Sequence record: MW879341.1
Direction: 5' to 3' (one strand)
DNA: 64,000 nt
Part shown: in pieces, positions 1-64,000 of the stretch
How the letters are laid out: each line of letters opens with the position of its first letter
Numbering within the stretch: the stretch's first letter is position 1
The notes under the pieces: model-generated
Databases searched by the model: none
The model's input: the letters and a program-made list of their open reading frames with translations, nothing else
Told to the model about the DNA's origin: nothing
Translations under genes and position numbers: made by a program

Positions 1-1
1 T

Positions 2-646
2 ACGTGTTGGCAGCGTGCAGCCGAACTGTTAAATTCGATCTATTACGATTATCGTGTAGGTCCGTGGGGTAACGATAAAGACGTAACCACCAATAACGAG
101 CGTTTCTTCCGCTGGTTGAACTACTACTCCAACGAACGTGAAGTGGAAAAACCGGTAGTTGATCAAACTGTAGAGCAATACTACCACACCATGTTCGAGA
201 TCATCCCTCCACAGGTACTCCCTGAGATTAATGGGTTCAATGGTCGCGTACAGGCACCCTCCAAAGACAATCCACATCGTCTGGGTAGTCGTGGAAGTTC
301 TTATGGTAGTTATGTTCAAACCTACGGTACCAAGTGGCCAGGGTTTGAGTTCTTTGTCGGTGAAGAAGACGGTCGTGTCTTCATTGACTTCGATACGGCA
401 TGGTCACCACCTAACGAAGAGTACTACGATGCTCTGAGCGAACACGTCAAACAACTTGACCGTATCTACTTTGCCGAGCAGGGGATGGGTTTCTGTGGGT
501 CTGGTGTAGTTCTGGCTCCAGGAACCACCCTGTGGAAACAAAGTGAGATGACTACTATTTACGATGAGTCTAAAGACGACGAGCTTGTAGTTGATAGTAT
601 TCAGCCTGAATGGATCGTAGGTAAGGTGGGTAGTTATGGTGGGTGA
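2..646 (+). CDS. YubB/DUF1281-like ferredoxin-fold protein, 5'-truncated by the window edge
   Basis: The frame is open from base 2, so the track's TTG at 116 is probably not the start. Motifs YGTKW, FDTAWSPP and FAEQGMGFCG are typical of this family. Confidence 0.65.
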   Translation, partial: TCWQRAAELLNSIYYDYRVGPWGNDKDVTTNNERFFRWLNYYSNEREVEKPVVDQTVEQYYHTMFEIIPPQVLPEINGFNGRVQAPSKDNPHRLGSRGSSYGSYVQTYGTKWPGFEFFVGEEDGRVFIDFDTAWSPPNEEYYDALSEHVKQLDRIYFAEQGMGFCGSGVVLAPGTTLWKQSEMTTIYDESKDDELVVDSIQPEWIVGKVGSYGG

Positions 647-866
647 GCAGATCGTGCAGTTTACATTCGAAGAAGTTGAACGTGAGAAACAACTTCGCAC
701 CAATAAAACTCTGGTTAGTCTAGGGTTAGTGGGTGAGGCGCATTCCGTCAGTGATGTTTGCTATGGCAAAGATTGCGGCGTGGTTACCAATAGCCTCATT
801 GATCAAATTTCAACGTTCGGTACACACACCGAACCAGCTGAGGTAGAAGATGGCAAAGCGCAATAA
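636..866 (+). CDS. small hypothetical protein
   Basis: 76-aa ORF packed between neighbours with short overlaps. Confidence 0.45.
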   Translation: MVGEQIVQFTFEEVEREKQLRTNKTLVSLGLVGEAHSVSDVCYGKDCGVVTNSLIDQISTFGTHTEPAEVEDGKAQ

Positions 867-1614
867 AACAAAGACCGCACCAGTGGAAGGTAAGCAGGCT
901 AACGACCAGATGCTCGGCCGTTTGAACTCAGACCGTGAAACCGCTGCTGCGAAAGAACCTACCCTTAACTTCGGTAGCTTCCCAGGCGAATCTCGCAGTG
1001 CTGCCGGGAGCTTACTGCCTACCCCTAAGCCAGGGGAACCGGTACTCACTGAGACCATCAGTCCTCAGGAAGCTCGTGCTGAAATGGCGGCATTGTTCGG
1101 TGAGTCTGAAACCAACCAAGACTTATCCACCGACAATATCGAACTACTGGACGAACAGTTGAAGGCTAAAGGTACAACTCTGTCTGAGTTACTGGCAGAG
1201 CCAACCAAGGCTACAATCGGTGAGGTAGTCACAGCGTTGGGTGATGAGGAACAACCCGCTGATGTCTTCAATCCTGGTGAAGGTCGTCTGGTGTTGGTTC
1301 AGTACGACCCGGTACGCATTACGGCCGAAGCTGTGGAAGCGTTGATTAGACCCAAATACGAACCCATTGGTGCTGGCATTGTGCGGATGACCATTATGGC
1401 TACTCGTAGTGATGTCCGCGATGCTCGCATTGAAGCCATCAAAGAGTGGGATGTCATTGTACTGATTATTCCAGCGCTGTCCGTTACCCATGCCCATCAG
1501 TTCTATCCGCTGGCCGCTGAAGCCGATATCTTACTGGTTGTCAACGAGTTGGGCTATGAGACCCATAAGTTCCGTGGCGTGCTCAATTTTAACAAAGCCC
1601 CACAGGCGTTCTAA
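850..1614 (+). CDS. hypothetical protein (disordered N-terminus, alpha/beta C-terminal domain)
   Basis: 254-aa ORF with GAGG SD and phage-typical codons, followed by a hairpin. Confidence 0.75.
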   Translation: MAKRNKTKTAPVEGKQANDQMLGRLNSDRETAAAKEPTLNFGSFPGESRSAAGSLLPTPKPGEPVLTETISPQEARAEMAALFGESETNQDLSTDNIELLDEQLKAKGTTLSELLAEPTKATIGEVVTALGDEEQPADVFNPGEGRLVLVQYDPVRITAEAVEALIRPKYEPIGAGIVRMTIMATRSDVRDARIEAIKEWDVIVLIIPALSVTHAHQFYPLAAEADILLVVNELGYETHKFRGVLNFNKAPQAF

Positions 1615-1666
1615 GTTATAGGGGGTAGGCAACTACCCCTCAACCCTCTTTAATAAGGTTTACGAC

Positions 1667-2521
1667 ATGGTTGAAGTAAATAGCGTACCTACTATCGGTA
1701 TGCCAGAAATACACGCGATGATTCAACACGCACAGTTCTCAATGTTTGATACCGAAGACCCACATGCCAGTGTACCATTTATGCAAGTGGATATTGCACC
1801 TAAGGCAATCTGGGACCTGATGTTGAGCATTATGCCACGCGGTGAAGACTACGATCATTATCGTAAGTGTAATACCTGCCGTGAAGCTGTACTCTCTATG
1901 GGTAACTGGGTAGTGGTGAATTACGACGGTAGTTTGGACAGTGTTCTTTTCCCAGCACTTGACGTGCCTGAAGAGTACGACAATGAGTGGACCCGTTGGT
2001 TGCGTGCTATGAACTATCACGTCACTATGGATTCCCGCACTGAAGACTGTCGTGTGGTGACCTGTGGTATTACTCGACCATTAGATGGTGCGCACTTACC
2101 TAAGTCGGCTCGTCTGGATACTGAACGTTTACACTTCGGTGTGTTCGCTACTCCACGTCAAGTCCTTTCTTCTCGCACTCTGGTAAAACGTACCGTCAAA
2201 GCGTTTAGTTTGGCCGACGACATTCTGAACTGTCGTGGATTCAATTCAGAGAACCTTGCTGGGTTGATTCATGCTCACGGCGAAGATGTTGAGTACAAGC
2301 AGAACGTATTCAGTGCGCTTAACTCAGCAGCTGCGGTACTGATGTCCATCGAACAGTATGCCGACTCTCCAGTGAAGAAAGTCAACATCATTAACGTGGC
2401 CTGTGGCTATGAAGACGGTTTGGCTAATTTCCCCGCTGAGTTGTTGCCCGCACTCGCGCAGTTTGAGAGTGACGGTGATTACGATGCCCTGCTGTTGGCG
2501 TTAGAACCTGTCTGCGAATAA
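1667..2521 (+). CDS. hypothetical protein with CxxC motif (KCNTCR)
   Basis: 284-aa ORF with AAGG SD, followed by a terminator hairpin. Confidence 0.75.
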   Translation: MVEVNSVPTIGMPEIHAMIQHAQFSMFDTEDPHASVPFMQVDIAPKAIWDLMLSIMPRGEDYDHYRKCNTCREAVLSMGNWVVVNYDGSLDSVLFPALDVPEEYDNEWTRWLRAMNYHVTMDSRTEDCRVVTCGITRPLDGAHLPKSARLDTERLHFGVFATPRQVLSSRTLVKRTVKAFSLADDILNCRGFNSENLAGLIHAHGEDVEYKQNVFSALNSAAAVLMSIEQYADSPVKKVNIINVACGYEDGLANFPAELLPALAQFESDGDYDALLLALEPVCE

Positions 2522-2530
2522 CAACCAACT

Positions 2531-2559
2531 CCTAACCTACCCGCAATGAGTAGGTTAGG
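2531..2559 (+). terminator. hairpin terminator
   Basis: cctaacctac...gtaggttagg inverted repeat right after a stop codon. Confidence 0.6.
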
Positions 2560-2569
2560 GTTAGTATGC

Positions 2570-2586
2570 TTTCAGATATATATTAC
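2570..2586 (+). promoter_or_regulatory. early (virion RNAP) promoter, TATATTAC type
   Basis: tttcagatatatattac. TATATTAC is the phiKZ early-promoter core, and the motif recurs at 5262, 15967, 23102, 30379 and 35432. Confidence 0.75.
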
Positions 2587-2589
2587 TGT

Positions 2590-2830
2590 AGTGAGGGCAT
2601 AAAACGAGACATCCATTCGGACGTCTCACATTTGTGTCTTTTATAGGCGCGGCGAACTACCCTACAAGCGATCGCTGTTTATCTGGGTAGTTCGCCGCCA
2701 CCGACCCTCAAGTGCTCATCGTCGATCGAGTGTGTATAAGGCAGCAGGTCTCCGCGTATCTGCACGACCAAGGCTCGCCACACGTTCTCGTCACACTATT
2801 AACCTAACTGAGTATTTTATTACAAGTGAG
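2590..2830 (+). ncRNA. candidate structured leader or ncRNA
   Basis: About 250 nt with no convincing ORF after an early promoter. Contains a 14-bp stem (2649-2662/2685-2698), gagac/gtctc and ataaaa/ttttat stems, and agtgtg/cacact. Confidence 0.4.
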
Positions 2831-2836
2831 TACATT

Positions 2837-3259
2837 ATGGAATTTTTAGATCCTGTAACCGGGAAGTGGATTAATTCAAACCGCATTCCCGAAGAGGTCC
2901 GTGAACGTATTGCCGATACCGTGGACTGGGACAGTGAAGAAGCTCGTCACAAAATCACCGGTGACGTAGATATCTTTCACGATTGGGTAAACAACAACTT
3001 CGGGATGCGTGAGTTGAACGAAATGTTGGAACCCGCTGACGGTTCTGAACCGGTAATGCCGGAGGAACCCTTCAAGATCGACCCAGACAACCCTGGATAC
3101 AAGTACCATCAGAAACTCGTGCGTCTCTATCCAGATGCTGAGATTCGTGCCCAGGTTGTTAACGATGCGTTAGAACGCGCTATGGACGGCTCAAAGCATC
3201 TCCCGCCAGATGAGCTGTATGATCCAGACGACGAGGTGGACGACTATCATCAATGGTAA
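2837..3259 (+). CDS. acidic hypothetical protein
   Basis: The ATG at 2837 (MEFLDP) is preferred over the track's GTG at 2732, which lies inside the structured leader. Confidence 0.7.
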   Translation: MEFLDPVTGKWINSNRIPEEVRERIADTVDWDSEEARHKITGDVDIFHDWVNNNFGMRELNEMLEPADGSEPVMPEEPFKIDPDNPGYKYHQKLVRLYPDAEIRAQVVNDALERAMDGSKHLPPDELYDPDDEVDDYHQW

Positions 3260-3621
3260 AGATCTATACGGCCCAAATCGCGAAGTGGCGTAAGTGTAAG
3301 GAACTAGGTGTACCACTCATCGATACAACGGTGAAGTCGGGTATCAAGACCTTTGCGCCTTCGTGGGATATCGTTAGTCGTGTTAAGGCAGGTACTCTCA
3401 GTGAGGTAGGTTATACTGAGCAGTACCTTGCCATGATGCGTGTGAGTTTCTCAAATAACAAAGAGGAATGGTTAGCACTGCTTCGTGATAACGAAGCTAT
3501 AGCAATAGCGTGTTACTGTACGGCAGGGAAGTTCTGCCACCGATATCTTTTGGTCGATTACCTAGTTAAAGTGTGTGAGCACTTCGGTATTGCTTACGAA
3601 CTCTGCGGAGAGATCCAGTAA
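3253..3621 (+). CDS. DUF488/YeaO-like protein
   Basis: FAPSWDIV and IACYC...FCHR motifs. Confidence 0.65.
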   Translation: MVKIYTAQIAKWRKCKELGVPLIDTTVKSGIKTFAPSWDIVSRVKAGTLSEVGYTEQYLAMMRVSFSNNKEEWLALLRDNEAIAIACYCTAGKFCHRYLLVDYLVKVCEHFGIAYELCGEIQ

Positions 3622-3649
3622 ATAAATACTGAGCAGGATTATCTTGTAG

Positions 3650-3846
3650 TTGAAATATACTATCGCAATCACTCGAAAGGGTGATGCAAAAAGAATTCTG
3701 TAAATCAAAGGAAAGATTTATTAACTAATAAACTAGATACGTAGTATCTACCCTTTAAGTTGTATTCACTAAGAATACAACGGTATGTTTGGACTTGGGT
3801 TTATTAGAGTAACTTTTCCAACTAGGGGACGTTTAGTCCCCCTTGT
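3650..3846 (+). ncRNA. candidate multi-stem ncRNA or attenuator
   Basis: ORF-free 240-nt gap containing a GAAA-capped hairpin, a multiway junction closed by a 9-bp stem, and a terminal aggggac/gtcccct hairpin. Confidence 0.45.
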
Positions 3847-3862
3847 TTAAAGGATGTGAGTT

Positions 3863-4255
3863 ATGTCGAGAGAGTCAGTTATTGGTATGCGCATGCGTAT
3901 CAACGTTATACAGAACATCTTCCGCTATATCGATACTACTGGTGATTATACAGTCGGTCGGTTAGAGGACGCACTCTATCTTTTAAAGGCTGCGATAGAC
4001 GCCGGTGGTGAGTTTACCCTACCGCCCAAAATCCCACACATTAACGTATTGTTTCAGTACAACGAGTACCCGATGGATTTAGTCTACGGGAAAATACTGA
4101 AGCTGTTTGGCATGGATGGCGACACTAACGATCGCCGTATCGCGATGGCTGTCTTAATTGGCACCACGGTTAGAATCGAAACACTGATTAAATTCACCGA
4201 AAAGGTGAAATTGGCTGAAGCTGCGGGTATGGGGTTTGTTGTATGGAAACCATAG
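3863..4255 (+). CDS. hypothetical protein, paralog of 4243-4578
   Basis: Shared blocks GDYTVGRL/GGFTLSEL and FQYNEYPMDL/VQYDGYTIDM. Confidence 0.7.
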   Translation: MSRESVIGMRMRINVIQNIFRYIDTTGDYTVGRLEDALYLLKAAIDAGGEFTLPPKIPHINVLFQYNEYPMDLVYGKILKLFGMDGDTNDRRIAMAVLIGTTVRIETLIKFTEKVKLAEAAGMGFVVWKP

Positions 4256-4578
4256 AGGTACTAGAGAAGTTAACGATTATCTGCCAGGAGGTAGACTTAC
4301 GTGGTGGCTTCACATTGTCAGAACTGATGACAGTGCATGACATCGTTAAGTTTGTCCAACTGAACTACCCAGGGTATCCGAATAGCTTAACGCCGGAGAT
4401 TCTTCGCATGCGTGTGCAGTACGACGGATACACTATCGACATGTTATCCTTTGCCGCATTGGATGTAGCAAAGACTGTCGCCCCTAAACGGTTACACGCA
4501 GTGCTGGGAATTATTGGCGCACGCGCTGCACTCTGCTTACGTAACCACTTTTACATTGCAACAAATTTAAGGAATTAA
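4243..4578 (+). CDS. hypothetical protein, paralog of 3863-4255
   Basis: Overlapping start/stop with the upstream ORF, and shared motifs. Confidence 0.7.
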   Translation: METIEVLEKLTIICQEVDLRGGFTLSELMTVHDIVKFVQLNYPGYPNSLTPEILRMRVQYDGYTIDMLSFAALDVAKTVAPKRLHAVLGIIGARAALCLRNHFYIATNLRN

Positions 4579-4582
4579 GCTA

Positions 4583-5251
4583 ATGCGTTCACATATGATG
4601 CTTTCCCCAATGAGCCTGTCTGGTATGGGTATGTTCGATAGTTCACGTATCTCTATTCCGGCGGTGGGTCAGCGTTTACCGGTAGTTGAAGGCTACGTTG
4701 TTATTCAGGATGACGCACGTCCTGAGTTGGCTGTCGTTATGTTTGATGGTGGGGTCGTAGCTACTGCCACTTTGGGCGTACCGCAGCAAGCGCACGAGTA
4801 TGGCTTTATGTCCGAGTACCACACAAAGTACGAAGTGGTGTTGAAAATCAACATCGCTGCTGACGAGTGGGATATCTCCATTAAGACAGAAGACCTCAGC
4901 TACGTACGCGGGTTGGTAGTGGCATGCAAGGAAAGTGAAATCGCACCACTGCTTCGTCTGTGTCTGGACGATGAAGTAAATGAAGAAGGGTTCACCATCG
5001 ATACTGACTACGTGGATAATCTGATCACCCGTCTGGAGAATCACTTCCCAGAACACGGGCTGGACTTCTACCCGAGCGATGCCTTCTTTAGCCACACCTC
5101 AGGCGACGAACCAGATAACCACCTGGTCGCTATCGTAGACCGCGTAACTAGCCGCCTGATCGGCTATGTGCAGAAATCCACTGGTGGGGAACTGACTCAC
5201 CAGCTGTTCCTTTCCACCGGTCGTAGTGACTTGATCTCAGCTTTACTCTAA
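4583..5251 (+). CDS. hypothetical protein
   Basis: 222-aa ORF with typical codon usage. Confidence 0.7.
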   Translation: MRSHMMLSPMSLSGMGMFDSSRISIPAVGQRLPVVEGYVVIQDDARPELAVVMFDGGVVATATLGVPQQAHEYGFMSEYHTKYEVVLKINIAADEWDISIKTEDLSYVRGLVVACKESEIAPLLRLCLDDEVNEEGFTIDTDYVDNLITRLENHFPEHGLDFYPSDAFFSHTSGDEPDNHLVAIVDRVTSRLIGYVQKSTGGELTHQLFLSTGRSDLISALL

Positions 5252-5261
5252 ATCAAAATAA

Positions 5262-5278
5262 TTTCAAATATATATTAC
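5262..5278 (+). promoter_or_regulatory. early promoter
   Basis: tttcaaatatatattac. Confidence 0.75.
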
Positions 5279-5336
5279 CTCTGTGCCAATAAGGGCACAG
5301 AGCTTTTAACTATTACCATTAATAAGGAATACCATT

Positions 5337-5768
5337 ATGTCAAACAAAGCAATGTACGCTGATCAATTCGTAGCTCGCCTGGTTGTCCTGCTGCCTAACG
5401 TGTCAATCGAGCAAGCTCAAAAGTGGGTAAATGCCGCCCGCAATGAAAACTGTGTGGAAGGTTTAGTGCAGCCAGTGGCTCACGCCATGGGTACCAAAGC
5501 TGGAATGATCAAAGAGTGGCGAGTACGTCAGTTGCTTAAAGCATTCCTGGTGCCAGAGAACATGAACACGTTGCCTGCCTTGAACTCACTGATTACTTGG
5601 TGTCAGGATAACTATAGCTGGTCTACTACCTGTACTAACACTGGTTCAGTGGGTGAACACTGGTTTGTTTGTAAGTCACTTGCAGAGTACGTTTCATACG
5701 GTACTCCAGCCAGAAAGATCGGCGAGCGTATGACAATGCGTCTGGCTGTATTATGTAAACCTCTGTAA
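5337..5768 (+). CDS. hypothetical early protein
   Basis: AAGGA SD, directly downstream of an early promoter. Confidence 0.75.
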   Translation: MSNKAMYADQFVARLVVLLPNVSIEQAQKWVNAARNENCVEGLVQPVAHAMGTKAGMIKEWRVRQLLKAFLVPENMNTLPALNSLITWCQDNYSWSTTCTNTGSVGEHWFVCKSLAEYVSYGTPARKIGERMTMRLAVLCKPL

Positions 5769-5866
5769 AAAATTACATAAGTGTCTAATAATGTAGAGAA
5801 AAGTACAGTCCCTCAGCTGAACTTTAGCCGTCCTCCACGCGGTCTCTGCTTCCACTACTTCGTCTA

Positions 5867-5897
5867 AAGGGATACCCTTAATTGGGTATCCCTTATG
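5867..5897. terminator. hairpin terminator followed by TATG
   Basis: aagggataccc-ttaatt-gggtatccctt, a perfect 11-bp stem. Confidence 0.65.
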
Positions 5898-5919
5898 TTC
5901 GCCACTAAGGAAATGAGCT

Positions 5920-6528
5920 ATGTTAGAGAAACAACATTCCAGAATACTGGAGGTTGTCAACGGTCTGATTGCTGAGTCCAAATTGCTGGATGTTAAGTAC
6001 GGTCCAGACGAACTCCCTGAATTAAACACTCGCGAGTATATCTCAGAGTTGTTAACCGGTGTTGGCTTTAAGTCCGATGAGTGTCGCTTCGAGTATATGG
6101 ATAGCTACATCGGCAACATTGTCCGCTTTACTGTGGAAGATGCCATTATCGTTGACCTGCCGGCAAGCGTTGCTATCCGAGCGATGATCTATTCCAAACT
6201 GTTGGTGTTGGGTAGTCAGATACTGGAACAACCTGATGAACTCCTCGACGATAAAGAGATCGAAGAGTGGATGTTGCAGATCGCTCAGTATTTCAAACTG
6301 ACGCGGGTCTATGACTCCAAAGAAGTTGTCACTGCACTGAGTGGCACTAAAGACGTGGCTGATGCCTACATGGCTGCCTTCTTCTTCTGGTCTGATGACA
6401 AGTCACTGTATGACGTGGTTCGTCAGATTGCTACACTTTACTTGCCGTCGAATGGTTTCCGTCGTGAGACTATCCTGAAGCGCGCAATCATTGCTTTTAA
6501 CTTATTAAAGAAAGAGAACGCAAAATGA
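5920..6528 (+). CDS. hypothetical protein
   Basis: 202-aa ORF with AAGGA upstream. Confidence 0.7.
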   Translation: MLEKQHSRILEVVNGLIAESKLLDVKYGPDELPELNTREYISELLTGVGFKSDECRFEYMDSYIGNIVRFTVEDAIIVDLPASVAIRAMIYSKLLVLGSQILEQPDELLDDKEIEEWMLQIAQYFKLTRVYDSKEVVTALSGTKDVADAYMAAFFFWSDDKSLYDVVRQIATLYLPSNGFRRETILKRAIIAFNLLKKENAK

Positions 6529-7187
6529 TCGTAGATAACGTAACTATCGAAACCCTCACCCCGCTGTGTATCGTTGCCCAACTGGATGGCGGTAAAGGTA
6601 AAGTCGAAATTATCGAAGCGGCGCAGGGTGAAGCGTTCATGCGTTTCGGCGACAGTCCGGTAGAGCGTTATACCGCACTGATGGAACACGAAGACCTTTC
6701 CAATGAGAAAGTCGACGATAACGATAAGCTCTATCGTTTCATGTCAGACTTCTGGGAAGCCTTCTACAAACCAGAAGGTCACCAACTGATCGTTGAGCGT
6801 GCAGATTCTCCGCTGGGTTACGGTCAGATTGGATTGTTCCTGTTCGGCGTTCTGTCTAAGGTAGCTGACTACCCTGGCAACCTGCGTGTATCTGGTGTAA
6901 GTGTAGAACACACCTACGCGTCTCGCGCAACACAGCCGTCTATGCGTAAAGACCTGAAGGTTGAATGGCGTGCCAATGAGCAGCCTGCTAAAGCGGACTA
7001 TTACTTCGCTGACCTGATGGCGTACCTGAACGGTCTGTCCGAACCGTACAACTGCCAGTTCTTACTGAGCCAGTCTTACGGTAATTTCACCATCACACCG
7101 AAGTACAAAGGTTACAACGACAAACGTCACCTGCGTATGAACGAAGATCTGGATCGTGTGTTGGGTGTACGGCATGAGAAAGCGTAA
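6525..7187 (+). CDS. hypothetical protein
   Basis: ATGA start/stop overlap with the upstream ORF; high-expression codon bias. Confidence 0.75.
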   Translation: MIVDNVTIETLTPLCIVAQLDGGKGKVEIIEAAQGEAFMRFGDSPVERYTALMEHEDLSNEKVDDNDKLYRFMSDFWEAFYKPEGHQLIVERADSPLGYGQIGLFLFGVLSKVADYPGNLRVSGVSVEHTYASRATQPSMRKDLKVEWRANEQPAKADYYFADLMAYLNGLSEPYNCQFLLSQSYGNFTITPKYKGYNDKRHLRMNEDLDRVLGVRHEKA

Positions 7188-7446
7188 GCCACAGAAAACA
7201 AAACCTCGCCTGGGCTATGAAGAAACCGTAGCTCAAGTAAACGAGTTGGGTGATGCGCTGAATGTATTCAGTCTAGCCCTGCACGGTGATATAACGGAAG
7301 ATCGCCTCAAAGCGTTAATCCAAAAGAAACTAGGTAGTTCAATCTACCCTCAGTCTAGAAAGATCGGTTATCAGCTGGTAGCGTCAAATGACCCAGTTGC
7401 TTTAATAAACGCTTTAAGACAAAAACTGCATAACGCAATTAATTAA
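7174..7446 (+). CDS. small basic hypothetical protein
   Basis: ATG at 7174 overlaps the upstream stop region. Confidence 0.6.
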   Translation: MRKRKPQKTKPRLGYEETVAQVNELGDALNVFSLALHGDITEDRLKALIQKKLGSSIYPQSRKIGYQLVASNDPVALINALRQKLHNAIN

Positions 7447-7451
7447 GGATT

Positions 7452-7883
7452 ATGATGAAACGCACTTTACTCGCACTGGCTTTACTGGTTCCTGCAATCG
7501 CTCACGCTAACTGGCATGGCAAAGACGCCAGCACCATTGGTGTTGATAGCGGGAAAGCTCAGTTGGACCTTACCGTCGTAACCAACGAAGATAACCCAAC
7601 TGACGAAGGTATCGCTCTGTATTACTATCCGGCCGCACAGCCAAAGACCTGCGACTACACCACGGGGGTCTTTGAGATCTTCGATGTCAACGGTGAGAAA
7701 GTAGAGTTTAAGAAGTTCTGCATTAATGGTGGTAAATCTCCAGTAGCGTATACTCCTTCTACTTTCCAGGAAGCGGGTAAAGTGATCGATCTCCTTACCA
7801 AAGAGCCTAACGTGGTCATCCAAGGCGTAGCATTCACCACGCGTGGATTTGCTGAGCAGGTTGAAGTCTTAATGGGTCAGTAA
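7452..7883 (+). CDS. predicted exported/periplasmic protein
   Basis: Classical signal peptide (MKRTLLALALLVPAIAHA, AxA cleavage site) and two Cys residues. Confidence 0.7.
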   Translation: MMKRTLLALALLVPAIAHANWHGKDASTIGVDSGKAQLDLTVVTNEDNPTDEGIALYYYPAAQPKTCDYTTGVFEIFDVNGEKVEFKKFCINGGKSPVAYTPSTFQEAGKVIDLLTKEPNVVIQGVAFTTRGFAEQVEVLMGQ

Positions 7884-7972
7884 TAGAAACGGGACCTTAG
7901 GGTCCCTTTCATTACTCTTTTCTTTTTACCCCTATCATACGACACTATCTATTCAAACTCTGAGGGGGTTTT

Positions 7973-8197
7973 ATGTTATTCTGTTGTGACGAATGTAACT
8001 GTGTGGACGATAGCGATTTTGCACATCCTAACGCATTGGCACAAAAGCCGGGTGTATGGTTATGTTCAGCATGTCGTCCGATTTCTATTAACGGTCGCGT
8101 TGTAGACGGAGAGTGGCATAACGCCTTCCCTAAGGAAGAGTACGATCCTCAACAGGATGTCGTGTGTAACCGTCCCTCAGGACTAGGGTTGAGCTGA
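7973..8197 (+). CDS. small Cys-rich (Zn-ribbon-like) protein
   Basis: CCDECNC and LCSAC motifs; GAGGGG SD. Confidence 0.65.
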   Translation: MLFCCDECNCVDDSDFAHPNALAQKPGVWLCSACRPISINGRVVDGEWHNAFPKEEYDPQQDVVCNRPSGLGLS

Positions 8198-8676
8198 TGT
8201 ATGTAGTCGTTCGTGGCAATGCCATCGACATCGCTATTCAAAACGAAGTACATTTCGGTCATGGTTGTAATTGCTTTAACCGCATTAAGTCTGGCGTAGC
8301 TAAAGAAGTGCGTGACAGGCTCTATCCGATGGTTGAAGCTGATGATCGTACTGTGCGTGGAGATCGTTATAAGCTCGGGTCGTACAGCTACCACAAATTC
8401 CCATGGGGTATTGGGTTTAACTTCTACACCCAGTACACGTACTCCCGTGAGGGTATAGTGGCTGACTACGATGCTATCCGCCGTTCGATTGGTGGTGCAA
8501 TCCAGCGTATCCAGATACAGGACAACAGACCTTTGGTTATTCCGAAGATCGGTTCTGGTCTAGCAGGTGGTGATTGGGCAACTATTGAAGATATCCTTCA
8601 AAACATCACACCTCGCGATTTCAAGCTGGTTGTCGTAGAGTACGACAAAACGGTCTCTAAGCAACCGATTGTCTAA
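8197..8676 (+). CDS. macrodomain (ADP-ribose binding/hydrolase) protein
   Basis: GNAID, HGCNC...SGVAK, and IPKIGSGLAGGDW motifs. Confidence 0.9.
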   Translation: MYVVVRGNAIDIAIQNEVHFGHGCNCFNRIKSGVAKEVRDRLYPMVEADDRTVRGDRYKLGSYSYHKFPWGIGFNFYTQYTYSREGIVADYDAIRRSIGGAIQRIQIQDNRPLVIPKIGSGLAGGDWATIEDILQNITPRDFKLVVVEYDKTVSKQPIV

Positions 8677-8699
8677 ATCGTAGTTAGGTCAGTGAAACA

Positions 8700-8738
8700 C
8701 ATAAAAATCGCTCTCAGTGTTTCTGAGGGCGTTTTATG
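8700..8738. terminator. hairpin terminator with CATAAAA/TTTTATG flanks
   Basis: cgctctcag/ctgagggcg stem extended by cataaaa/ttttatg. Confidence 0.65.
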
Positions 8739-8806
8739 CTGTATTTAAATACATTCCTCCCCAAATTTATGACGAAGTAGCTTTTTTACAACTGGGAGCG
8801 GTTTAG

Positions 8807-9283
8807 ATGAGTCAGGCAAATAAACAACTGAAGGTATTGATTCTTTCAGTTCAAACAATGCAACGTGAAGTTATCTCACGAGCAACACAATGGGCTATTG
8901 CAAACCGTGTGGAGAATTTAACGGAAGAACAGTGGTGTCATTGGTGTTCGTTGATTATTGACGACACGCTCAATGGGTTGATGAAGTGGGTGGAAGGGAA
9001 ACATGAGGATGCCTTCAACTTTCTGTTAGAAAACCTACCGTGGTTTACGTTAGACGACGATAGCGGTTTACGTACATCGTTTGAAGACTACGTGTCATTA
9101 GACGTGACCCGCAAGTACGTTACCAACCCACTGTGTGAATACGTAGGCGTTACGTGGAAGGTGTGGACTACTCGTCCTTTCGATGACGATCTTGCCGTCG
9201 AAGAGGGTATGGACTACCGTGTGCTAGAATGGTATCGCATCACTGGGAAGGAGCTACCTGCCGGACATGAAGCTGGAGTATAA
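8807..9283 (+). CDS. conserved-type hypothetical protein, first of the small-ORF array
   Basis: GGAG SD; 158 aa. Confidence 0.7.
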   Translation: MSQANKQLKVLILSVQTMQREVISRATQWAIANRVENLTEEQWCHWCSLIIDDTLNGLMKWVEGKHEDAFNFLLENLPWFTLDDDSGLRTSFEDYVSLDVTRKYVTNPLCEYVGVTWKVWTTRPFDDDLAVEEGMDYRVLEWYRITGKELPAGHEAGV

Positions 9284-9626
9284 GCAAGCATTTGTTTACG
9301 ACACCGAGCGAGTAGTTAATGAATTCTACAAATTGTTAGACAGCGTGAATTGTCCCGCCGCAATGACCATACCGGATACCGTGTTAGTGCAAGCGGTTAT
9401 GAACCAGGTTATGGGGTATTCCCCACATCGTGGTACAGCATCGCGGAGAGTATTGCATGATCTCCAACTGTTCGGTATACCGCCATTGGTCGCCGAGGAC
9501 TTATTCAATCAACTGTGTACAATAATAAGCCAGAGACTACAGTCATTGTTAGGTAGAGCTCCTTTCAGAACTGAGCATCAATGGCGACATGTAGACGACA
9601 CAAGCATTTTAATAATGGAGCAATAG
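9267..9626 (+). CDS. hypothetical protein (array member)
   Basis: Overlap-coupled ORF; helical body with a C-terminal beta-hairpin pattern. Confidence 0.65.
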   Translation: MKLEYKQAFVYDTERVVNEFYKLLDSVNCPAAMTIPDTVLVQAVMNQVMGYSPHRGTASRRVLHDLQLFGIPPLVAEDLFNQLCTIISQRLQSLLGRAPFRTEHQWRHVDDTSILIMEQ

Positions 9627-10217
9627 ATGCACGACTCAGTCATTATCGTAATTGACGATACTGTACTGTGCGACTATCTGAGCATCCAACCCGCCACTTC
9701 TGCTTTCGAGCAGGAGTGGTTGATTATGCTCGCAATCGCACTATGGGATAATTCCCAAAGTAATGGGGACGCTGGGGAAGACTTAGGTCAGTGGTTAATG
9801 CGTTATTTACCAGCACACCATAACGAGACACTGTGCTTTATGTCAAGTTATACGAATGCGAACTACAGTGTGACGCTGTTGAATGTGGTTCGAATTATCA
9901 TCGATGTCGTTAATGATCTTGTAGAGTTGATTAACCGCCACTTTGATCGTGCGTTGTCAGGTTACGTGTATGCTGGAGGTTGGACTATCACCAGTATCCA
10001 CTTTGCAGACGGAGTGTACATTCGTTATGACAGGACCTATATCAATGAACTCCAAAGCGCCGCTGACAGCTTACTGCCTAGACTTGACCTCATACAGCGA
10101 AACGTTCAAGGCACATCTCGGGGTACTTTGGGATTCCGCACACAAAGAGTGTCTGGAGGCGATCGCCATCCTCTCACATCGCAGGTGGATAACCAATACC
10201 CATCTCGATTCCGTTAG
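9627..10217 (+). CDS. hypothetical protein (array member)
   Basis: GGAG SD. The last ~57 codons overlap the next ORF. Confidence 0.6.
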   Translation: MHDSVIIVIDDTVLCDYLSIQPATSAFEQEWLIMLAIALWDNSQSNGDAGEDLGQWLMRYLPAHHNETLCFMSSYTNANYSVTLLNVVRIIIDVVNDLVELINRHFDRALSGYVYAGGWTITSIHFADGVYIRYDRTYINELQSAADSLLPRLDLIQRNVQGTSRGTLGFRTQRVSGGDRHPLTSQVDNQYPSRFR

Positions 10218-10434
10218 TTTAATCGCAGTGTCCTCCACCCTGACCAAACATTGGGGGTATTTAGAGCCCCCGGAATCTGGAAAGGTATACGACATCTTAG
10301 GGAACATGTTGATCTGTTGTTCTAATGAATGTTGGTTGTTGTTCCAAGACGTGTTTGACGATCGTACTCGCCACTCACGACTTACGGATGTAAAGGTTGA
10401 CGATTTATACACGATAGTTATGATTTTTGAGTGA
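10045..10434 (+). CDS. hypothetical protein (array member)
   Basis: ATG at 10045 (MNSKAP) with AGGA upstream, inside track ORF 9943-10434. Confidence 0.55.
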   Translation: MNSKAPLTAYCLDLTSYSETFKAHLGVLWDSAHKECLEAIAILSHRRWITNTHLDSVSLIAVSSTLTKHWGYLEPPESGKVYDILGNMLICCSNECWLLFQDVFDDRTRHSRLTDVKVDDLYTIVMIFE

Positions 10435-10441
10435 GGTATGT

Positions 10442-10855
10442 ATGGCTTCCCCGGTTTTCTGTATGGCGTACGATTTGCGGTTTCTGGGGAGCGGCCCACA
10501 CTTTGATGAATTAGCACGCTATTTCAGTTTCGAGCAAATCGTCCACTACGCTGTCGATGGGTACTACAGTTCTTTTGATTCCGAGGCAACTGAAGAGTGG
10601 AAAGATATCATCGATTGTAACCTGACTGAGTTGCTGGATTCAGATTACTCGCTCCCACTCACAATCGACAAACGTGCCATAGTTGAGTACTACATAAGTC
10701 AAATGAGTATGTACGTTGGGTGGTTAGGTAAGTATATCGCCTTTCCTAAAGAAGGATACCACACAGTAGTACATAACGTCATCGTTAACCATTACGATGT
10801 CTATGTTGTGTGTGATAATTTGGAGGGACCGGTGTATGCATGGCAATTACAATAA
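10442..10855 (+). CDS. hypothetical protein (array member)
   Basis: GAGGT SD before ATG 10442. Confidence 0.65.
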   Translation: MASPVFCMAYDLRFLGSGPHFDELARYFSFEQIVHYAVDGYYSSFDSEATEEWKDIIDCNLTELLDSDYSLPLTIDKRAIVEYYISQMSMYVGWLGKYIAFPKEGYHTVVHNVIVNHYDVYVVCDNLEGPVYAWQLQ

Positions 10856-11255
10856 CCCACGGTACAATAGCAGCACTGCTTTATGGTGCGCTTATAACCT
10901 ACCTGACCAGGACAATAGTTTCAGGTTAGTAGCGAGCAGCATGAATATAGAGGTGACCAGCTTTAGTTGGTTGTGTCTTCATATCGCCGTATTGAGACTC
11001 AGGGGTGTTGGTACGTCTGAGCAAGATCGCGAGGTTGCTGTTTGGTTAGAACAGAGCTTGGGGACGACAGTGGAGGAGGACATTAATTTCTACAATATCT
11101 TAATACAGAATGTAGACATATTAGCAGACCTCCTCTGTGCAATCGTTGCCAAAACTATCAACGTATCAGCGTACGAGTGGATCTCAGCGAATCAGGTAAT
11201 CCTTTCACCTGACTCAATGTTAATCGGCTTAAACGTCGTCGAGAGCTTAGTATGA
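10836..11255 (+). CDS. hypothetical protein (array member)
   Basis: GGAGGG SD before ATG 10836. Confidence 0.65.
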   Translation: MHGNYNNPRYNSSTALWCAYNLPDQDNSFRLVASSMNIEVTSFSWLCLHIAVLRLRGVGTSEQDREVAVWLEQSLGTTVEEDINFYNILIQNVDILADLLCAIVAKTINVSAYEWISANQVILSPDSMLIGLNVVESLV

Positions 11256-11614
11256 ATAATAATGAATATGATAATCTCATCGTAGAAACCGATAAGATTT
11301 TCGAATACGTGTTGCAGCGTAATGTAGGGTTCGTACAAATCCTATACACTGCCGAAGAATTATTGTCTATGGGTATCACGACCTTCAATTGTCATCGCAT
11401 GGGACAACTGGACCCATCTGCTAATAACAACCGCTACCTGCGTGAAGCCTATCCTGGTGCTAACGAAGACCTGGAGTTGTTATTCGACCTGTTGGACCAA
11501 ATCCGAATCCGCGTGGAGCAAAACGTCTCTGCTGCCGTTGCACGGTATGGTCAAGGTCGTCCTGTAGCAAACGTCCTGTTCCACGACTTTACCTTGTTGG
11601 TTGTTCTAGGGTAA
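11252..11614 (+). CDS. hypothetical protein (array member)
   Basis: Start overlaps the upstream stop. Confidence 0.7.
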   Translation: MNNNEYDNLIVETDKIFEYVLQRNVGFVQILYTAEELLSMGITTFNCHRMGQLDPSANNNRYLREAYPGANEDLELLFDLLDQIRIRVEQNVSAAVARYGQGRPVANVLFHDFTLLVVLG

Positions 11615-11619
11615 CAGCT

Positions 11620-12015
11620 ATGTATTTAGTCTTCGGTAATCCTGAGTTGGACGAGTTATTACTAACCGTCCAGTCTCATCAATTTATAGACGTGCCACCT
11701 AACCCTTGGATGGCCGCCAATTACGTAACAAGGGCCGTTAGGTTTTTGCTGGGTGAGGATCTTACCGAGGACCAACATTTCGAAGAGTTCGTATTAGACT
11801 CATTGGAGCATTTGATCAATGAGTTCCTACGGAAACTTAATATGCCCTTTGCGAATGTGGACCTTCATGCCGAATCATGTGACCCATTCAACTTTTTCTT
11901 TATACTGGAGTTAAACGATGGATGTACTCGGCAAGGCCAATCTCCGCGACACCGTGAACTTTTCACTTTACAGTCGTACGCAAGCCATAATCAACATCAA
12001 TTTCAACGGATCTAA
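11620..12015 (+). CDS. hypothetical protein (array member)
   Basis: 131 aa; its tail overlaps the next ORF by ~98 nt. Confidence 0.6.
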   Translation: MYLVFGNPELDELLLTVQSHQFIDVPPNPWMAANYVTRAVRFLLGEDLTEDQHFEEFVLDSLEHLINEFLRKLNMPFANVDLHAESCDPFNFFFILELNDGCTRQGQSPRHRELFTLQSYASHNQHQFQRI

Positions 12016-12331
12016 AATCCTTGCGAAGTTAGATGCTGAGTCAGTACCGGCTGGTAGCGTAGATCCATATGCGTTACACGCTAACGTGTTTGGAACACTG
12101 CCTGAAGGAACGCCTTCTTCAGCAGACGACTACAACTGGTTGAAGATTCGACTGGCTAACGGTACTACCACGTACATTGGCGAACCGTACATTCTGGCAT
12201 CAACGTTAACTGTTGTGGATGGGGCTACTGTAGCCTTCTATGTCGACAATGCTAACCAAGATGTCATCAATGCGGTGACAGCAGCAATTGCAACCACAGG
12301 GAACAAAGTTGCAAAAGTTGTGTTTGTATAG
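11918..12331 (+). CDS. conserved phiKZ-like core protein (gp49-like by position)
   Basis: GGAG SD; immediately precedes the DNA polymerase, as in the phiKZ gene order. Confidence 0.6.
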   Translation: MDVLGKANLRDTVNFSLYSRTQAIININFNGSKILAKLDAESVPAGSVDPYALHANVFGTLPEGTPSSADDYNWLKIRLANGTTTYIGEPYILASTLTVVDGATVAFYVDNANQDVINAVTAAIATTGNKVAKVVFV

Positions 12332-12340
12332 CTATTATAT

Positions 12341-12445
12341 GAATTACACTCCGTGTCAGGCTTTCTACGGATGGAGAGTCGGAGTCAGTGGTTCGATTCC
12401 TTAAATAGCGCACATTGAGGCACTCCTTCGGGAGTGCCTTTTATG
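12341..12445 (+). ncRNA. candidate small RNA
   Basis: Lies between TAGCTATTATATG (12329-12341) and a cUUCGg terminator. Has an actccg/cggagt stem, an ACGGAU loop and GGTTCGATTCC. Confidence 0.4.
12418..12445 (+). terminator. intrinsic terminator
   Basis: aggcactcc-TTCG-ggagtgcct followed by TTTATG. Confidence 0.85.
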
Positions 12446-12511
12446 CTGTCTTTCTTTTTTTACAGACCTTGGTGATTGTATGACGAAGTACAAACTGAGG
12501 AATGTAGAAGA

Positions 12512-14632
12512 ATGTTTACACTTGCACGCGAAGAATACACCCGTGACCTGGATATGGTAAAACACTACCTCCACGACGCGGCCACGTATATGGCTACCGT
12601 GAAGGGGTTGCCTTACGACGTCTGTTATGAGCGCATCAAAGAGTCAATTGCTCCAGGCGGTCAGTTTGAAATGAAAGACCCTCGTGTTCTTTACCTGGCA
12701 AAAGAAACCGAAGGGAACCGTGAAGTCTATACCGGTACAATGTCAGACTACCTGAAGACGGTGGCTGAGAAACAATGTATTATGTCGGCTACGATGGCGG
12801 TGTATCTGAACCCAGCTGAGAAACAATCCATGCTGGCACAATACATCATGGGGAACTTACAGAAACGTAAGGACGTTAAGAAGAAAATGTTTGAGTGCGA
12901 TATGAAAGGCGATAAAGCCGGTAAAGCATTCAACAACATCTTGCAGACTACTTATAAGGTAAAGAACAACAGTCTGTCAGGTGCACACGCATCAGCTTCC
13001 ACCCCACTGTTTATTAAGTCAGGTCACTCGACTTTGACCAGTCTGTGTCGTGGTGCCTCTGGTACAGCAAACGCAGCTAACGAACGTTTCATTACAGGTA
13101 ACCGTCACTACTACAACTTGGATATCACGCTTTGGAATATTACGAGCATTATCGCACACAGCGATTATGACAATATCAAAGTGGCTATGGACGAACACGG
13201 TCTAGCCTATCCAACGGTTGAGCAGACTCTGGGTATCATCAAACGTTCTACTGACCTCTACTGGCAGACAGAAGAGAAGATGGAAAGCATTATCCGTCTG
13301 GTTACGGGTATGACTCCTATCCAGCGTGCTGCCTTCTGCTACACTGGCGACTTCTGGCACATGAAAGAGTTCAATGATGCCTTTATGCGTCAGATGATCA
13401 CTACTCTGATTACTAAGCGCGTCTATGATGTCGAAGATGCCAAGTCTGTAATCAAAGCTCTGGATGATGACCAGTTCGCATTGGTTGGTTTGTTCTGTGG
13501 TCCTATCTTGAATGGCTCAACCATTTGGGACGTTGTAGGTGAAGGTGGTGATCGTCTGCGTTATGTGAGTTCAATCGCACACGGCCTGATGGATAACATC
13601 GCGAAGTATGCTTCTATTTATAAAGCATTCTTTGTTACCGCTAACGTACCTGGTTCTCTGGCAGCATTCCCAACGTCTGTTCGCCGTACTGCTATCGTGT
13701 CTGATACAGACTCAACGATCTTTACTGTACAGGACTGGACTACCTGGTTCTCTGGACAGTTAGACTTCTCAGAACAGTCTACTGACGTTGCATCAATCGT
13801 GGTGTACTTTACCTCACAGCTGGTTAAACACTATCTGGCCGTGATGTCTGGTAACATGGGTATTATCCCAGAGAAAATCCACACTGTATCAATGAAGAAC
13901 GAATATATGTTCCCGGTCTTCGCATTAACTCCGCGTGCTAAGCACTACTACGCATGTATGTCAGCGCGTGAAGGTAACGTATACGTCGAGCACGAAACTG
14001 AGATTAAGGGTGTATCCCTGAAGTCTTCTAAAGTACCTGACGAAGTTATGCGTGGGGCTAACGAACTTATCGAACACATCATGGCAACGATTAAGAACTG
14101 TGAAGAGATTGATCTCCAACAGATTCTGAAAGATGTAGCTGATCGTGAGCGTGAGATCGAACGTAGTATCCGTGCCGGTGAAACTCGTTACCTGACTACA
14201 GCACAGGTTAAAGCTCCTGAGTTCTACGCTAAGCCTGAGAGTTCTCCATATGGTCACTACGTCATGTGGCAGGACGTATTTGCTGACAAGTACGGTAATA
14301 CCGAAGCACCTCCGTTCTTCGCAATCAAAGCATCTGTAGCAGCTAACAACAAAACGAAGTTCGCTGATTGGATTGCCAGCATTGAAGATCGTGACCTGGC
14401 ACTGCGTTTAGAAACCTGGTCTCAGAAGTACGGGAAAGAAACCATGACCACGATTATGCTTCCAGCAAGCATCGTCCAGTCCGGTGGTGTACCGAAAGAG
14501 ATCACCGATATCATCGATGTTCGCAAGATTATCTATAACACGATGGAAGCCTACTATCTGATCTTAGAATCGTTGGGTTACTATATCAACGTAGATGACA
14601 GTATTTCAAACCTCATCTCAGATCGCCACTAA
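12512..14632 (+). CDS. family-B DNA polymerase, catalytic (motif B/C) subunit, phiKZ gp50-like
   Basis: YKVKNNSLSG (motif B-like), SDTDS (motif C) and EIKGV. It lacks the exonuclease and motif A, which are encoded at 50896-52593. Start could be the TTG at 12476. Confidence 0.9.
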   Translation: MFTLAREEYTRDLDMVKHYLHDAATYMATVKGLPYDVCYERIKESIAPGGQFEMKDPRVLYLAKETEGNREVYTGTMSDYLKTVAEKQCIMSATMAVYLNPAEKQSMLAQYIMGNLQKRKDVKKKMFECDMKGDKAGKAFNNILQTTYKVKNNSLSGAHASASTPLFIKSGHSTLTSLCRGASGTANAANERFITGNRHYYNLDITLWNITSIIAHSDYDNIKVAMDEHGLAYPTVEQTLGIIKRSTDLYWQTEEKMESIIRLVTGMTPIQRAAFCYTGDFWHMKEFNDAFMRQMITTLITKRVYDVEDAKSVIKALDDDQFALVGLFCGPILNGSTIWDVVGEGGDRLRYVSSIAHGLMDNIAKYASIYKAFFVTANVPGSLAAFPTSVRRTAIVSDTDSTIFTVQDWTTWFSGQLDFSEQSTDVASIVVYFTSQLVKHYLAVMSGNMGIIPEKIHTVSMKNEYMFPVFALTPRAKHYYACMSAREGNVYVEHETEIKGVSLKSSKVPDEVMRGANELIEHIMATIKNCEEIDLQQILKDVADREREIERSIRAGETRYLTTAQVKAPEFYAKPESSPYGHYVMWQDVFADKYGNTEAPPFFAIKASVAANNKTKFADWIASIEDRDLALRLETWSQKYGKETMTTIMLPASIVQSGGVPKEITDIIDVRKIIYNTMEAYYLILESLGYYINVDDSISNLISDRH

Positions 14633-14642
14633 CGGCATACAA

Positions 14643-14672
14643 CACTCTCTACCCCGCAAAGGGTAGAGAGTG
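14643..14672. terminator. bidirectional terminator between convergent genes
   Basis: actctctacc...ggtagagagt, nearly identical to hairpins at 44327 and 56647. Confidence 0.75.
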
Positions 14673-14676
14673 AGTT

Positions 14677-15771
14677 TTACTTTTGTACGTATGCTGCGAC
14701 TTGAGTCTCAAAGTCCAACAGTAACGACTTACGAACCGGTTGAGGTGCCGCATCAAAAAGACGGTCATTCTTGATACGCTGGATAAGTCTCCAGACGTGG
14801 TTACGTTCTTGTTGGTTCTGCACGTTGTCAAACTTAGCTGACGCAGAGAGTGCCAGTGAAGCGTAAGGAACGTAAGCAACCTCTAACACCCATTGGTTCT
14901 GGCGATGTACGACAGTATAAGGAAGTTGGACAAAAGCTAACATACTGCTTTTGGTTGCAGTAGGGATTAGGTCCATTAACTCTTTGTACTCAAACCGGTT
15001 AAGCTTGATACTGTCGACAATCTGCCCTACCACGCGGTCTACGCTTGTGTAGTTGGTGGCAATAGCAATAGGTGTCTGTTTACCCTCACGGGCTACAGGC
15101 GTACCGTTCCAAGTATTCAGGATACGGTTAAACCAAGCCAGGGTTGTTTGACTAACCAGTAGGTTGGGTAAGACATACTGCGCAATGAACTGTTGGTTAC
15201 GTTCACGGTTGCCGGTTTCAATATTCAGCTGAGACTTAACCCACCCGTAGTACTGGACCGCTAATAAAGGAATGTCGATGGCGATAACCACATACCCATC
15301 TGGAACATTGGACTGTTTACCGTCTGGTAACGCCATGTCTAAATCTGTCAGGGTATGTCGAATCACTTTTAGTGCTTCTATATTACGCCAGTCCTTTAAC
15401 GCTTTCTCAGGGTCGATATCAAAGTCGACACTAACTAACCACTCTTGTCCGTCAAGGCCGTAGAACCAACCACGTTCACCCTGTGTGGGTTTCTGGTTAG
15501 TGGGTGCAATGATACCTGCACCCAGACAAAGGTTTGGAACGAAGTCGGTGATAGCGTTAAAGTATTTTCTTACATCGTCGTACAAAGGTATGGAGAAACT
15601 GCCGACCAAACGCGAGAGTATGTGCGCAGAGTCCACCGCTTCACCACTGGCAAACCAATGTCCTTTGAGTCTAGAGATGTTTTCATCCCAGCGACGACGG
15701 ACAGCTTCGAAGGCTTGATAGTGATATCGTGGTGTGCCATTGGTACGGGGCGTTTCAAACAAGCTATACAT
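14677..15771 (-). CDS. conserved phiKZ-like core protein (gp52-like by position)
   Basis: 364-aa ORF on the opposite strand between the polymerase and chimallin, the canonical arrangement. Confidence 0.7.
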   Translation of the reverse strand: MYSLFETPRTNGTPRYHYQAFEAVRRRWDENISRLKGHWFASGEAVDSAHILSRLVGSFSIPLYDDVRKYFNAITDFVPNLCLGAGIIAPTNQKPTQGERGWFYGLDGQEWLVSVDFDIDPEKALKDWRNIEALKVIRHTLTDLDMALPDGKQSNVPDGYVVIAIDIPLLAVQYYGWVKSQLNIETGNRERNQQFIAQYVLPNLLVSQTTLAWFNRILNTWNGTPVAREGKQTPIAIATNYTSVDRVVGQIVDSIKLNRFEYKELMDLIPTATKSSMLAFVQLPYTVVHRQNQWVLEVAYVPYASLALSASAKFDNVQNQQERNHVWRLIQRIKNDRLFDAAPQPVRKSLLLDFETQVAAYVQK

Positions 15772-15966
15772 GAAACCTCCGAGTTAAGTATTTTTTTACT
15801 TTGAATGCTCTATATTATAGAACGAATGACTGCCGCAAGGTGGTCGTCGGGAAAAGGGTTATATAACGTAGTCTAAAAACTTTACCTGCAAATGACACAT
15901 TGTATGTAGAGTAATCTACGGTGCCCTTAACCGGGCATAATACCCTATGGGGTAGTTTCAAGATTA

Positions 15967-15983
15967 TTTCAGATATACATTAC
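15967..15983 (+). promoter_or_regulatory. early promoter of chimallin
   Basis: tttcagatatacattac, preceded by aagatta as at 30372. Confidence 0.75.
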
Positions 15984-16040
15984 CTTTGTGATTAGTAATG
16001 GAACTAATCCAAACATTGCAATGTTTAAGGAATCGCAAAG

Positions 16041-18149
16041 ATGGCACTGAAACGTAACGAGTCAGATAAGGCCGACGGGTCTTCTGGCATGGGGTCATTA
16101 GGGGACGCGCTTTTAGAAGCCGCCGCCAAGAAACCAGACAGCGCCGTAGCTGGCGAATTGTTAGCTGGAGGTGAACGTTCACTGGAGTCGGGTAATGCAC
16201 AGGTAATTAACCCAGAGCCTGTAGCACAACCAATCCCAGCGGCTACACCAGTACAACCAGCGCCTACCGCTCGTCCTGTACAACCAGCAGCACCAACCCA
16301 TAACCACAATTCACAAACTTTCGAAAGCAAGGAACAAAAGATGGAACAAGTTAACGCATACTACGGTCTGGACGATTCTTACTCTGGCCTGAACCGTACT
16401 CTGGGTCTGACCTCTGGCGCTGTAGACGTCAACGAGTTCAAGAAGATCGCAGAGAGCATCCTGGAAAACGATCCGGCTGCATCTAAAAGCTCTTACGGCA
16501 AGCCTTCCTTTATTACTCTGGAAGCTGCTGCCCTGGGTCTGCCGTGCAACGCACTGGCGATCGTAATGAACGCACGTAACGGCGCACAGAACGTGCCGCT
16601 GGTTTACACCCTGCTGATGGAACCATCAGAGCCGCTGGCACCACGCGAATACAATGTAGGCAACTACACTGTTGAGCTGAAAGCTGTAACTGGCGATATC
16701 TACGGTGACGACTTCGCTCGTGCTGTGATGAACCACGTTAAGAAAGTGACCAACTCCGATGCCGATCCAATCGACACCGGCGCTAACGTTGTACCGAACG
16801 GCCTGAGCCTGAAGGACGACGAAAACGCAACTCACGTTCGCAGCATCCTGTTCTTCGCATTCGGCGCACTGAACACCGTTTCCGACGTAATGTTCGGTAC
16901 TCAGAAATTCCTGAGCCTGAAAGTGTCTGGCCAACAGCAGCTGCTGGCTAACATCAACTGGTCTGGCAAACAGCTGGAAACTGCTGCGGGTAACCCTATC
17001 CGTGCAGACATCGTGCTGACCACCACCAAGCGTGCTCGCTTCGACCGTAACCAGACTGCTGCACACGCTGCCGCAACTCGTCCGGTAACTGCGCTGGCTG
17101 CGTACATGGACCTGTTCTACGCACCACCGCGTATCGAAGAGAACCCGAACCAGCAGCAGTACGGCTACAGCAGCTACGGTATCCCTGCGGATGCTAAAGT
17201 AATGTGGTACCCACGTATGGTTATCACTCGCTGCCTGCCACTGGGCAAAGTGATCAACGTTGGTGAACTGCTGCTGACTCTGGCGACTGCTACCGTTATC
17301 GGTACCAAGCACACCTGGATCAACGGCTTCCGTCCGGTGCGTGGTCAGGTTGGTATCCACGACATCGGTGGTCTGGGTTGGGAACATGAGTTCGTGAAAG
17401 GCCAGCTGGCTCCTATCGATTCTCAGGACCCTAAATTCAGCCTGCCTGGTCTGCTGAGCCAGACTGTTGTAGACAACCTGTTCTACAGCATGGACATCGA
17501 CGAAGTTGGTGACCTGACCTGGCTGGAAAGCTCACTGCTGGCAATTGCCCGTGGTGGTGAAGAAGCTGCTGCTGCGAACGATTACATCATCGCCGCTGCA
17601 AACGCACTGACCGATAACAAGTTCTCTGAGTGCTACGACGTGACTCAGCCGATTCTGGTTAACGAAGTCGTGCGCGTACACACTGGCTACTACATGGAAG
17701 GTGACCAGAAAGTTGACCTGCGTAACATCGACCACCTGGCAGTCCTGAACATGACCGGTAAGAACGGTTTTGGTCTGGCACAGAAATGGTCTAACGCGCT
17801 GGTAGACTACCCGAACAACAACGCACTGTCTCAGCAGGAACGTCAGAACATCCTGGGTGAGCTGGCACCGAACGCTGTGATCAACGGCTACGCATCTCGC
17901 GTGACCTTCAACTCCGCGTTCCTGTTCGGTCTGGCGTCTGCGATCTCTAAAGCTGGCACCACTCTGGTTGTCAACGACGATGGCCGTCAGGCTACTCAGG
18001 AAGCTCGCGTGACTGCATCTTACGCGTCCTTCGGTCAGGGTAACGTGTACACCACCTCCCTGGTATCTCAAGGTTACGGCAATGGTCAGAACCGTTCTCC
18101 GCGTGCTGTACAGACTCCTGTGTCTGGCAACATCTGGGGCAACATCTAA
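16041..18149 (+). CDS. chmA: chimallin, the major phage-nucleus shell protein (phiKZ gp54 / 201phi2-1 gp105 family)
   Basis: Blocks GNPIRADIVL, HDIGGLG, GYY...DLRNIDHLAVLN and RVTFNSAF match the chimallin family. Sits directly upstream of the nvRNAP beta' gene, with an early promoter, extreme high-expression codon bias and a flexible C-terminal tail. Confidence 0.9.
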   Translation: MALKRNESDKADGSSGMGSLGDALLEAAAKKPDSAVAGELLAGGERSLESGNAQVINPEPVAQPIPAATPVQPAPTARPVQPAAPTHNHNSQTFESKEQKMEQVNAYYGLDDSYSGLNRTLGLTSGAVDVNEFKKIAESILENDPAASKSSYGKPSFITLEAAALGLPCNALAIVMNARNGAQNVPLVYTLLMEPSEPLAPREYNVGNYTVELKAVTGDIYGDDFARAVMNHVKKVTNSDADPIDTGANVVPNGLSLKDDENATHVRSILFFAFGALNTVSDVMFGTQKFLSLKVSGQQQLLANINWSGKQLETAAGNPIRADIVLTTTKRARFDRNQTAAHAAATRPVTALAAYMDLFYAPPRIEENPNQQQYGYSSYGIPADAKVMWYPRMVITRCLPLGKVINVGELLLTLATATVIGTKHTWINGFRPVRGQVGIHDIGGLGWEHEFVKGQLAPIDSQDPKFSLPGLLSQTVVDNLFYSMDIDEVGDLTWLESSLLAIARGGEEAAAANDYIIAAANALTDNKFSECYDVTQPILVNEVVRVHTGYYMEGDQKVDLRNIDHLAVLNMTGKNGFGLAQKWSNALVDYPNNNALSQQERQNILGELAPNAVINGYASRVTFNSAFLFGLASAISKAGTTLVVNDDGRQATQEARVTASYASFGQGNVYTTSLVSQGYGNGQNRSPRAVQTPVSGNIWGNI

Positions 18150-18174
18150 CTGTTGTTGAGCAGTAAGTGATTTG

Positions 18175-18198
18175 AGGGGAGCTTCGGCTCCCCTTATG
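18175..18198 (+). terminator. intrinsic terminator
   Basis: aggggagc-TTCG-gctcccct followed by TATG. Confidence 0.85.
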
Positions 18199-18218
18199 TC
18201 CCTGTTTCTATTTTTGTA

Positions 18219-19553
18219 GTGGAGTGTAGACAGATGCGAGTAACGGGCATAACGGCCATGATCGATCTGAACGATCTACCTATCGAATACGGTATCTGCC
18301 AAGAGCTGACTGACTTCGATCGTGAGATTGCAGTATTGACATGTTCACCAACCATTGTAAATGACATAGACTCTTCAACTTTAGAGGGAAAGGAGAAGCT
18401 CAATAGTCTACTGATCACGAATTACAAAGGTGATGCTCTACCTATCTTACCAACATGTGACTGCGGTAAATACCAAGGTGAACAGTACGTTGGTACGGTA
18501 TGTGAAGAGTGTAACTTTATGGTTACTTCACCCACTGAGAAACCCATTGAATCGAATGTTTGGATTGCAGCACCAGAAGGCGTACTGGGGTTAATTAACC
18601 CGGCGTTCTGGGCGATGTTCTCTAAACTACTGACAGTGAACAACACCAACATCTTAGAGTGGTGTGTAAACTCCAGTTATCGTGCTCCAGTGGAAAACCT
18701 GCAAGTCTTCGATATCCTGTCCAACTACATCATGCGCGATGGGCAACGATTCAAGCGTGGTCTGAATAATTTCATCGATAACTTCGATGGGATCATTGAA
18801 TTGTTAACTGATGGTAAGACCCTCCGAAACATCGCACCTGCTATGCGCGTTAAGATGCGTGAGTTCTGTGTGATGAACCGTGGGCGTATTTTCTGTCAGT
18901 ATCTACCAATCCCCAACAAGCTGGCAATCGTCATGGAGCATACCCCAACAGGTACATACTCCAACGAAACTGCCGGTGGTACCGCACTGGATGCTGTGCG
19001 TAGTATCGCCAGTATTTATGCAACGGCATTACCCGTAACTGCTACTAAGAAAGAAAACCGCTGCGTATTAGCAACAAAGCAACTAGCGGGCTATTTCTCA
19101 GTACAGTTCACTACCTCGTTAGGTACGAAGAAAGGATGGAACCGTAAACACGGCGTAGGTACACGACAGGACTTTAGTTTCCGTTGTGTTATCGCCAGTA
19201 TCACCGAGCCACACTACTATGAAGAATGTCATCTTCCATGGGGTGTAGCAGTTGGTATCTTTACGGTACACTTGTCTAACTTCTTCCTGAAGCAGGGATT
19301 GGCACCGAATGAGATCGAACGTCGTCTACATTTTGCGGTAACGCATTATGACGAAGAGATCGACGGAATGTTCAAGAAGATCATTGCTGACTCAGATGGA
19401 CTGGGTCCAGCTATCATCCTGAACCGTAACCCAACCCTGTCCAGTAAGTCGATTCAGTTGCTGCAAATCACCAAAGTCAAGACGGATGTCAAAGACGTTA
19501 CTCTTGGTATCTCTGTATTGATTCTTAATAGTTTCAATGCCGACTTTGACGGT
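18219..19553 (+). CDS. non-virion RNAP beta' N-terminal subunit, exon 1 (phiKZ gp55-like)
   Basis: Zn finger CDC...VCEEC, NRNPTL, and NADFDG cut off at the splice site. The start codon is uncertain (18219, 18234 or 18258). Confidence 0.92.
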
Positions 19554-20929
19554 AGAGCGTTGCCGTCGTTAAACGCTTCTAATTGCTGGGAACTCTTGAA
19601 GGTAGCCTAACCACAACGCAATCCGTAAAGGATAATCGTGACGGTTTGAAAATAGGCTATTATGAGACAATCAGCAGCGAAGTCCTTCTTGTATTACCAG
19701 CTGGGTAGGATACTCGGTGAGAGGGATGTGCTCAACGGCCATCGAAAGCACGCAGACGCAATGTCTGTGGAAGCAAGTAGAGTAGGGGAAACCCGAAACG
19801 AAGTGACATGGATGTAAGATATGGTCTAAAGTACGGTGACGTGCGTTGGTGATGTCTGGAAGCATCACCGAAGTCGAAAGACTAAGCTACCAACATGTTC
19901 TATGGAGACACTATGGAGTTAAGAACCATACCCGGTACAGCTGGGTATTCAGCTTCGCGAGACGGTCGGATATTCAACCCTGACGGTATTCAGCGAACTG
20001 AATACACTAACGGGGATGGGTACCTTACCGCATCCGTGAAGTTAACAGATGGTCGATGGCAAACCTTCGGCATACATCGGTTAGTAGCACTAGCATGGAT
20101 AGAATGTCCGGGTAATCCAGACGACTATACCGTCAATCACATCGATACCGATATCACTAATAATGACGTCGATAATCTGGAGTGGGTAACGGCTCAGGTT
20201 AATAACCTACATGCGAGTTTAATGCGGTTAGTTGTGGATAGACCAACAATCTACATGCTCGACGTCGACGGAAGTTATAGCTTCATCGATAACTTGCATA
20301 TGGCAGCACAAGTGTTGTCAGTGGATGTTGGATTGGCTTGGGATATGGTACGTGATGGAATTGAAGTGAATGGGGCTAAGTTATTCCCAATCACTAATCA
20401 CACCGTTCTACCCGACCAACTGAGAAAACCATCAATAGGTAGTGGTGTAGACGCCATACTGGTGGAAGTTCCGGTTAAAGTCAAATCTATCAGCACAGGG
20501 TGCGTTCTGAACTTTAAATCAATGGGAGCGGCAGCAACGCACTTTGGTGTATCTGCTAGCCACATCTATCAGGCAATCTGCAAAGATAGGGTTCGTGTGT
20601 TCAAACGCGACTACGTCGTTGTTAAGTCTGAGGATGAATTCCCAGAAGTGGATGATGCGACAAAAGAGAAAAGTCTGGCAGCTGTGGGTAAGGCTACTTG
20701 GGGATGGAACAGTGTCAGTAAAGTACTGTATGTAACCGATAGCGCTAGCCAACTTATAAAGCTAACTGGCCTCAGTAAGAAAGCGGTAACAACGCGACTC
20801 AAACGCGACGGTTATGGCGAATTGGGTGATTGGATATTTTCATATGAAGATCAGTCCAGTCGAATCTTAGAAAGAATAAAGGGTTCCAGCCCTTCTTGAT
20901 AATGAACAATGTTGGTAGTACATATTCAG
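19554..20929 (+). mobile_element. group I self-splicing intron carrying a homing endonuclease
   Basis: P1: exon GACGGU pairs with GCCGUC (19562-67), with a U-G pair at the splice site. P10: agagcgtt (19554-61) pairs with exon 2 gacgctct. Core elements aattgctgggaa (19581), aatcagcag (19669), P7 ggccat/atggtc and aagatatggtc (19816). Terminal G at 20929. Splicing restores NADFDG|D. Confidence 0.92.
19913..20899 (+). CDS. intron-encoded HNH homing endonuclease (NUMOD4-HNH with C-terminal HTH repeats, I-HmuI-like)
   Basis: IHRLVALAW, VNHIDTDITNNDVDNLEWVT...NNLH. GGAG SD favours ATG 19913 over 19895. Confidence 0.9.
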   Translation: MELRTIPGTAGYSASRDGRIFNPDGIQRTEYTNGDGYLTASVKLTDGRWQTFGIHRLVALAWIECPGNPDDYTVNHIDTDITNNDVDNLEWVTAQVNNLHASLMRLVVDRPTIYMLDVDGSYSFIDNLHMAAQVLSVDVGLAWDMVRDGIEVNGAKLFPITNHTVLPDQLRKPSIGSGVDAILVEVPVKVKSISTGCVLNFKSMGAAATHFGVSASHIYQAICKDRVRVFKRDYVVVKSEDEFPEVDDATKEKSLAAVGKATWGWNSVSKVLYVTDSASQLIKLTGLSKKAVTTRLKRDGYGELGDWIFSYEDQSSRILERIKGSSPS

Positions 20930-21103
20930 GACGCTCTCAATGCGAAACTGATTACTGACCGGTACATGCGTCGTATGTTGGAACCACTCCGTCCACACGT
21001 AGGTGTATTGGATGTAGGTGGTCCGCGTAAGATCTCAGGCAACATCGCATTGCCAGCACCAGTATTAGCAACAGCTGCTAACTGGTTGTACGGCGACGAC
21101 TAA
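20930..21103 (+). CDS. nvRNAP beta' N-terminal subunit, exon 2 (phiKZ gp56.1-like)
   Basis: DALNAKL...NWLYGDD* supplies the third catalytic Asp after splicing. Confidence 0.9.
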   Translation, partial: DALNAKLITDRYMRRMLEPLRPHVGVLDVGGPRKISGNIALPAPVLATAANWLYGDD

Positions 21104-21108
21104 AACTC

Positions 21109-21137
21109 AGGCAGGAGGAAACTCCTGCCTTTTATGC
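21109..21137 (+). terminator. intrinsic terminator
   Basis: aggcaggag-GAAA-ctcctgcct followed by TTTATG. Confidence 0.85.
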
Positions 21138-21153
21138 GCTAAGGAATGAAAGA

Positions 21154-21507
21154 ATGGGAAATGTGGACGGGTTACCTATCGTGACGTATAACTTAGGGTT
21201 ACTTCACAAGGTGCGTGATTGGATGGTGGGGACCAACGCCGTGCGCCTGAATACTATCGATGTACAAAGTAGTGACAGCGTACCCGCTGGTGAAAGTAAT
21301 ATCTTCGAGACTGGTCTGCGTGCCTTTGACAGCGAGTCGTTTCTTGATATTGAGAACATTATCAAAGCCTTCAATCACCCACACGTAGATGATCACGTTT
21401 GCCATGTGCATGTGGATCGCATTTACATGGTCCAAGATGTTCTGGGTATTCGCATCCATGTGCGTAGTATCGTACATTACGTCCCAAAAACAAAAACTAA
21501 GGAATAA
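21154..21507 (+). CDS. hypothetical protein
   Basis: AAGGA upstream; 117 aa. Confidence 0.6.
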   Translation: MGNVDGLPIVTYNLGLLHKVRDWMVGTNAVRLNTIDVQSSDSVPAGESNIFETGLRAFDSESFLDIENIIKAFNHPHVDDHVCHVHVDRIYMVQDVLGIRIHVRSIVHYVPKTKTKE

Positions 21508-21512
21508 AAGAA

Positions 21513-21791
21513 ATGGCATTAGTAAACATCCCCTACCTCCGTGACAACCTGAGTGCGTTAGTGCGTGCTCCGGTAGTAGCTATCACCGCTAACTCTCGCG
21601 ATGCTCGTGGTCTGCGTCCAATTGCTGCAATCACCAAAGTCGTAGACGTTTTCAAAGAAGACCAAGTTGAAGACCTGGTAGAAGAAGTATTAGAAGAAGC
21701 AGCACACTTCGAGACTGATGTGTGGGTAGGTGAGATCAATTACCGCATGGTAGCTGGTCGGGTTCTCATTCTGGTTATCCTCTTCGAATAA
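21513..21791 (+). CDS. hypothetical protein
   Basis: AAGGA SD; high-expression codons. Confidence 0.7.
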   Translation: MALVNIPYLRDNLSALVRAPVVAITANSRDARGLRPIAAITKVVDVFKEDQVEDLVEEVLEEAAHFETDVWVGEINYRMVAGRVLILVILFE

Positions 21792-21800
21792 GGTAAAGTT

Positions 21801-22415
21801 ATGCTGAACGATTTAGTATTACGCAATTTCCGCAGTCAGGTACGTATTGCCATCAAAGAAGGTTGGCCACTACCTGCCAGGGAAAACGAATTCTTATCGC
21901 CGTGCTCAACGCTCAAGACGTACACCCAGTTTGGTAAAGAGTTGTCCCCAGAGTTTATCGACGACATTATCGCCAACGTCGAAGCTCTACCAGCTAAACT
22001 CCCACGCTTTGCAAATAGCGAAGTGACGAACGTCTTGGCACACACCAAACGCGATGGTGTGGAAGTTGTGGTCATTCTTCGTGTGGACGCCATGGTTGAG
22101 CCTGAGCATCATACGGAATTCTCACGCTGGCGTGATTTCTATGCGGAACGCTGGATTCTGGGGCAAGACATTACATTCAAACAGCGTACCATGCGTTTCG
22201 GCGAATGTGTCATCTCTCCTCGTGAATTAGTGTATCGGGAAGCTGATACCATCGAGGAAGCCTTCGACCTACTTCGCACCACAGTCACTGTGATGTCTGA
22301 CGACGCAGGTGAATCTGAAGAGTGGGTGCCGATTGAGTTCGGTGTGTTGAAAACTGCAACCGGTTTCCGTGCTACGTGTCTGGTATTCTTAGACGATACC
22401 GCAGAGGGTGAATAA
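21801..22415 (+). CDS. hypothetical protein
   Basis: AAGGT SD; 204 aa. Confidence 0.7.
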   Translation: MLNDLVLRNFRSQVRIAIKEGWPLPARENEFLSPCSTLKTYTQFGKELSPEFIDDIIANVEALPAKLPRFANSEVTNVLAHTKRDGVEVVVILRVDAMVEPEHHTEFSRWRDFYAERWILGQDITFKQRTMRFGECVISPRELVYREADTIEEAFDLLRTTVTVMSDDAGESEEWVPIEFGVLKTATGFRATCLVFLDDTAEGE

Positions 22416-22417
22416 CG

Positions 22418-22735
22418 ATGGCTTACAACTTTAAACTGCTTGAAGTTTTAGAAGACCTGGCGTTTGAATCAGGTCGCATTAAAACCCGGGTCAGTCTGGA
22501 CATCACAGCCTCCTCAGAAGAGGACATGCCGTCGGATGCTCCGAAGGCGTTTTCCTATAAGTGTGCCCTGCCGGTATTCGGTCTAGATCAGATTAACTTC
22601 CTGAAGCGCAGTGTGCGTAGTTTGGGTGACGAGTATCCTGACCAGTCCGTACATTTCGGCGTATCGCGCGTTGCAGTGAAATACAACGCAGAAGACATTG
22701 ACGTAGTAGTAGAGGTAGTGAAATGGAAAGCGTAA
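22418..22735 (+). CDS. hypothetical protein
   Basis: Closely coupled ORF. Confidence 0.7.
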   Translation: MAYNFKLLEVLEDLAFESGRIKTRVSLDITASSEEDMPSDAPKAFSYKCALPVFGLDQINFLKRSVRSLGDEYPDQSVHFGVSRVAVKYNAEDIDVVVEVVKWKA

Positions 22736-23052
22736 ACGAACAACCTATTGTACCACCAATCATCGACCTGGATGTGCTGCATAGCGCAGCTGTTGGTTTT
22801 ATGCATGCCTGGGATAGCGGTAAACCAGTTACTTACGGTACTGGCAATAACATCGATGATAAATTCGCCACCTTTGTGGGTAGCCGTACGGTCACCACTA
22901 AAGAGTTCAATCGTGATTCGTTTGTCTTCTTAGGTGAGGATTTGAAAGAACACCTCACTGAACCTGGTGCCTACTACTTCATCAGTTACGTCGGTGTGGA
23001 CGTCTCTCGTGACGGCTTCATTATTAAAGCGTCGATCTACAAAAAGCGGTAG
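22723..23052 (+). CDS. hypothetical protein
   Basis: GAGGT SD; overlap-coupled. Confidence 0.7.
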   Translation: MESVNEQPIVPPIIDLDVLHSAAVGFMHAWDSGKPVTYGTGNNIDDKFATFVGSRTVTTKEFNRDSFVFLGEDLKEHLTEPGAYYFISYVGVDVSRDGFIIKASIYKKR

Positions 23053-23101
23053 AGTATTAAAGTACAACGCGCTCCAATACTGTAGCTGAATGAACAACTC
23101 C

Positions 23102-23116
23102 TTAGGTATATATTAC
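23102..23116 (+). promoter_or_regulatory. early promoter inside an 11-bp inverted repeat
   Basis: ttaggtatatattac, flanked by actccttaggt/acctgaggagt. Confidence 0.65.
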
Positions 23117-23145
23117 TTACCTGAGGAGTAAAAGGAGTGTAGAAA

Positions 23146-23484
23146 ATGTTAGCAGTAATGAATATGGCGTCAATCAATGAGAAGTTTCAATCCATCGATA
23201 GCGCAAAGTTGACGTTACCAGCAGGGAGTGAAGTTGGGTACCTGGTGGAACATCAAGAGTCAGACCTACCCGCTATTGCCAACCCAGCTGACGGTAGTAT
23301 TACTATCGAAGAGGTTCCGGGTCGTGGCATTATCGCAGGGACCAGTTTTACAGAGCTGGCCGGTGGGTTGCTGAATACAATGCAGTATTTCGCAGGTCTG
23401 TACACAGCCATGATTCTCGTAGAGGTCGTGCTGAAAGGTCAGATCGGTGGTGTATACGCAACTTACAAATTTAAGGCGGTATAA
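23146..23484 (+). CDS. hypothetical early protein
   Basis: AAGGAG SD. Confidence 0.7.
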   Translation: MLAVMNMASINEKFQSIDSAKLTLPAGSEVGYLVEHQESDLPAIANPADGSITIEEVPGRGIIAGTSFTELAGGLLNTMQYFAGLYTAMILVEVVLKGQIGGVYATYKFKAV

Positions 23485-24107
23485 TGGCAAATTTCGTAGA
23501 AGGAGGCGGCGCAGCCTTTGACTATATGGTGTATGGTGAACGTGACCGTGGTGTGATGGGGTATTTGCAAAACCTCAATAGCCAGGTGATGACTCACTTA
23601 GGCACTGAAGCAAGAGCGATTGCCGAGAATCTACAGAACAGTGTAGAGAAGATGTACAACAGTGAGTCGATGCGTCTGGCTCGTGCTGCGGTTCGTATGG
23701 TGGCCAATGCGTATGGCATGAATGTGATCTATCCGATGACTAACATCGGAGAACTCCAACATGCACCAGATGTCATGATTCCGTTGATTATGGCTCAGCC
23801 CGGTATTCGTGAGAGTTTCCATAAACAGCAGTGTGAAGGTTATGGTGATCGTTACTATGACTTCCAGCCTGGTGTTGTGGGTGAAGACCATCACGATTAT
23901 CAGCGCGTCACTGATGGTATCTTCCTTGAGTCTGAGGATGATCCAGAAGCATGTGTGGCTACGTCGTATCTGCATCTGGATGAAGAGGACCAGCTGGACC
24001 ACGATCAGCAAGACGGTATCATCTATATCACCTGGGAGCAAGTTAAGATTGCCCAGGCTAAAGGTGTCGAAGATCCGACTTCTCAGTTCAACGGTACACT
24101 TGGTTAA
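23484..24107 (+). CDS. conserved phiKZ-like core protein
   Basis: 207 aa in the conserved block upstream of the SbcD-like gene. Confidence 0.7.
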   Translation: MANFVEGGGAAFDYMVYGERDRGVMGYLQNLNSQVMTHLGTEARAIAENLQNSVEKMYNSESMRLARAAVRMVANAYGMNVIYPMTNIGELQHAPDVMIPLIMAQPGIRESFHKQQCEGYGDRYYDFQPGVVGEDHHDYQRVTDGIFLESEDDPEACVATSYLHLDEEDQLDHDQQDGIIYITWEQVKIAQAKGVEDPTSQFNGTLG

Positions 24108-24113
24108 ACAACT

Positions 24114-24140
24114 CCCACTCACCCTAATCGGTGAGTGGGG
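24114..24140 (+). terminator. hairpin terminator
   Basis: cccactcac/gtgagtggg stem followed by a T-rich tract. Confidence 0.7.
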
Positions 24141-24222
24141 TTACTTTAGACTTTTCTTTTTTACATGCTCGGTCAATATTCTGTCGTAATTGTATGGAAC
24201 CCACCCTTTTGGAGTCGTCGTA

Positions 24223-24624
24223 ATGGAAAGACCCTACCCTAGTCTCAGCACGAAAGGCTGGCTAGAAGATGTACCGGGTGTGTTGGATGCAGTTATGACT
24301 AACTTCTTCCTGACACATCCCTCACTTAGCGTTGAGTTCAAAAACGCTATCTATTCGTTACCCGACCTTATCCAGAAGTACGGTAACAATGAGACTGATA
24401 TCAAGCGTGAAGTCCGTGATGCTATGGAAACACTCTTCAGTCGTTGGTTTGATAAGGTGACAGCAGAATGTAGCGTCACGTACCCAGACCCCGACGATGA
24501 TATCAGGATGAATGTGTCTGTGTATCTCACCATAGACCATAAAGGCGAAACGTATAACGTGGCCCGTGAGTTATCAATGTCCGGGTCTAAGCTAATGAAG
24601 GTCATGGAGATTAATAATGGCTAA
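24223..24624 (+). CDS. conserved phiKZ-like core protein (possibly gp25/baseplate-wedge-like fold)
   Basis: GGAG SD before ATG 24223. The fold guess comes from the alpha-beta pattern only. Confidence 0.55.
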   Translation: MERPYPSLSTKGWLEDVPGVLDAVMTNFFLTHPSLSVEFKNAIYSLPDLIQKYGNNETDIKREVRDAMETLFSRWFDKVTAECSVTYPDPDDDIRMNVSVYLTIDHKGETYNVARELSMSGSKLMKVMEINNG

Positions 24625-25210
24625 GAAACCAGCCGACATGGTGGTCGATAAACAAACGATGGATGCATTGAAGTTCATCGTGGAAGAGACCAAAAAGGAT
24701 ATTCCTCAGATTGGGTATGATCTGTTTGTTCGTGATTACCTCCCACTGTTGGCAGCCCCACCTGAAAGAAACTCAGCGGGTGATATCGTACCGCGCAATC
24801 TGTCATTGTGGATGGAAATCTGTAAGCACGCCTCTAACTCAGTTCAAGTATTGAACCGGGATGGTACAGTGCGCTTCACAGTACCGCCATTGGTAGGTAC
24901 GATTCCAACGTACTACCCGATGCCCCGCACTGGCTTAGCGGCAATTGCCACCGAAGCTCAGTTTAAGAACAGCCAACATCCTGTATTAGGTGAGCGGTTC
25001 CTAAACAACGCCTTGTCCACGTCATTAACGGACCAAGCTCTTGCTAACAAAGCACAGACACTGGAATGGAATAACGTTCTGGTTGAACACGGCTATGAAC
25101 CACTTCCTGGTTACGGCACCTCCATAGTAAAAGCGGGGGAGTCTGTAGCTGCACCAGCGCCGCAAGAACCTCAGCGCGTTATTACGGACGACGATTACGA
25201 TGACCTGTAG
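24617..25210 (+). CDS. conserved phiKZ-like core protein with acidic tail
   Basis: GGAG SD; FTVPPL motif. Confidence 0.7.
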   Translation: MAKKPADMVVDKQTMDALKFIVEETKKDIPQIGYDLFVRDYLPLLAAPPERNSAGDIVPRNLSLWMEICKHASNSVQVLNRDGTVRFTVPPLVGTIPTYYPMPRTGLAAIATEAQFKNSQHPVLGERFLNNALSTSLTDQALANKAQTLEWNNVLVEHGYEPLPGYGTSIVKAGESVAAPAPQEPQRVITDDDYDDL

Positions 25211-26363
25211 ATTCACAAACACCAAAAACCCAAACTACCTGAACATTGCAGAGTTTGCTGATGTTCACTTAGGTCACAATAGAACCACGGCTGAGCACGT
25301 CATTACGTCGATGCATCATGCCCTACCCGATAACCCAGAGACCGCTGCTTTAGACATGATCGTCTACGCGGGTGACGTATTCGACAGACTGATTACGTTG
25401 CCCACGAAAGACGTAGTGACTGAGATCGAAATCTGGGGTATTGATTATCTCAAGCTGTGTAAGAAACATGACATTGTGACTGTTATTGTAGAGGGCACTC
25501 CTCGACATGACCGTAAACAGTGTTACCTGTTCGAGCACCTGAATGATCTTTACAACATCGGTGCTGAGATACTCTATGTTCAGAGGCTATCGGTTGTTAA
25601 GCTGGATAAATTCAACCTGAGCATTCTGTTTGTACCAGACGAATGGCATCCTGATCATCAGGAGACTTATCGTCAAGCAGTACAGGCTATCGCTCAGGCG
25701 GGTATAGACAAGCCGGACATTGCAGTCATGCACGGTGCGTTCGATTTCCAGTTCCCAGCTAACCTCGATATCCCAACCCACGACTCAGACCTGTACTTAC
25801 AGTTAGTGCGTGAATGGATCTTCATTGGTCACGTACACGTACATTCTCGTAAGGAACGTATTCTGGTCTCTGGGTCACTGGACAGACTGACGTTTGGGGA
25901 AGAAGCACCTAAAGGGCACATGCGCGTTAAATGTCGCGGTAATGGTCCAGACGGTGACGAAGTGGTGTTTGTGGAAAACCCGTTGGCGTTGCGTTACGAC
26001 ACGATTGACGTTGAAGGGTTAACGATTGAACAGGCCGTAGAAGATATCCGTGCTAAAGAGATGCCAAAGGGTTCTAACTTACGTTTACTCTGTGCTAAGA
26101 CAGATCCGTCGTTTTTCGCAGAGAAGCAACTCCAGGCATCTTTCCCTAACTTCCGTATCGTAGTTTCTGCTAAGAAGGTAAAAGCTGCTGTAAGTACGCA
26201 AGTCGACCCACTGACACCGCGTCGTCGTGTTACACCAGTGGATATCTCACCAAGCAACGTCAAACGTTTGATGGCTGCCCGTTTAGCTGAACGCGATCTG
26301 TTACCCGACTCACACGCCACTGAGCGTGTGCTGACGCTAATGGACGGTGTAATCAATGGATAA
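25200..26363 (+). CDS. SbcD/Mre11-like metallophosphoesterase nuclease (phiKZ gp65-like)
   Basis: DVHLG, AGDVFD, GTPRHD, MHG and GHVH metal-binding motifs. Confidence 0.9.
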   Translation: MTCRFTNTKNPNYLNIAEFADVHLGHNRTTAEHVITSMHHALPDNPETAALDMIVYAGDVFDRLITLPTKDVVTEIEIWGIDYLKLCKKHDIVTVIVEGTPRHDRKQCYLFEHLNDLYNIGAEILYVQRLSVVKLDKFNLSILFVPDEWHPDHQETYRQAVQAIAQAGIDKPDIAVMHGAFDFQFPANLDIPTHDSDLYLQLVREWIFIGHVHVHSRKERILVSGSLDRLTFGEEAPKGHMRVKCRGNGPDGDEVVFVENPLALRYDTIDVEGLTIEQAVEDIRAKEMPKGSNLRLLCAKTDPSFFAEKQLQASFPNFRIVVSAKKVKAAVSTQVDPLTPRRRVTPVDISPSNVKRLMAARLAERDLLPDSHATERVLTLMDGVING

Positions 26364-27171
26364 CATCCAATATGCTTTGGAGCGTGAGACGGGCGAACTG
26401 CCCGTCTCTATCGGAACGGCGTTGGCCTTTGAACCTGTGTTTATCGCTAAGACATTGGCCCACTACGACATCGTACTGATTAACATCCGAACGATTATCC
26501 GAAACTACTACGCGAGTGTTGCTTCTGCTCGCGTGGATAGTGTGAATCACTCTGCCGCTGCTTACGTGATAGCGGAAGAACTACGCACACTGAGTGAACA
26601 CTTCACCAATGTTACGCCAATCATCTATTATTCCGAGTACGAAGACTTGGGTAAGTATTTACCGGGTTGTCTCGTGAAGACCGACTTTACGGAGAAAGCA
26701 CTGGTTGCTAGAGACCGGGAAGCGCACACGTTGAACTGTTTAGTTACAGAACAGCAAGTCGCTATCCGTGGTTTCAAAGAATGCGCTTTAACCTTTAAAG
26801 AGAAAGGGCGAGCCTTGCTATTTTCCCACATCGCCGTGGACCTGTTACTACGTTATAACTTTACGAAATTTGAACTTCTCGAATCGTATACAGCTGCTAT
26901 CAAACAACGCGAACAATGGAACTCTAAACTTACCAACGGTAAGGCTCTGACACGTATGCCGTTTAATCGGTTCACATTGACACTCTACGGAGATAATGGA
27001 TTGTTGTTGAGACCACAACTAATCCAACTTCGTCGTGCGTTGATGTTGTTGTCTGAGGAACAGGGATGGACCACGGTTACCACGATGGATAAGATAAAGG
27101 CTGACATTCAGAAGATCCCTAACGTAGAATACCGCACGTTGCTGGCAGGGTTGGCTCGACCGTATCTGTAA
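26356..27171 (+). CDS. conserved core protein (phiKZ gp66-like), possible PIN/FEN-like fold
   Basis: Position, plus LPVSIGTALA and NIRTIIRN motifs. Confidence 0.6.
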   Translation: MDNIQYALERETGELPVSIGTALAFEPVFIAKTLAHYDIVLINIRTIIRNYYASVASARVDSVNHSAAAYVIAEELRTLSEHFTNVTPIIYYSEYEDLGKYLPGCLVKTDFTEKALVARDREAHTLNCLVTEQQVAIRGFKECALTFKEKGRALLFSHIAVDLLLRYNFTKFELLESYTAAIKQREQWNSKLTNGKALTRMPFNRFTLTLYGDNGLLLRPQLIQLRRALMLLSEEQGWTTVTTMDKIKADIQKIPNVEYRTLLAGLARPYL

Positions 27172-27230
27172 AAAATCACATGACGGGTCTATGATATAGA
27201 CAAAGTATGGGCCCAAAACCGGAGTGGAAA

Positions 27231-28643
27231 ATGTCCGATAACAATCAACAAAACGGCGAGCGCGCGCCCGCTAAACGTACCATCCTCAGTGAGTTTAAAA
27301 CTCGTCTGATTGGCCGACCTGTAGATGGTGCTAAGAAATCTCCAACCTTCGCTTTCAGTATTAATGAAAAGAACGAAGTGAGCATCACCGTTTACTCGAA
27401 CATCGAAGGTGATCGTGGTAATGGTCTGATTAAAGGTAAGGGTGATATTGGTGTCCTGTTCATGGTCACTACTCTCATTCGTGCCGCAATTGCAACCAAC
27501 GGACCTTTCCGTCGTGTAATCAAACATGAAGATCATGTCTTCATGCGTGGTCAGCGCAGTGAACGTCCGATGTGGATTTTCGATCTGATTATCCAACGTG
27601 ACTCAGGCGATTCAGATGTCCGTATGATTCTGAAGTCGTACAATCGTCCTGACCTGGAGTTCTACTTCCGTCCTACTGACTATCATCGTCTGTACGATGG
27701 TGAAGGTCGTGAACTCAACAGTAAAGAGATTGCTGACTCGTACGCAATCGGTTATTGTGAGATGCTGGAAGACCTGGCCTCTGACCTGCTGAACGATTAC
27801 CAAATCCGTCTGTACGCTGAGACTACTCAGAAGACTGTGGAAGGGCGTCAACCATCTATGGTCTGGGGTAGTATCGCCAACAACCCACGCGGCACTGTCT
27901 TCACTAACGTTGAAGCAGACCAGCACATTAACAAAGGGATGATTGCTGCTAAGATCGATCCACCGACGTTCTACATGTTCTGTGAACTGATGGGTCAAGC
28001 AGTAACTGCACCTCCGGGTTGGCGTCGGGGTATCAAGAACTACGGTCACCAGAAATCTCAAGGTGGCGGTCGTGGTGAGAAAGTCCATGAGACCACTCTG
28101 TGCGTAGGTAAGAACGAGGAAGGTGTGATTTATATCGCAGTCCTCGACCAGGACAAATCGCGTCCTAACCTACAGTTCATTCTGGACTCACACCGTCGCT
28201 TCGCTGTACTGGATGAGAACGAACAACCGTTGGCTCGTTCTCGTGTGACTTCTCTGATGGCTGCTAGCTATAAGAAAGTCTTCGGTCGTGCTGTAGCGAA
28301 ACACCTGAACGCACACTACACTCCGCCAGACCCGTCAACCTGGCAGAACAACAACCAGCAAGGCGGTAATCGTCAAGGTGGTTGGAACAACAATCGCCAG
28401 CAAGGTGGTGGCGGTGGTCAGCGTCAGGGTAATTGGAATAACAATAACCAGGGCGGTGGTCAGCAGCGTTCGCAGGGAAACTGGAACAACAACAACCGTC
28501 AACAGGGCGGCGGAAATACGCAGTACCAGGGTGGTTCTCAGCAGGGTTCAGGCGGCGGTAGTCAGTATAATGAACCTCAGCAGCCGTCTGTACCACCGCG
28601 TAACGATGCGCCTCCTGCATTCGACACCGATATTCCTTTCTGA
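27231..28643 (+). CDS. chmC: ChmC-like phage-nucleus nucleic-acid-binding protein: two tandem domains, N/Q/G-rich tail and SSB-like tip
   Basis: Occupies the gp67 position between the gp66-like and gp68-like genes. Shows internal duplication and a low-complexity tail. The assignment relies on synteny and architecture. Confidence 0.7.
   Translation: MSDNNQQNGERAPAKRTILSEFKTRLIGRPVDGAKKSPTFAFSINEKNEVSITVYSNIEGDRGNGLIKGKGDIGVLFMVTTLIRAAIATNGPFRRVIKHEDHVFMRGQRSERPMWIFDLIIQRDSGDSDVRMILKSYNRPDLEFYFRPTDYHRLYDGEGRELNSKEIADSYAIGYCEMLEDLASDLLNDYQIRLYAETTQKTVEGRQPSMVWGSIANNPRGTVFTNVEADQHINKGMIAAKIDPPTFYMFCELMGQAVTAPPGWRRGIKNYGHQKSQGGGRGEKVHETTLCVGKNEEGVIYIAVLDQDKSRPNLQFILDSHRRFAVLDENEQPLARSRVTSLMAASYKKVFGRAVAKHLNAHYTPPDPSTWQNNNQQGGNRQGGWNNNRQQGGGGGQRQGNWNNNNQGGGQQRSQGNWNNNNRQQGGGNTQYQGGSQQGSGGGSQYNEPQQPSVPPRNDAPPAFDTDIPF
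28335..28570 (+). repeat. coding low-complexity repeat (W-N4-x-Q-GG units)
   Basis: TWQNNNQQGG, GWNNNRQQGGG, GNWNNNNQGGG and GNWNNNNRQQGGG. Confidence 0.85.
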
Positions 28644-28743
28644 TGTAACTAACCGTGTGGCTTCGGCCACACACCTTCCCAACTAAGCGCAAGCACACCC
28701 CAAAACAGAGAGGGTGGTTGAGCACGCTACGAGGAAATTGAAA

Positions 28744-29208
28744 ATGAGTGACGCAGTTGTATTAAAAGCAGTTAAGATGGGTGACGGCAGTTTAATCTTT
28801 AAGTTGCAAGACGACACTGCTGACGGAATGACTTTACATCAATCCGTTAAGACAGCCATCGGTCACCTTATCGCGGGTACCGGCATGCAATTAGGCGGTA
28901 TGACACTTACCACTAAGCTGTACGGTAAGACTGTAGATCCAACCCGCCCTGACGAACCGGTAGAATACATTACACCGGTTGGTCGTACGTGTGATGCCAG
29001 CGCTACTTTCTATACGTTGGCGGGTAGTTTACGTGGTCGCGTTAAACACGGTGCTGAGATTCATTTCATGGTAGATGATCTTACACGCAGTGGTCCCCGT
29101 ATCTTAGATATGGAAGACGTATTCGCGTTCATGAAGAGTCCAGACAATAACAATCTGGTTCTTCGGTCGTTCCTGCATCATCCCGAAGGCTTAAAGTCTC
29201 TGTCTTAA
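28744..29208 (+). CDS. hypothetical protein
   Basis: GAGGA SD before ATG 28744. Confidence 0.65.
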   Translation: MSDAVVLKAVKMGDGSLIFKLQDDTADGMTLHQSVKTAIGHLIAGTGMQLGGMTLTTKLYGKTVDPTRPDEPVEYITPVGRTCDASATFYTLAGSLRGRVKHGAEIHFMVDDLTRSGPRILDMEDVFAFMKSPDNNNLVLRSFLHHPEGLKSLS

Positions 29209-29213
29209 TTGTT

Positions 29214-29239
29214 AGGAGGACTTCGGTCCTCCTTTTATG
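29214..29239 (+). terminator. intrinsic terminator
   Basis: aggaggac-TTCG-gtcctcct followed by TTTATG. Confidence 0.85.
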
Positions 29240-29253
29240 TTGGAGTAACTGTA

Positions 29254-29634
29254 ATGAATGAGTACGATCCCACTACTGCGGTACTGTCCTTTAAGATACC
29301 GTACCATCCTTTGACAGGCACACTGCTACTGAATAAGGTTCAGCCATACACTGAGAAAATCATACGTTCTTATCTGGGTAGACTTTCCAGTCGCGTTGTA
29401 CAAGATGCCATGGTTGCTAACCACACTGGTTTCGCTAGGGCTGTACCTACGTCAGCCGGAACTGAACTACACTACCCGTACGTATTCACGATGGTCTCTC
29501 GTGAGTCGGGTGAACCAATGACACTCAGCGATATCGTTAGATCAGTTCGTGAGTCTTGGACTGTGAACTCAGATAAGTGGCAATTGGTTGCAACACTGGC
29601 AGACGGGGTGCTACGTGCAGATACTACTGAGTGA
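29254..29634 (+). CDS. hypothetical protein
   Basis: GGAG SD before ATG 29254. Confidence 0.65.
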   Translation: MNEYDPTTAVLSFKIPYHPLTGTLLLNKVQPYTEKIIRSYLGRLSSRVVQDAMVANHTGFARAVPTSAGTELHYPYVFTMVSRESGEPMTLSDIVRSVRESWTVNSDKWQLVATLADGVLRADTTE

Positions 29635-29938
29635 AAGGGCTGATACGGGACAGGTACGTAACTCAGCGGCAATCATCGACATTGCCTGTAACTCTCTCGT
29701 GTACAAGATCCCAAACCAAAGTCACCGCTGGTTGTCCTTTGAACAGGTTCAGGCTTTGCATGAGATCGATAAGAAGATAGACGATCGTTTAAAGAAGCGT
29801 CTTTGTATAGAGGTTCCCACAATCGGTGAACCAGATAACCGTAAGGATATCGCCAGATTCATTACTGCTGTGTGTAAGCAAGAAGTAAATAAATACACAG
29901 TAGACGGATATTATAGAAGGCAACAGCAGGGAAAATGA
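29588..29938 (+). CDS. hypothetical protein (start uncertain)
   Basis: Fills the gap and is followed by a hairpin at 29972-30001. Confidence 0.45.
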   Translation: MQHWQTGCYVQILLSERADTGQVRNSAAIIDIACNSLVYKIPNQSHRWLSFEQVQALHEIDKKIDDRLKKRLCIEVPTIGEPDNRKDIARFITAVCKQEVNKYTVDGYYRRQQQGK

Positions 29939-30028
29939 GTTATCTGAAGTCATGGATAACCGCACAAACGATACTCCATCCTCCTAACCGGGGATGGAGT
30001 ATTCATTATTTTCATAGAGGGTTCACGA

Positions 30029-30373
30029 ATGTCTGAAGTCATCGGTGTATTGAAAGTTTCTACAGTCGAATGGGTTGGCAGTCCAGAAGGAACGGTGCCT
30101 GAATGTAGCCCACTGTCACGCGTATGGTCTCGTGAGAATACAGAGGAATCTCGTGCTCAGCTGTTCGATGCAATTGAGAAAGCTAAGATTGAGATTGATT
30201 ACTCGTCTAGCAGTAACGATTGGGTGGATGTTATCCGCACTATTGATGACCGTGTTTCGTACATTCATGGTGGCGATTATCTGGTTATTACAGCTGATAT
30301 GAGGGTCTCCATTCTCTCTGGCGTAAGAGCACTGACCGTGAGCGAAGACGGCGTAGTGAGCGTAGAGTTCTAA
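30029..30373 (+). CDS. hypothetical protein
   Basis: GAGGG SD. Confidence 0.65.
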   Translation: MSEVIGVLKVSTVEWVGSPEGTVPECSPLSRVWSRENTEESRAQLFDAIEKAKIEIDYSSSSNDWVDVIRTIDDRVSYIHGGDYLVITADMRVSILSGVRALTVSEDGVVSVEF

Positions 30374-30378
30374 GATTA

Positions 30379-30395
30379 TTTCAGATATATATTAT
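30379..30395 (+). promoter_or_regulatory. early promoter of the gp68/PicA operon
   Basis: tttcagatatatattat, preceded by aagatta. Confidence 0.75.
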
Positions 30396-30432
30396 CTTAG
30401 TGTAGTAATAGTGGAATGACATTGGAGCCGGT

Positions 30433-32004
30433 ATGAGAATTTATCCTCTCGATAATTCGAACAAACTTTCAGGCATCGTGTTGGAGCATAATGGTGAGCG
30501 TATAGTCTCTGAGGGGAGCATTTACGACCGCACACCATTTCCTTCTACAGGTGAGCTGTTCATGGACATTAACGCATTCTGGGCAACCTTGAGTGCGGAA
30601 CGTCAGCAGGGTATCTGGAACACGTATAAGGAGATTGAAGAAGCCTTCCTTAATACGTACAACGATTCTCGATTGCACGAGAACGTCACGGCATTAGTGG
30701 CTAAGCTCTATTCGCACTGGTCATATGAAGAACTGTGTAGTTGGGTGAGACTGTATGGTCGAACTGTCATTCCGGTAGAGGTTCAGGATGACATTGGTGG
30801 TTACTCGTCACAAGCGAGAACATACCTGCGTGCAGATTATCAGGGATTAATTTGTCTGGTAGTAGCACTGCGTCCAATGATTCCAATCTGGAACCAGTAC
30901 GTTCGTGAGTCTAAGAAAACAGTAGGTACTCACTTCAAAGAGTATATGGCAATGGGTCTGTTGAATCAGACTACTATGCTGGACACTCCAGAGTTTGACC
31001 AACTGCGTACTTACGTCAGACTGAACGTAGATACAAACAAGATTACGATGTCTGCTATTGTAGCGGGTATCGGTAGTGCGGATTTAGAAGACTGGGTATT
31101 CTCAGTGGTCTTAATTCGTAAGGTGTGCGTGGGTGTGATTATGCACGCAACGCCAGATGGTGAGTTACTGTCGAACTACAGCACGAGTGCAAACATCGTG
31201 TCTAACGTGTACCGACAGATTGAAACTGCGATTGCAAGTCTTGACCGTAAGTTCGATGGTCAGATTCGTAAGAAGCCGGACGGTATGGAGTTCCGTGATG
31301 ATGATAAAGAATCACAAGCGGAGAAGATCATTGTCAAGCAAAAGATCAATGATTATAAATTCATTCTGGCACACGAGTATGCTAAGTTCATTATGCGTGC
31401 GCGTGACCTGATTGATCCCTCCATTCCAAAAGGGTTGATTGACCAATGCATTCGTACTCTGAATGCAAACAAGTCATTCCAACCTACCCAGGCACAAACT
31501 ACACTGGCACAATGGGTTATCCACCCAGCACTGTCAGCACGGTTTGTACCGGCGTTAGAGCAACCAGAGCGTATTAACGTAATGGGCTTTGCGCAAGCAG
31601 CTTATTGGCATTGGGGTTATTACGATCTCGCACTGCTGATGACTGCGGATGCATTAGAGTTAGACCAGGACCAAGTCTTTGGTAATGAGTCACGCTCTCG
31701 TGTAACCAATGAGCAGTTCCGTATTCTGAAAGAGCAGTATCCGCATTACCATCGTCGTGCTGGGAATAAAGGTGAACCCCAGCAGCGCAATGAGAACTTG
31801 GCAACCAATGCGATTGAGTTGATGTATGGAATGTTCGACGGGAAACCGTGGCAGTTCAATGCACCGCAAGATCTGGTAGCACAAACTACAATGCGTCCAT
31901 ACGGTAGTGGTGGTTGGATTATCCCATCCGACATCAAACTCCAACTGGCCGACTTCATTATCACCCTGAACAATAGAAAGAAAGGATTAAAAGATGCTAA
32001 TTAA
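30433..32004 (+). CDS. nvRNAP sigma-like promoter-specificity subunit (phiKZ gp68-like)
   Basis: 523 aa, matching the expected size, in the canonical position before PicA and the nvRNAP beta gene. No sigma motif is directly recognisable. Confidence 0.75.
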   Translation: MRIYPLDNSNKLSGIVLEHNGERIVSEGSIYDRTPFPSTGELFMDINAFWATLSAERQQGIWNTYKEIEEAFLNTYNDSRLHENVTALVAKLYSHWSYEELCSWVRLYGRTVIPVEVQDDIGGYSSQARTYLRADYQGLICLVVALRPMIPIWNQYVRESKKTVGTHFKEYMAMGLLNQTTMLDTPEFDQLRTYVRLNVDTNKITMSAIVAGIGSADLEDWVFSVVLIRKVCVGVIMHATPDGELLSNYSTSANIVSNVYRQIETAIASLDRKFDGQIRKKPDGMEFRDDDKESQAEKIIVKQKINDYKFILAHEYAKFIMRARDLIDPSIPKGLIDQCIRTLNANKSFQPTQAQTTLAQWVIHPALSARFVPALEQPERINVMGFAQAAYWHWGYYDLALLMTADALELDQDQVFGNESRSRVTNEQFRILKEQYPHYHRRAGNKGEPQQRNENLATNAIELMYGMFDGKPWQFNAPQDLVAQTTMRPYGSGGWIIPSDIKLQLADFIITLNNRKKGLKDAN

Positions 32005-33445
32005 ACGCGTTATACTCACCGAGACCGGCACCTACAACGACGTATACAACCGTCCGCATACGACGACTGTTAAAGGTGACACACTCAGCCGCATGCAGCG
32101 ACTCACTGACTCTGGTACTAACTACAGCACTGATGCGCTGTCTGGTGTAGCGGGTGAACTGATGCGTCCGTCGGCTCACGTTGAATCAGCAGTGTTGATT
32201 CCAAACGGTTATGGTGAGGCCCGCTTCCGCTTCATGATGGAAGTTGAATGGCCTATGGTAGGTGGTAATACTCAGGTAGATGTTATCTGTGGTTATACTA
32301 ACTATTGTGGTGTATCGCAGAACAGCAACAACATGGACCCTAACATGCTGTTGAATCTGAATAGCGTCACGAGCATCACCTCATACACTCGCCTGGATAG
32401 CATGAATCGTCCGTATCGTGATATTCACGTACGTGAGTCGAATCAGATCCTGACCAGTTATTTCAATCCACAGCAACAGTACAACCAGTTCTATCTGGCA
32501 CCACAAGACGTGTTCGATGGTATCACGCTGAACAACACGCTGGGTGGTCTGCAAGATGGTCGTAACATCCGTACAGTAGATACTCGCGGTGCATCTATGG
32601 AAGCGCCACGACTGTCACGCCGTAGTAACAACCACGGTGGCTCGTACATGTCACGTACACTGAGTGCGTATCACACGGCATTGCAGAAAGCGTCTGTCTC
32701 TGATGACAACTACGCTAACGTAATGCGCAGTGCGAAAGCGGCAGTAGTCGATACCAATGCGTACGACAACCTCAGTCTGTCTAATCTGTTGCACCACACC
32801 GACATGCAGTACACCCAGACTATCCGTTGGGCTGAACTGCTGCAAATCTGTCCAGACCTGGAGCAGCGTACTACCGTAGCATTCAACCGTGGTGCTCTGG
32901 TTCGTTCTCGTGGTCCAGGCGATGCATTGCCAACTCGTGGTGAAACTGAGCAGTGGGATACAGCAACCAATGAAACGGTTGTTGCAACCATGATCGTTAA
33001 CACCATTCCGACTCTGATGTCTGAAGCCAAGCTGACGCAGATTGCATTCAGTGCAACTAACCAGACCATGGGGACTAACAACGGTACACCGTATGCAGTC
33101 ACTGTGAACGATGCACGTAGTGTGTCTCAGATGTTGGAGATCCAATCGCCATACATGCAGGATAACATCCATGCTATGGTGATGCGCATCGCTACTGAGT
33201 TGATGCCTGCTATCACATTCAACAACCAGATGGCTGCAACCATCACCTGTCGTTGTGATATCATGGGTAATACCCATATCGAAGTTTCACTTAACGGCGG
33301 TCCGTTGATTCCATACGACAACCCACAGTGGAGCGATTCAGCAAGCGCACCAGTTGTTACCATCAATCAGGATAACCGTAAGACGCTGGCTCGTGATATC
33401 AGCAGCATCATGGAAAACCTGAACACCGAAAACTGGGCACAATAA
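31994..33445 (+). CDS. picA: PicA/Imp1 phage-nucleus protein import factor (phiKZ gp69-like)
   Basis: Directly follows the gp68-like gene; N-terminal ETGTYNDVYNRP block; 483 aa. Confidence 0.72.
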   Translation: MLIKRVILTETGTYNDVYNRPHTTTVKGDTLSRMQRLTDSGTNYSTDALSGVAGELMRPSAHVESAVLIPNGYGEARFRFMMEVEWPMVGGNTQVDVICGYTNYCGVSQNSNNMDPNMLLNLNSVTSITSYTRLDSMNRPYRDIHVRESNQILTSYFNPQQQYNQFYLAPQDVFDGITLNNTLGGLQDGRNIRTVDTRGASMEAPRLSRRSNNHGGSYMSRTLSAYHTALQKASVSDDNYANVMRSAKAAVVDTNAYDNLSLSNLLHHTDMQYTQTIRWAELLQICPDLEQRTTVAFNRGALVRSRGPGDALPTRGETEQWDTATNETVVATMIVNTIPTLMSEAKLTQIAFSATNQTMGTNNGTPYAVTVNDARSVSQMLEIQSPYMQDNIHAMVMRIATELMPAITFNNQMAATITCRCDIMGNTHIEVSLNGGPLIPYDNPQWSDSASAPVVTINQDNRKTLARDISSIMENLNTENWAQ

Positions 33446-33454
33446 GGAAAGAGA

Positions 33455-35005
33455 ATGAACATTAATGATAAGTTGTATCGGCCGTTCATCGCGTCCGCAG
33501 GTATGGTCGTGGACGACGAAGGCGTAATCCGCTACAAGGTGGGTGACGTGGCTGTGAACATCGCTTTCGATGGTAAGCCGATGGTACTGCCAACTGCTGA
33601 GCGACTGCGTGGTGGTGCACTGACTGGCTCAGTAGCATTCCATCCCTTGTCTGAGAACATCATTCGTGGTGAATCTCCAGTACTGCGTAAGCTGCGTACC
33701 GTTCTGGTAACTCGCCTGTCTAACGTTGCGTCGATGTTGATGCTGCGTATGGTAGAGATCGCGGTGGACGTTGACTATCAGTCTAAACTGAAAGCATCGG
33801 AAGCTGACTTCCTGACCACCCTGCCAAAAGCAGACGTCAAGCTGTTCAACACGATGGTGAAAATCGTCAACGCAATTACCCCGGATAAAGATTATCGCTT
33901 CCTGCGTATCTTCTTTAAACGCGGTGGGATGTATCAGGGTGACAAATACGCTCGCGTAGCAATCACCACCTTCCCAATCGTAGATGCGCTGTTCGATGAC
34001 AGTTCTGAACTGTTCGGCTGCAAGTTGCGTAAAACGGATAAGACTCAGCTGCAAGACCTGCTGACCTTCCTGGTTCCAGATTCTAAAGAACCAACCGAAG
34101 CATACAACTGCGGTTCTAACTCTAAGACTGCACCGTACTTCGATGCACTGGTGGGTACGTTCGTTAAAGTGGCAACTGCACTGAACAAACACACCAAAGC
34201 GCTGAAGAAGCATCTCGAAGATTACGACGAACTGTATATCGATACCAGTTGGGTAGAGCAGTTGAAGAACCTGGACTCACTGAGTCTGGAGATTCCAGCC
34301 CTGCCAGGTAACGAAGGTGACGTCGGTATCGAAGAGAAACATCAGGTTGAACTGGAAGCTGCGAACACTGCTGCTACCGCCGCGCCATCTGCACCAGTTA
34401 CTGAAGCACGCGCCGCCATGCCTACTCGTCTGGGTGCTGGCTTTGCGAACGCGTTGGAAACTGGCCATGTAGGTAGTGTGGCTGATGCCGTAGTACCACG
34501 CGGAGCACCACCGGCAGCAGTGGCACCACAACCACAACCTACCACTGCACCACGTATGGCTGGTATGCCTAACGGTCACGTAGCACCAGCCACTCACGTA
34601 CCGCACTATGCACAGACAGCACAGGCACAAGCTCCAGCCGCAGCTGCTACTGAGACTGGTGGTAAACTGTCATGGGATTCCGTAGTCGCTGCTAACCCGC
34701 CGCGTCAACCGGTTCAACCACAACCTCAGTACGGTGCTCCACAGCAACAGCCGCAGTATGGTTATCCGCAGCAAGCTCCACAGCAGCCGCAATACGGGTA
34801 TCCGCAACAGCAGCCGCAGCAACCTCAGTATGGCTATGGCCAACCGCAACAGCCACAGTACGGGTATGGTCAACCTCAGCAACCTCAACAGGGTTACGGG
34901 TACGGCCAGCCACAAGGTCAAGGCTATGGTCGCCCACAAGGCAACGGTTACGGTTCTCCACAACTGTACCCAGACCAAGGTCGTAAAATGCCCAACTACG
35001 GGTAA
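33455..35005 (+). CDS. conserved core protein (phiKZ gp70-like) with P/A linker and Q/P/Y/G tail
   Basis: Position after the PicA-like gene; FHPLSENIIRGES block. Confidence 0.7.
   Translation: MNINDKLYRPFIASAGMVVDDEGVIRYKVGDVAVNIAFDGKPMVLPTAERLRGGALTGSVAFHPLSENIIRGESPVLRKLRTVLVTRLSNVASMLMLRMVEIAVDVDYQSKLKASEADFLTTLPKADVKLFNTMVKIVNAITPDKDYRFLRIFFKRGGMYQGDKYARVAITTFPIVDALFDDSSELFGCKLRKTDKTQLQDLLTFLVPDSKEPTEAYNCGSNSKTAPYFDALVGTFVKVATALNKHTKALKKHLEDYDELYIDTSWVEQLKNLDSLSLEIPALPGNEGDVGIEEKHQVELEAANTAATAAPSAPVTEARAAMPTRLGAGFANALETGHVGSVADAVVPRGAPPAAVAPQPQPTTAPRMAGMPNGHVAPATHVPHYAQTAQAQAPAAAATETGGKLSWDSVVAANPPRQPVQPQPQYGAPQQQPQYGYPQQAPQQPQYGYPQQQPQQPQYGYGQPQQPQYGYGQPQQPQQGYGYGQPQGQGYGRPQGNGYGSPQLYPDQGRKMPNYG
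34710..34975 (+). repeat. coding prion-like repeat (PQQPQYGY units)
   Basis: About 7 imperfect QPQYG(Y/A) units with varied synonymous codons. Confidence 0.9.
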
Positions 35006-35016
35006 GTAGAGTAACG

Positions 35017-35050
35017 GCATAATAGGCAGGGGTAATTCCCTGCCTTTATG
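35017..35050. terminator. bidirectional terminator
   Basis: cataa-t-aggcaggg/ccctgcct-ttatg between convergent genes. Confidence 0.8.
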
Positions 35051-35064
35051 TTCTTTCTTTTTTC

Positions 35065-35409
35065 TTATCCAGTCCGATACTGGTTTGAGAATATCGCGGA
35101 GAGACTCTGGATGGCAGTATACGATGGAATCATGATCGTCGTTTTAAGACCATCGTACTCTTCGGTGGACATCAGATCATTACAACGTAGATAGATCCAA
35201 CGAAGGTGCTCGGGGATATCGAGGTAACGTAACATACCGTAGAAGTCAAAACGCCACCGCCATGCTTCGGCTGGAGTAAGGTCTCGCCAGTCAGTGCCGT
35301 CGGCATTCTGTAAATAAATACGGTGTTCCTCTATCATACGACGAAAGTCTTCATCGTAGAAAATACTATCACCCTGATCTTCTCTCAACGAGGTAATTGA
35401 TAATGCCAT
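35065..35409 (-). CDS. small conserved phiKZ-like protein (LysM/tail-X-like pattern)
   Basis: GAGG SD; FDFYGML...IYLRCN block; canonical antisense position before nvRNAP beta. Confidence 0.6.
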   Translation of the reverse strand: MALSITSLREDQGDSIFYDEDFRRMIEEHRIYLQNADGTDWRDLTPAEAWRWRFDFYGMLRYLDIPEHLRWIYLRCNDLMSTEEYDGLKTTIMIPSYTAIQSLSAIFSNQYRTG

Positions 35410-35431
35410 AAACCCTCCTAACCTCTTTAGT

Positions 35432-35449
35432 TTTTGAGATACATATTAT
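35432..35449 (+). promoter_or_regulatory. early-type promoter of the nvRNAP beta/beta'/helicase operon
   Basis: ttttgagatacatattat, a degenerate copy of the motif. Confidence 0.55.
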
Positions 35450-35485
35450 TAAAAGAGAGTGGCTGTAAGTAGTGTGGAATAAGGA

Positions 35486-37630
35486 GTGAAAGTGGAATTA
35501 CACAGTGATCTTTTCGGTATCGAGAATATCTACGGAAAGACTAACCAGTTGCACGTCATGAACTTGGGCATGGGTGCTAACTTGAACAGTTGGGCAGGTA
35601 ATGACTCAGCGTCTCGCGCGCAGATGTTTACTAGCCATCTGGCTCAGGTTCCGGTTATTGCTAATCCGAGTATTCGTCGTACCTTGACTGGTACTGAACG
35701 TGAGTATGGACATTACACGTTTAAGCAGCGTATTACAGAAGAAGGTTTGTTCTATCGTATTCTGGATAAATACCCACTGCATCAGTTCCGCACCAACCCG
35801 CAGAAATTAGCGGTCTATCGTGCAACCGGTCATGGTCATAACACAGCCTATTATGGTGTGGTTGACATCTCGACCTATAACATCCGACATCAGTACTTTG
35901 GGTTCATGTTTAAACCTAAAGGAAACAACCTGAACCACGTTCGTGAAAACGAACCAGCGGTAGAAGGTATGGTAATCTCCCAATCGCCATCTATTGACGA
36001 GCAGGGTAACCACCGTATGGGTGTCTCCAGTAACATGCTCTATATGTCATTGCATACAACGATTGAGGACGGGGTATTTGCAAGACGTAAATGGTTGGAG
36101 CGTTTCAAGTCCACAGGCATTGAAGGTCGTACAGCAATTACAGGCGATCGTTGCTACCTGATTAACCTTTATGGTGACGACGTACATTATCGTGGTCATC
36201 CTGAGTTGGGTGGTAAGATTGCACAACACGGTATCGCGATGGCAGTTCGTGATTTCGATCCGTTGTTAGCTGTAGTTGAGATGACGCCAGAAGCACTGCG
36301 TGAACCAGACTTCGTTTTCGATAAACTGATCTATGGTAAGCCAGGCGCTGAACTCATCGACATTACCGTGTATCATGACCACAATCTTGATCGCGTTAAT
36401 AATGAAGAGAAAACCCCCGTTGGGATTGACCAGCAGTCTAAGCGCTATTATGAGGCACTGCACTCCCAGCAGATGAAGTTGATTTCACTCTATGAAGAAC
36501 TCAAGCGTAAGCATGGGGACTCTCTGGTGTTGGAGCCTAACTTCCACCGTATGATTACGTGGGCGTATGCATTCACGAATCACAGTACGGTACAGCAACC
36601 ACAAGGCAGTCGTGTAAACTTAACTTATCGTAGAGCGCCCGTTGGGGACTTCCGCACCGATCTGGTGTTCAAGTATGACATTATGCCGTCGGTAGGTTCT
36701 AAAGTCACCACAATGCATGGAGGCAAAGGCGTCGTAGTACGTATTGGTGAAGACCACGAAATGCCACAGTGGGAAGACGGTACCATTGCAGACTTGGTGA
36801 TGGATAATGACTCCAACATCAAACGTATGAACTTAGGTGGTGTATTTGAGCAAGCAACGAATGCTTTCTCTCGACAGGTAACTAAGTTAGTGCGTAATGT
36901 GATGTCCGATGCCACACTGATTCAAGCTCAGCGTTACGAACAGGCTTATGCTATCCTCGAAGAGTATTACAGCATCGGCAGTCCGTTAATGCATGAGTTC
37001 ATGAATCGCACCATGACAGAACCCCAACGCCGTGTGGGTCACGTCGACGCCGTAGTGAAGGATGGTATCTATCTCTGGTTACCACCGAACACGGAAGATA
37101 TTGGTGCTGTATTGATTGACCGGTTAGAACGTCGTTATGGTCTGGAGATGCACCCAGTGCGTTATCTGGATTCTCGCGGTGAGTACGTTTGGACCAAGCA
37201 GAAGATGTTGATTGCGGAAACGTATATCATCATGCTTGAGAAGAATGGCTTTGACTGGAGTAGTGTAGCGTCACCAAAACGCCAGCACTATGGTATCCTT
37301 GCCCGTATGACTAATATGGACAAGCACTCCACTCCGGGTCGTGAGAACGCGGTACGTAGTACGGGTGAAGCAGAGATTCGTCTGTTGTTGGCACTGCTGC
37401 CAGATTATATTGTGGCAGATATCCTCGACCGTCCGAATAACCCTGCGGCACACAAAGCAGAAGTCCGTGCTATTATCGGCGCAGCTAACCCAGCACAGAT
37501 CGACATGGCGGTTGACCGTCGTAAGATCCCACTGGGTGGTAACCGTGCAATCCAATTCATTCGCCACGTCATGTGGTGTTGTGGTATCGCACTGTCTCGT
37601 ATGAAATCTAAAGTTGGGGGTAAACGGTAA
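35486..37630 (+). CDS. nvRNAP beta C-terminal subunit (phiKZ gp71-73-like), uninterrupted
   Basis: DSASRAQM, GSKVTTMHGGKGVV and RSTGEAE correspond to conserved beta motifs. Confidence 0.92.
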   Translation: MKVELHSDLFGIENIYGKTNQLHVMNLGMGANLNSWAGNDSASRAQMFTSHLAQVPVIANPSIRRTLTGTEREYGHYTFKQRITEEGLFYRILDKYPLHQFRTNPQKLAVYRATGHGHNTAYYGVVDISTYNIRHQYFGFMFKPKGNNLNHVRENEPAVEGMVISQSPSIDEQGNHRMGVSSNMLYMSLHTTIEDGVFARRKWLERFKSTGIEGRTAITGDRCYLINLYGDDVHYRGHPELGGKIAQHGIAMAVRDFDPLLAVVEMTPEALREPDFVFDKLIYGKPGAELIDITVYHDHNLDRVNNEEKTPVGIDQQSKRYYEALHSQQMKLISLYEELKRKHGDSLVLEPNFHRMITWAYAFTNHSTVQQPQGSRVNLTYRRAPVGDFRTDLVFKYDIMPSVGSKVTTMHGGKGVVVRIGEDHEMPQWEDGTIADLVMDNDSNIKRMNLGGVFEQATNAFSRQVTKLVRNVMSDATLIQAQRYEQAYAILEEYYSIGSPLMHEFMNRTMTEPQRRVGHVDAVVKDGIYLWLPPNTEDIGAVLIDRLERRYGLEMHPVRYLDSRGEYVWTKQKMLIAETYIIMLEKNGFDWSSVASPKRQHYGILARMTNMDKHSTPGRENAVRSTGEAEIRLLLALLPDYIVADILDRPNNPAAHKAEVRAIIGAANPAQIDMAVDRRKIPLGGNRAIQFIRHVMWCCGIALSRMKSKVGGKR

Positions 37631-39597
37631 TGGTGGCAGTTGCAGTCAATGCGATTAATGCGAGAGAGATCCTCTCGCAGCCCATCGATCATCTGTGGGA
37701 AGTCTACAATCGACCTAAGTGTAAAATCGCCGTAGCGTTTGATAACGGCGTGGTTGAGACAACCGCAAGGGAACTACTGTTCTCTCAATACTTCTGGGAG
37801 TTCCACCGCCAGTATCCAGAAACACCTTTATTGGTGGAGCACATGATGGACCCTAAGCGTCGTCTGAATAAGAAGACGTCTCTGGAACTCATCGGTGCAG
37901 CTTTCTGGTCGGTCTGGGATCGTTACGGTGGACAGGTATCGTTAGACACGCTCCAACGCATGAGTTATGAAATCACCAACCGGGTATACAATGACATTGT
38001 TCTGCGTATGTCTGAGTATGTGACCAGTATCTCTGCGAAAGACTTCATTGATGTATTGCGACATCCTGAACTGATTGAAGCATTGGCTAAAGCCGTGCCT
38101 ACTCAGAACAGTATCGCAAACGTGGGTCGTACGGTTCAAGAGATCTTGACACGCGAAGGTGAGTTGGTAGGTAACCGACCTGCCGAGTCTGCTAAGTCTG
38201 GATTGGTATCAGCGGGACAACAGAACCAGATCTTTGGTCTTCGTGGTTTCGTAACAGATATCGATTCTAACGTATTCCCAACACCAATGATGACTAACTA
38301 CGCATTGGGCATGCATCGTCTGTACGACTATGCTATCGAATCGCGTTCAGCGTCTAAAGCTCTGTTCTTTGCAAAAGATCCACTTGCAGACGTTGAGTAC
38401 CTGAACCGTCAGCTTCAGCTGCTGGCACAGACTCTGAAACATCTGTTCAAAGGCGATTGTGGTTCAACCATGATGCTCCCTCTGACAATCAATACGTCGA
38501 GTGAGTTGAAGACCTACGCTGGTAAGTACTATTACGGCGAAGGTAATGAACTGTATCGCATTACCCCAGAAGATAAACATCTGGTTGGTAAGTCGGTGTT
38601 GGTACGTTCACCGATGGGTTGTCGATGCTTACCTCACCAGGGTGTGTGTCAAGCCTGTCTGGGTGAGATCTCCTTGCAGATTCCTGATGGTGGTAACTTA
38701 GGTCACCTGTCTGTCATTGAGCTCTGTTCTGGTGTATCTCAGAACGTACTGTCTACCAAACACCTTGATGGTAGTTCTACCATTGAGAAATTCCACATCG
38801 CCGATGGTGATCGTGCATTCTTATCAGCCGGCAAAGCTGATCATTTGATTGCACTGACGGAATCTCTGAAAGCTAAACATGCTGTGTTGACTGTACCGCA
38901 GTCTGCTGCATTTAACCTGACAGAGCTGCACCACGTACGTGACTTGACTGTACTGCCAATCACTCGTGTATCTGACATCGAATTCGTAACAGTAACCTGT
39001 GACGACATTAACGGTGAACGTGTCACGATGCCATTGTCTGTAGCTATTGGTTCTCGTCACTCTAGTTTCACCACGCCATTCCTTGCCTATATTAAACGTG
39101 TAGGTTGGGTAGCCACAGAAGACCGTGGTTATGAGATTGATCTCAGTGGTTGGGACTTCAGTAAACCTGTCTTTGAGTTGCCGCTGAAGAACATCAACAC
39201 GATGGAGTTCATGTCAGAAGTTGCAGACATCATCAAGTTCAAACGCCTGCGTCGTCGTCGTACGAAGCGTGCTAAAGAAATGGCAATGTCTGAAATTGAA
39301 TTGGCTGCACTGGTGGTGGAACTGCACGATACCGTTAACAAACGTTTCGAGTATAACATCGCTCACTGTGAACTGATTCTGGCACTGTGTCTGATTCGTG
39401 ATGCTAAGTCTGGTGATTTCCGATTCCCGGCACCAGATGAACCTCGTGAGTTCGCACCCTTCAAAGAGTTGATGTCTAACCGCAGTATGGGTCAGGCTTA
39501 TGCCTTTGAGAAACACGGACAAGTTATCCTGAATATCGATAGCTTCTTCAACCCACAAAGGCCATCCCACCCTATGGACCGTATTTACGTACCGTAA
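37630..39597 (+). CDS. nvRNAP beta' C-terminal subunit (phiKZ gp74-like)
   Basis: Bridge helix (SRSASKAL...EYLNRQLQL), Zn motif RSPMGC...GVCQACLG and QNVLSTKH. Confidence 0.92.
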   Translation: MVAVAVNAINAREILSQPIDHLWEVYNRPKCKIAVAFDNGVVETTARELLFSQYFWEFHRQYPETPLLVEHMMDPKRRLNKKTSLELIGAAFWSVWDRYGGQVSLDTLQRMSYEITNRVYNDIVLRMSEYVTSISAKDFIDVLRHPELIEALAKAVPTQNSIANVGRTVQEILTREGELVGNRPAESAKSGLVSAGQQNQIFGLRGFVTDIDSNVFPTPMMTNYALGMHRLYDYAIESRSASKALFFAKDPLADVEYLNRQLQLLAQTLKHLFKGDCGSTMMLPLTINTSSELKTYAGKYYYGEGNELYRITPEDKHLVGKSVLVRSPMGCRCLPHQGVCQACLGEISLQIPDGGNLGHLSVIELCSGVSQNVLSTKHLDGSSTIEKFHIADGDRAFLSAGKADHLIALTESLKAKHAVLTVPQSAAFNLTELHHVRDLTVLPITRVSDIEFVTVTCDDINGERVTMPLSVAIGSRHSSFTTPFLAYIKRVGWVATEDRGYEIDLSGWDFSKPVFELPLKNINTMEFMSEVADIIKFKRLRRRRTKRAKEMAMSEIELAALVVELHDTVNKRFEYNIAHCELILALCLIRDAKSGDFRFPAPDEPREFAPFKELMSNRSMGQAYAFEKHGQVILNIDSFFNPQRPSHPMDRIYVP

Positions 39598-39654
39598 GGG
39601 TAAATAGTATGTTGATGGGGACTTCGGTCCCCTTAGTACTGCTATGGAGGCTGT

Positions 39655-41196
39655 ATGGCCATAATGACCTTAGAGATCTACGGACAGAGTATTAAAGTGC
39701 TCTCCAAAGATAACTACGGTATTGCGTGCGCGCTTGAGTTTTGTCGTAGCATGATAAAGTACAAGATGGAAAACGTGGTAGACACCAGTCGACCCGGATA
39801 TCATGCCCAGATGGTGCGTGTGCCTGACTGTACCTATGCAGCTTCGCCGCTCAACCGAGCATTCTTTTGTATTCACATTGGACAGAGACAGGAGTTTCTT
39901 GCTTACCTGCAACGCTGTGGTATTCCGCAGGACCAGATAAAGATTGTAGAAGTCCCTAAGTATAAGGCTACACCGGCCAAGTTGAAGATGAAAGATTTCT
40001 GGGTGGATAAACCACACCAGACGCCAATCATCGAATACGTAATTGATGGTGAGTCTTTGAAGATCCTACCCGTTCAGACAGGTGGGGGAAAGACGTATAT
40101 GGCATTGAAAGCCGCCAGTATCTTTGGTGAGCGATTCATGCTTGTTACGCGCGGTGGTTATATTGATAAGTGGATTGAAGACGTTAAGAAAACGTACGAT
40201 ATCGACGACTCAAGAATCATCGTTATCAAAGGCGAGAAAGCCTTGATGCGGGCAATCGAACTTGCTAAGGCTGGCGATTTCGATTACGACGTACTGTTAG
40301 TATCGACCGGTGGGTTAGCCGACTATATCAAACACTACGAGCAGTATCTAGGAACAGAACTGGGCGACCTGTATCTGGACCCTCGTGCGCTCGGTATGTT
40401 GTTTGGTGTTGGCCTGCGTATCGTGGATGAAGCTCACCAGATGCTTCACATGTACTATCGCATCGACTTGTACAGCCACTTCAACAAAGTGTTGTTCTTG
40501 TCAGCGACCATCATCGGTAACGATGCTATGGAGAAACGTATCCACGAGATTATCTACCCTACAGCGAAACGCTATACTGGGGCAGAGTGGAAGTGTTACA
40601 TTGTGGCAACTGCATTACGCTACAATCTGAACGAACCACACAAAGCACGCTTCAAAGACCACCGGAAGAACTATTCGCATGTAGTGTATGAACAGTACCT
40701 CATGCGTAATAAGGAGAAGCTCAAGAACTACCTGAATATGGTGGGGAACTTAGCCTACGACTTCTTTAAGAATCGTAAGCCGGGTCAAAAGTATCTGATC
40801 TTTGCTTCAACCGTTGACATGTGTAATGTGATGGTTGCAGATTTAAAGAAACGATTCCCTCATCTTAAAGTGGGTCGCTACGTTGCCGAGGATAACCTTG
40901 AGGATATCTACGAATACGATTTAACAGTGACTACTCCGGGTTCAGGTGGTACGGGCATCGACATCCCAGATCTGGCAGCAGCCCTCGCTACGTCGAGTGT
41001 CAGTTCAGGGAAGTTGAACATCCAGATGCTTGGTCGTCTGCGTGAACTCAAGAACTACCCGGGTGAGTTCCCAGAGTATCAGTATCTGGTCTGCTCCGAC
41101 ATTCCTAAGCAGGTTGAGTACCATAAACAAAAGTACGAACTGTTCCAAGGAAAAGTAAAAACGCATCGGGAACAAATGACCGGCGCGTCAGTGTAA
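39655..41196 (+). CDS. superfamily 2 (DEAH) helicase (phiKZ gp75/UvsW-like)
   Basis: QTGGGKT, IVDEAH, SAT and QMLGRLR motifs. Confidence 0.92.
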   Translation: MAIMTLEIYGQSIKVLSKDNYGIACALEFCRSMIKYKMENVVDTSRPGYHAQMVRVPDCTYAASPLNRAFFCIHIGQRQEFLAYLQRCGIPQDQIKIVEVPKYKATPAKLKMKDFWVDKPHQTPIIEYVIDGESLKILPVQTGGGKTYMALKAASIFGERFMLVTRGGYIDKWIEDVKKTYDIDDSRIIVIKGEKALMRAIELAKAGDFDYDVLLVSTGGLADYIKHYEQYLGTELGDLYLDPRALGMLFGVGLRIVDEAHQMLHMYYRIDLYSHFNKVLFLSATIIGNDAMEKRIHEIIYPTAKRYTGAEWKCYIVATALRYNLNEPHKARFKDHRKNYSHVVYEQYLMRNKEKLKNYLNMVGNLAYDFFKNRKPGQKYLIFASTVDMCNVMVADLKKRFPHLKVGRYVAEDNLEDIYEYDLTVTTPGSGGTGIDIPDLAAALATSSVSSGKLNIQMLGRLRELKNYPGEFPEYQYLVCSDIPKQVEYHKQKYELFQGKVKTHREQMTGASV

Positions 41197-41259
41197 TAGA
41201 GCCCACTCCGTCCTGTCCGGCGGAGTGGGTATTTATGTCTTTAATAAGGAAATACAGTT

Positions 41260-41763
41260 ATGTCAGATTTAATGAAAAGCATTACACGTCTTTGCAACAA
41301 ACAGAACTTAGACAAGCGCCTGAAGAAGATCGATCCGTACGATTCCACACTAAGCTCTGAAGATAAAGCGTTGGTGTTCTCAGCGTGTCGTATTAGTGAG
41401 GAGTACTTTTGCCTTATTGTTCGCAATGCACCTTCCACGATGCGTTTGGTGACGCCTGAGTTAGTATCTGGCGGTGTTAAGCAGCTTGTTTTAGAAGGCA
41501 GTGAGTTTGAACGCGTATTGTTGGACGTTCTGCGCGAATCTGAAATACAAGTAGCTAGCCTCAGCGCTCCTTCTATTAAAGCGTGGCTCTTTGACTCGGG
41601 CGATTTGGCCGTTCTGTTGAAGCAGTCAACGCGTCGTCGGGGAGTTAAGGTCTTTATAAAGACAGACCCTGTTGTGATTACACGCAACGGTGCCACGTTC
41701 ACAGATTCTGAACTGACCAGTTTGGACATCGCTACACTGTTTGATTGTGATTGGGTGGAGTAA
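41260..41763 (+). CDS. hypothetical protein
   Basis: AAGGA SD; first gene of the inserted cassette. Confidence 0.7.
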   Translation: MSDLMKSITRLCNKQNLDKRLKKIDPYDSTLSSEDKALVFSACRISEEYFCLIVRNAPSTMRLVTPELVSGGVKQLVLEGSEFERVLLDVLRESEIQVASLSAPSIKAWLFDSGDLAVLLKQSTRRRGVKVFIKTDPVVITRNGATFTDSELTSLDIATLFDCDWVE

Positions 41764-42290
41764 TGGCTTTTACACCGAATAACATGTTCGCCTATGAAAT
41801 CCTAATAGGTTTGATAGATGGGCAACAACCCTCGGACATCGAGCATCGTCACGGTATAACGGGCCGAACGAGTATCAGTAACTGGACGTCACGTCAATTT
41901 GGCTTGACGCCAAAGCAACTGGTAAGCAAAGTTCTGCGTAATGAACTCGGTGTTGCTAAAGGTGATGTCTCATACGTCTCAGGAAGCTCTGAGAATAGAC
42001 ATCTCCTAGCTGTAATACTAGAGGGTGAATTTATGCGTGAGCACCGTAGCGCGCTTCCTAGAGGTGAGTATCACATCTGGGCGTTCTCGGGTCTTATCTG
42101 CGTTCAATGTTCTACGCACTATCCTGAAACAAGGAAAGTGTATCGTCGTATTTATCAGACGAAGAAACCAATCGGAGAACTCTCCGATATCCGAATCCGT
42201 AAAATCTCACCAAGCTGGACTGAGTACCAAGTTACACCTCAGGATATCGCAGCACAGTTTGGTATTATCTGGTTCCCTAACGAGGATTAA
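41763..42290 (+). CDS. array protein A1: HTH-like N-terminus plus CxxCxxH domain
   Basis: SISNWTSRQFGLTPKQL and GEYHIWAFSGLICVQCSTHY; paralog of 43291-43845. Confidence 0.75.
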   Translation: MAFTPNNMFAYEILIGLIDGQQPSDIEHRHGITGRTSISNWTSRQFGLTPKQLVSKVLRNELGVAKGDVSYVSGSSENRHLLAVILEGEFMREHRSALPRGEYHIWAFSGLICVQCSTHYPETRKVYRRIYQTKKPIGELSDIRIRKISPSWTEYQVTPQDIAAQFGIIWFPNED

Positions 42291-42294
42291 AAGA

Positions 42295-42783
42295 ATGAGC
42301 TTTAACAACATTGCAATCTCCCCTATTAAAGAGCACGTAGACGGCGTGTGTGAAACGACACCTATCGGTAATGCTAACTTCTGGACAGTCTACGGCGTGG
42401 GCGCTGATGGTCTCTCAGAGGCTCTGGTGGACGTTGTTAACCAGCAGGCGGCAGTTGACTATGCTCAAAGACATTACCCACGTCTTCCAATCATGCAGTT
42501 GGTACCAGACCGACTCCCAGCCGTCGTCAACGCACCACCACTCAACTACATGGGTTATGAAGTGGTTCCGTTCGCGACTAACGCTGCAAGTGGTGACGAG
42601 CATCCAGTAAGCGACGAACAGTGGGCTGAGTTCTGGGGTCTGTGCGCAGTACATCAGAACGATGCATACACCATTCTGGCTAAACACGACACACGCATGG
42701 GTAGCGAACTGCTGTTGCGTGAGTTGGTGCGTCCTCGCGTTGATCTGCCTGTGGATAATCTGGAGTCTGACTTTACCGACTAA
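42295..42783 (+). CDS. array protein B1, ending LPVDNLESDFTD
   Basis: ATG at 42295 with GAGGA upstream; two internal EQ/xW modules. Confidence 0.75.
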   Translation: MSFNNIAISPIKEHVDGVCETTPIGNANFWTVYGVGADGLSEALVDVVNQQAAVDYAQRHYPRLPIMQLVPDRLPAVVNAPPLNYMGYEVVPFATNAASGDEHPVSDEQWAEFWGLCAVHQNDAYTILAKHDTRMGSELLLRELVRPRVDLPVDNLESDFTD

Positions 42784-42793
42784 GGGGCGTTGC

Positions 42794-43291
42794 GTGGAAT
42801 TTACCAACATTATCATAGAGCCCGTTAAGTGGAACCCTAGAGGTTTCTTTAATGAGGTTTGTGAGTTAGGTCAGCAGGACGCTTGGGAAGTGGTGGGTAT
42901 CACTAAACATAATCGTCGTGTGATACTGGGTGAGGCCGCTACGCAAAAGTCAGCATTGGCATTTGCGGCAGGTCACTCTACCGAGGTCACTCACGGTGTG
43001 TGGAATCACTTCAATAAAGGAAGTACTATCACACAGCGTGTCCCGTCCGATACTCAATTGATCTACGGTTCGCACTCAGACTTCCCACCCACTAAGGCTT
43101 ACGGCATTAGAAGGGTCTCTGACGAACAGTGGGACGTTATTCAGGTTGATGAGAATAAACGTGGGGAGAGTAACGAGCCGGTTGTTATTTCCACGCACCC
43201 TGAGTGGGGACAGGCAAACGGTGCAGCAGTATTGAAAATGGACGGCGTAGTTTTGCCGTCTGATAATCTGGATTCGGAGTATACGGACTAA
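42794..43291 (+). CDS. array protein B2, ending LPSDNLDSEYTD
   Basis: GTG at 42794 with AAGGGG SD; N-terminus aligns with B1 and B3. Confidence 0.75.
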   Translation: MEFTNIIIEPVKWNPRGFFNEVCELGQQDAWEVVGITKHNRRVILGEAATQKSALAFAAGHSTEVTHGVWNHFNKGSTITQRVPSDTQLIYGSHSDFPPTKAYGIRRVSDEQWDVIQVDENKRGESNEPVVISTHPEWGQANGAAVLKMDGVVLPSDNLDSEYTD

Positions 43292-43845
43292 TGGCTGTTG
43301 TTAAAGATATCTATGCTAATCTGAACGTTCGCAAGATAGACATACTGATGGCATTGCGCGACGGGTGGAAACTCACTGACATTGAGTCTCGTTATGACAT
43401 GGGTCGTAGCGCTAGAATCTCTAAGTGGTTGAAACTCTGCTACGGTCGAACGTTTGCAGAACTGCGTAAAGAGTTAGAGAATAACACCACTGCAATTACG
43501 TTTGGTGAAGTCTACTACGCTATGGCTACGCCTGAGCTTATCAATGACATCGCCATGAACCTTGAACTCAAGTCTAACCCGGCCGGTGTGAAAGAAATGC
43601 CAACCGGGCAGTACCACATCTGGTTGTTTGACGATCTGGTCTGTGTGCAGTGTAATAGACACTACGGTAGTCCAATCGGTACATACAAACGTATCTATCG
43701 GACTCGGTTGAATACTGATGACTATCCACCGGGTGCATTGGCTATCCGTAGTCCAACTAACACCAACATCCCAATGATGGCTGAAGACGTCGCTGATATC
43801 TTTGGCTTACTCTGGGTTCCAAGGGGATCGCATGTTAAATATTAG
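43291..43845 (+). CDS. array protein A2: HTH-like N-terminus plus CxxCxxH domain
   Basis: ARISKWLKLCYGRTFAEL and GQYHIWLFDDLVCVQCNRHY. Confidence 0.75.
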   Translation: MAVVKDIYANLNVRKIDILMALRDGWKLTDIESRYDMGRSARISKWLKLCYGRTFAELRKELENNTTAITFGEVYYAMATPELINDIAMNLELKSNPAGVKEMPTGQYHIWLFDDLVCVQCNRHYGSPIGTYKRIYRTRLNTDDYPPGALAIRSPTNTNIPMMAEDVADIFGLLWVPRGSHVKY

Positions 43846-44311
43846 TAAGGTGGTTATCTCACCCTCTAAACTCAATGTGCCGTCTGCGACATTTCTTCCA
43901 TGTTCTCCTGAACAGGCTGAACAGTGGGACGTCGTTGCGCACACGGATAAGGGTGTGATACTGCTTAACAACTGCCCAACGCAGTACTCAGCAATTGCAG
44001 TGGCCACGGCATATCAAACGCCTGACCAGACGCCCGCTATTCGTATGGTGGACAGTATCGGTGTGGAACGAACCATACCGAACGATTGTTTGCCACCGCA
44101 TCAGGAAGCACACTTCGTTGTGTTCAAAGAGGGTGACTATCAGGTAAGGTCGCAGCGGCAGTACGCCACAGCGGCAGTAAGGCAACAACCTGAATCTAAG
44201 GTGTTGTGTAGTCATGGTGGTTTTGATGCCATGGATTTGTGTCAGTTCGAATTAATCGATCGAACGTTAGCCTTACCTCTCGACAACTTAGAGTCGGAGT
44301 ACACTGACTAG
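43832..44311 (+). CDS. array protein B3, ending LPLDNLESEYTD
   Basis: ATG at 43832 with AAGGGG SD. Confidence 0.75.
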   Translation: MLNISKVVISPSKLNVPSATFLPCSPEQAEQWDVVAHTDKGVILLNNCPTQYSAIAVATAYQTPDQTPAIRMVDSIGVERTIPNDCLPPHQEAHFVVFKEGDYQVRSQRQYATAAVRQQPESKVLCSHGGFDAMDLCQFELIDRTLALPLDNLESEYTD

Positions 44312-44318
44312 ATAGACG

Positions 44319-44362
44319 GCATAAAAGCCCCTCTACCTTTTCGGGTAGAGGGGCAGCTATGT
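44319..44362. terminator. bidirectional terminator
   Basis: gcccctctacc/ggtagaggggc with gcata and tatgt flanks. Confidence 0.8.
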
Positions 44363-44375
44363 GCGTCTTTATTTT

Positions 44376-44852
44376 TTATCCTTCTCGAAGTTTCCTTTCT
44401 AACTCTCGAAGGTCTGCATCAGATGCCCCTTGCTTACCCACACCTAAAGCGCTGAGTCGTATAAGTTCTTCCGTGAACTCTCTGGGGAGATGCATGAATT
44501 GTATCAAGTCTAAGCCGAATCGATCTTTGATCGAGTGCTTAATATAACGACCTATCAGATTGTACAGCCCGCTGCCTTCGGTGTATCGTTCAGTGGGATG
44601 CATCGCCACTATACTGAGTGGGTTCGCATTTGGAGAGTTATGGTTAAAGATCCCGTAACTCTGTTCGTACGACTCCAACAGTAGAATGTCTAAGTCAACC
44701 CCACTGATGACATGGTCAACGTGAAACAGTAACGTACCTATTTCTGTACGTGATCGGTCTATATGACTGCCGAAGGTTGGGTCCGCAACGTGTCTGGCTA
44801 GATTGCGTTCAGGTCCTTCAGAGCCTGGTCGATCTTGTGGCGCTGAAGGGTC
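44376..44852 (-). CDS. gp76-like -1 frame extension of the gp77-like protein (tail-chaperone 'T' part)
   Basis: The frame is open from 44870 but has no start codon or SD until a TTG at 44678. It opens just before the slippery site. Confidence 0.65.
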   Translation of the reverse strand, partial: DPSAPQDRPGSEGPERNLARHVADPTFGSHIDRSRTEIGTLLFHVDHVISGVDLDILLLESYEQSYGIFNHNSPNANPLSIVAMHPTERYTEGSGLYNLIGRYIKHSIKDRFGLDLIQFMHLPREFTEELIRLSALGVGKQGASDADLRELERKLREG

Positions 44853-46384
44853 AAAAAAACTGACATCATGTCAAGCGGCACGATGCGAGACTTAGGACCA
44901 TTGCCCTTCATCTGTAATGCACCGCACTTCGGACATGCGTAGTTTACATAACCCACGATCGCGATAGTAACCGCGTCGATATATTCACCGATGGCTTTAA
45001 GGAAAGTTGCCTTGATAGACTCTTTCGAACTGATACGTACGATTGAGGCTTCGATGGACACACGGTCTTCAATGCGAGTGGTGATACCCTTCTCATCCGT
45101 GATCTCAATGGCTTTAACCCAATGAGAATACTGACGACCTGCTGTGGTACGCGCAACGTCAGAGATGTGATCGTTACGTTCTTTACCGATCAGCGTTTGA
45201 CCGAAGGCTTCATCCGTATTACGAACAATAGTTTCAACCCAGCTGTAACCAGAGTTTTCATACTGTTCGATGTTCGGCGTTTCCAGTTCAACGGTAACGC
45301 GCTCGTTCAGCTTACGTACACGACCTTCAGTGTACAGGTCAAACTCAGACTGATATTCATCAATCTGTTCCTGACGAGTACGGCTGTTACGCAACGACAT
45401 CATGCGCTTCTGCTTGTCTGACAGTGAGGTACGATCTACCCACAGCAGTTTACCCAGGTCGATCATTGCTTCTACAACGTGGGTACACTTAGTCAGGTCG
45501 GCAACGCACGGCTGACGGTATGGATAACCGCCCGGATAGGTTGCAGTAACCATCGCCCAGATAATGGTCGGCAGGTCAGTGACACGGATGATTTTCTTCA
45601 GTGTCTCTGGGTTGTCGTTCGGTGCAGTCGTTGAATAAACGTGACGCATAATAAAGTTAACCAGATGGCCAACGATATACACAGACGTGTTGGAGAACAC
45701 CAGACCTTTAGTCATACGACCCAGGCTGACTTTCTCCTGAGCAATCTGACGTTCCAGTTCGTACAGGTCTACGTCATCCGCAGCCTTTACAGAGAACCAG
45801 ATGCCAGAGTGCCACAACGGAACCTGGATAACCGCACCCATACCGATAGCGCTGGTCACACGGTTCAGTGCGTCTTCACCCGTTAACAGTTCACCGCCAG
45901 TAACTGGCAGGCGTTGAGAGCGTGCGCCTAATGTAGCGTCATCGACTTGGAGTCTCTGAGTCCACTCACGCGTACCCGCAGTTACAGTAGACTCAAAGCG
46001 GTCGTGAATATCGCCAGTACGGAAATAGTTACCGTAGGCGTCTTCTACCGCTTCAATCCATTTGGACTGGTCTTGCGGGTTATCAAATTTACCGTCCTGC
46101 TGGTTTGTCAGCTTAGCTACGGTATCACGAATGGTACCGAACAGCAGATTCAGTGGTGGCAATTTACGAACTTCGTCATCAGTGCGCTTGAATCCACGGA
46201 ACTGATCCTGAGGCTCCACAACCGATGAAGTCACAGGAGTCTCAGCGTACAACTCCTCATCTGCTACTTCGTCAGTAGGAACCAGAGGCTGCTGAGCAAC
46301 CTCTTCAAATTGTGGTGGAATCACAGCATCTTGGTCATCGTCTTTAAACGAATCAGGAGCCTGTGCATTCTCTTCGTTAACCAT
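44798..46384 (-). CDS. phiKZ gp77-like conserved protein, putative tail/baseplate assembly chaperone ('G' part; T4 gp26-like Zn motif)
   Basis: Acidic N-terminus; PCVADLTKC and YACPKCG Cys pairs; GGAG SD. Confidence 0.7.
   Translation of the reverse strand: MVNEENAQAPDSFKDDDQDAVIPPQFEEVAQQPLVPTDEVADEELYAETPVTSSVVEPQDQFRGFKRTDDEVRKLPPLNLLFGTIRDTVAKLTNQQDGKFDNPQDQSKWIEAVEDAYGNYFRTGDIHDRFESTVTAGTREWTQRLQVDDATLGARSQRLPVTGGELLTGEDALNRVTSAIGMGAVIQVPLWHSGIWFSVKAADDVDLYELERQIAQEKVSLGRMTKGLVFSNTSVYIVGHLVNFIMRHVYSTTAPNDNPETLKKIIRVTDLPTIIWAMVTATYPGGYPYRQPCVADLTKCTHVVEAMIDLGKLLWVDRTSLSDKQKRMMSLRNSRTRQEQIDEYQSEFDLYTEGRVRKLNERVTVELETPNIEQYENSGYSWVETIVRNTDEAFGQTLIGKERNDHISDVARTTAGRQYSHWVKAIEITDEKGITTRIEDRVSIEASIVRISSKESIKATFLKAIGEYIDAVTIAIVGYVNYACPKCGALQMKGNGPKSRIVPLDMMSVFLTLQRHKIDQALKDLNAI
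44852..44858 (-). promoter_or_regulatory. predicted -1 ribosomal frameshift heptamer T TTT TTG
   Basis: In the correct reading phase (Phe-Leu codons) near the end of the upstream ORF; same heptamer as phage P2 E/E'. Confidence 0.65.
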
Positions 46385-46387
46385 GCG

Positions 46388-46846
46388 TTACTCCTGGGGT
46401 GCTTTCAAACGCTCGCGGGCAGCAGCCAGCTGCTCCAAGGCGGGATTAATGTAATTGCCGACTTCACGGGTAAATGACTGAAGCCACTCCTCATACTCGC
46501 GACTGGTCGCCAGTACTTGCATAATATTGTTGCCATCGATGCGCTTGGTACGTGCGGCTTTGTCACGCTGCACCACACCGTCCAGACGTTTAGTTAAACG
46601 TTCCAGGTTAGCGGCGACTTTCATGCAGCGATCTGTGAAGGAGGAGAGGTCGTCGATTTGTTTCATCAACTCGACATTACGAATCTCAACTCCTAATTGT
46701 GTGCAAGTTGCTATAAGTGAAAGACAATGTTGGTGCATGCGATCCAGTTCGTGATACGACTGGGTGGTGTCCGCTTTAGACATGCGGGGCATTGTGTTGT
46801 TCTGGCGTGACATCTGCGTTTCCTTTGTTATAGCAATTTTAGTCAT
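46388..46846 (-). CDS. helical/coiled-coil hypothetical protein
   Basis: 152 aa, co-oriented with the gp77-like gene. Confidence 0.65.
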   Translation of the reverse strand: MTKIAITKETQMSRQNNTMPRMSKADTTQSYHELDRMHQHCLSLIATCTQLGVEIRNVELMKQIDDLSSFTDRCMKVAANLERLTKRLDGVVQRDKAARTKRIDGNNIMQVLATSREYEEWLQSFTREVGNYINPALEQLAAARERLKAPQE

Positions 46847-46888
46847 AGATTTTAATACCCCAGTAAGAAAATACTTTAAGGAGTACCT

Positions 46889-47746
46889 ATGTTCGACGAG
46901 CTTGACTTCTTTCTAAGTCAACGCACCAACGAGTATAGGACGGGCTTTTTGATCGAAGCAGTGCAGAAATGTTTCGATGCAAGAGGAACGTCCATTCTCG
47001 ATGCGGTGACTGACTTAGTACACGGTATGGTGGAAACACCCACTGATGATGCTCTGGACCGTATCACGCATTTTGTCCTAGATAACCTGGATGCTTCTCT
47101 GAAAGAATTCAGTGTGGTCATCGTAGACAGTGCGTTGGTCGGTGAGCAGATCCCACTCCTGACTGAGATCTTAGATACACTCTTGATCGCTGACCGCTAT
47201 GAAGACCCAGAAGCTCTGATTGCGATTGTCGACAGTGCTGAGTCTACAGAAGATGCGTTGGCTGAGATTGTTGAAGAGATCTCAGGTCCTGTGGCTGAGT
47301 TGGTATTGGATGTAGTCGAGTCCGTCCAACCTGAGTTACTGGAGCGCGTGGTTATCGAGAACACCAAACGCATGGCCTCGTTCGAATCTATGCAACCAAT
47401 GGATACCAGTATCGATAAGCGTCGTGCTGTTGTTGAGCGCGTTAAGCACTCAGAACATTACGATCGCGAAGGTCCGGTGGAATCGAAATTAGCCATCAGC
47501 GGTTTGTTCAACCAAGAACCACTGACTATCGTTCAATCGTTGGGTGACACCCTGGATGAAGTCCGTGGTGAACTATTGGCTAAAGCCTGTTATCAAATTG
47601 CTATGTGTTCTAACGTAGCTTCAAACGCTGTCGTTGGTACCGCCAAAATCGTCGCAGAATCACTCCTGCGCGAAGCTGATCCCGTTGAGCTACAGAAGGT
47701 CGCTTTCTTACTCAATCGCTTCCCAGCGCCTTCTGTGGAGGTTTAA
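46889..47746 (+). CDS. acidic conserved core protein (gp79-like by position)
   Basis: AAGGAG SD; precedes the virion RNAP subunit. Confidence 0.65.
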   Translation: MFDELDFFLSQRTNEYRTGFLIEAVQKCFDARGTSILDAVTDLVHGMVETPTDDALDRITHFVLDNLDASLKEFSVVIVDSALVGEQIPLLTEILDTLLIADRYEDPEALIAIVDSAESTEDALAEIVEEISGPVAELVLDVVESVQPELLERVVIENTKRMASFESMQPMDTSIDKRRAVVERVKHSEHYDREGPVESKLAISGLFNQEPLTIVQSLGDTLDEVRGELLAKACYQIAMCSNVASNAVVGTAKIVAESLLREADPVELQKVAFLLNRFPAPSVEV

Positions 47747-47749
47747 TAG

Positions 47750-49066
47750 ATGAAACCGTTAGAGTTCTTTAAGGCGGCTTGTAAAGCAGGTCGCTATCGT
47801 GAGAAAGCCTGGGTGTTCTCAGTCTTTGGTTGCCAGCTTACTAAAGATGAAGCGCTACTCACCGGTAAGGAATGGGATATCCATCGTATTGATGGTGTTC
47901 CTTATTGGGTCGACGCCGATGGAGAACATCAGGAGTTCACAGATTTCACCGAAGAGAAAAATATCCCACTGTTGGACCCACGGGAAGATATCTCTTTGGA
48001 GCCAGGAGATATCCCTAACCTGGCTGAGGCAGTGGAGACCACCGTTGGTAACTACTTCCTTAACTGGTACTGTCTGGTTCACTCGATGGGTAACAAAGTT
48101 CCGTTCCAATTGGGTGAGATCTCTGTTAAGAAGATCCTCAAGGTAATCAAACCCCTGTTCACCAACGACATCGTCAACCCTGATGGTAGTCTAAACATCG
48201 ATGCACAAGACCCAACGCTGATCTATGTGCATGAGTACGTTGCCTTCGTACGTAACACTGCTGCAACGGCAGGCTTTGTAGAAGTCAGCGTACCGTCTGC
48301 TACGCCATTTACGGCAACCGTGTCTCCAACGATCAAACCACTGCGTGAGAAATTGTTCAAGCAATACGAAGGACAACTCAACGATCCAACAGTGATTGCA
48401 AAGATCGAGAAAGAACTGATCGCTGAAGATAAGAAATGGATTGAGCAAGATCCAGACCGTGGATTCTACATCAAAGGTAAGTCCTTTAACGTTAACCGTA
48501 AGAAACTCTTCCTGATGGGTGGTATCGAAGAGAGCTTCAACGGTGACGGCACTTACACACTGGTTAAGACCAGTCTAAGTGAAGGGATGCGTGTCGAGAA
48601 TATGCCGGCTATGATCAACACCATGCGTGGTGGTGCCTACTCTCGTGGTGCACTGACGGCGCTAGGTGGTGAGGCGGTTAAGTTCTTCCAGCGTGTACTA
48701 CAGAACGCCACAGTTGCTGCGGAAGATTGCGGTGTGACTTACGGTATCCCGTATCCAGTTAACGCGGATAACCACGAAACACTGAAAGGTCGTTACCACA
48801 CCGTTAGTGGTGAAACCGTCGCTATTGGGGAAGACACCAAAGCGTTTATCGGTAAAATCATTAACCTGCGCTCGCCGATGGTTTGTAAGTTAGGTCACAC
48901 TGACTACTGTGCGAAGTGTATGGGTGATGAAGTTGCACGCTCACCAACTGGTCTGTCTGCGATGGGTAGTATCATGGGTAGTATCTTTATGGATTCCATG
49001 ATGCAGGCAACTCACGGTTCAGCACTGACGGTAGTAGACTACGACGCATTAGAACTGATTGCGTAA
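47750..49066 (+). CDS. virion RNAP beta' middle subunit (phiKZ gp80-like)
   Basis: Bridge-helix-like RGGAYSRGALTALGGEAVKFFQR, AEDCG, and Zn motif RSPMVC...YCAKCMG. Confidence 0.88.
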   Translation: MKPLEFFKAACKAGRYREKAWVFSVFGCQLTKDEALLTGKEWDIHRIDGVPYWVDADGEHQEFTDFTEEKNIPLLDPREDISLEPGDIPNLAEAVETTVGNYFLNWYCLVHSMGNKVPFQLGEISVKKILKVIKPLFTNDIVNPDGSLNIDAQDPTLIYVHEYVAFVRNTAATAGFVEVSVPSATPFTATVSPTIKPLREKLFKQYEGQLNDPTVIAKIEKELIAEDKKWIEQDPDRGFYIKGKSFNVNRKKLFLMGGIEESFNGDGTYTLVKTSLSEGMRVENMPAMINTMRGGAYSRGALTALGGEAVKFFQRVLQNATVAAEDCGVTYGIPYPVNADNHETLKGRYHTVSGETVAIGEDTKAFIGKIINLRSPMVCKLGHTDYCAKCMGDEVARSPTGLSAMGSIMGSIFMDSMMQATHGSALTVVDYDALELIA

Positions 49067-49078
49067 TAGCTATTATAT

Positions 49079-49150
49079 GTAAAAGTTATCATCGTAATAC
49101 ACGTATTCGTGGGAGAGTCGTTGCTTACCGACCTCCCACACTTTTTTCTT
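49079..49150 (+). ncRNA. candidate small RNA or terminator element
   Basis: Follows TAGCTATTATATG (49067-79). Hairpin gtgggag-a-gtcg/cgac-ctcccac followed by a T run. Confidence 0.35.
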
Positions 49151-49211
49151 ATGCCGTGTGTAATGTTATGGAAGTACTTTATTTCATATCCCACGTTGGA
49201 GTTAAACCGAA

Positions 49212-49679
49212 ATGTCAGAATCAGTTGAAGAAGTTAGTCTCGGTGTAAGCTCCCTGCTCGCACAGATCGAAAGCTACTGTGCTCAGATGGCCCCAGGCAA
49301 ACGCCTGACCGAAGATCAGATCAACATGCAGCAGAAAGGTCTCTACCTTCTGTTGTCTCAGGTCTTGAAGCAAGAGTCCTACAAAGACTTCACTGATGCC
49401 TTCTTAGGTACTGTGGATCTCTTTAAACGCTACCGTGAAGGTGCGTTGTCGACTTCCCTGGTATCACGCAACCATTACAGCGTTCGTCTGTCTACAGACC
49501 AGCGTCGTGATTTCTCTGCGTGGGTTAACGTGTTTGTTATTATGGCCAACGACCAACTGCGTCGTAACCTGATTAAACAGACCGACCCATACAAAGCGTT
49601 TCGTGCACTGGATGAAGTTCAGCAGGAACGTGCGGTAGGTTTTATCAAATCATTACTGGTAGCAGAGCAACAGGCATAA
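49212..49679 (+). CDS. conserved helical hypothetical protein
   Basis: GGAG SD; high-expression codons. Confidence 0.7.
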   Translation: MSESVEEVSLGVSSLLAQIESYCAQMAPGKRLTEDQINMQQKGLYLLLSQVLKQESYKDFTDAFLGTVDLFKRYREGALSTSLVSRNHYSVRLSTDQRRDFSAWVNVFVIMANDQLRRNLIKQTDPYKAFRALDEVQQERAVGFIKSLLVAEQQA

Positions 49680-49724
49680 CTACCCCTACCCTCCACCGTT
49701 TGGTGAGGGGTAGGAGTTTATGCC
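49673..49724. terminator. bidirectional terminator with GGCATAA/TTATGCC flanks
   Basis: Long imperfect inverted repeat between convergent genes. Confidence 0.8.
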
Positions 49725-49740
49725 GTAATGTTAGAAACGA

Positions 49741-50739
49741 TTACAGGTCAGGTGTGGTTGCACCTTGAGATGCGTAGACTTCGTCGAGTGCCGCTTTACC
49801 TACAGCGCAAGCATCGTCCAGTGCGTTGTTAGGCACTACACCTAACTCATCCACGATCTGTACGTGTGGAGTCTGACCGCGCTCGAAACCACCGGCAGCT
49901 TCAACCACTGCTACCGCTTCTGGTGAGTGTGCTTCTTTAAAAGCCTGAGTCAGTTCAGAAACCGTCTGTTCTGGATTGTCGTTGTTCTCATCCAGTTCGA
50001 TACGCAGTGTTTTATCTTCAGCGGTAGGCTCAGCGTTGAAGCCTTTCACAATGCCAGTACCCGCAGACTTATCGAGTGCGAGTTGACCGACTTCCTGTTC
50101 TGCTGCTTCCAGTGGATCTACAGGCAGTTCGTAGTAGGTCAGCCAATAACCCTGGCAACCAATGTGGATCATGTCTTTGGTGAAGTTAGGTTTCACCGCC
50201 TGGCCAGTACGCAGGTTGATACCCATAACTGCCAAAGGCTGTGTAATGGCGAATGGATAGCTAACAGCACCACCGGTTGTGAAGCCCCACACTACACCGC
50301 GTTTGGTAACGGGGTTGAATGCGAAGTCAGTATCGATCTTACCACCGTGTGCACCCACTGCTGCCAACACCATACCACCCAGACGAGGTTCGAACCCACA
50401 GTCTTTCAGAGTACGACCCAGCGTGGACAGTAAACGTTCTGCTGCTAACTTACGGTTAGCTTTCAACTTGGCTTTGTCACGGGCAGCTTGCTCACGATCT
50501 GAAACCTTCGGCGTGACTGGGGTGGAGTCAGAGATAGGCTTACCCTCTTCATCAACCAGGAGTGTGTAACCAACACCGGTTGGTCCGATGATAGGTGGTA
50601 CGCTACCGTCCTTATCAAACGCCGTATCCGCTTTAGCAGCGACATCACCAATGATTGGAGTTACTGCCATCGCTTTGGCGACGTCTGGGATGAATGGAGC
50701 TTCGTCGATGAAAGTCAGTTTGTTTTCTTGCTGTTCCAT
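49741..50739 (-). CDS. hypothetical protein with low-complexity termini
   Basis: ATG at 50739 (MEQQENK) with AGGT SD is preferred over the track's TTG at 50895. Confidence 0.65.
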   Translation of the reverse strand: MEQQENKLTFIDEAPFIPDVAKAMAVTPIIGDVAAKADTAFDKDGSVPPIIGPTGVGYTLLVDEEGKPISDSTPVTPKVSDREQAARDKAKLKANRKLAAERLLSTLGRTLKDCGFEPRLGGMVLAAVGAHGGKIDTDFAFNPVTKRGVVWGFTTGGAVSYPFAITQPLAVMGINLRTGQAVKPNFTKDMIHIGCQGYWLTYYELPVDPLEAAEQEVGQLALDKSAGTGIVKGFNAEPTAEDKTLRIELDENNDNPEQTVSELTQAFKEAHSPEAVAVVEAAGGFERGQTPHVQIVDELGVVPNNALDDACAVGKAALDEVYASQGATTPDL

Positions 50740-50895
50740 TGTTTCAATACCTAGTGGTGAATGTCTCCAAGGTTGGAGTACATTTTTGTATGGATTACTG
50801 ACAGCGATCGTAAAGTCGTTGTCACGCTTTAAAGGCAATTTGGGTAACTCATCGATCATAATCAGTCCTAGGGGTGTCACCACCCCGTTGAGCAA

Positions 50896-52593
50896 TTAGA
50901 ACAACGCTTCGAGTTCACGGAAGTTAGGTAAACCGTAAATCTCATTGCAGAACTGTGCCGCATTAACATAACCGCCGATGATATTAATACCATTAGCACG
51001 CTGTACTGTTTCTGGAATACCCTCAATGCGAGAGAGTTCACGATACGTTGTCTCTTTGGACAAGTTCATTACCAGTTCACCGTTTGGATAACTACCCTCT
51101 ACGTCTAAGTCGGCTACGTGAGCACGAATCAGCGTGATGTGGTTAGGCATACCTTTAATGCAGCGTAAGCCGTTATCGATAACCAGGTGTGATGGTAAGG
51201 TCACGATCCAGTCATTCATGCCGAGCACGAGTTTATCCAGTGGGTCATCACCCATCTGGTCTGACGTCGTACCAAACACACGACCATGCTCCTGTGCAAA
51301 GAACTCCAAGTCATCTGACAGACGGCGTGGGGTAGACGGGAACCTGGCGTACTCTGAGTGACCACAGAGTAAAGAGATCGTTTGTGAGAGATCGTGAGTT
51401 TTGGCGTCGAGTTCTTCCAGAGAGACTGTATCGAATAAGTTATATACCGAGTATTCGATAGGATACTCTTTCTGAAGGAATTGGTGCCAACGAAGTCCGC
51501 TGAGGTGATCTGCCTCTTCGAACTTCAACTTACGAATACCCAGTTCTTTATTCAGAATGTAGTCAAGTGCATAACTACGTTCGTTACCACCTACCACACG
51601 GATACGCTTGTAAACACACATCGCATCTACAAAGTAGAAGCTGGAGAAACACTCCATCGTGTGCCACTGTTCAGCAGGGTGTAAGGCCATCGTCTTACCA
51701 GAAGCTGTGACCTTCTGTGATTTCCCTGGTTTCCAACGAGCGTGTCGATACTTAGCAGGTACGCATGGGTCGCTAAAGACATCAGCTGGATCTTTGCCCG
51801 CATCCTGAATACAACGGATGATTTTGGGCAAGTCGAACGCAATGTTCCAGATACTTACAAAGTCAGGTTTCCAGAGATGCAGTAGTTTAAAGGCAGCGTC
51901 AATACATTCAAACGCAGTATCGAATACGGCGAAGATAACCTCAGCGTCCCACTTCTTAATGTAGTCACCAACTAACACAGTGGTTTTCTTGTGGAACTTC
52001 TCTTCCAGGTTCTGTGTGGTTCCGTAGAAGCTACGAACACCAAACACAGCTTTGTGCTTACCGTGACTCACCGAGATCATTACTGGCTTTGATCCATCAC
52101 CATTAACAACGTCGGTCTCTATATCGAGTGGTGCCACAGAGTTTTCTGTAACGGCATCTGGCCACTGTTGCTGATACCAGTTCTTAACCAATACCGGTGT
52201 AGTGGTGTCACACCCGTAGATATACTGGTTACGCAGAATCTGACGTAAAGGTAAGTGCGCATTGCCGTAGCCTAACGCACGTACAATACTGCGACCTAAA
52301 CGAATCTGTGTAGACGTATAGCGCTGTACTTTATTCAGGTCTTCGAACTCTTTCTTATCCTTGTGATTGCGAAAACCTTCTTTGGTAATAAAGAACGGAC
52401 GCTTGTAGTTCTCACGTAAATACACGTTATTACGGAACGTGTCGTCAACCAGGTGAATACGTTCCTTTACAAACAACGCATCATCCAGTTCACCCGTCAC
52501 AGCCTCTGAATAAAGGATATGCTTCGCCTCACGTCCTTTAATCATGGCAGATGGGATAAACTCACCTGACGATAATGTAATGCCCTCACTCAT
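50896..52593 (-). CDS. family-B DNA polymerase exonuclease/motif-A subunit (phiKZ gp82-like)
   Basis: ExoI DIET, ExoII WNIAFD, ExoIII YNLFD, and polB motif A DVEGSYPN. Confidence 0.9.
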   Translation of the reverse strand: MSEGITLSSGEFIPSAMIKGREAKHILYSEAVTGELDDALFVKERIHLVDDTFRNNVYLRENYKRPFFITKEGFRNHKDKKEFEDLNKVQRYTSTQIRLGRSIVRALGYGNAHLPLRQILRNQYIYGCDTTTPVLVKNWYQQQWPDAVTENSVAPLDIETDVVNGDGSKPVMISVSHGKHKAVFGVRSFYGTTQNLEEKFHKKTTVLVGDYIKKWDAEVIFAVFDTAFECIDAAFKLLHLWKPDFVSIWNIAFDLPKIIRCIQDAGKDPADVFSDPCVPAKYRHARWKPGKSQKVTASGKTMALHPAEQWHTMECFSSFYFVDAMCVYKRIRVVGGNERSYALDYILNKELGIRKLKFEEADHLSGLRWHQFLQKEYPIEYSVYNLFDTVSLEELDAKTHDLSQTISLLCGHSEYARFPSTPRRLSDDLEFFAQEHGRVFGTTSDQMGDDPLDKLVLGMNDWIVTLPSHLVIDNGLRCIKGMPNHITLIRAHVADLDVEGSYPNGELVMNLSKETTYRELSRIEGIPETVQRANGINIIGGYVNAAQFCNEIYGLPNFRELEALF

Positions 52594-52670
52594 GCTGGTT
52601 CCTCTCCACTTTCAGCGTATGTCTCTAAATGATATGGACTCGCTGTAATTTATTATTAAGAGGTGTTGTG

Positions 52671-53942
52671 ATGAGCAAACCAAGCTCTCTTTTGAATATC
52701 TCTGTCGAAGCGTTGTACGGCTACAACAACAAACTGCTGGCCAGCAACCTGACAGAATGCATCAATAGCTTTAAAGAAGACGGTAACGGCGTTGCCTTGA
52801 TTGAAGAACTCTCACGCATCGCTGTTGTATTCTTCAATATCAACGCGGTGACTGAGATCGTTGATTCTCGTATACCGGCGCAAGTCGTTCACGGTCAAAT
52901 TGAGATTCCTTCCCTTGTTACCTACAAGGCTAAGAAATACTCAGACTCCGAGCACACTCAACAGAAAGCAGTTGCTGAGATTCTGAAGATTGCTAACGGT
53001 TGGTTTGATCGTAAGACTCTGAAGTGTGGTGGCGTATTTGCTGAACTGCCGGTCTATGTCCTGATTTCCCGTGACATGTCTGGCTACACTACTGATGAAA
53101 TCGCAGTAGCGTGGTTGCATGAGATTGGACACTATCTCGGTTACGCCGACATCGTCACTAGCCAGTTCACTATGTTCGGTGTGATGGATTCACTGGTACG
53201 TGGTGTTCGTGGCGCTGGTAGCAATATCGCTGCTGTCGATTTCGTACAGTCTGTCTCTGGTAAGTTCGGTATCCAGATTTCTGATGCTGAAGAACTGAAG
53301 GCAATGTCTGATGACGACGCGATGCGTCTGAAACTCTACGACGACATTCGTGGTAGTGCAAACTCAGCGTTCGCTAACGTGACCAACCCGAAACAGTTGG
53401 AGTATATCGCTGACGAATTACCGGCAGCTGTGCTCGGTCCTCGTGTTGCTGCTGTAGCGTTGTCTAAGATTCTGTCTAAGACATCCCACCCCGCCTATCA
53501 GAGTTCCGCTGTGTTCTATGGTCGCACCGTGCTGTCACTCTGTGTCATCATCTTTGGTGCCGCCACGGCTATCGCCCCTATCGCAGGTGTTGGCGCTGTG
53601 TTGTTTGCCATCAATGCCATCCGTGGCACGCAGCCCGATACCCACCCGTCGCCAGTTCAACGTTTACAGCGTTTCCGTTCGCTGTTGTTGAGCGACGCTA
53701 AGTCACCTGAGCTTACTCGTCAGCAGGCGTTAGACATCGCCGCAGACGTGGACCTCATCGATGGTGAGTTGTCCAAACTGTCCACATGCAATAAAAGTCT
53801 ACTGGACTTCATGATGGATATGTTTAGCGACACGCGTAAAAGTAACCGTAAGGTCGAAGCATACGAAAGTATCACTACCGACCTGCAAAACAATCCACTG
53901 TATCTCCGTGCCGCACAACTCCGCGCCACTAAGGATTATTAA
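52671..53942 (+). CDS. virion head protein with M48-like zinc-metalloprotease motifs
   Basis: HEIGH, EYIAD and THPSPVQRL motifs; hydrophobic segments; SVE prohead-protease-type site near the N-terminus; AGAGGTG SD before ATG 52671. Confidence 0.65.
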   Translation: MSKPSSLLNISVEALYGYNNKLLASNLTECINSFKEDGNGVALIEELSRIAVVFFNINAVTEIVDSRIPAQVVHGQIEIPSLVTYKAKKYSDSEHTQQKAVAEILKIANGWFDRKTLKCGGVFAELPVYVLISRDMSGYTTDEIAVAWLHEIGHYLGYADIVTSQFTMFGVMDSLVRGVRGAGSNIAAVDFVQSVSGKFGIQISDAEELKAMSDDDAMRLKLYDDIRGSANSAFANVTNPKQLEYIADELPAAVLGPRVAAVALSKILSKTSHPAYQSSAVFYGRTVLSLCVIIFGAATAIAPIAGVGAVLFAINAIRGTQPDTHPSPVQRLQRFRSLLLSDAKSPELTRQQALDIAADVDLIDGELSKLSTCNKSLLDFMMDMFSDTRKSNRKVEAYESITTDLQNNPLYLRAAQLRATKDY

Positions 53943-54349
53943 TGTCACTGTCAGTTGTAGAAAAAGCCCAGTCCGTTATTGTTGAGTCTGCACCAGACTG
54001 CGAGACCGAACTGGTACTGTCGAAAGCGGTAGGTATCGCTATTGCCATGGCAACTCCGATGGACCTCGGTGAGATCACTGAACTGAACCTGTTCAACCGT
54101 TCAGAACTGATCAACAAGATCAACAGCTATGAGAAATCATTCCAGTTGATCTCTGCCTGTAACGATGTCTGCCTGCTGTGTGTAGAAACCGCAGTACGTG
54201 CATTCACTCAGGCAATGCAATTCCGCATGCAGTTGGTTAAAGGTGACTCTCGCGCACTCGTTGGTGTTAACGCCTATATGTTCGATAACACTGTGTCAAC
54301 CGCTGCCGGCTTGATGGTCGATGACTTCAAAGCCTATTTCAAAAACTAA
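53942..54349 (+). CDS. hypothetical (likely virion) protein
   Basis: AAGGA SD; coupled to the upstream gene. Confidence 0.6.
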   Translation: MSLSVVEKAQSVIVESAPDCETELVLSKAVGIAIAMATPMDLGEITELNLFNRSELINKINSYEKSFQLISACNDVCLLCVETAVRAFTQAMQFRMQLVKGDSRALVGVNAYMFDNTVSTAAGLMVDDFKAYFKN

Positions 54350-54392
54350 CACTTGGGGGAGTTAGCTCCCCCGCCTATTCGGTATAACGATA

Positions 54393-55370
54393 ATGATTAA
54401 ATCTTTCACAGCAAACCCATTCAGCTTAACCCTCAATACCACTGAGTTGTTAGGCGCGTTCGTATCCCGCATCCGTGACATCAAAGACGGAACCATTGCT
54501 CGCTATCCAGGAATCGCTGCGCGCTTTTCTGACCTGGTTGCTGAGTTAGGAAGCGATGAAATATCAGACTTACGTACACTGGCCACAGAGCGTTATCAGA
54601 GCTCTCTCTGTATTGCACGCGCCGAGTCTGTAGAGGCATTTGTTGGTCAACTGACAAAGCTTCTGGAAACCGTAGTTCGCAATAACGAGACTGCTGTAGA
54701 TATCGCCAATCCAAAAGTCAAGTTTGTTCGTCGTCCAAGCATCAAAGACAATGAACACCCAGACCTGATGTATCGTCTGTTACTCCAACCGGGTGCACGC
54801 CGTACTTATTCTCGTCTGGACGAGCACTGTTTATTACTTACCCGTGAACTGCGTCAGAAGACTACCCGTTTCACTGCTGAGTTGGCCCGTGTTAAGACCG
54901 ACTCCCCAGAAGACGTGTTGTCAGAAGTGCGTGACTCTCTGAATGAAGCTGTCGATACGCCTATGTTGCGTGCAATCGACGCGTGGGTGAACAATTCAAG
55001 CGACTGTAGTGGTGGGCGTACTCACCTCCGTACCGTAGCTATGCTTGATCGCCTCCGTATCCAATCAGAACGCACTCAACTGGTTGACTGGTACCCTAAC
55101 TGGTTTGACATGATTGCGACTCTCCCAGAAGCTCCTACGCTGTTTGGTCCGCACCGCCGTGAACTTAACGATGAGTTCCTGCGTGTCCAAGCTGCGCTGT
55201 TAGCACTGGGTCAGTTAGATGTTGTTAAACTACCAGGCTTCGCAAGTGAAGCACTGACTGAATACCTACACCAAATCAATGAAACAATGATTGCACTGAC
55301 TGCTATGGTCGAGATGCGTTCATTGTTTATTAATGGCTACCACGACATCGTGGAATTTACTAAAGGGTAA
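54393..55370 (+). CDS. hypothetical (likely virion) protein
   Basis: 325-aa ORF in the head-gene region. Confidence 0.65.
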   Translation: MIKSFTANPFSLTLNTTELLGAFVSRIRDIKDGTIARYPGIAARFSDLVAELGSDEISDLRTLATERYQSSLCIARAESVEAFVGQLTKLLETVVRNNETAVDIANPKVKFVRRPSIKDNEHPDLMYRLLLQPGARRTYSRLDEHCLLLTRELRQKTTRFTAELARVKTDSPEDVLSEVRDSLNEAVDTPMLRAIDAWVNNSSDCSGGRTHLRTVAMLDRLRIQSERTQLVDWYPNWFDMIATLPEAPTLFGPHRRELNDEFLRVQAALLALGQLDVVKLPGFASEALTEYLHQINETMIALTAMVEMRSLFINGYHDIVEFTKG

Positions 55371-55375
55371 GAACT

Positions 55376-56638
55376 ATGTCTGCGAACGATCTCATGCTAA
55401 CCGTAGGGTCAGCAGTTAACGGAGCACGCGATAACTTCGCGATGCTGAGGGGTGTTACTGTAGCCCTGGAAAACATCCGTGATGAAATTGAAACGGAAGG
55501 GATGAGTCGTTCTATGGCTGAACTCATCGAGCAACAAGTCCCAGGCTCCGTAGCTCAGCGACCTAACGCTTTCACGCAGTACCCGTCACAGGTTAACTAT
55601 GCGGCTGGTATGGAGGCGTTGGGTGTTGCGGGTAGTAAGACACTGAAAGGTATTATCCTCGCTATTATCGGTGCGTGTGTTGCCGCTATCGGTGCTTTCC
55701 TGGGTTGGATTGTTAAGAAGTACAAAGGTCGTGATGCAGACGCATTGAAACGTCGTGCTAAAGACAAACGCGTACAGAAAACAAACCCGCCTGAGCGTGG
55801 ACAGATGCGACCCGAATGGCGCGATGATTTGGAATACGCTGCCTCCGTGGAAAACTTCCGTGCATCTATCACCGTTGGTCTCATTGAAACCGGCGCTGGT
55901 AAACACGGTAAGATGTTGAACTCCATTATGTTCGGTCGTGACGGTGGACTGTTGGCTGTCCTGACTAAACACATTGACAGTTCAATGAAGTCTATCGTTA
56001 CTACCACGAAAGCGATGGAAGGTAATCCTGCGGTGTACGATCGTCACTCAGGGAATCCTGCTGTGGTTGCAGAACTCAAGAACCTCGCAGAAGCAACGAT
56101 GAATCAGTACCTTTTACTCCAACGGGTTCAACCTGAAGGTATTAAAGGTAACGGTGTGTTGTCTGACCGTGTTCTGGAACTGCGTGCACGCATTGAGAAA
56201 GAAGCCCAGACTCCGGGACTCACTGCCGACGTTGATCTGAACACGCTGTACAATACACGCCAGGTTATTGATGAAGCTATCAATAATATCCTGGACATCG
56301 ACGTTACGCCGATGGGTCGTGAATGTACTGCTGCTGGTAAGTCACTACAGCAGTTGATGGACCGTCTTGATCTGACCTTCCGTGCGGGTTCCAGTGCTGC
56401 TACTGAAGCGTTGTTGGATTCTATCCAATCGGTGCAGCTGATGATTGACATGCAGGCAGACCTGATCGGTATTATAAACACGATCTTTGCCAGCACGATC
56501 GCAGCTGATGATAACTACACCTTCATGCTCCGTCGTCAGATTGAAGCAATGGAACGTGTGGGTATTGTTCCTGGTAGTGAGTTCATGACCAAGGACGATC
56601 AAGAGTTCTACCGTTACGCCAAAGAGTATTTAGACTAA
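55376..56638 (+). CDS. internal head/ejection protein with propeptide and TM helix
   Basis: ALE and GME cleavage-type sites, followed by GIILAIIGACVAAIGAFLGWIVKK. Confidence 0.7.
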   Translation: MSANDLMLTVGSAVNGARDNFAMLRGVTVALENIRDEIETEGMSRSMAELIEQQVPGSVAQRPNAFTQYPSQVNYAAGMEALGVAGSKTLKGIILAIIGACVAAIGAFLGWIVKKYKGRDADALKRRAKDKRVQKTNPPERGQMRPEWRDDLEYAASVENFRASITVGLIETGAGKHGKMLNSIMFGRDGGLLAVLTKHIDSSMKSIVTTTKAMEGNPAVYDRHSGNPAVVAELKNLAEATMNQYLLLQRVQPEGIKGNGVLSDRVLELRARIEKEAQTPGLTADVDLNTLYNTRQVIDEAINNILDIDVTPMGRECTAAGKSLQQLMDRLDLTFRAGSSAATEALLDSIQSVQLMIDMQADLIGIINTIFASTIAADDNYTFMLRRQIEAMERVGIVPGSEFMTKDDQEFYRYAKEYLD

Positions 56639-56640
56639 CG

Positions 56641-56689
56641 ACATAACTACCCTCTACCCCGCAAAAGGGTAGAGGGTAGGTTTTATGCC
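56641..56689. terminator. bidirectional terminator
   Basis: ctaccctctacc/ggtagagggtag with cataa and ttatg flanks. Confidence 0.8.
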
Positions 56690-59616
56690 TTATCGACAGT
56701 TTTGGTCTGGTGATTAACGTAGTCAAACGCCAGGTCTTCAGCAACACTCAAGACGCCCTCAGGCATCGCAGTCAACTTACGACCAATTGCACAACGAGTA
56801 GAGTCGTCTAACGCCGTGTAGGTCGAGATGTCTTCGTTTGGTCCAATGTCATCGATCTTAATACCGATGATATCGTTTCCGCCTGAAGCTGTTAACTGTG
56901 AGATCATATCCGACACAGCGACTGTACTGCGGTCCAAGATAGCACTGATGATCTTAGACGCATTCTTAGCCAACGTAGCACGCAGTTCGGTATCGACGTA
57001 ACTCACCAGAGACATGTGGTAAGTGACGTGAATACGCAGACCAGCAGGGATACTGACTTCACGACCATCGTTCACGATAATCCGACTGTTGCCCAGAGTA
57101 CGTTTCGGATAGAAGTACACCTTCGTGTTCTCCAGTAACCCTTTAGTGATCTCAGCCATATCGGTCTGAATCCACTCAACGATATTCTTAGGTACCAGCT
57201 TCGCGTACTCGACGTCTTCCTCATCCGTTGCGAAGAAATACGTACCGTCCAACATGAACAAATCGAACTGACGTTCAGTCTTACGGGTTTCGATACGAAT
57301 CGGTTTACCTTGAGCGTCAAGTTTAGCAGCACCTGCAACTGCCAGGACTTTCTGCTTACCAGTAGCAGGGTCAATGACTGGGTCACCGGCCTTGTGTTCC
57401 CAATGATAAACTACCTTACCATTAGCAACGGTATACACCGGGTTGTTATTGGAATCGCGCTTAGGAACGTTCTGTGTGTAGTAGGCTAACTGATCCTCTG
57501 TCCACACGGAGTAACGCTCACTACCTGGTACGTTACGTGCACGACTCCACAGACCGTAGTTTGTATTGTCGAGTGTGTCGCCCATGGTTGCGCTGAAACG
57601 GTGACGTGAAACAGCTACGCTTCCGTTAGGCAGAATCATACTACCCATCCACAGATCCAACGCACGTTTCTCTAACTGATAGACGTCGTAGTTGGCTGCC
57701 ACGTAGAGCAAGTCCCAATTACCAGCCAGTGGCATATTGAACTTACGCGGCGAACTGTTGAACATAAAGAACGTATCGACAACCAGACTGTGTTTAGGCG
57801 TGATGTCCCATTCACAGGTAATGTCGAACTCGTACACACGCTCGTTGTTAACCTTATTAGGCAACAGTTTCCCGTTCATAAAGGCGTAGCCAGTATCGTC
57901 TTCCGGTTGGAAGGCTAACTGAAGCATCGCCTGTGAATCTGGTAGTGCTTTCCAGGAATCACCGGAACGAGTAACGACAGTGAGTTTATACCCAGTGTCT
58001 GTTTTCTCCAACGTGTACGTGTCTGGTGCAACCTCCAACAGCGCCGTCTCATTCTCTTCAATGAACTGACGGTTTGTGATGCGTGGGTTCTCCAGGTAAT
58101 ACGGTCGAGTGGCGAACTGATTATTCGACGTGTCCAGAACATAGTGGAATGGACTGTACATGTAGTGATTGTCATTGACCTGGTTCACCAGTACGTCTGG
58201 AGTCATTGCGAGAATCATTGCTTTCTCAGCATCGCTCACAATACGTAGACCACCATCCTCTAAACTAAACAGCGTAGTAGGTTTGATCGTCGTACGGTCA
58301 CCATTTGATGCAACTGTGGCATAACCGGACAGACTGTCAATACTGGTTTGGAATAACTCCACACTACAACCAATACCTGTTGCGAATTTACCAGTCTCCG
58401 GTGCCGGCATAGGCTTAGTAGCCAAGTAGGTACGGGAGTTGATATCTTCGATGGCTTTCAGAATATCAAAGCCACGGCGTTGTAACGAACCACGCAGCTG
58501 AGCATCGGTGATTGGTGTGTCACGGAAGTTAGCATTGTGAATGCGGCGTTCACGCAACTGCTCAAACGTCAGACCGTTGTTACCACCCTGAACCTTATTA
58601 CTGCAATAGTAGAAGATGGCATTGAATGCACCCAGTGGTGCACTGTACACACTGTCGGCTGCGGTCTCTTCTGGGTCTGAGAACGTCATGGTGTAGTTAG
58701 ACGGTGCAAACCCAGAGAGGTCTACGTTCACTGCGCCTTTACTGGTGTAGATATCCACACGCAGTTCACTGGCAATCAACTTGTTCGTGATATAGATCTG
58801 AGGGATAGACACTTCCAGCGTGTTATCCGTGACCTTCAGTAAAGCAGTGACGCTATTGACATCGAAGACCTGCTGACTGTGGGTGGTGTTATACTCAACC
58901 CAACTGCCGTCAGACTGCTTACCCCAAACACGACAATAGTAATAGCTGTCGTTCAGCGTGTATTTCTGAGTTACCATAGACCCGTAGGTTACTGGGACAG
59001 AAACGCTGGTGAGTACCAGCTGCTGTACAGGCACAGACATGATAATGAAGTCGACATTATCCTGAGTAGCCGTAACGTACTCAACGAGGTTAGACTCGAT
59101 AGTACTGATTGGGGAAGGGATGGTATTGTCGTACGTGATCTCTAACCCGCCGTATGGCATCAGACGGATGACGATAGGGTAAAGTGTAGAGAACGTATAA
59201 CCGTTGATACTCCACGCAGTGTTACGCGGAATAACCATCTTCTTGATACGTGTCCCTGGCACTTGCACGATACGCTGGAGAATCTCTTCTTTAGAGAGAG
59301 CCAACTGGAATTGTGTCAGTGCTGGGGTACAGAAACGATCCAGGTAATCTACGTTGGCCATGTGGTAGTACAGGTCTTCGTAGGTCTGAGCCAATTCTGG
59401 ATATTGACGACGCACGCCAGTTTCGAACTGTTCCATGCTCGCCATGTGCAAGGCAATACCCGTACCCATCAGTAAGCTGAATGGAGTAGAAGGGTCTACG
59501 ATATCCAACTCGCCGTTGGTTGCCTTTTCAATCGCAGAGTAAACCTGGTCTTGTACCAGACTGGGGTTCAGACGAGCCTGCCCGATAGCAGTACTCAGTT
59601 CTGTAATCTTAACCAT
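56683..59616 (-). CDS. large virion structural protein, baseplate-wedge-like (phiKZ gp87-like)
   Basis: 977 aa, beta-rich, with GGxxGLTFEQLRER (baseplate J/gp6-like motif). Canonical antisense pair with the next gene. Confidence 0.7.
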   Translation of the reverse strand: MVKITELSTAIGQARLNPSLVQDQVYSAIEKATNGELDIVDPSTPFSLLMGTGIALHMASMEQFETGVRRQYPELAQTYEDLYYHMANVDYLDRFCTPALTQFQLALSKEEILQRIVQVPGTRIKKMVIPRNTAWSINGYTFSTLYPIVIRLMPYGGLEITYDNTIPSPISTIESNLVEYVTATQDNVDFIIMSVPVQQLVLTSVSVPVTYGSMVTQKYTLNDSYYYCRVWGKQSDGSWVEYNTTHSQQVFDVNSVTALLKVTDNTLEVSIPQIYITNKLIASELRVDIYTSKGAVNVDLSGFAPSNYTMTFSDPEETAADSVYSAPLGAFNAIFYYCSNKVQGGNNGLTFEQLRERRIHNANFRDTPITDAQLRGSLQRRGFDILKAIEDINSRTYLATKPMPAPETGKFATGIGCSVELFQTSIDSLSGYATVASNGDRTTIKPTTLFSLEDGGLRIVSDAEKAMILAMTPDVLVNQVNDNHYMYSPFHYVLDTSNNQFATRPYYLENPRITNRQFIEENETALLEVAPDTYTLEKTDTGYKLTVVTRSGDSWKALPDSQAMLQLAFQPEDDTGYAFMNGKLLPNKVNNERVYEFDITCEWDITPKHSLVVDTFFMFNSSPRKFNMPLAGNWDLLYVAANYDVYQLEKRALDLWMGSMILPNGSVAVSRHRFSATMGDTLDNTNYGLWSRARNVPGSERYSVWTEDQLAYYTQNVPKRDSNNNPVYTVANGKVVYHWEHKAGDPVIDPATGKQKVLAVAGAAKLDAQGKPIRIETRKTERQFDLFMLDGTYFFATDEEDVEYAKLVPKNIVEWIQTDMAEITKGLLENTKVYFYPKRTLGNSRIIVNDGREVSIPAGLRIHVTYHMSLVSYVDTELRATLAKNASKIISAILDRSTVAVSDMISQLTASGGNDIIGIKIDDIGPNEDISTYTALDDSTRCAIGRKLTAMPEGVLSVAEDLAFDYVNHQTKTVDKA

Positions 59617-60764
59617 TAGAAATCACCTCGGAATGAACTAAACTGCCGTTGTCCGGTCGTTGTGGTCGTAGTATCCGTCTGAGCATCCGCGCCTTTCAGT
59701 GCGTTGAAATACTGCTGCTCTGCCACAGGCAACCACCACTCTAATTCCAAGGTCTCTTCATTGATATGAGGAAGACCACGGTAGTTGTAGTCATTGCTTG
59801 AATCGAACGGCATCTTAACGTATGCCTGGGAACGACCTGCTACTGATTCTTTTAATAGAGGGCAGAAATTAAAAGTTACCTTATTAAACCAGTAGATAAT
59901 GATCGGGTCATTGTACAGAGCGCCAGTCGCACGGAAGGGTACGGTAATTTGTGCCGTGTCATCCATGTATGGCTTTTCAGCATTGAAGTTCATTGATGCG
60001 CCAATACTGATTGCTGTTGGGTAGCTCACGCCGCAACACGCGATCTTCTGGACATAACGTCGAGAAGGGTCCAACACCAGTCTGTAGATTCGAGTGTTAG
60101 AATCGGCTTCTTCTTCTAAGGCTGATTCTGGGTATGGCATTAAGTCACCACGATACACCCAGCCGCTGTAAAGCAGCCACACTAAAATCATCAATGATAT
60201 AGGGTCACCTGGCACGTTTCGGAAATTCGCCGTAAGCGTAAAACTGTCCAGAATCTCGCCGATACTGTCGATCTGACTGAACGTCTGTCGAGCTTTACCT
60301 TCGGGTGACGTGTAGCTATCCATATCGATATCTTTCCAACCGTTCAATGACAGTAGGTTGTTTGTCAATAATGGAATAAACGGAGAGTTACGGTCAACCA
60401 GAGGGGTCGTGCATAGCGCGCCCTCATTGTGCCGTTTTGCGCCCCTTGGAATATCCGGTGTACCGTTCCCTCTCGGGTCGAGGTATGCACGAATCATTCT
60501 TGGGATGCTGTATTCGTTTGTGGTTGCCAACACACTCAATACACGTTTAGTAAGTAGGTTAGCCTCACTAAGGTTCAAATTGGGGCGTGTGAAAAACACC
60601 ATCCCGTTGTTATCAAGGTTTGTTGTCACTGGGTTGCCTAACCCGCGATGGTTAAACCCCCTTGCCATCAGACTGTTAGCGATACTTAGTTCGCCTAGCC
60701 CATTCTGCCGAGAGATCAGATTGATCTGACGCTGAAGCTCGACAATATCATTCGGGTTGAACAT
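59616..60764 (-). CDS. virion structural protein (phiKZ gp88-like, baseplate/tube-initiator-like)
   Basis: FFTRPNLNLS block; position. Confidence 0.7.
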   Translation of the reverse strand: MFNPNDIVELQRQINLISRQNGLGELSIANSLMARGFNHRGLGNPVTTNLDNNGMVFFTRPNLNLSEANLLTKRVLSVLATTNEYSIPRMIRAYLDPRGNGTPDIPRGAKRHNEGALCTTPLVDRNSPFIPLLTNNLLSLNGWKDIDMDSYTSPEGKARQTFSQIDSIGEILDSFTLTANFRNVPGDPISLMILVWLLYSGWVYRGDLMPYPESALEEEADSNTRIYRLVLDPSRRYVQKIACCGVSYPTAISIGASMNFNAEKPYMDDTAQITVPFRATGALYNDPIIIYWFNKVTFNFCPLLKESVAGRSQAYVKMPFDSSNDYNYRGLPHINEETLELEWWLPVAEQQYFNALKGADAQTDTTTTTTGQRQFSSFRGDF

Positions 60765-60808
60765 AATGACCGCCCTTTCTAAATAAACACATTACGAGGT
60801 AGAATATC

Positions 60809-61888
60809 ATGTTAGATCCTCTCGTTAGCACAGCGGTTGGTGTTGCAACCAACATTGCTAAGCGTACTTTTGGAGCGCTGACTGGCCGAGAAAAATCACT
60901 GCTGGACTTTACGCGTGTGGGTCAGGTTACACCGATGGTTATTGTGGATAGCGACATTCGCTTTAACCCACTGACCAAAGATATCCTGCACTGCCTGTCA
61001 ACAATGTTTACCGGCTACTACATGCAAGCGCTGGCTTACGAAGACCTGATCGATGACGTAAAAATCACCGACCGTCTGGATAAGTTTAACCCATCGGCGT
61101 CTAAGCCGTTCTTCAAGTCGTTTTCCTTTGAGAGCAATGGCGGGTTCGGATTACCGGCTACCACCGTTGCTTCTATGGAAGCATATGATAAGGCGACTCC
61201 TGGCCGCTCTGAGGTTGTCAGTAAAGACAACATCAATGAGATGTTCGAAGATCGTTCTCTGGCTGTAGGTAAGATGATTACTGTTAAACTGCACGATCGT
61301 GCGGGTCAGTCTCGCCCTGTGCCGGTGACCATTCGTCTTATCCCGATGATCATGGACACACAGCCGCTGTTGACTGCTTACTCCATCGGTTCTCGCTGGA
61401 ACACCCAGACCGAACGTAAGTTCCGTATGGAAACGGGAGAACTGTCTAAGGTAGCCGACTACCTGTTCAAATCGGACATGATCGAAGAACATCGTCAGGC
61501 ACTGCTGAAAGACAAATCTGGCGTTTACGGTGCACTGGCTCAACGTCGTACCGATAAACTCCTGGGTCAAATCGCTGACGGTAAAGAGTCCCTGGCTGCC
61601 GCTGCGGCTATGACTATCATCTCGGCTAAAACAGCGAAAGAGCTGGAACGTCGCCTGGGTGGTAAACTCTCTAACTATAAAACTCGTGAGCAGTTGTTCG
61701 ATGAACACGCTCTGATGATTATGGTTGTGTATGATCCAGGTTACGACCAGGCAGTGTTCTACTTCCGTGGCTCTCCTGACGCTTCTGAACTCAGTGCGAA
61801 CGAGATCAAAGTCAGCAGCAAAAAGCAGGACGTGAACATGATGGAACTGATCAACACGTTCATGAACAAAGGCGCACCGAGCTTCTAA
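60809..61888 (+). CDS. internal head protein (phiKZ gp89-like)
   Basis: SFE and SME cleavage-type sites; position. Confidence 0.7.
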   Translation: MLDPLVSTAVGVATNIAKRTFGALTGREKSLLDFTRVGQVTPMVIVDSDIRFNPLTKDILHCLSTMFTGYYMQALAYEDLIDDVKITDRLDKFNPSASKPFFKSFSFESNGGFGLPATTVASMEAYDKATPGRSEVVSKDNINEMFEDRSLAVGKMITVKLHDRAGQSRPVPVTIRLIPMIMDTQPLLTAYSIGSRWNTQTERKFRMETGELSKVADYLFKSDMIEEHRQALLKDKSGVYGALAQRRTDKLLGQIADGKESLAAAAAMTIISAKTAKELERRLGGKLSNYKTREQLFDEHALMIMVVYDPGYDQAVFYFRGSPDASELSANEIKVSSKKQDVNMMELINTFMNKGAPSF

Positions 61889-61898
61889 GAGGGCTACA

Positions 61899-62801
61899 AT
61901 GAATACCAACGATTTTATCCAACTGTTGCCTGTCACGATTGACCGCGCTACCGTACTCGGTCAGCTGCGCAATCAGACGCTGGATATGACAGACAACTTA
62001 ATCCCAGCCTACCAACAGGCTGGTGAACTGCTGGGCGACGACTACGAGTCTAAATCGCAGACTGGTCGTAACATCGCTCGCGCATTCTCCCTGCGTCGCA
62101 TGAGTGGTAAGCGTGTGATGTGGTATAATGACGTACAGCGTGCTCTGGAAAACGCCGCCAGTCTGATGGCTACCTTTACTAGCGATGTTGAGAAACTCAA
62201 AACCTCAATCATTGCTCGTGACGGTATTTCTCTGCGCCTGGCTAACGTACTGCAACTGGCTGAGATGAATAACTTCATGACCAGCTACGCACCGAAACTG
62301 TTGCTGTGGTACTACGCTCAGGAAAACGCCGCGTCTAACAGTCACATCAACGGCGACGCATTACCGCCAGACGAGCGCAAGTGGATCACTGAGAATCTGA
62401 TGGGCTTCGCTGCTGTCGTCGATCTGTATCTGACCTCGCCGGACGAGTTCCTGCGTAAGTTGAACAGCGTGACTACACTGCCCGCTTCAGGCATTGACTA
62501 CGCTACCGCGATGGCAACTACCCCGGCTAAAGTTGACCCACTGAAGTTGAACTTCATTGGTGAAGACCTGCTGGTTGGTATGATCTCCGGCATCAGCTAC
62601 CGCCTGGGTAAACTCTGGGTTGAGTGGAGTGTTAAGAAACATCTGGAGCGTAAAGAACTCCGCACTGCACTGGAACTGCGTCTGCTGGAAATGAAGATGG
62701 TGCGCGATGGTACTATGGATGCAAGCCTGTCCAAGCGTATCAAGATGACCGAAGACCGTCTGAGCAAACTGTCCCGCCAGATCGCCGAATACGAGGGCTA
62801 A
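61899..62801 (+). CDS. internal head/inner-body protein (phiKZ gp90-like)
   Basis: Position; C-terminal coiled coil. Confidence 0.7.
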   Translation: MNTNDFIQLLPVTIDRATVLGQLRNQTLDMTDNLIPAYQQAGELLGDDYESKSQTGRNIARAFSLRRMSGKRVMWYNDVQRALENAASLMATFTSDVEKLKTSIIARDGISLRLANVLQLAEMNNFMTSYAPKLLLWYYAQENAASNSHINGDALPPDERKWITENLMGFAAVVDLYLTSPDEFLRKLNSVTTLPASGIDYATAMATTPAKVDPLKLNFIGEDLLVGMISGISYRLGKLWVEWSVKKHLERKELRTALELRLLEMKMVRDGTMDASLSKRIKMTEDRLSKLSRQIAEYEG

Positions 62802-62804
62802 TCA

Positions 62805-63332
62805 ATGTACACGAAAGTCTATGGTCATTACCCTCTAGGCTTTCGTCGGGTCTTACGGCCTGGCGAACGCAAACTCGATTCAGATCCAGACGGTGCAGTC
62901 GTCAACCAGTATCTGAAATGGCAGCAAGACCGCGCAGGCATCCGTAGCTGGGCATCATACGAAGAAGGCATCAAACTTGCCATTCAACTCTTCGGCGATT
63001 TCCATAAATGGGTAGTCGAGCAACAGTCTAACCCTGAACTCGGACGACACGCCTTCGACTTTATCCAAGAAACCATTCGTTTCATTAATACGGGTAAACG
63101 TCAGGTTAACCTGCACACTCACGCCAGCTTAATTCTGATGGACGTTGAGAGCTTTGCAACCTATCCACCGGCAGACCGTAAGGTTCGACTGGTAGATCTG
63201 CTGGAAGCTTCCTCTGAAACAGTCATTGCGCACTGGTTACGTCAGGACGGCGGCTACAGCGATATGTTATGTAGCCTCAATGTCTTTTTCGGCAATACGC
63301 GAGCCACGGGTGCACTCACCTGGGGTAGTTAA
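62805..63332 (+). CDS. conserved virion-region protein
   Basis: 175 aa, between the gp90-like and gp93-like genes. Confidence 0.65.
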   Translation: MYTKVYGHYPLGFRRVLRPGERKLDSDPDGAVVNQYLKWQQDRAGIRSWASYEEGIKLAIQLFGDFHKWVVEQQSNPELGRHAFDFIQETIRFINTGKRQVNLHTHASLILMDVESFATYPPADRKVRLVDLLEASSETVIAHWLRQDGGYSDMLCSLNVFFGNTRATGALTWGS

Positions 63333-63354
63333 CTCTTAGGAGCTTTGTTTAAAA

Positions 63355-64000
63355 ATGAAAAAATCGATTCGTAAGCTGGGTCTTGAATCCCTGGCGGAAG
63401 AACTGGCAGTCGTCCCTGCTCAGACCGTAGAGGTCGTAGCCGACGTTGTGCCTGAAACTGTTGTCGTTCTGGATAACACCGATAATGAACTGCTGGCTGT
63501 TGCTGCTGCACAGACTGCTGCCGCTGACACCTCTGACGCAATCGACGAACTGGCTGCTGCCGCAACCCGTCTGTCCGATATTCGTTCTAACATCGAAGCC
63601 ACCCTGCCTAACGGCGGTCTGACTCAGGGCGAAGCTGTTGCGTATCAGTGCGCAACTGATGCCGTTGTTGCTGACCTGGGTGTTCAGCAGGTACTGCCGG
63701 CTATGGAACACTTCGGTGGTTCTAAGTCTCGCGTGCAAGCGACTACCGCTTCTATGGAAGCGCTGGATGGCGTGATCGGCAAAGTAATGAAGCGCGCCGG
63801 TGAGTTGCTTGATTCACTGTTCAAACGCATCGGTGAGCTGGCTGGTCGTGTCGTCGAGTACTTCACTTCTAACGAATCTCGTCTGAAGAAATTACGCGAC
63901 GCTCTGCGTGGTAAGAGTAGCAGCAAAGGTACCGTTGCTATTGGTAAAGATGAAGCCGCGATGGTTTCTAAAGGTGGTCGTTTCGAAGCCAGCGTCATTC
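63355..64000 (+). CDS. inner-body/ejection head protein (phiKZ gp93 family), 3'-truncated by the window
   Basis: Absent from the ORF track because it has no stop in the window. AGGAG SD; MKKSIRKLGLESL...; GLE, AME and SME cleavage-type sites. Confidence 0.8.
   Translation, partial: MKKSIRKLGLESLAEELAVVPAQTVEVVADVVPETVVVLDNTDNELLAVAAAQTAAADTSDAIDELAAAATRLSDIRSNIEATLPNGGLTQGEAVAYQCATDAVVADLGVQQVLPAMEHFGGSKSRVQATTASMEALDGVIGKVMKRAGELLDSLFKRIGELAGRVVEYFTSNESRLKKLRDALRGKSSSKGTVAIGKDEAAMVSKGGRFEASVI

Follow-up and report, generated by a model that had tools for sequence, protein, structure and literature searches.

Three neighbouring genes of Erwinia phage pEa_SNUABM_54, named B1, B2 and B3, which judging from their sequences are tandem paralogues, encode proteins that end in the same acidic 12-residue tag, and we consider this tag, with a probability of about 0.5, to be a C-terminus-anchored docking peptide for one common putative receptor that would tie the diverged paralogues together. 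The window analysed is the terminal 64 kb of the phage genome (MW879341.1), which is 272 kb in total. It encodes a nuclear shell protein at 16041-18149 (phrog_4795 match, E = 9.5e-85), and the phage also encodes split RNA polymerase subunits, which identifies pEa_SNUABM_54 as a chimallivirus-type, nucleus-forming jumbo phage. The B genes are interleaved with a second family, A, in a cassette located in a variable region, downstream of a block of non-virion RNA polymerase and helicase genes, and the non-virion RNA polymerase subunits adjoin the cluster. The stops and starts of the A and B genes overlap or are closely spaced, and two terminator-like hairpins bracket the unit; it is therefore predicted to be a translationally coupled, terminator-bracketed operon in which A would be co-transcribed with B. 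The features of the unit are as follows.

41201..41230, plus strand: terminator-like hairpin (12-bp stem) that follows the helicase gene and bounds the unit of six A/B genes upstream
41260..41763, plus strand: A0, 167 aa, pI 5.4, more diverged than the other A paralogues; stop overlapping the start of A1
41763..42290, plus strand: A1, 175 aa, pI 8.6; in the model the N-terminal part is helical and the C-terminal part alpha/beta
42295..42783, plus strand: B1, 162 aa, pI 4.5
42745..42783, plus strand: tag copy 1 at the end of B1, LPVDNLESDFTD and stop (peptide 42745-42780)
42794..43291, plus strand: B2, GTG start, 165 aa, pI 5.1
43253..43291, plus strand: tag copy 2 at the end of B2, LPSDNLDSEYTD and stop (peptide 43253-43288); the stop overlaps the A2 start (TAATG)
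43291..43845, plus strand: A2, 184 aa, pI 8.4; AlphaFold2 mean pLDDT 80, pTM 0.72
43832..44311, plus strand: B3, 159 aa, pI 4.8; 14 nt overlap with the A2 end; absent in the L021/L007 lineage
44273..44311, plus strand: tag copy 3 at the end of B3, LPLDNLESEYTD and stop (peptide 44273-44308)
44327..44354, no strand assigned: terminator-like hairpin with an 11-bp stem, between B3 and convergent minus-strand genes; downstream edge of the A/B unit, and directly after A2 in the lineage without B3

The earlier note had reported that three B proteins keep the same 12-residue C-terminal tag. A six-frame regex search recovered all three sites with a stop codon directly after each, and all three copies terminate annotated CDSs of MW879341.1. 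The consensus of B1, B2 and B3 is [LI]PxDNL[ED]S[ED][FY]TD followed by the stop, and in five phage lineages the tag is the exact C-terminus of all 12 gene copies. Among the tag columns of the 12-copy alignment seven are invariant, four vary conservatively and one is free, and each of the invariant residues (P, D, N, L, S, T and D) is encoded by 2-3 synonymous codons. Invariant columns make up 7/12 of the tag versus 7/171 of the body (Fisher p = 1.9e-6). Between paralogues the tag is identical at 8-10 of 12 positions, and no other stretch of 12 columns in the paralogue alignment is as well conserved as the C-terminal one, with 75% mean pairwise identity versus 21-24% for the bodies. This lies well outside chance: the probability of at least 8 of 12 identities at p = 0.23 is 1.6e-3 per pair. 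The proportion of nonsynonymous differences (pN) is 0.11-0.19 in the tag versus 0.55-0.60 in the body, while pS is saturated in both (0.58-1.25 in the tag). The synonymous codon differences to which the earlier note pointed are thus real, and together with the low pN and saturated pS of the tag they exclude a DNA repeat or gene conversion and show that the tag is kept by purifying selection on the peptide. In this respect, conserved against its flanks through selection on the peptide, it behaves as a short linear motif.

The statement that the rest of the proteins align only weakly also holds. After removal of the tag, BLASTP aligns B1 with B2 and B2 with B3 at E = 2e-6, mainly via the N-terminal domain, and gives no significant match between B1 and B3 (E = 0.18). 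The proteins are acidic (net charge -9 to -14), and B1 consists of an N-terminal alpha/beta domain (residues 1-70), a paralogue-specific middle part and a tail modelled as unstructured. In the middle part, about 80 residues, similarity between paralogues is no longer recognisable (profile-profile probabilities <5%), and identity inside the orthologue groups is 77-89% for B1 and B3 and 53-55% for B2. As the middle parts are conserved within groups and dissimilar between them, each paralogue has a distinct body under its own constraint, and the tail is common to all three. Since the carriers are tandem paralogues with a common N-terminal domain, the tag was inherited and retained rather than separately gained.

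The N-terminal domain belongs to a wider family. Residues 16-59 of B1 match phrog_23974 (E = 4.6e-8); B2 and B3 do not match this PHROG directly and are linked by the family profile (1e-30 to 2e-32) and by mutual BLASTP, and the PHROGs gave, besides the B1 N-domain, one weak B3 match (E = 0.017). The domain is also found alone in proteins of 80-107 aa of other jumbo phages. These phrog_23974/JOAD_31-like relatives, found by profile search, end after the domain or have other extensions, and all of them lack both the tag and the middle part of B. Because the stand-alone homologues (JOAD_31, P0005, P0016-P0021) lack the tail, it is part of the B-specific extension, dispensable for the fold of the N-domain. 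A local hmmsearch of all ORFs found no further B or N-domain paralogue elsewhere in the genome.

Beyond this domain, both families are orphans: Pfam gave no credible match to any A or B member, PDB sequence profiles nothing credible for either family, and Foldseek no PDB fold match for the B1 and A2 models (best E = 0.4-0.6). The BFVD fold search recovered the N-domain only, in uncharacterised jumbo-phage proteins (rmsd about 2 Å); a 62-aa match labelled DUF1738 was set aside as too weak (E = 0.028). AlphaFold2 modelled the B1 N-domain confidently (pLDDT 80-90) and the C-terminal half poorly overall (pLDDT 46-60), and the last 17 residues (146-162) have no secondary structure and a pLDDT of about 40, below 50. 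As the underlying alignment comprised just 9 sequences and the model is poor throughout the C-terminal half, the modelled disorder of the tail is weak evidence.

The tag and its families are narrowly distributed. A proteome-wide pattern search, proposed by the earlier note, places the tag on no other ORF: in six frames of the whole 272-kb genome, allowing up to four substitutions, there is no other carrier among the ORFs. An internal 8/12 match in a 736-aa ORF was rejected, as by a rough estimate about one such chance match is expected. Nor did the tag occur beyond chance in IMG/VR, the JGI metagenomes or GTDB. The 9-residue pattern with a stop gave 0 matches in IMG/VR, where the pattern search also gave 10 matches, none of them a relative; the 7-residue core gave three matches, all in one 37-codon frame that is improbable as a real gene. 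The JGI metagenomes yielded two chance matches in GC-rich bacterial contigs, not at real gene ends, and 185,579 cellular genomes of GTDB yielded no tag match. In tblastn searches of 50,697 phage records the source phage was the sole match to B1 and A2, and P0005 additionally matched Joad and RisingSun weakly through the N-domain and two Streptomyces phages marginally (E 0.6). The A and B families are confined to one small set of related contigs, where they are always adjacent, and the B family appears from these searches to be restricted to one lineage of nucleus-forming jumbo phages of Erwinia. The tag is therefore not a portable one on non-homologous bodies, since its carriers have a homologous N-domain and no other ORF is tagged. 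Of the short linear address motif suggested in the earlier note, the exact C-terminal position and the conservation amid diverging flanks stand; the tag is confined to paralogues and is not a proteome-wide address.

The docking mechanism, the role of the free carboxylate and the identity of the receptor are all three what we infer from these observations. Each B protein would be a small acidic accessory protein composed of the N-domain, a paralogue-specific middle and a flexible tail. The free carboxylate of the terminal Asp, the acidic side chains and the hydrophobic Leu6 and Phe/Tyr10 would enter a pocket of the common receptor, and the tail may in this way recruit three functionally diverged bodies to a single site or machine. 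The leading candidate for the receptor would be the A family (A0, A1 and A2), because it lies in the same operon and has exactly the same narrow distribution; docking of the tag to A proteins is plausible on these genomic grounds, and a conserved hub of the phage or the host is an almost equally likely receptor. A1 and A2 are mildly basic, in contrast to the acidic B proteins, and all A paralogues have in common a basic segment, a beta-strand, in which one K/R column is invariant. The A paralogues are 16-30% identical to one another, while the tag is near-identical in all B paralogues, which speaks against A as the receptor; a tag that binds A would therefore have to use a putative pocket. The A:B stoichiometry, which also counts against A, varies from 3:3 (the window, L008 and L015) through 3:2 (L021/L007) to one intact A and one B (L009).

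Docking through a C-terminal peptide has several precedents. The tip of E. coli SSB (…DDDIPF) and the acidic tail of T7 gp2.5 dock these ssDNA-binding proteins onto their partners. Like the B tag, they are short, acidic, contain an aromatic residue, lie at the end of a tail (in B, one predicted to be flexible) and are much better conserved than the preceding linker; however, the SSB tip is unrelated in sequence and ends hydrophobic, whereas B ends Thr-Asp, and fold searches (PDB, BFVD) for an OB/SSB fold in B gave no match above noise. The EEVD-COOH tails of Hsp70 and Hsp90, bound by the TPR "carboxylate clamp", and the C-terminal ligands of PDZ type have in common with the B tag a terminal Asp that never varies and stands in fixed register with the free carboxyl end, along with acidic residues and one or two hydrophobic anchors. 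Recognition of this kind is what we propose for the tag, although these tails belong to eukaryotic chaperone systems and the likeness is in logic only. Among phages, the C-terminal tails of T4 gp43, gp33 and gp55 dock on the sliding clamp gp45, a precedent for several proteins of different activity that reach one hub through a common C-terminal peptide. In T4, however, unrelated proteins have the common tail, whereas the B tag is found in three paralogues only and lacks the clamp-binding consensus. E. coli Hfq has an acidic tip (…DSEETE) similar to …[ED]S[ED][FY]TD but lacking the aromatic residue, and as about one host protein is estimated to match as well by chance, this likeness was not relied on.

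A structural role for the tail, which would fold onto the B body or swap between subunits as an oligomer-locking C-terminal arm, is possible, though we consider it doubtful. With 11 of 12 positions constrained, the tag exceeds a typical docking motif and most short linear motifs, an observation that goes against docking and also fits a structural or enzyme-recognition element. The alternation L6-S8-[FY]10-D12, read from the sequence, would suit a beta-strand, and the C-terminal half is modelled too poorly to argue against packing. However, AlphaFold2 gives the tail neither secondary structure nor a confident contact, the parts against which it would putatively pack have diverged beyond recognition between paralogues while the tail has not, and homologues of the N-domain exist without it.

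It is unlikely that the tag is a subcellular address that directs B to the phage nucleus, the chimallin shell or the capsid. Sorting must exist in this phage, given its nuclear shell protein and the adjoining non-virion RNA polymerase subunits, and the tag is terminal and common to several proteins. On the other hand, dozens of proteins need import or packaging, and only the three paralogues of the 272-kb genome carry the tag, which is missing from the window's replication and transcription proteins. The N- and C-terminal segments of chimallin are dissimilar to the tag, and mimicry of its tails was rejected on inspection of the ChmA sequence, which has no resemblance. The PicA/Imp1 import system concerns the same kind of phage and the same question of how proteins are addressed, but its cargo is recognised via residues of the folded surface, not by a terminal signal sequence (PMC12908238), in contrast to the B tag, which is terminal and present on 3 of about 320 proteins. 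A role as nuclear import signal, for which no linear consensus is known, is thus unsupported and contrary to the published import rules. It seems more doubtful still that the tag is instead a linear targeting peptide, terminal and transferable, and the first of its kind in a nucleus-forming phage; it would then deliver paralogues that otherwise look unrelated to the shell, the import machinery or the nucleus interior, parallel to surface-patch licensing by PicA/Imp1.

A degron or protease-processing site, marking B for timed degradation or cleavage, would agree with the C-terminal position and strong conservation of the tag, and is nevertheless very improbable. The C-terminal degrons of the ssrA/ClpXP type end non-polar (…LAA-like), and -DD endings are the standard stable controls; the B tail is acidic, and all 12 copies end [FYC]-T-D, polar or acidic rather than non-polar. 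The cleavage consensus of the phiKZ-type prohead protease is [S/A/G]-x-E, and by inspection this pattern is absent from the tag. Finally, a feature at the DNA or RNA level (a gene-conversion repeat, or a regulatory or RNA element translated only by coincidence) would account for the 29-nt direct-repeat family at the three tag sites, but it is already refuted by the codon data and has practically no probability left, as the copies are only 76-83% identical as DNA with differences concentrated at synonymous sites, the pS of the tag is saturated like that of the bodies, the downstream contexts differ (a Shine-Dalgarno for B2, the overlapping A2 start and a terminator), and an Rfam search over the A/B cluster matched no known RNA family.

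Taken alone, the finding of the tag changes no current picture, as paralogues that keep a conserved C-terminal interaction tail are well known. The copy number of the A/B cassette rises and falls between close relatives, and such gain and loss is behaviour typical of host-interaction genes. If the tail is a docking peptide, it would offer a simple way into this orphan accessory cassette of six genes in a nucleus-forming jumbo phage: the 12 residues could serve as bait for the receptor, and the receptor in turn may lead to the function of the three diverged paralogues.

The three B genes, which encode small acidic proteins, end in a common 12-residue peptide (the tag), each copy lying where the earlier note had placed it (42745-42783, 43253-43291 and 44273-44311) and followed directly by a stop codon. 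The genes are clustered in the order A0-A1-B1-B2-A2-B3, so that B genes are interleaved with paralogues of a second family, A, and stop and start codons at the junctions overlap or are 4-11 nt apart.

Features of the A/B unit (window positions)
41201-41230, terminator-like hairpin, upstream edge of the six-gene unit
41260-41763, A0 gene, paralogue of the second family
41763-42290, A1 gene, paralogue of the second family
42295-42783, B1 gene, annotated; ends in tag and stop
42794-43291, B2 gene, annotated; GTG start; ends in tag and stop
43291-43845, A2 gene, paralogue of the second family
43832-44311, B3 gene, annotated; ends in tag and stop
44327-44354, terminator-like hairpin, downstream edge of the six-gene unit

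The bodies of the B paralogues are 21-24% identical, against 8-10 of 12 residues in the tag, and the best-conserved 12-column window of the paralogue alignment is its last 12 columns. Orthologues gathered from related assemblies gave 12 gene copies from five lineages, all 12 with an exact C-terminal [LI]PxDNL[ED]S[ED][FY]TD; in a thirteenth copy outside this set, the B2 orthologue of the related contig L007, the aromatic position is Cys. Pro2, Asp4, Asn5, Leu6, Ser8, Thr11 and Asp12 never change, with two to three codons used for each, and position 3 is occupied by six different residues. In the 12-copy alignment, 7/12 tag columns are invariant versus 7/171 in the body (p = 1.9e-6). Among the paralogue pairs of the window, the non-synonymous proportion (pN) is 0.11-0.19 for the tag as against 0.55-0.60 for the body, with synonymous sites saturated in both. 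Because of these statistics and the codon variation, and because the tag DNA copies are only 76-83% identical, differ in their 3' sequence at all three sites and match no Rfam family, the proposal of selection on the peptide rather than a DNA repeat proved correct; a DNA-level feature is refuted by the codon data.

On sequence comparison, the tag carriers are related to one another as paralogues. Without their tags, B1 and B2, and likewise B2 and B3, still match at E = 2e-6, chiefly within the first ~65 residues; B1 and B3 do not match. AlphaFold2 modelled B1 residues 1-70 confidently (pLDDT 80-90; four strands, a helix and a strand) and the rest poorly (46-60), giving the final 17 residues a pLDDT <50 and no secondary structure. 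The N-terminal domain matches phrog_23974, BFVD models of Ralstonia and Erwinia jumbo-phage proteins (rmsd about 2 Å) and stand-alone proteins of 80-107 aa in other jumbo phages, e.g. JOAD_31 of Erwinia phage Joad; the tag is absent from all these relatives. The stand-alone family (P0005, P0016-P0021; L014:2941-3183), found in other jumbo-phage contigs, carries the motif ...CEVCEP.EA.FWSVYGH...GGVEC... and has no Pfam entry. The ~80 residues between N-terminal domain and tag are 89% identical among B1 orthologues, 77% among B3 and 53-55% among B2; between these groups there is no significant similarity, even profile against profile. The overall pattern is of three mutually diverged, individually constrained bodies with one common tail. 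An exact 13-nt repeat, GACGAACAGTGGG, which encodes DEQW, occurs in B1 (42613-42625) and B2 (43121-43133), its two copies 508 nt apart, as are the tags of these genes, and constitutes a second, weaker conserved mid-protein motif, [VR]S..Q[WY].

A proteome-wide search, as the earlier note had suggested, run in six frames on the complete phage genome, recovered the tag in the three B genes and in no other; one internal 8/12 match elsewhere is at chance level by our rough estimate. The back-translated pattern DNL[ED]S[ED][YFC]TD plus stop had no match in IMG/VR or in 185,579 bacterial and archaeal species (one genome each). Two matches of this pattern in JGI metagenomes fell outside real gene ends and were rejected as chance, and for a shorter core the sole match was a 37-codon frame judged spurious. 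When 1.84 billion representative proteins were searched with a profile, five were returned: the three paralogues or orthologues close to them, a B2 that has diverged, and a protein with the N-domain alone. Since these searches found no carrier outside the B family, the idea of a proteome-wide address was not borne out; on this evidence the tag is a family-specific tail and no copy of a cellular C-terminus.

The A proteins (167-185 aa) gave a better model than B (pLDDT 80, pTM 0.72), helical towards the N-terminus and alpha/beta towards the C-terminus. By eye the modelled helical part resembles a helix-turn-helix, with no profile match in support, and the family has no relatives in Pfam, PDB sequences or PDB folds. 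Their C-termini (41730-41760 in A0, 42255-42285 in A1, 43800-43830 in A2) share a conserved segment, D[IV]A..F....W, modelled with reasonable confidence as helix and strand and probably part of the fold, not a free tail. A1 and A2 are mildly basic and the B proteins strongly acidic; both families have an identical, very narrow distribution and are adjacent in every case.

Cassette copy number differs among close relatives, with one to three B copies. Related assemblies L008 and L015 have all six genes. The L021/L007 lineage (ERR3943981; JGI 3300009944) lacks B3 with exact edges: at L021:5540-5610 the terminator hairpin located after B3 in the window (44300-44360) comes immediately behind the A2 stop codon. 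In L009 (ERR7764201 contig, 9470-10000), B1, B2 and the N-terminal part of A2 are deleted, so that A1, cut after ...GLICV, runs into the C-terminal portion of A2 with the frame shifted by one base. The arrangement has the look of a recombination event between A paralogues, but an assembly or sequencing error is also possible. Because other chimalliviruses carry unrelated small genes at this position downstream of the helicase, it is a variable accessory region.

The tag is a terminal, peptide-selected segment common to diverged paralogues, always in exact C-terminal register, and probably flexible. We suggest, with a probability of about 0.5, that it acts as a docking peptide, which would be recognised along with its free carboxylate and would tie the three B bodies to one receptor; that it is nearly identical in the paralogues favours a single receptor surface. 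Operon structure and co-distribution make the A proteins the best candidates for that receptor, tentatively, and a conserved phage or host hub is about as likely; against A stand the mutual identity of its paralogues, only 16-30%, and an A:B ratio that is not fixed. Among the alternatives, a structural or oligomerisation arm seems an unlikely role. A localisation signal is more doubtful still, as the tag occurs on only 3 of about 320 proteins and import is reported to make no use of terminal signals (PMC12908238); that it is the first terminal targeting peptide in a nucleus-forming phage is less probable again. A degron or cleavage site is very improbable, the -T-D end being opposite to known C-terminal degrons.

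Window positions 41200-44400 match Erwinia phage pEa_SNUABM_54 (MW879341.1; 272,635 bp; host Erwinia amylovora) with 100% identity, and the window makes up the final 64 kb of that record. All six A/B genes and every neighbouring CDS shown are annotated there as 'hypothetical protein'. Within the window, PHROG profiles revealed the following feature,

16041-18149, nuclear shell protein (chimallin), phrog_4795, E = 9.5e-85

as well as several split RNA polymerase beta-type subunits, two DNA polymerase parts and a helicase, and on this gene content we classify the phage as a nucleus-forming jumbo phage of chimallivirus type. Within this type it is remote, as no other phage record has a helicase more than 35% identical to its own. 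The chimallin homologue has a ~100-residue Pro/Ala/Gln-rich N-terminal extension, the profile match beginning at residue 68. The helicase upstream of the cassette has 513 aa and no insert in the window (39655-41196) and L008, and 858-862 aa with a LAGLIDADG_3 Pfam match in two related assemblies (L009:6321-8897; L015:1-2403), apparently a polymorphic insertion of an intein or homing endonuclease.

In logic the tag is similar to the SSB C-terminal tip, EEVD-type carboxylate-clamp ligands and the shared clamp-binding tails of T4 proteins, but it belongs to none of these families, because sequence, terminal residue and body fold do not fit. By the searches made here, the A and B proteins are orphans, and no equivalent of the motif turned up in the collections covered. 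A common tail on diverged paralogues is in itself a phenomenon of a familiar kind.

Follow-up and report, generated by a model that had tools for sequence, protein, structure and literature searches.

Frameshifted tail-assembly chaperone pairs of long-tailed phages (lambda gpG/gpGT; P2 E/E+E'; phage G gp181/gp182, PMC8570332) arise from a -1 shift a few codons before the stop of the upstream ORF, which gives two proteins with a common N-terminal body and an added C-terminal domain. The products in the known pairs are roughly 100-300 aa, the gene pair lies immediately upstream of the tape-measure gene within the tail module, and the signal is conserved across a very large phage group despite low sequence identity. 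A second point of reference is provided by T4 gp26 and gp51, which a review lists as baseplate-hub assembly chaperones (PMC3004832); these are separate genes and are not known to involve a frameshift. A third is bacterial dnaX (tau/gamma), in which a -1 tandem slip within a long ORF yields two products in a set ratio; the slip is driven by flanking stimulators and the shifted frame stops almost at once, giving a shorter product.

We asked whether a comparable event takes place in a core gene of phiKZ-like giant phages. The window analyzed is a 64,000-nucleotide stretch of Erwinia jumbo phage pEa_SNUABM_54 (MW879341.1). A first-pass annotation had proposed that a gp77-like ORF in this window carries a -1 slippery site followed by an overlapping frame without a start codon, and had interpreted the arrangement as a G/GT-type tail-assembly (tape-measure) chaperone pair. 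The observation itself held in every detail that we checked, including coordinates, codon counts, the stem and the predicted product lengths (528 aa and 511+158 = 669 aa), whereas the interpretation found support only in part. The features of the locus are as follows.

46388 to 46846, minus strand: co-oriented upstream ORF (152 aa) in the position of phiKZ gp78, whose stop lies 3 nt before the ATG of the gp77-like gene, so that the two are probably in the same operon; it has no PHROG hit, but an ORF of about 110-250 aa sits directly upstream in every annotated relative.
44798 to 46384, minus strand: 0-frame gene (pEaSNUABM54_00305), the 528-aa homolog of phiKZ gp077 (core gene cg18), with a predicted terminal helix that only the unshifted product would carry.
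44852 to 44858, minus strand: slippery heptamer T TTT TTG in X XXY YYZ phase, the proposed -1 shift site; the 0-frame codons read GTT TTT TTG ACC and the T7 run is 44853-44859.
44376 to 44870, minus strand: open window of the -1 frame, 165 codons including the stop, closed upstream by a TGA at 44873-44871; after the shift, 158 codons (44852-44379) would be read.
44798 to 44852, minus strand: two-frame overlap, in which the 0 frame encodes the terminal helix and the -1 frame a variable Pro/Ser/Arg/Glu-rich linker.
44679 to 44797, minus strand: start-less coding segment of the -1 frame, between the 0-frame stop and the first possible start codon (the TTG at 44678, the 65th codon of the frame); it holds the best-conserved block of the extension, encoded at 44792-44769.
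44376 to 44603, minus strand: the only part of the -1 ORF annotated in GenBank, a 75-aa CDS (pEaSNUABM54_00304) that starts at an internal ATG and represents the C-terminal half of the ORF.
44815 to 44849, minus strand: predicted hairpin (7-bp plus 3-bp stem), with CCTTCAG/CTGAAGG at 44849-44843 and 44821-44815, starting 2 nt after the heptamer.
44323 to 44354, minus strand: intrinsic terminator (11-bp stem with 8 G-C pairs, then a T tail), 22 nt after the -1 ORF stop, which marks the end of the transcription unit; an equivalent hairpin follows PHIKZ076.4 in phiKZ.

The 0-frame protein belongs to phrog_4585 (E 6.5e-119) and a tblastn search finds homologs in 247 phage records, including PHIKZ077; cg18 is listed as a core gene in Table S3 of PMC10299810. 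The -1 frame matches phrog_12109 (E 1.5e-21), with profile positions 5-141 of 147 aligned to residues 21-158, so that the profile alignment begins at residue 21 of the -1 frame. The downstream pieces align over their full length in 30 diverse loci, and 1247 representative proteins match the domain profile. In phiKZ the partner ORF is PHIKZ076.4 and not gp76, as the first-pass annotation had it, since gp076 lies on the other strand.

Conservation of the slippery run among orthologs had been named beforehand as a test of the proposal, and we found the same layout in all 73 loci examined, which form at least 40 clusters below 50% identity. The set includes phiKZ, five other GenBank phages, 47 IMG/VR contigs, 13 divergent phages including SPN3US, RAY, OBP and Bacillus phage AgentSmith, the phages EL, PS1, Joad and LAh10, and two relatives about 90% identical to the locus in the window. 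Pseudomonas phage vB_PQ1 appeared to be a fragmented low-quality record and was left out. Each locus has a T5-T8 run at the same Phe codon and an in-phase T TTT, and a canonical T TTT TTN heptamer is present in 37 of 41 cluster representatives. The remaining four have only T5/T6 without a canonical tandem-slip heptamer, so that the shift there would rest on the P site alone. The Phe codon is TTT in every locus, although TTT makes up a median 27% of Phe codons elsewhere in the same genes and 0% in five of them (log10 P = -21.6 over 40 clusters, given each gene's own Phe codon usage). The preceding third base is T in 51 of 54 loci. These observations indicate synonymous-site constraint on the run, beyond what the encoded protein requires.

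The reading frame downstream of the run provides a second line of evidence. In the 40 cluster representatives the -1 frame has no stop for 150-178 codons after the run (up to 180 among all loci), against a mean of 14.7 stops per 150 codons upstream of it. The first ATG/GTG/TTG is scattered from 2 to 135 codons after the run, and in about two thirds of distinct loci it lies downstream of the most conserved block of the extension, which has column shares up to 0.9. In this phage no near-cognate start precedes that block either. Comparison with the two relatives of about 90% identity shows that the start-less segment evolves as coding sequence in the -1 frame: 23 of 31 substitutions fall on -1-frame third positions, and 18 codon changes are synonymous and 9 non-synonymous. 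The region around the site is nearly invariant in these relatives, with only 2 substitutions in the two-frame overlap, both at 0-frame third positions.

We next looked for elements that might stimulate a shift. The hairpin after the heptamer is predicted to form in this phage (z = -2.15 for a 100-nt fold) and is kept only in the closest clade, in two loci (L008/L010) and in the relatives of about 90% identity, and folding of the 75 nt after the run in 47 distinct loci, against shuffles and an internal control, revealed no family-wide structure (mean z -0.64 against control -0.31, p = 0.17). We thus rejected the hairpin as a general stimulator. Upstream Shine-Dalgarno-like words are likewise not enriched (7 of 41 representatives against an 18% background). 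Such an element is not obligatory for phage chaperone-type sites. We also looked for natural in-frame fusions of the two parts among 31 gp77 homologs and among the best 150 of the 1247 domain representatives, and none was seen.

To address function, we searched each frame on its own. Pfam, NCBIfam and PDB sequence searches of both pieces and of a 7-member profile found nothing, with no Pfam family matched for 7 diverse members at E up to 5. PHROG searches returned only families of unknown function, apart from a PHROG named 'baseplate hub' that matched one of 32 members at E = 0.24. A structure model of the 528-aa protein (pLDDT 81, pTM 0.83, terminal helix at residues 506-527) gave no significant Foldseek match against the PDB. 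Against BFVD it matched seven models at E 1.4e-6 to 1e-3 (probability 1.0), four of which carry baseplate-type names such as 'Baseplate hub assembly protein, T4-like' and 'Baseplate hub subunit' and three of which are unnamed or uncharacterized, although TM is only 0.44-0.58 on the target (one outlier, a 974-aa model, at 0.19) and 0.28-0.32 on the query, and there is no solved structure of the family for comparison. Some GenBank annotators reached the same label. Tail-assembly chaperone folds appear only at E 0.16-1.3. The extension yielded a poor model (pLDDT 59), and its Foldseek search recovered only its own family. The first-pass annotation had likened this downstream block to the T4-like gp26/gp51 pair, a likeness that was not shown, as the block matches nothing outside its own family. 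That annotation had also cited the slip site of phage P2, which plays no part in the present argument.

The genomic setting also differs from that of a tape-measure chaperone. The neighboring genes encode RNA polymerase beta-type subunits, a helicase, a DNA polymerase and a homolog of phiKZ gp079 (annotated 'structural head protein' in phiKZ), with no adjacent tape-measure gene, and the same neighborhood is seen in phiKZ and SPN3US. No chain of any solved virion structure matches the family profile, and Goslar gp081 is not mentioned in the main text of the Goslar virion paper; this is only indirect evidence on whether the protein is absent from the virion.

The explanation that we favor, with good confidence, is that the gp77-like gene is decoded in two ways. 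In this view most ribosomes would read through the T7 run and stop at 44798, giving a 528-aa protein that ends in a terminal helix. A minority would slip back one base on T TTT TTG, with the Phe-tRNA re-pairing on the U run, and read the -1 frame to 44376, giving a protein of about 669 aa in which the last 17 residues are replaced by a flexible linker and a domain of about 140 residues. What sequence comparison establishes is the site, its phase, the open start-less -1 frame and purifying selection on that frame. That the shift is ribosomal, that its efficiency is low and that both products are made and needed are inferences, and the evidence is comparative throughout. A role for the pair in baseplate-hub or tail assembly, like T4 gp26/gp51, is inferred from fold likeness alone, and a second binding surface added by the extension would follow only by analogy with frameshifted tail-assembly chaperones. 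A family-wide -1 recoding event is therefore strongly supported and a recoding fusion very likely exists; that it is ribosomal is likely but somewhat less secure, and the assembly-chaperone role remains tentative.

Among alternatives, transcriptional slippage is the best surviving, though we consider it unlikely. Here a phage or host RNA polymerase would stutter on the T run and add one U to a fraction of transcripts, whose standard translation would yield the same fusion protein. The signal is a plain homopolymer of up to 8 T, no ribosomal stimulator is conserved, a weak hairpin ends 3 nt before the run in this phage, and these phages transcribe their genes with their own multisubunit RNA polymerases of uncharacterized slippage behavior, subunit genes of which flank the locus. 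On the other hand, nine loci have only T5 and thirteen only T6, which is shorter than the runs on which bacterial polymerases are known to slip appreciably. The canonical in-phase heptamer in 37 of 41 representatives also speaks for a ribosomal mechanism, but its phase is constrained by the conserved Phe-Phe residues and so is not an independent test. Transcriptional slippage is not excluded.

A scenario without recoding is very unlikely. In this case the downstream ORF would be a separate small gene expressed from an internal or non-canonical start or by re-initiation after termination, and the T run would be conserved only because two Phe residues are needed there. All 24 GenBank records opened annotate two separate genes, the best 150 database proteins of the extension family are all small, and a few lineages have a start codon at or near the 0-frame stop and could also use coupled initiation (an ATG overlapping the upstream stop in RP12, a TTG next to it in Eowyn, and one further locus, L045). 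However, amino-acid need explains neither TTT in every locus where TTC is the preferred codon nor the T before it, and the conserved N-terminal part of the domain lies upstream of any ATG/GTG/TTG in about two thirds of lineages. The first start is 41 codons past the 0-frame stop in this phage and 74 codons past it in phiKZ, called starts are inconsistent (giving 74-182 aa), and the -1 frame is never closed between the run and the domain in any of the 73 loci.

An artefact, in which the T7 run is a homopolymer sequencing error or the gene a decaying pseudogene, can be all but dismissed despite the error-proneness of homopolymers on some platforms and a GenBank record that stands alone at megablast level, since 73 of 73 independent genomes and metagenome contigs from many laboratories show the same two-frame relation with run lengths of 5 to 8, the two relatives of about 90% identity, independently assembled from unrelated samples, carry an identical T7, and both frames are under purifying selection.

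Full-text literature searches, which did not cover subscription-only papers, found no description of this frameshift and no report of a trans-frame product. phiKZ gp077 is one of the few dozen core genes of a much-studied phage family and is still labelled 'hypothetical', while the downstream ORF is missing from the core-gene list. A conserved frameshift would correct the annotation of the homologous gene pair in the 247 GenBank phage records and in many metagenomic contigs, would add a core protein form, and would point to a concrete role in baseplate-hub or tail assembly for two orphan families. It would further extend the frameshifted-chaperone theme to a phage lineage and a protein fold where it was thought to be missing, and it offers a natural series of T5-T8 slip sites without evident stimulators. 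A more far-reaching possibility, which we regard as unlikely though not excluded, is that all phiKZ-like jumbo phages (the nucleus-forming Chimalliviridae and their relatives down to Bacillus phages) depend on a so far unrecognized recoding event in cg18 that yields a hidden core protein domain. The T4 gp26/gp51-type hub-assembly proteins would then be the functional counterpart, in these large myoviruses, of the frameshifted tail-assembly chaperones, and the two-product strategy would be either ancestral to contractile-tail phages or reinvented in a non-homologous protein.

A comparison with the systems introduced above places the locus as follows. With the frameshifted tail-assembly chaperone pairs it shares the predicted anatomy of two products with a common N-terminal body, made by a -1 shift close to the upstream stop (17 codons before it here, 11-46 codons in relatives), as well as a signal conserved despite low sequence identity, the lack of an obvious stimulator and proteins that appear not to be part of modelled virions. 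It differs in having no sequence or significant fold membership of that family, in predicted products of 528 and 669 aa (the proteins are about four times larger than that family's), in its position among RNA polymerase and replication genes, and in a slip site that is a pure T run. With T4 gp26/gp51 and their T4-like relatives any likeness is confined to the predicted fold of the 528-aa protein; there is no sequence-level family hit, the T4-like proteins are 250-310 aa and cover only part of it, and the -1 extension has no detectable counterpart. As in dnaX, a -1 tandem slip on a homopolymer-type heptamer inside a long ORF would yield two products, but here the shift would lengthen the protein by 141 residues (158 added in place of the last 17), and no stimulator is conserved.

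The locus lies on the minus strand of Erwinia phage pEa_SNUABM_54 (MW879341.1), a 272.6-kb jumbo phage in which every gene nearby is annotated as 'hypothetical'. A first-pass annotation had proposed that a -1 shift on a run of seven T's, closely followed by a stem-loop, joins a gene related to phiKZ gp77 to a downstream frame without a start codon. We re-examined the sequence and found that every stated detail of the sequence held. The codons around the run read GTT TTT TTG ACC, which places the heptamer in the X XXY YYZ phase. The features of the region, all on the minus strand, are as follows.

46388-46846, a co-oriented ORF in the position of phiKZ gp78
46384..44798, the 0-frame ORF, encoding 528 aa
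44886-44863, a weak hairpin (8 pairs, 3 G-C) flagged by a terminator scan, ending 3 nt before the T7 run
44873-44871, a TGA that closes the -1 frame
44870 to 44376, the reopened -1 frame, 165 codons including the stop
44859-44853, the T7 run
44858-44852, the slippery heptamer T TTT TTG
44849-44843 and 44821-44815, the two arms of a stem that is predicted to fold
44792-44769, the sequence encoding the best-conserved block of the -1 frame, two codons past the 0-frame stop
44678, the TTG that is the first ATG/GTG/TTG of the -1 frame (its 65th codon)
44603, the ATG from which GenBank annotates only the last 75 codons of the -1 frame
44354-44327 plus a T tail (to 44323), a strong intrinsic terminator (11-bp stem, 8 G-C pairs) after the -1 stop

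An equivalent hairpin follows PHIKZ076.4 in phiKZ (about 4262-4290 of L007, the phiKZ locus of our comparative set). The transcription unit therefore ends after the extension rather than after the 0-frame gene. A co-oriented ORF of about 110-250 aa, of unknown function, sits directly upstream of the gp77 homolog in all annotated relatives; the copy in pEa_SNUABM_54 has no PHROG hit.

We next asked about the identity of the two parts, handling each frame on its own. The 528-aa protein is a homolog of phiKZ gp077, and tblastn finds it in 247 phage records across Pseudomonas, Erwinia, Salmonella, Vibrio, Serratia, Klebsiella, Ralstonia and other phages. It matches phrog_4585 (E 6.5e-119) and corresponds to core gene cg18 (Goslar gp081, phiKZ gp077, RAY gp267, 'hypothetical protein') in Table S3 of PMC10299810. 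Four of its cysteines (C293, C300, C484 and C487, encoded at about 45508-45483 and 44935-44924, minus strand) are at least 90% conserved in a 32-member alignment, suggesting a metal-binding site, although the C-terminal Cys pair is missing in the FLC9 and RP12 lineages. Several records (Joad, LAh10, ZPAH34 and RisingSun) label the gp77 homolog a 'putative ZipA-like cell division protein', which is probably a spurious match to the low-complexity acidic and Pro-rich N-terminal region (residues 1-44, disordered in our model). The -1 frame translation matches phrog_12109, with profile positions 5-141 of 147 aligning to residues 21-158. Homology thus begins about where the 0-frame gene stops, far upstream of any start codon.

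To test whether this arrangement is conserved, we collected 73 loci: the pEa_SNUABM_54 locus; six GenBank phages, including phiKZ; 47 IMG/VR contigs; 13 further divergent phages (RAY, SPN3US, Bacillus phage AgentSmith, Vibrio pTD1, OBP, CR5, Wellington, Yong XC32, KpLz-2_45, Phabio, SA002, YC1 and pEa_SNUABM_48); EL, PS1, Joad and LAh10; and two ~90% relatives from unrelated samples. Pseudomonas phage vB_PQ1 (PQ516283.1) was left out of the counts because the record, with 488 features in 184 kb and the gp77 region split over several short CDSs, looks like a low-quality assembly. The first 67 loci fall into 40 clusters below 50% protein identity. Every one of the 73 loci has a run of 5-8 T at the same conserved Phe-Phe position near the C-terminus, with an in-phase T TTT, followed by a stop-free -1 frame of 150-180 codons. 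Where the record is annotated, that frame ends at the stop of the small downstream gene. In phiKZ itself the codons are ACT TTT TTT ACT, and the -1 frame runs 165 codons to the stop of PHIKZ076.4, of which only the last 80 codons are annotated. In a Serratia/Klebsiella clade (PCH45, a Serratia 2050HW-like locus and KpLz-2_45) the 0 frame continues 37-46 codons past the run, against 11-24 elsewhere, giving a much longer two-frame overlap.

Several lines of evidence indicate that the conservation of the run exceeds what the encoded protein would require. The first Phe codon is TTT in all loci, although TTT is a median 27% of Phe codons elsewhere in the same genes and 0% in five GC-rich ones. The base before it is T in 51 of 54 loci, against a mean third-position T frequency of 0.27, and the three exceptions keep TTT TTT. 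Over the 40 cluster representatives, log10 P = -21.6 for TTT alone, an approximation that treats the clusters as independent. In the 150 codons upstream of the run the -1 frame carries a mean of 14.7 stops, whereas in the 150-178 codons downstream it carries none in any of the 40 representatives. In many loci the -1 frame closes only 1-4 codons before the run, so that the open frame effectively begins at the run.

We then considered whether the start-less stretch is translated. The first possible start codon lies 2-135 codons after the run and is not positionally conserved. The -1 pieces from 30 diverse loci align over their whole length. The best-conserved block has column shares up to 0.9 and lies upstream of the first ATG/GTG/TTG in about two thirds of the distinct loci; in pEa_SNUABM_54 no near-cognate start precedes it either. 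Against the two ~90% relatives, 23 of 31 substitutions between the 0-frame stop and the TTG at 44678 fall on -1-frame third positions, with 18 codon changes synonymous and 9 non-synonymous, and the pattern is the same in the annotated part of the ORF. The overlap itself is almost invariant. Public gene calls for this ORF, including BFVD and representative-library hits, range from 74 to 182 aa, as expected if there is no real start; RAY gp266 (2601-3149 of the RAY locus), for example, was extended 136 nt into gp267. The ORF is absent from the published core-gene table although 1247 representative clusters match its profile.

With respect to mechanism, 37 of 41 representatives carry a canonical in-phase T TTT TTN heptamer (20 with T, 14 with C, 2 with G and 1 with A as the last base), while the others have T5 or T6 and allow only a P-site slip. 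We found no conserved stimulator. Folding the 75 nt after the run in 47 distinct loci gave a mean z of -0.64 against -0.31 for an internal control (p = 0.17), and Shine-Dalgarno-like words upstream are not enriched (7/41 against 18%). The stem noted in the first-pass annotation is kept in the nearest clade (loci L008 and L010 of our set and the 90% relatives) but starts only 2 nt after the heptamer, closer than is usual for such elements. Another clade, the L017 group with T5, has its own tight hairpin. A slippery-site-only, low-efficiency ribosomal shift is therefore the best reading. Transcriptional slippage would give the same protein and is not excluded, though the T5 and T6 lineages argue against it; the weak hairpin that ends 3 nt before the T7 run is probably chance but could pause a polymerase at the run. 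What sequence comparison shows is the conserved site, its phase and an open -1 frame that evolves as coding sequence, whereas the ribosomal nature of the shift, its low efficiency, the long product itself and any role for it are inferred.

None of the 24 GenBank records opened annotates a joined CDS, and full-text literature searches found no description of the proposed shift, although, since most subscription journals were not covered, an earlier mention cannot be ruled out.

We next asked what the function of these proteins might be. A confident model of the 528-aa protein (pLDDT 81, pTM 0.83) has no significant match among solved structures. Among predicted viral structures it first matches its own family and then models named 'Baseplate hub assembly protein, bacteriophage T4-like', 'Baseplate hub subunit' and 'Baseplate protein' (E 1.4e-6 to 1e-3), while tail-assembly and tape-measure chaperones appear only at E 0.16-1.3. 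The shift site sits at the start of the last predicted helix (residues 506-527), and the long form would therefore lose that helix and gain a linker plus the extra domain. The extension could not be modelled well (pLDDT 59) and matches only its own family. No chain of any solved virion structure matches the family profile, and Goslar gp081 is not mentioned in the main text of the Goslar virion paper; both facts are weakly consistent with a non-structural role.

A comparison with known assembly chaperones places these observations in context. The first-pass annotation had interpreted the pair as a G/GT-type, frameshifted tape-measure chaperone, an interpretation that our analyses support only in part: the proposed -1 shift is the best reading of the comparative evidence and an assembly-chaperone role is a reasonable inference, but membership of the G/GT family is not supported. 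A review of T4 lists gp26 and gp51, to which the first-pass annotation had also likened features of the pair, as hub assembly chaperones (PMC3004832). A different jumbo phage, phage G, has the ordinary G/T-type pair next to its tape-measure gene (PMC8570332), whereas the genes neighboring the pair in pEa_SNUABM_54 encode RNA polymerase subunits, a helicase and a DNA polymerase, not a tape-measure protein.
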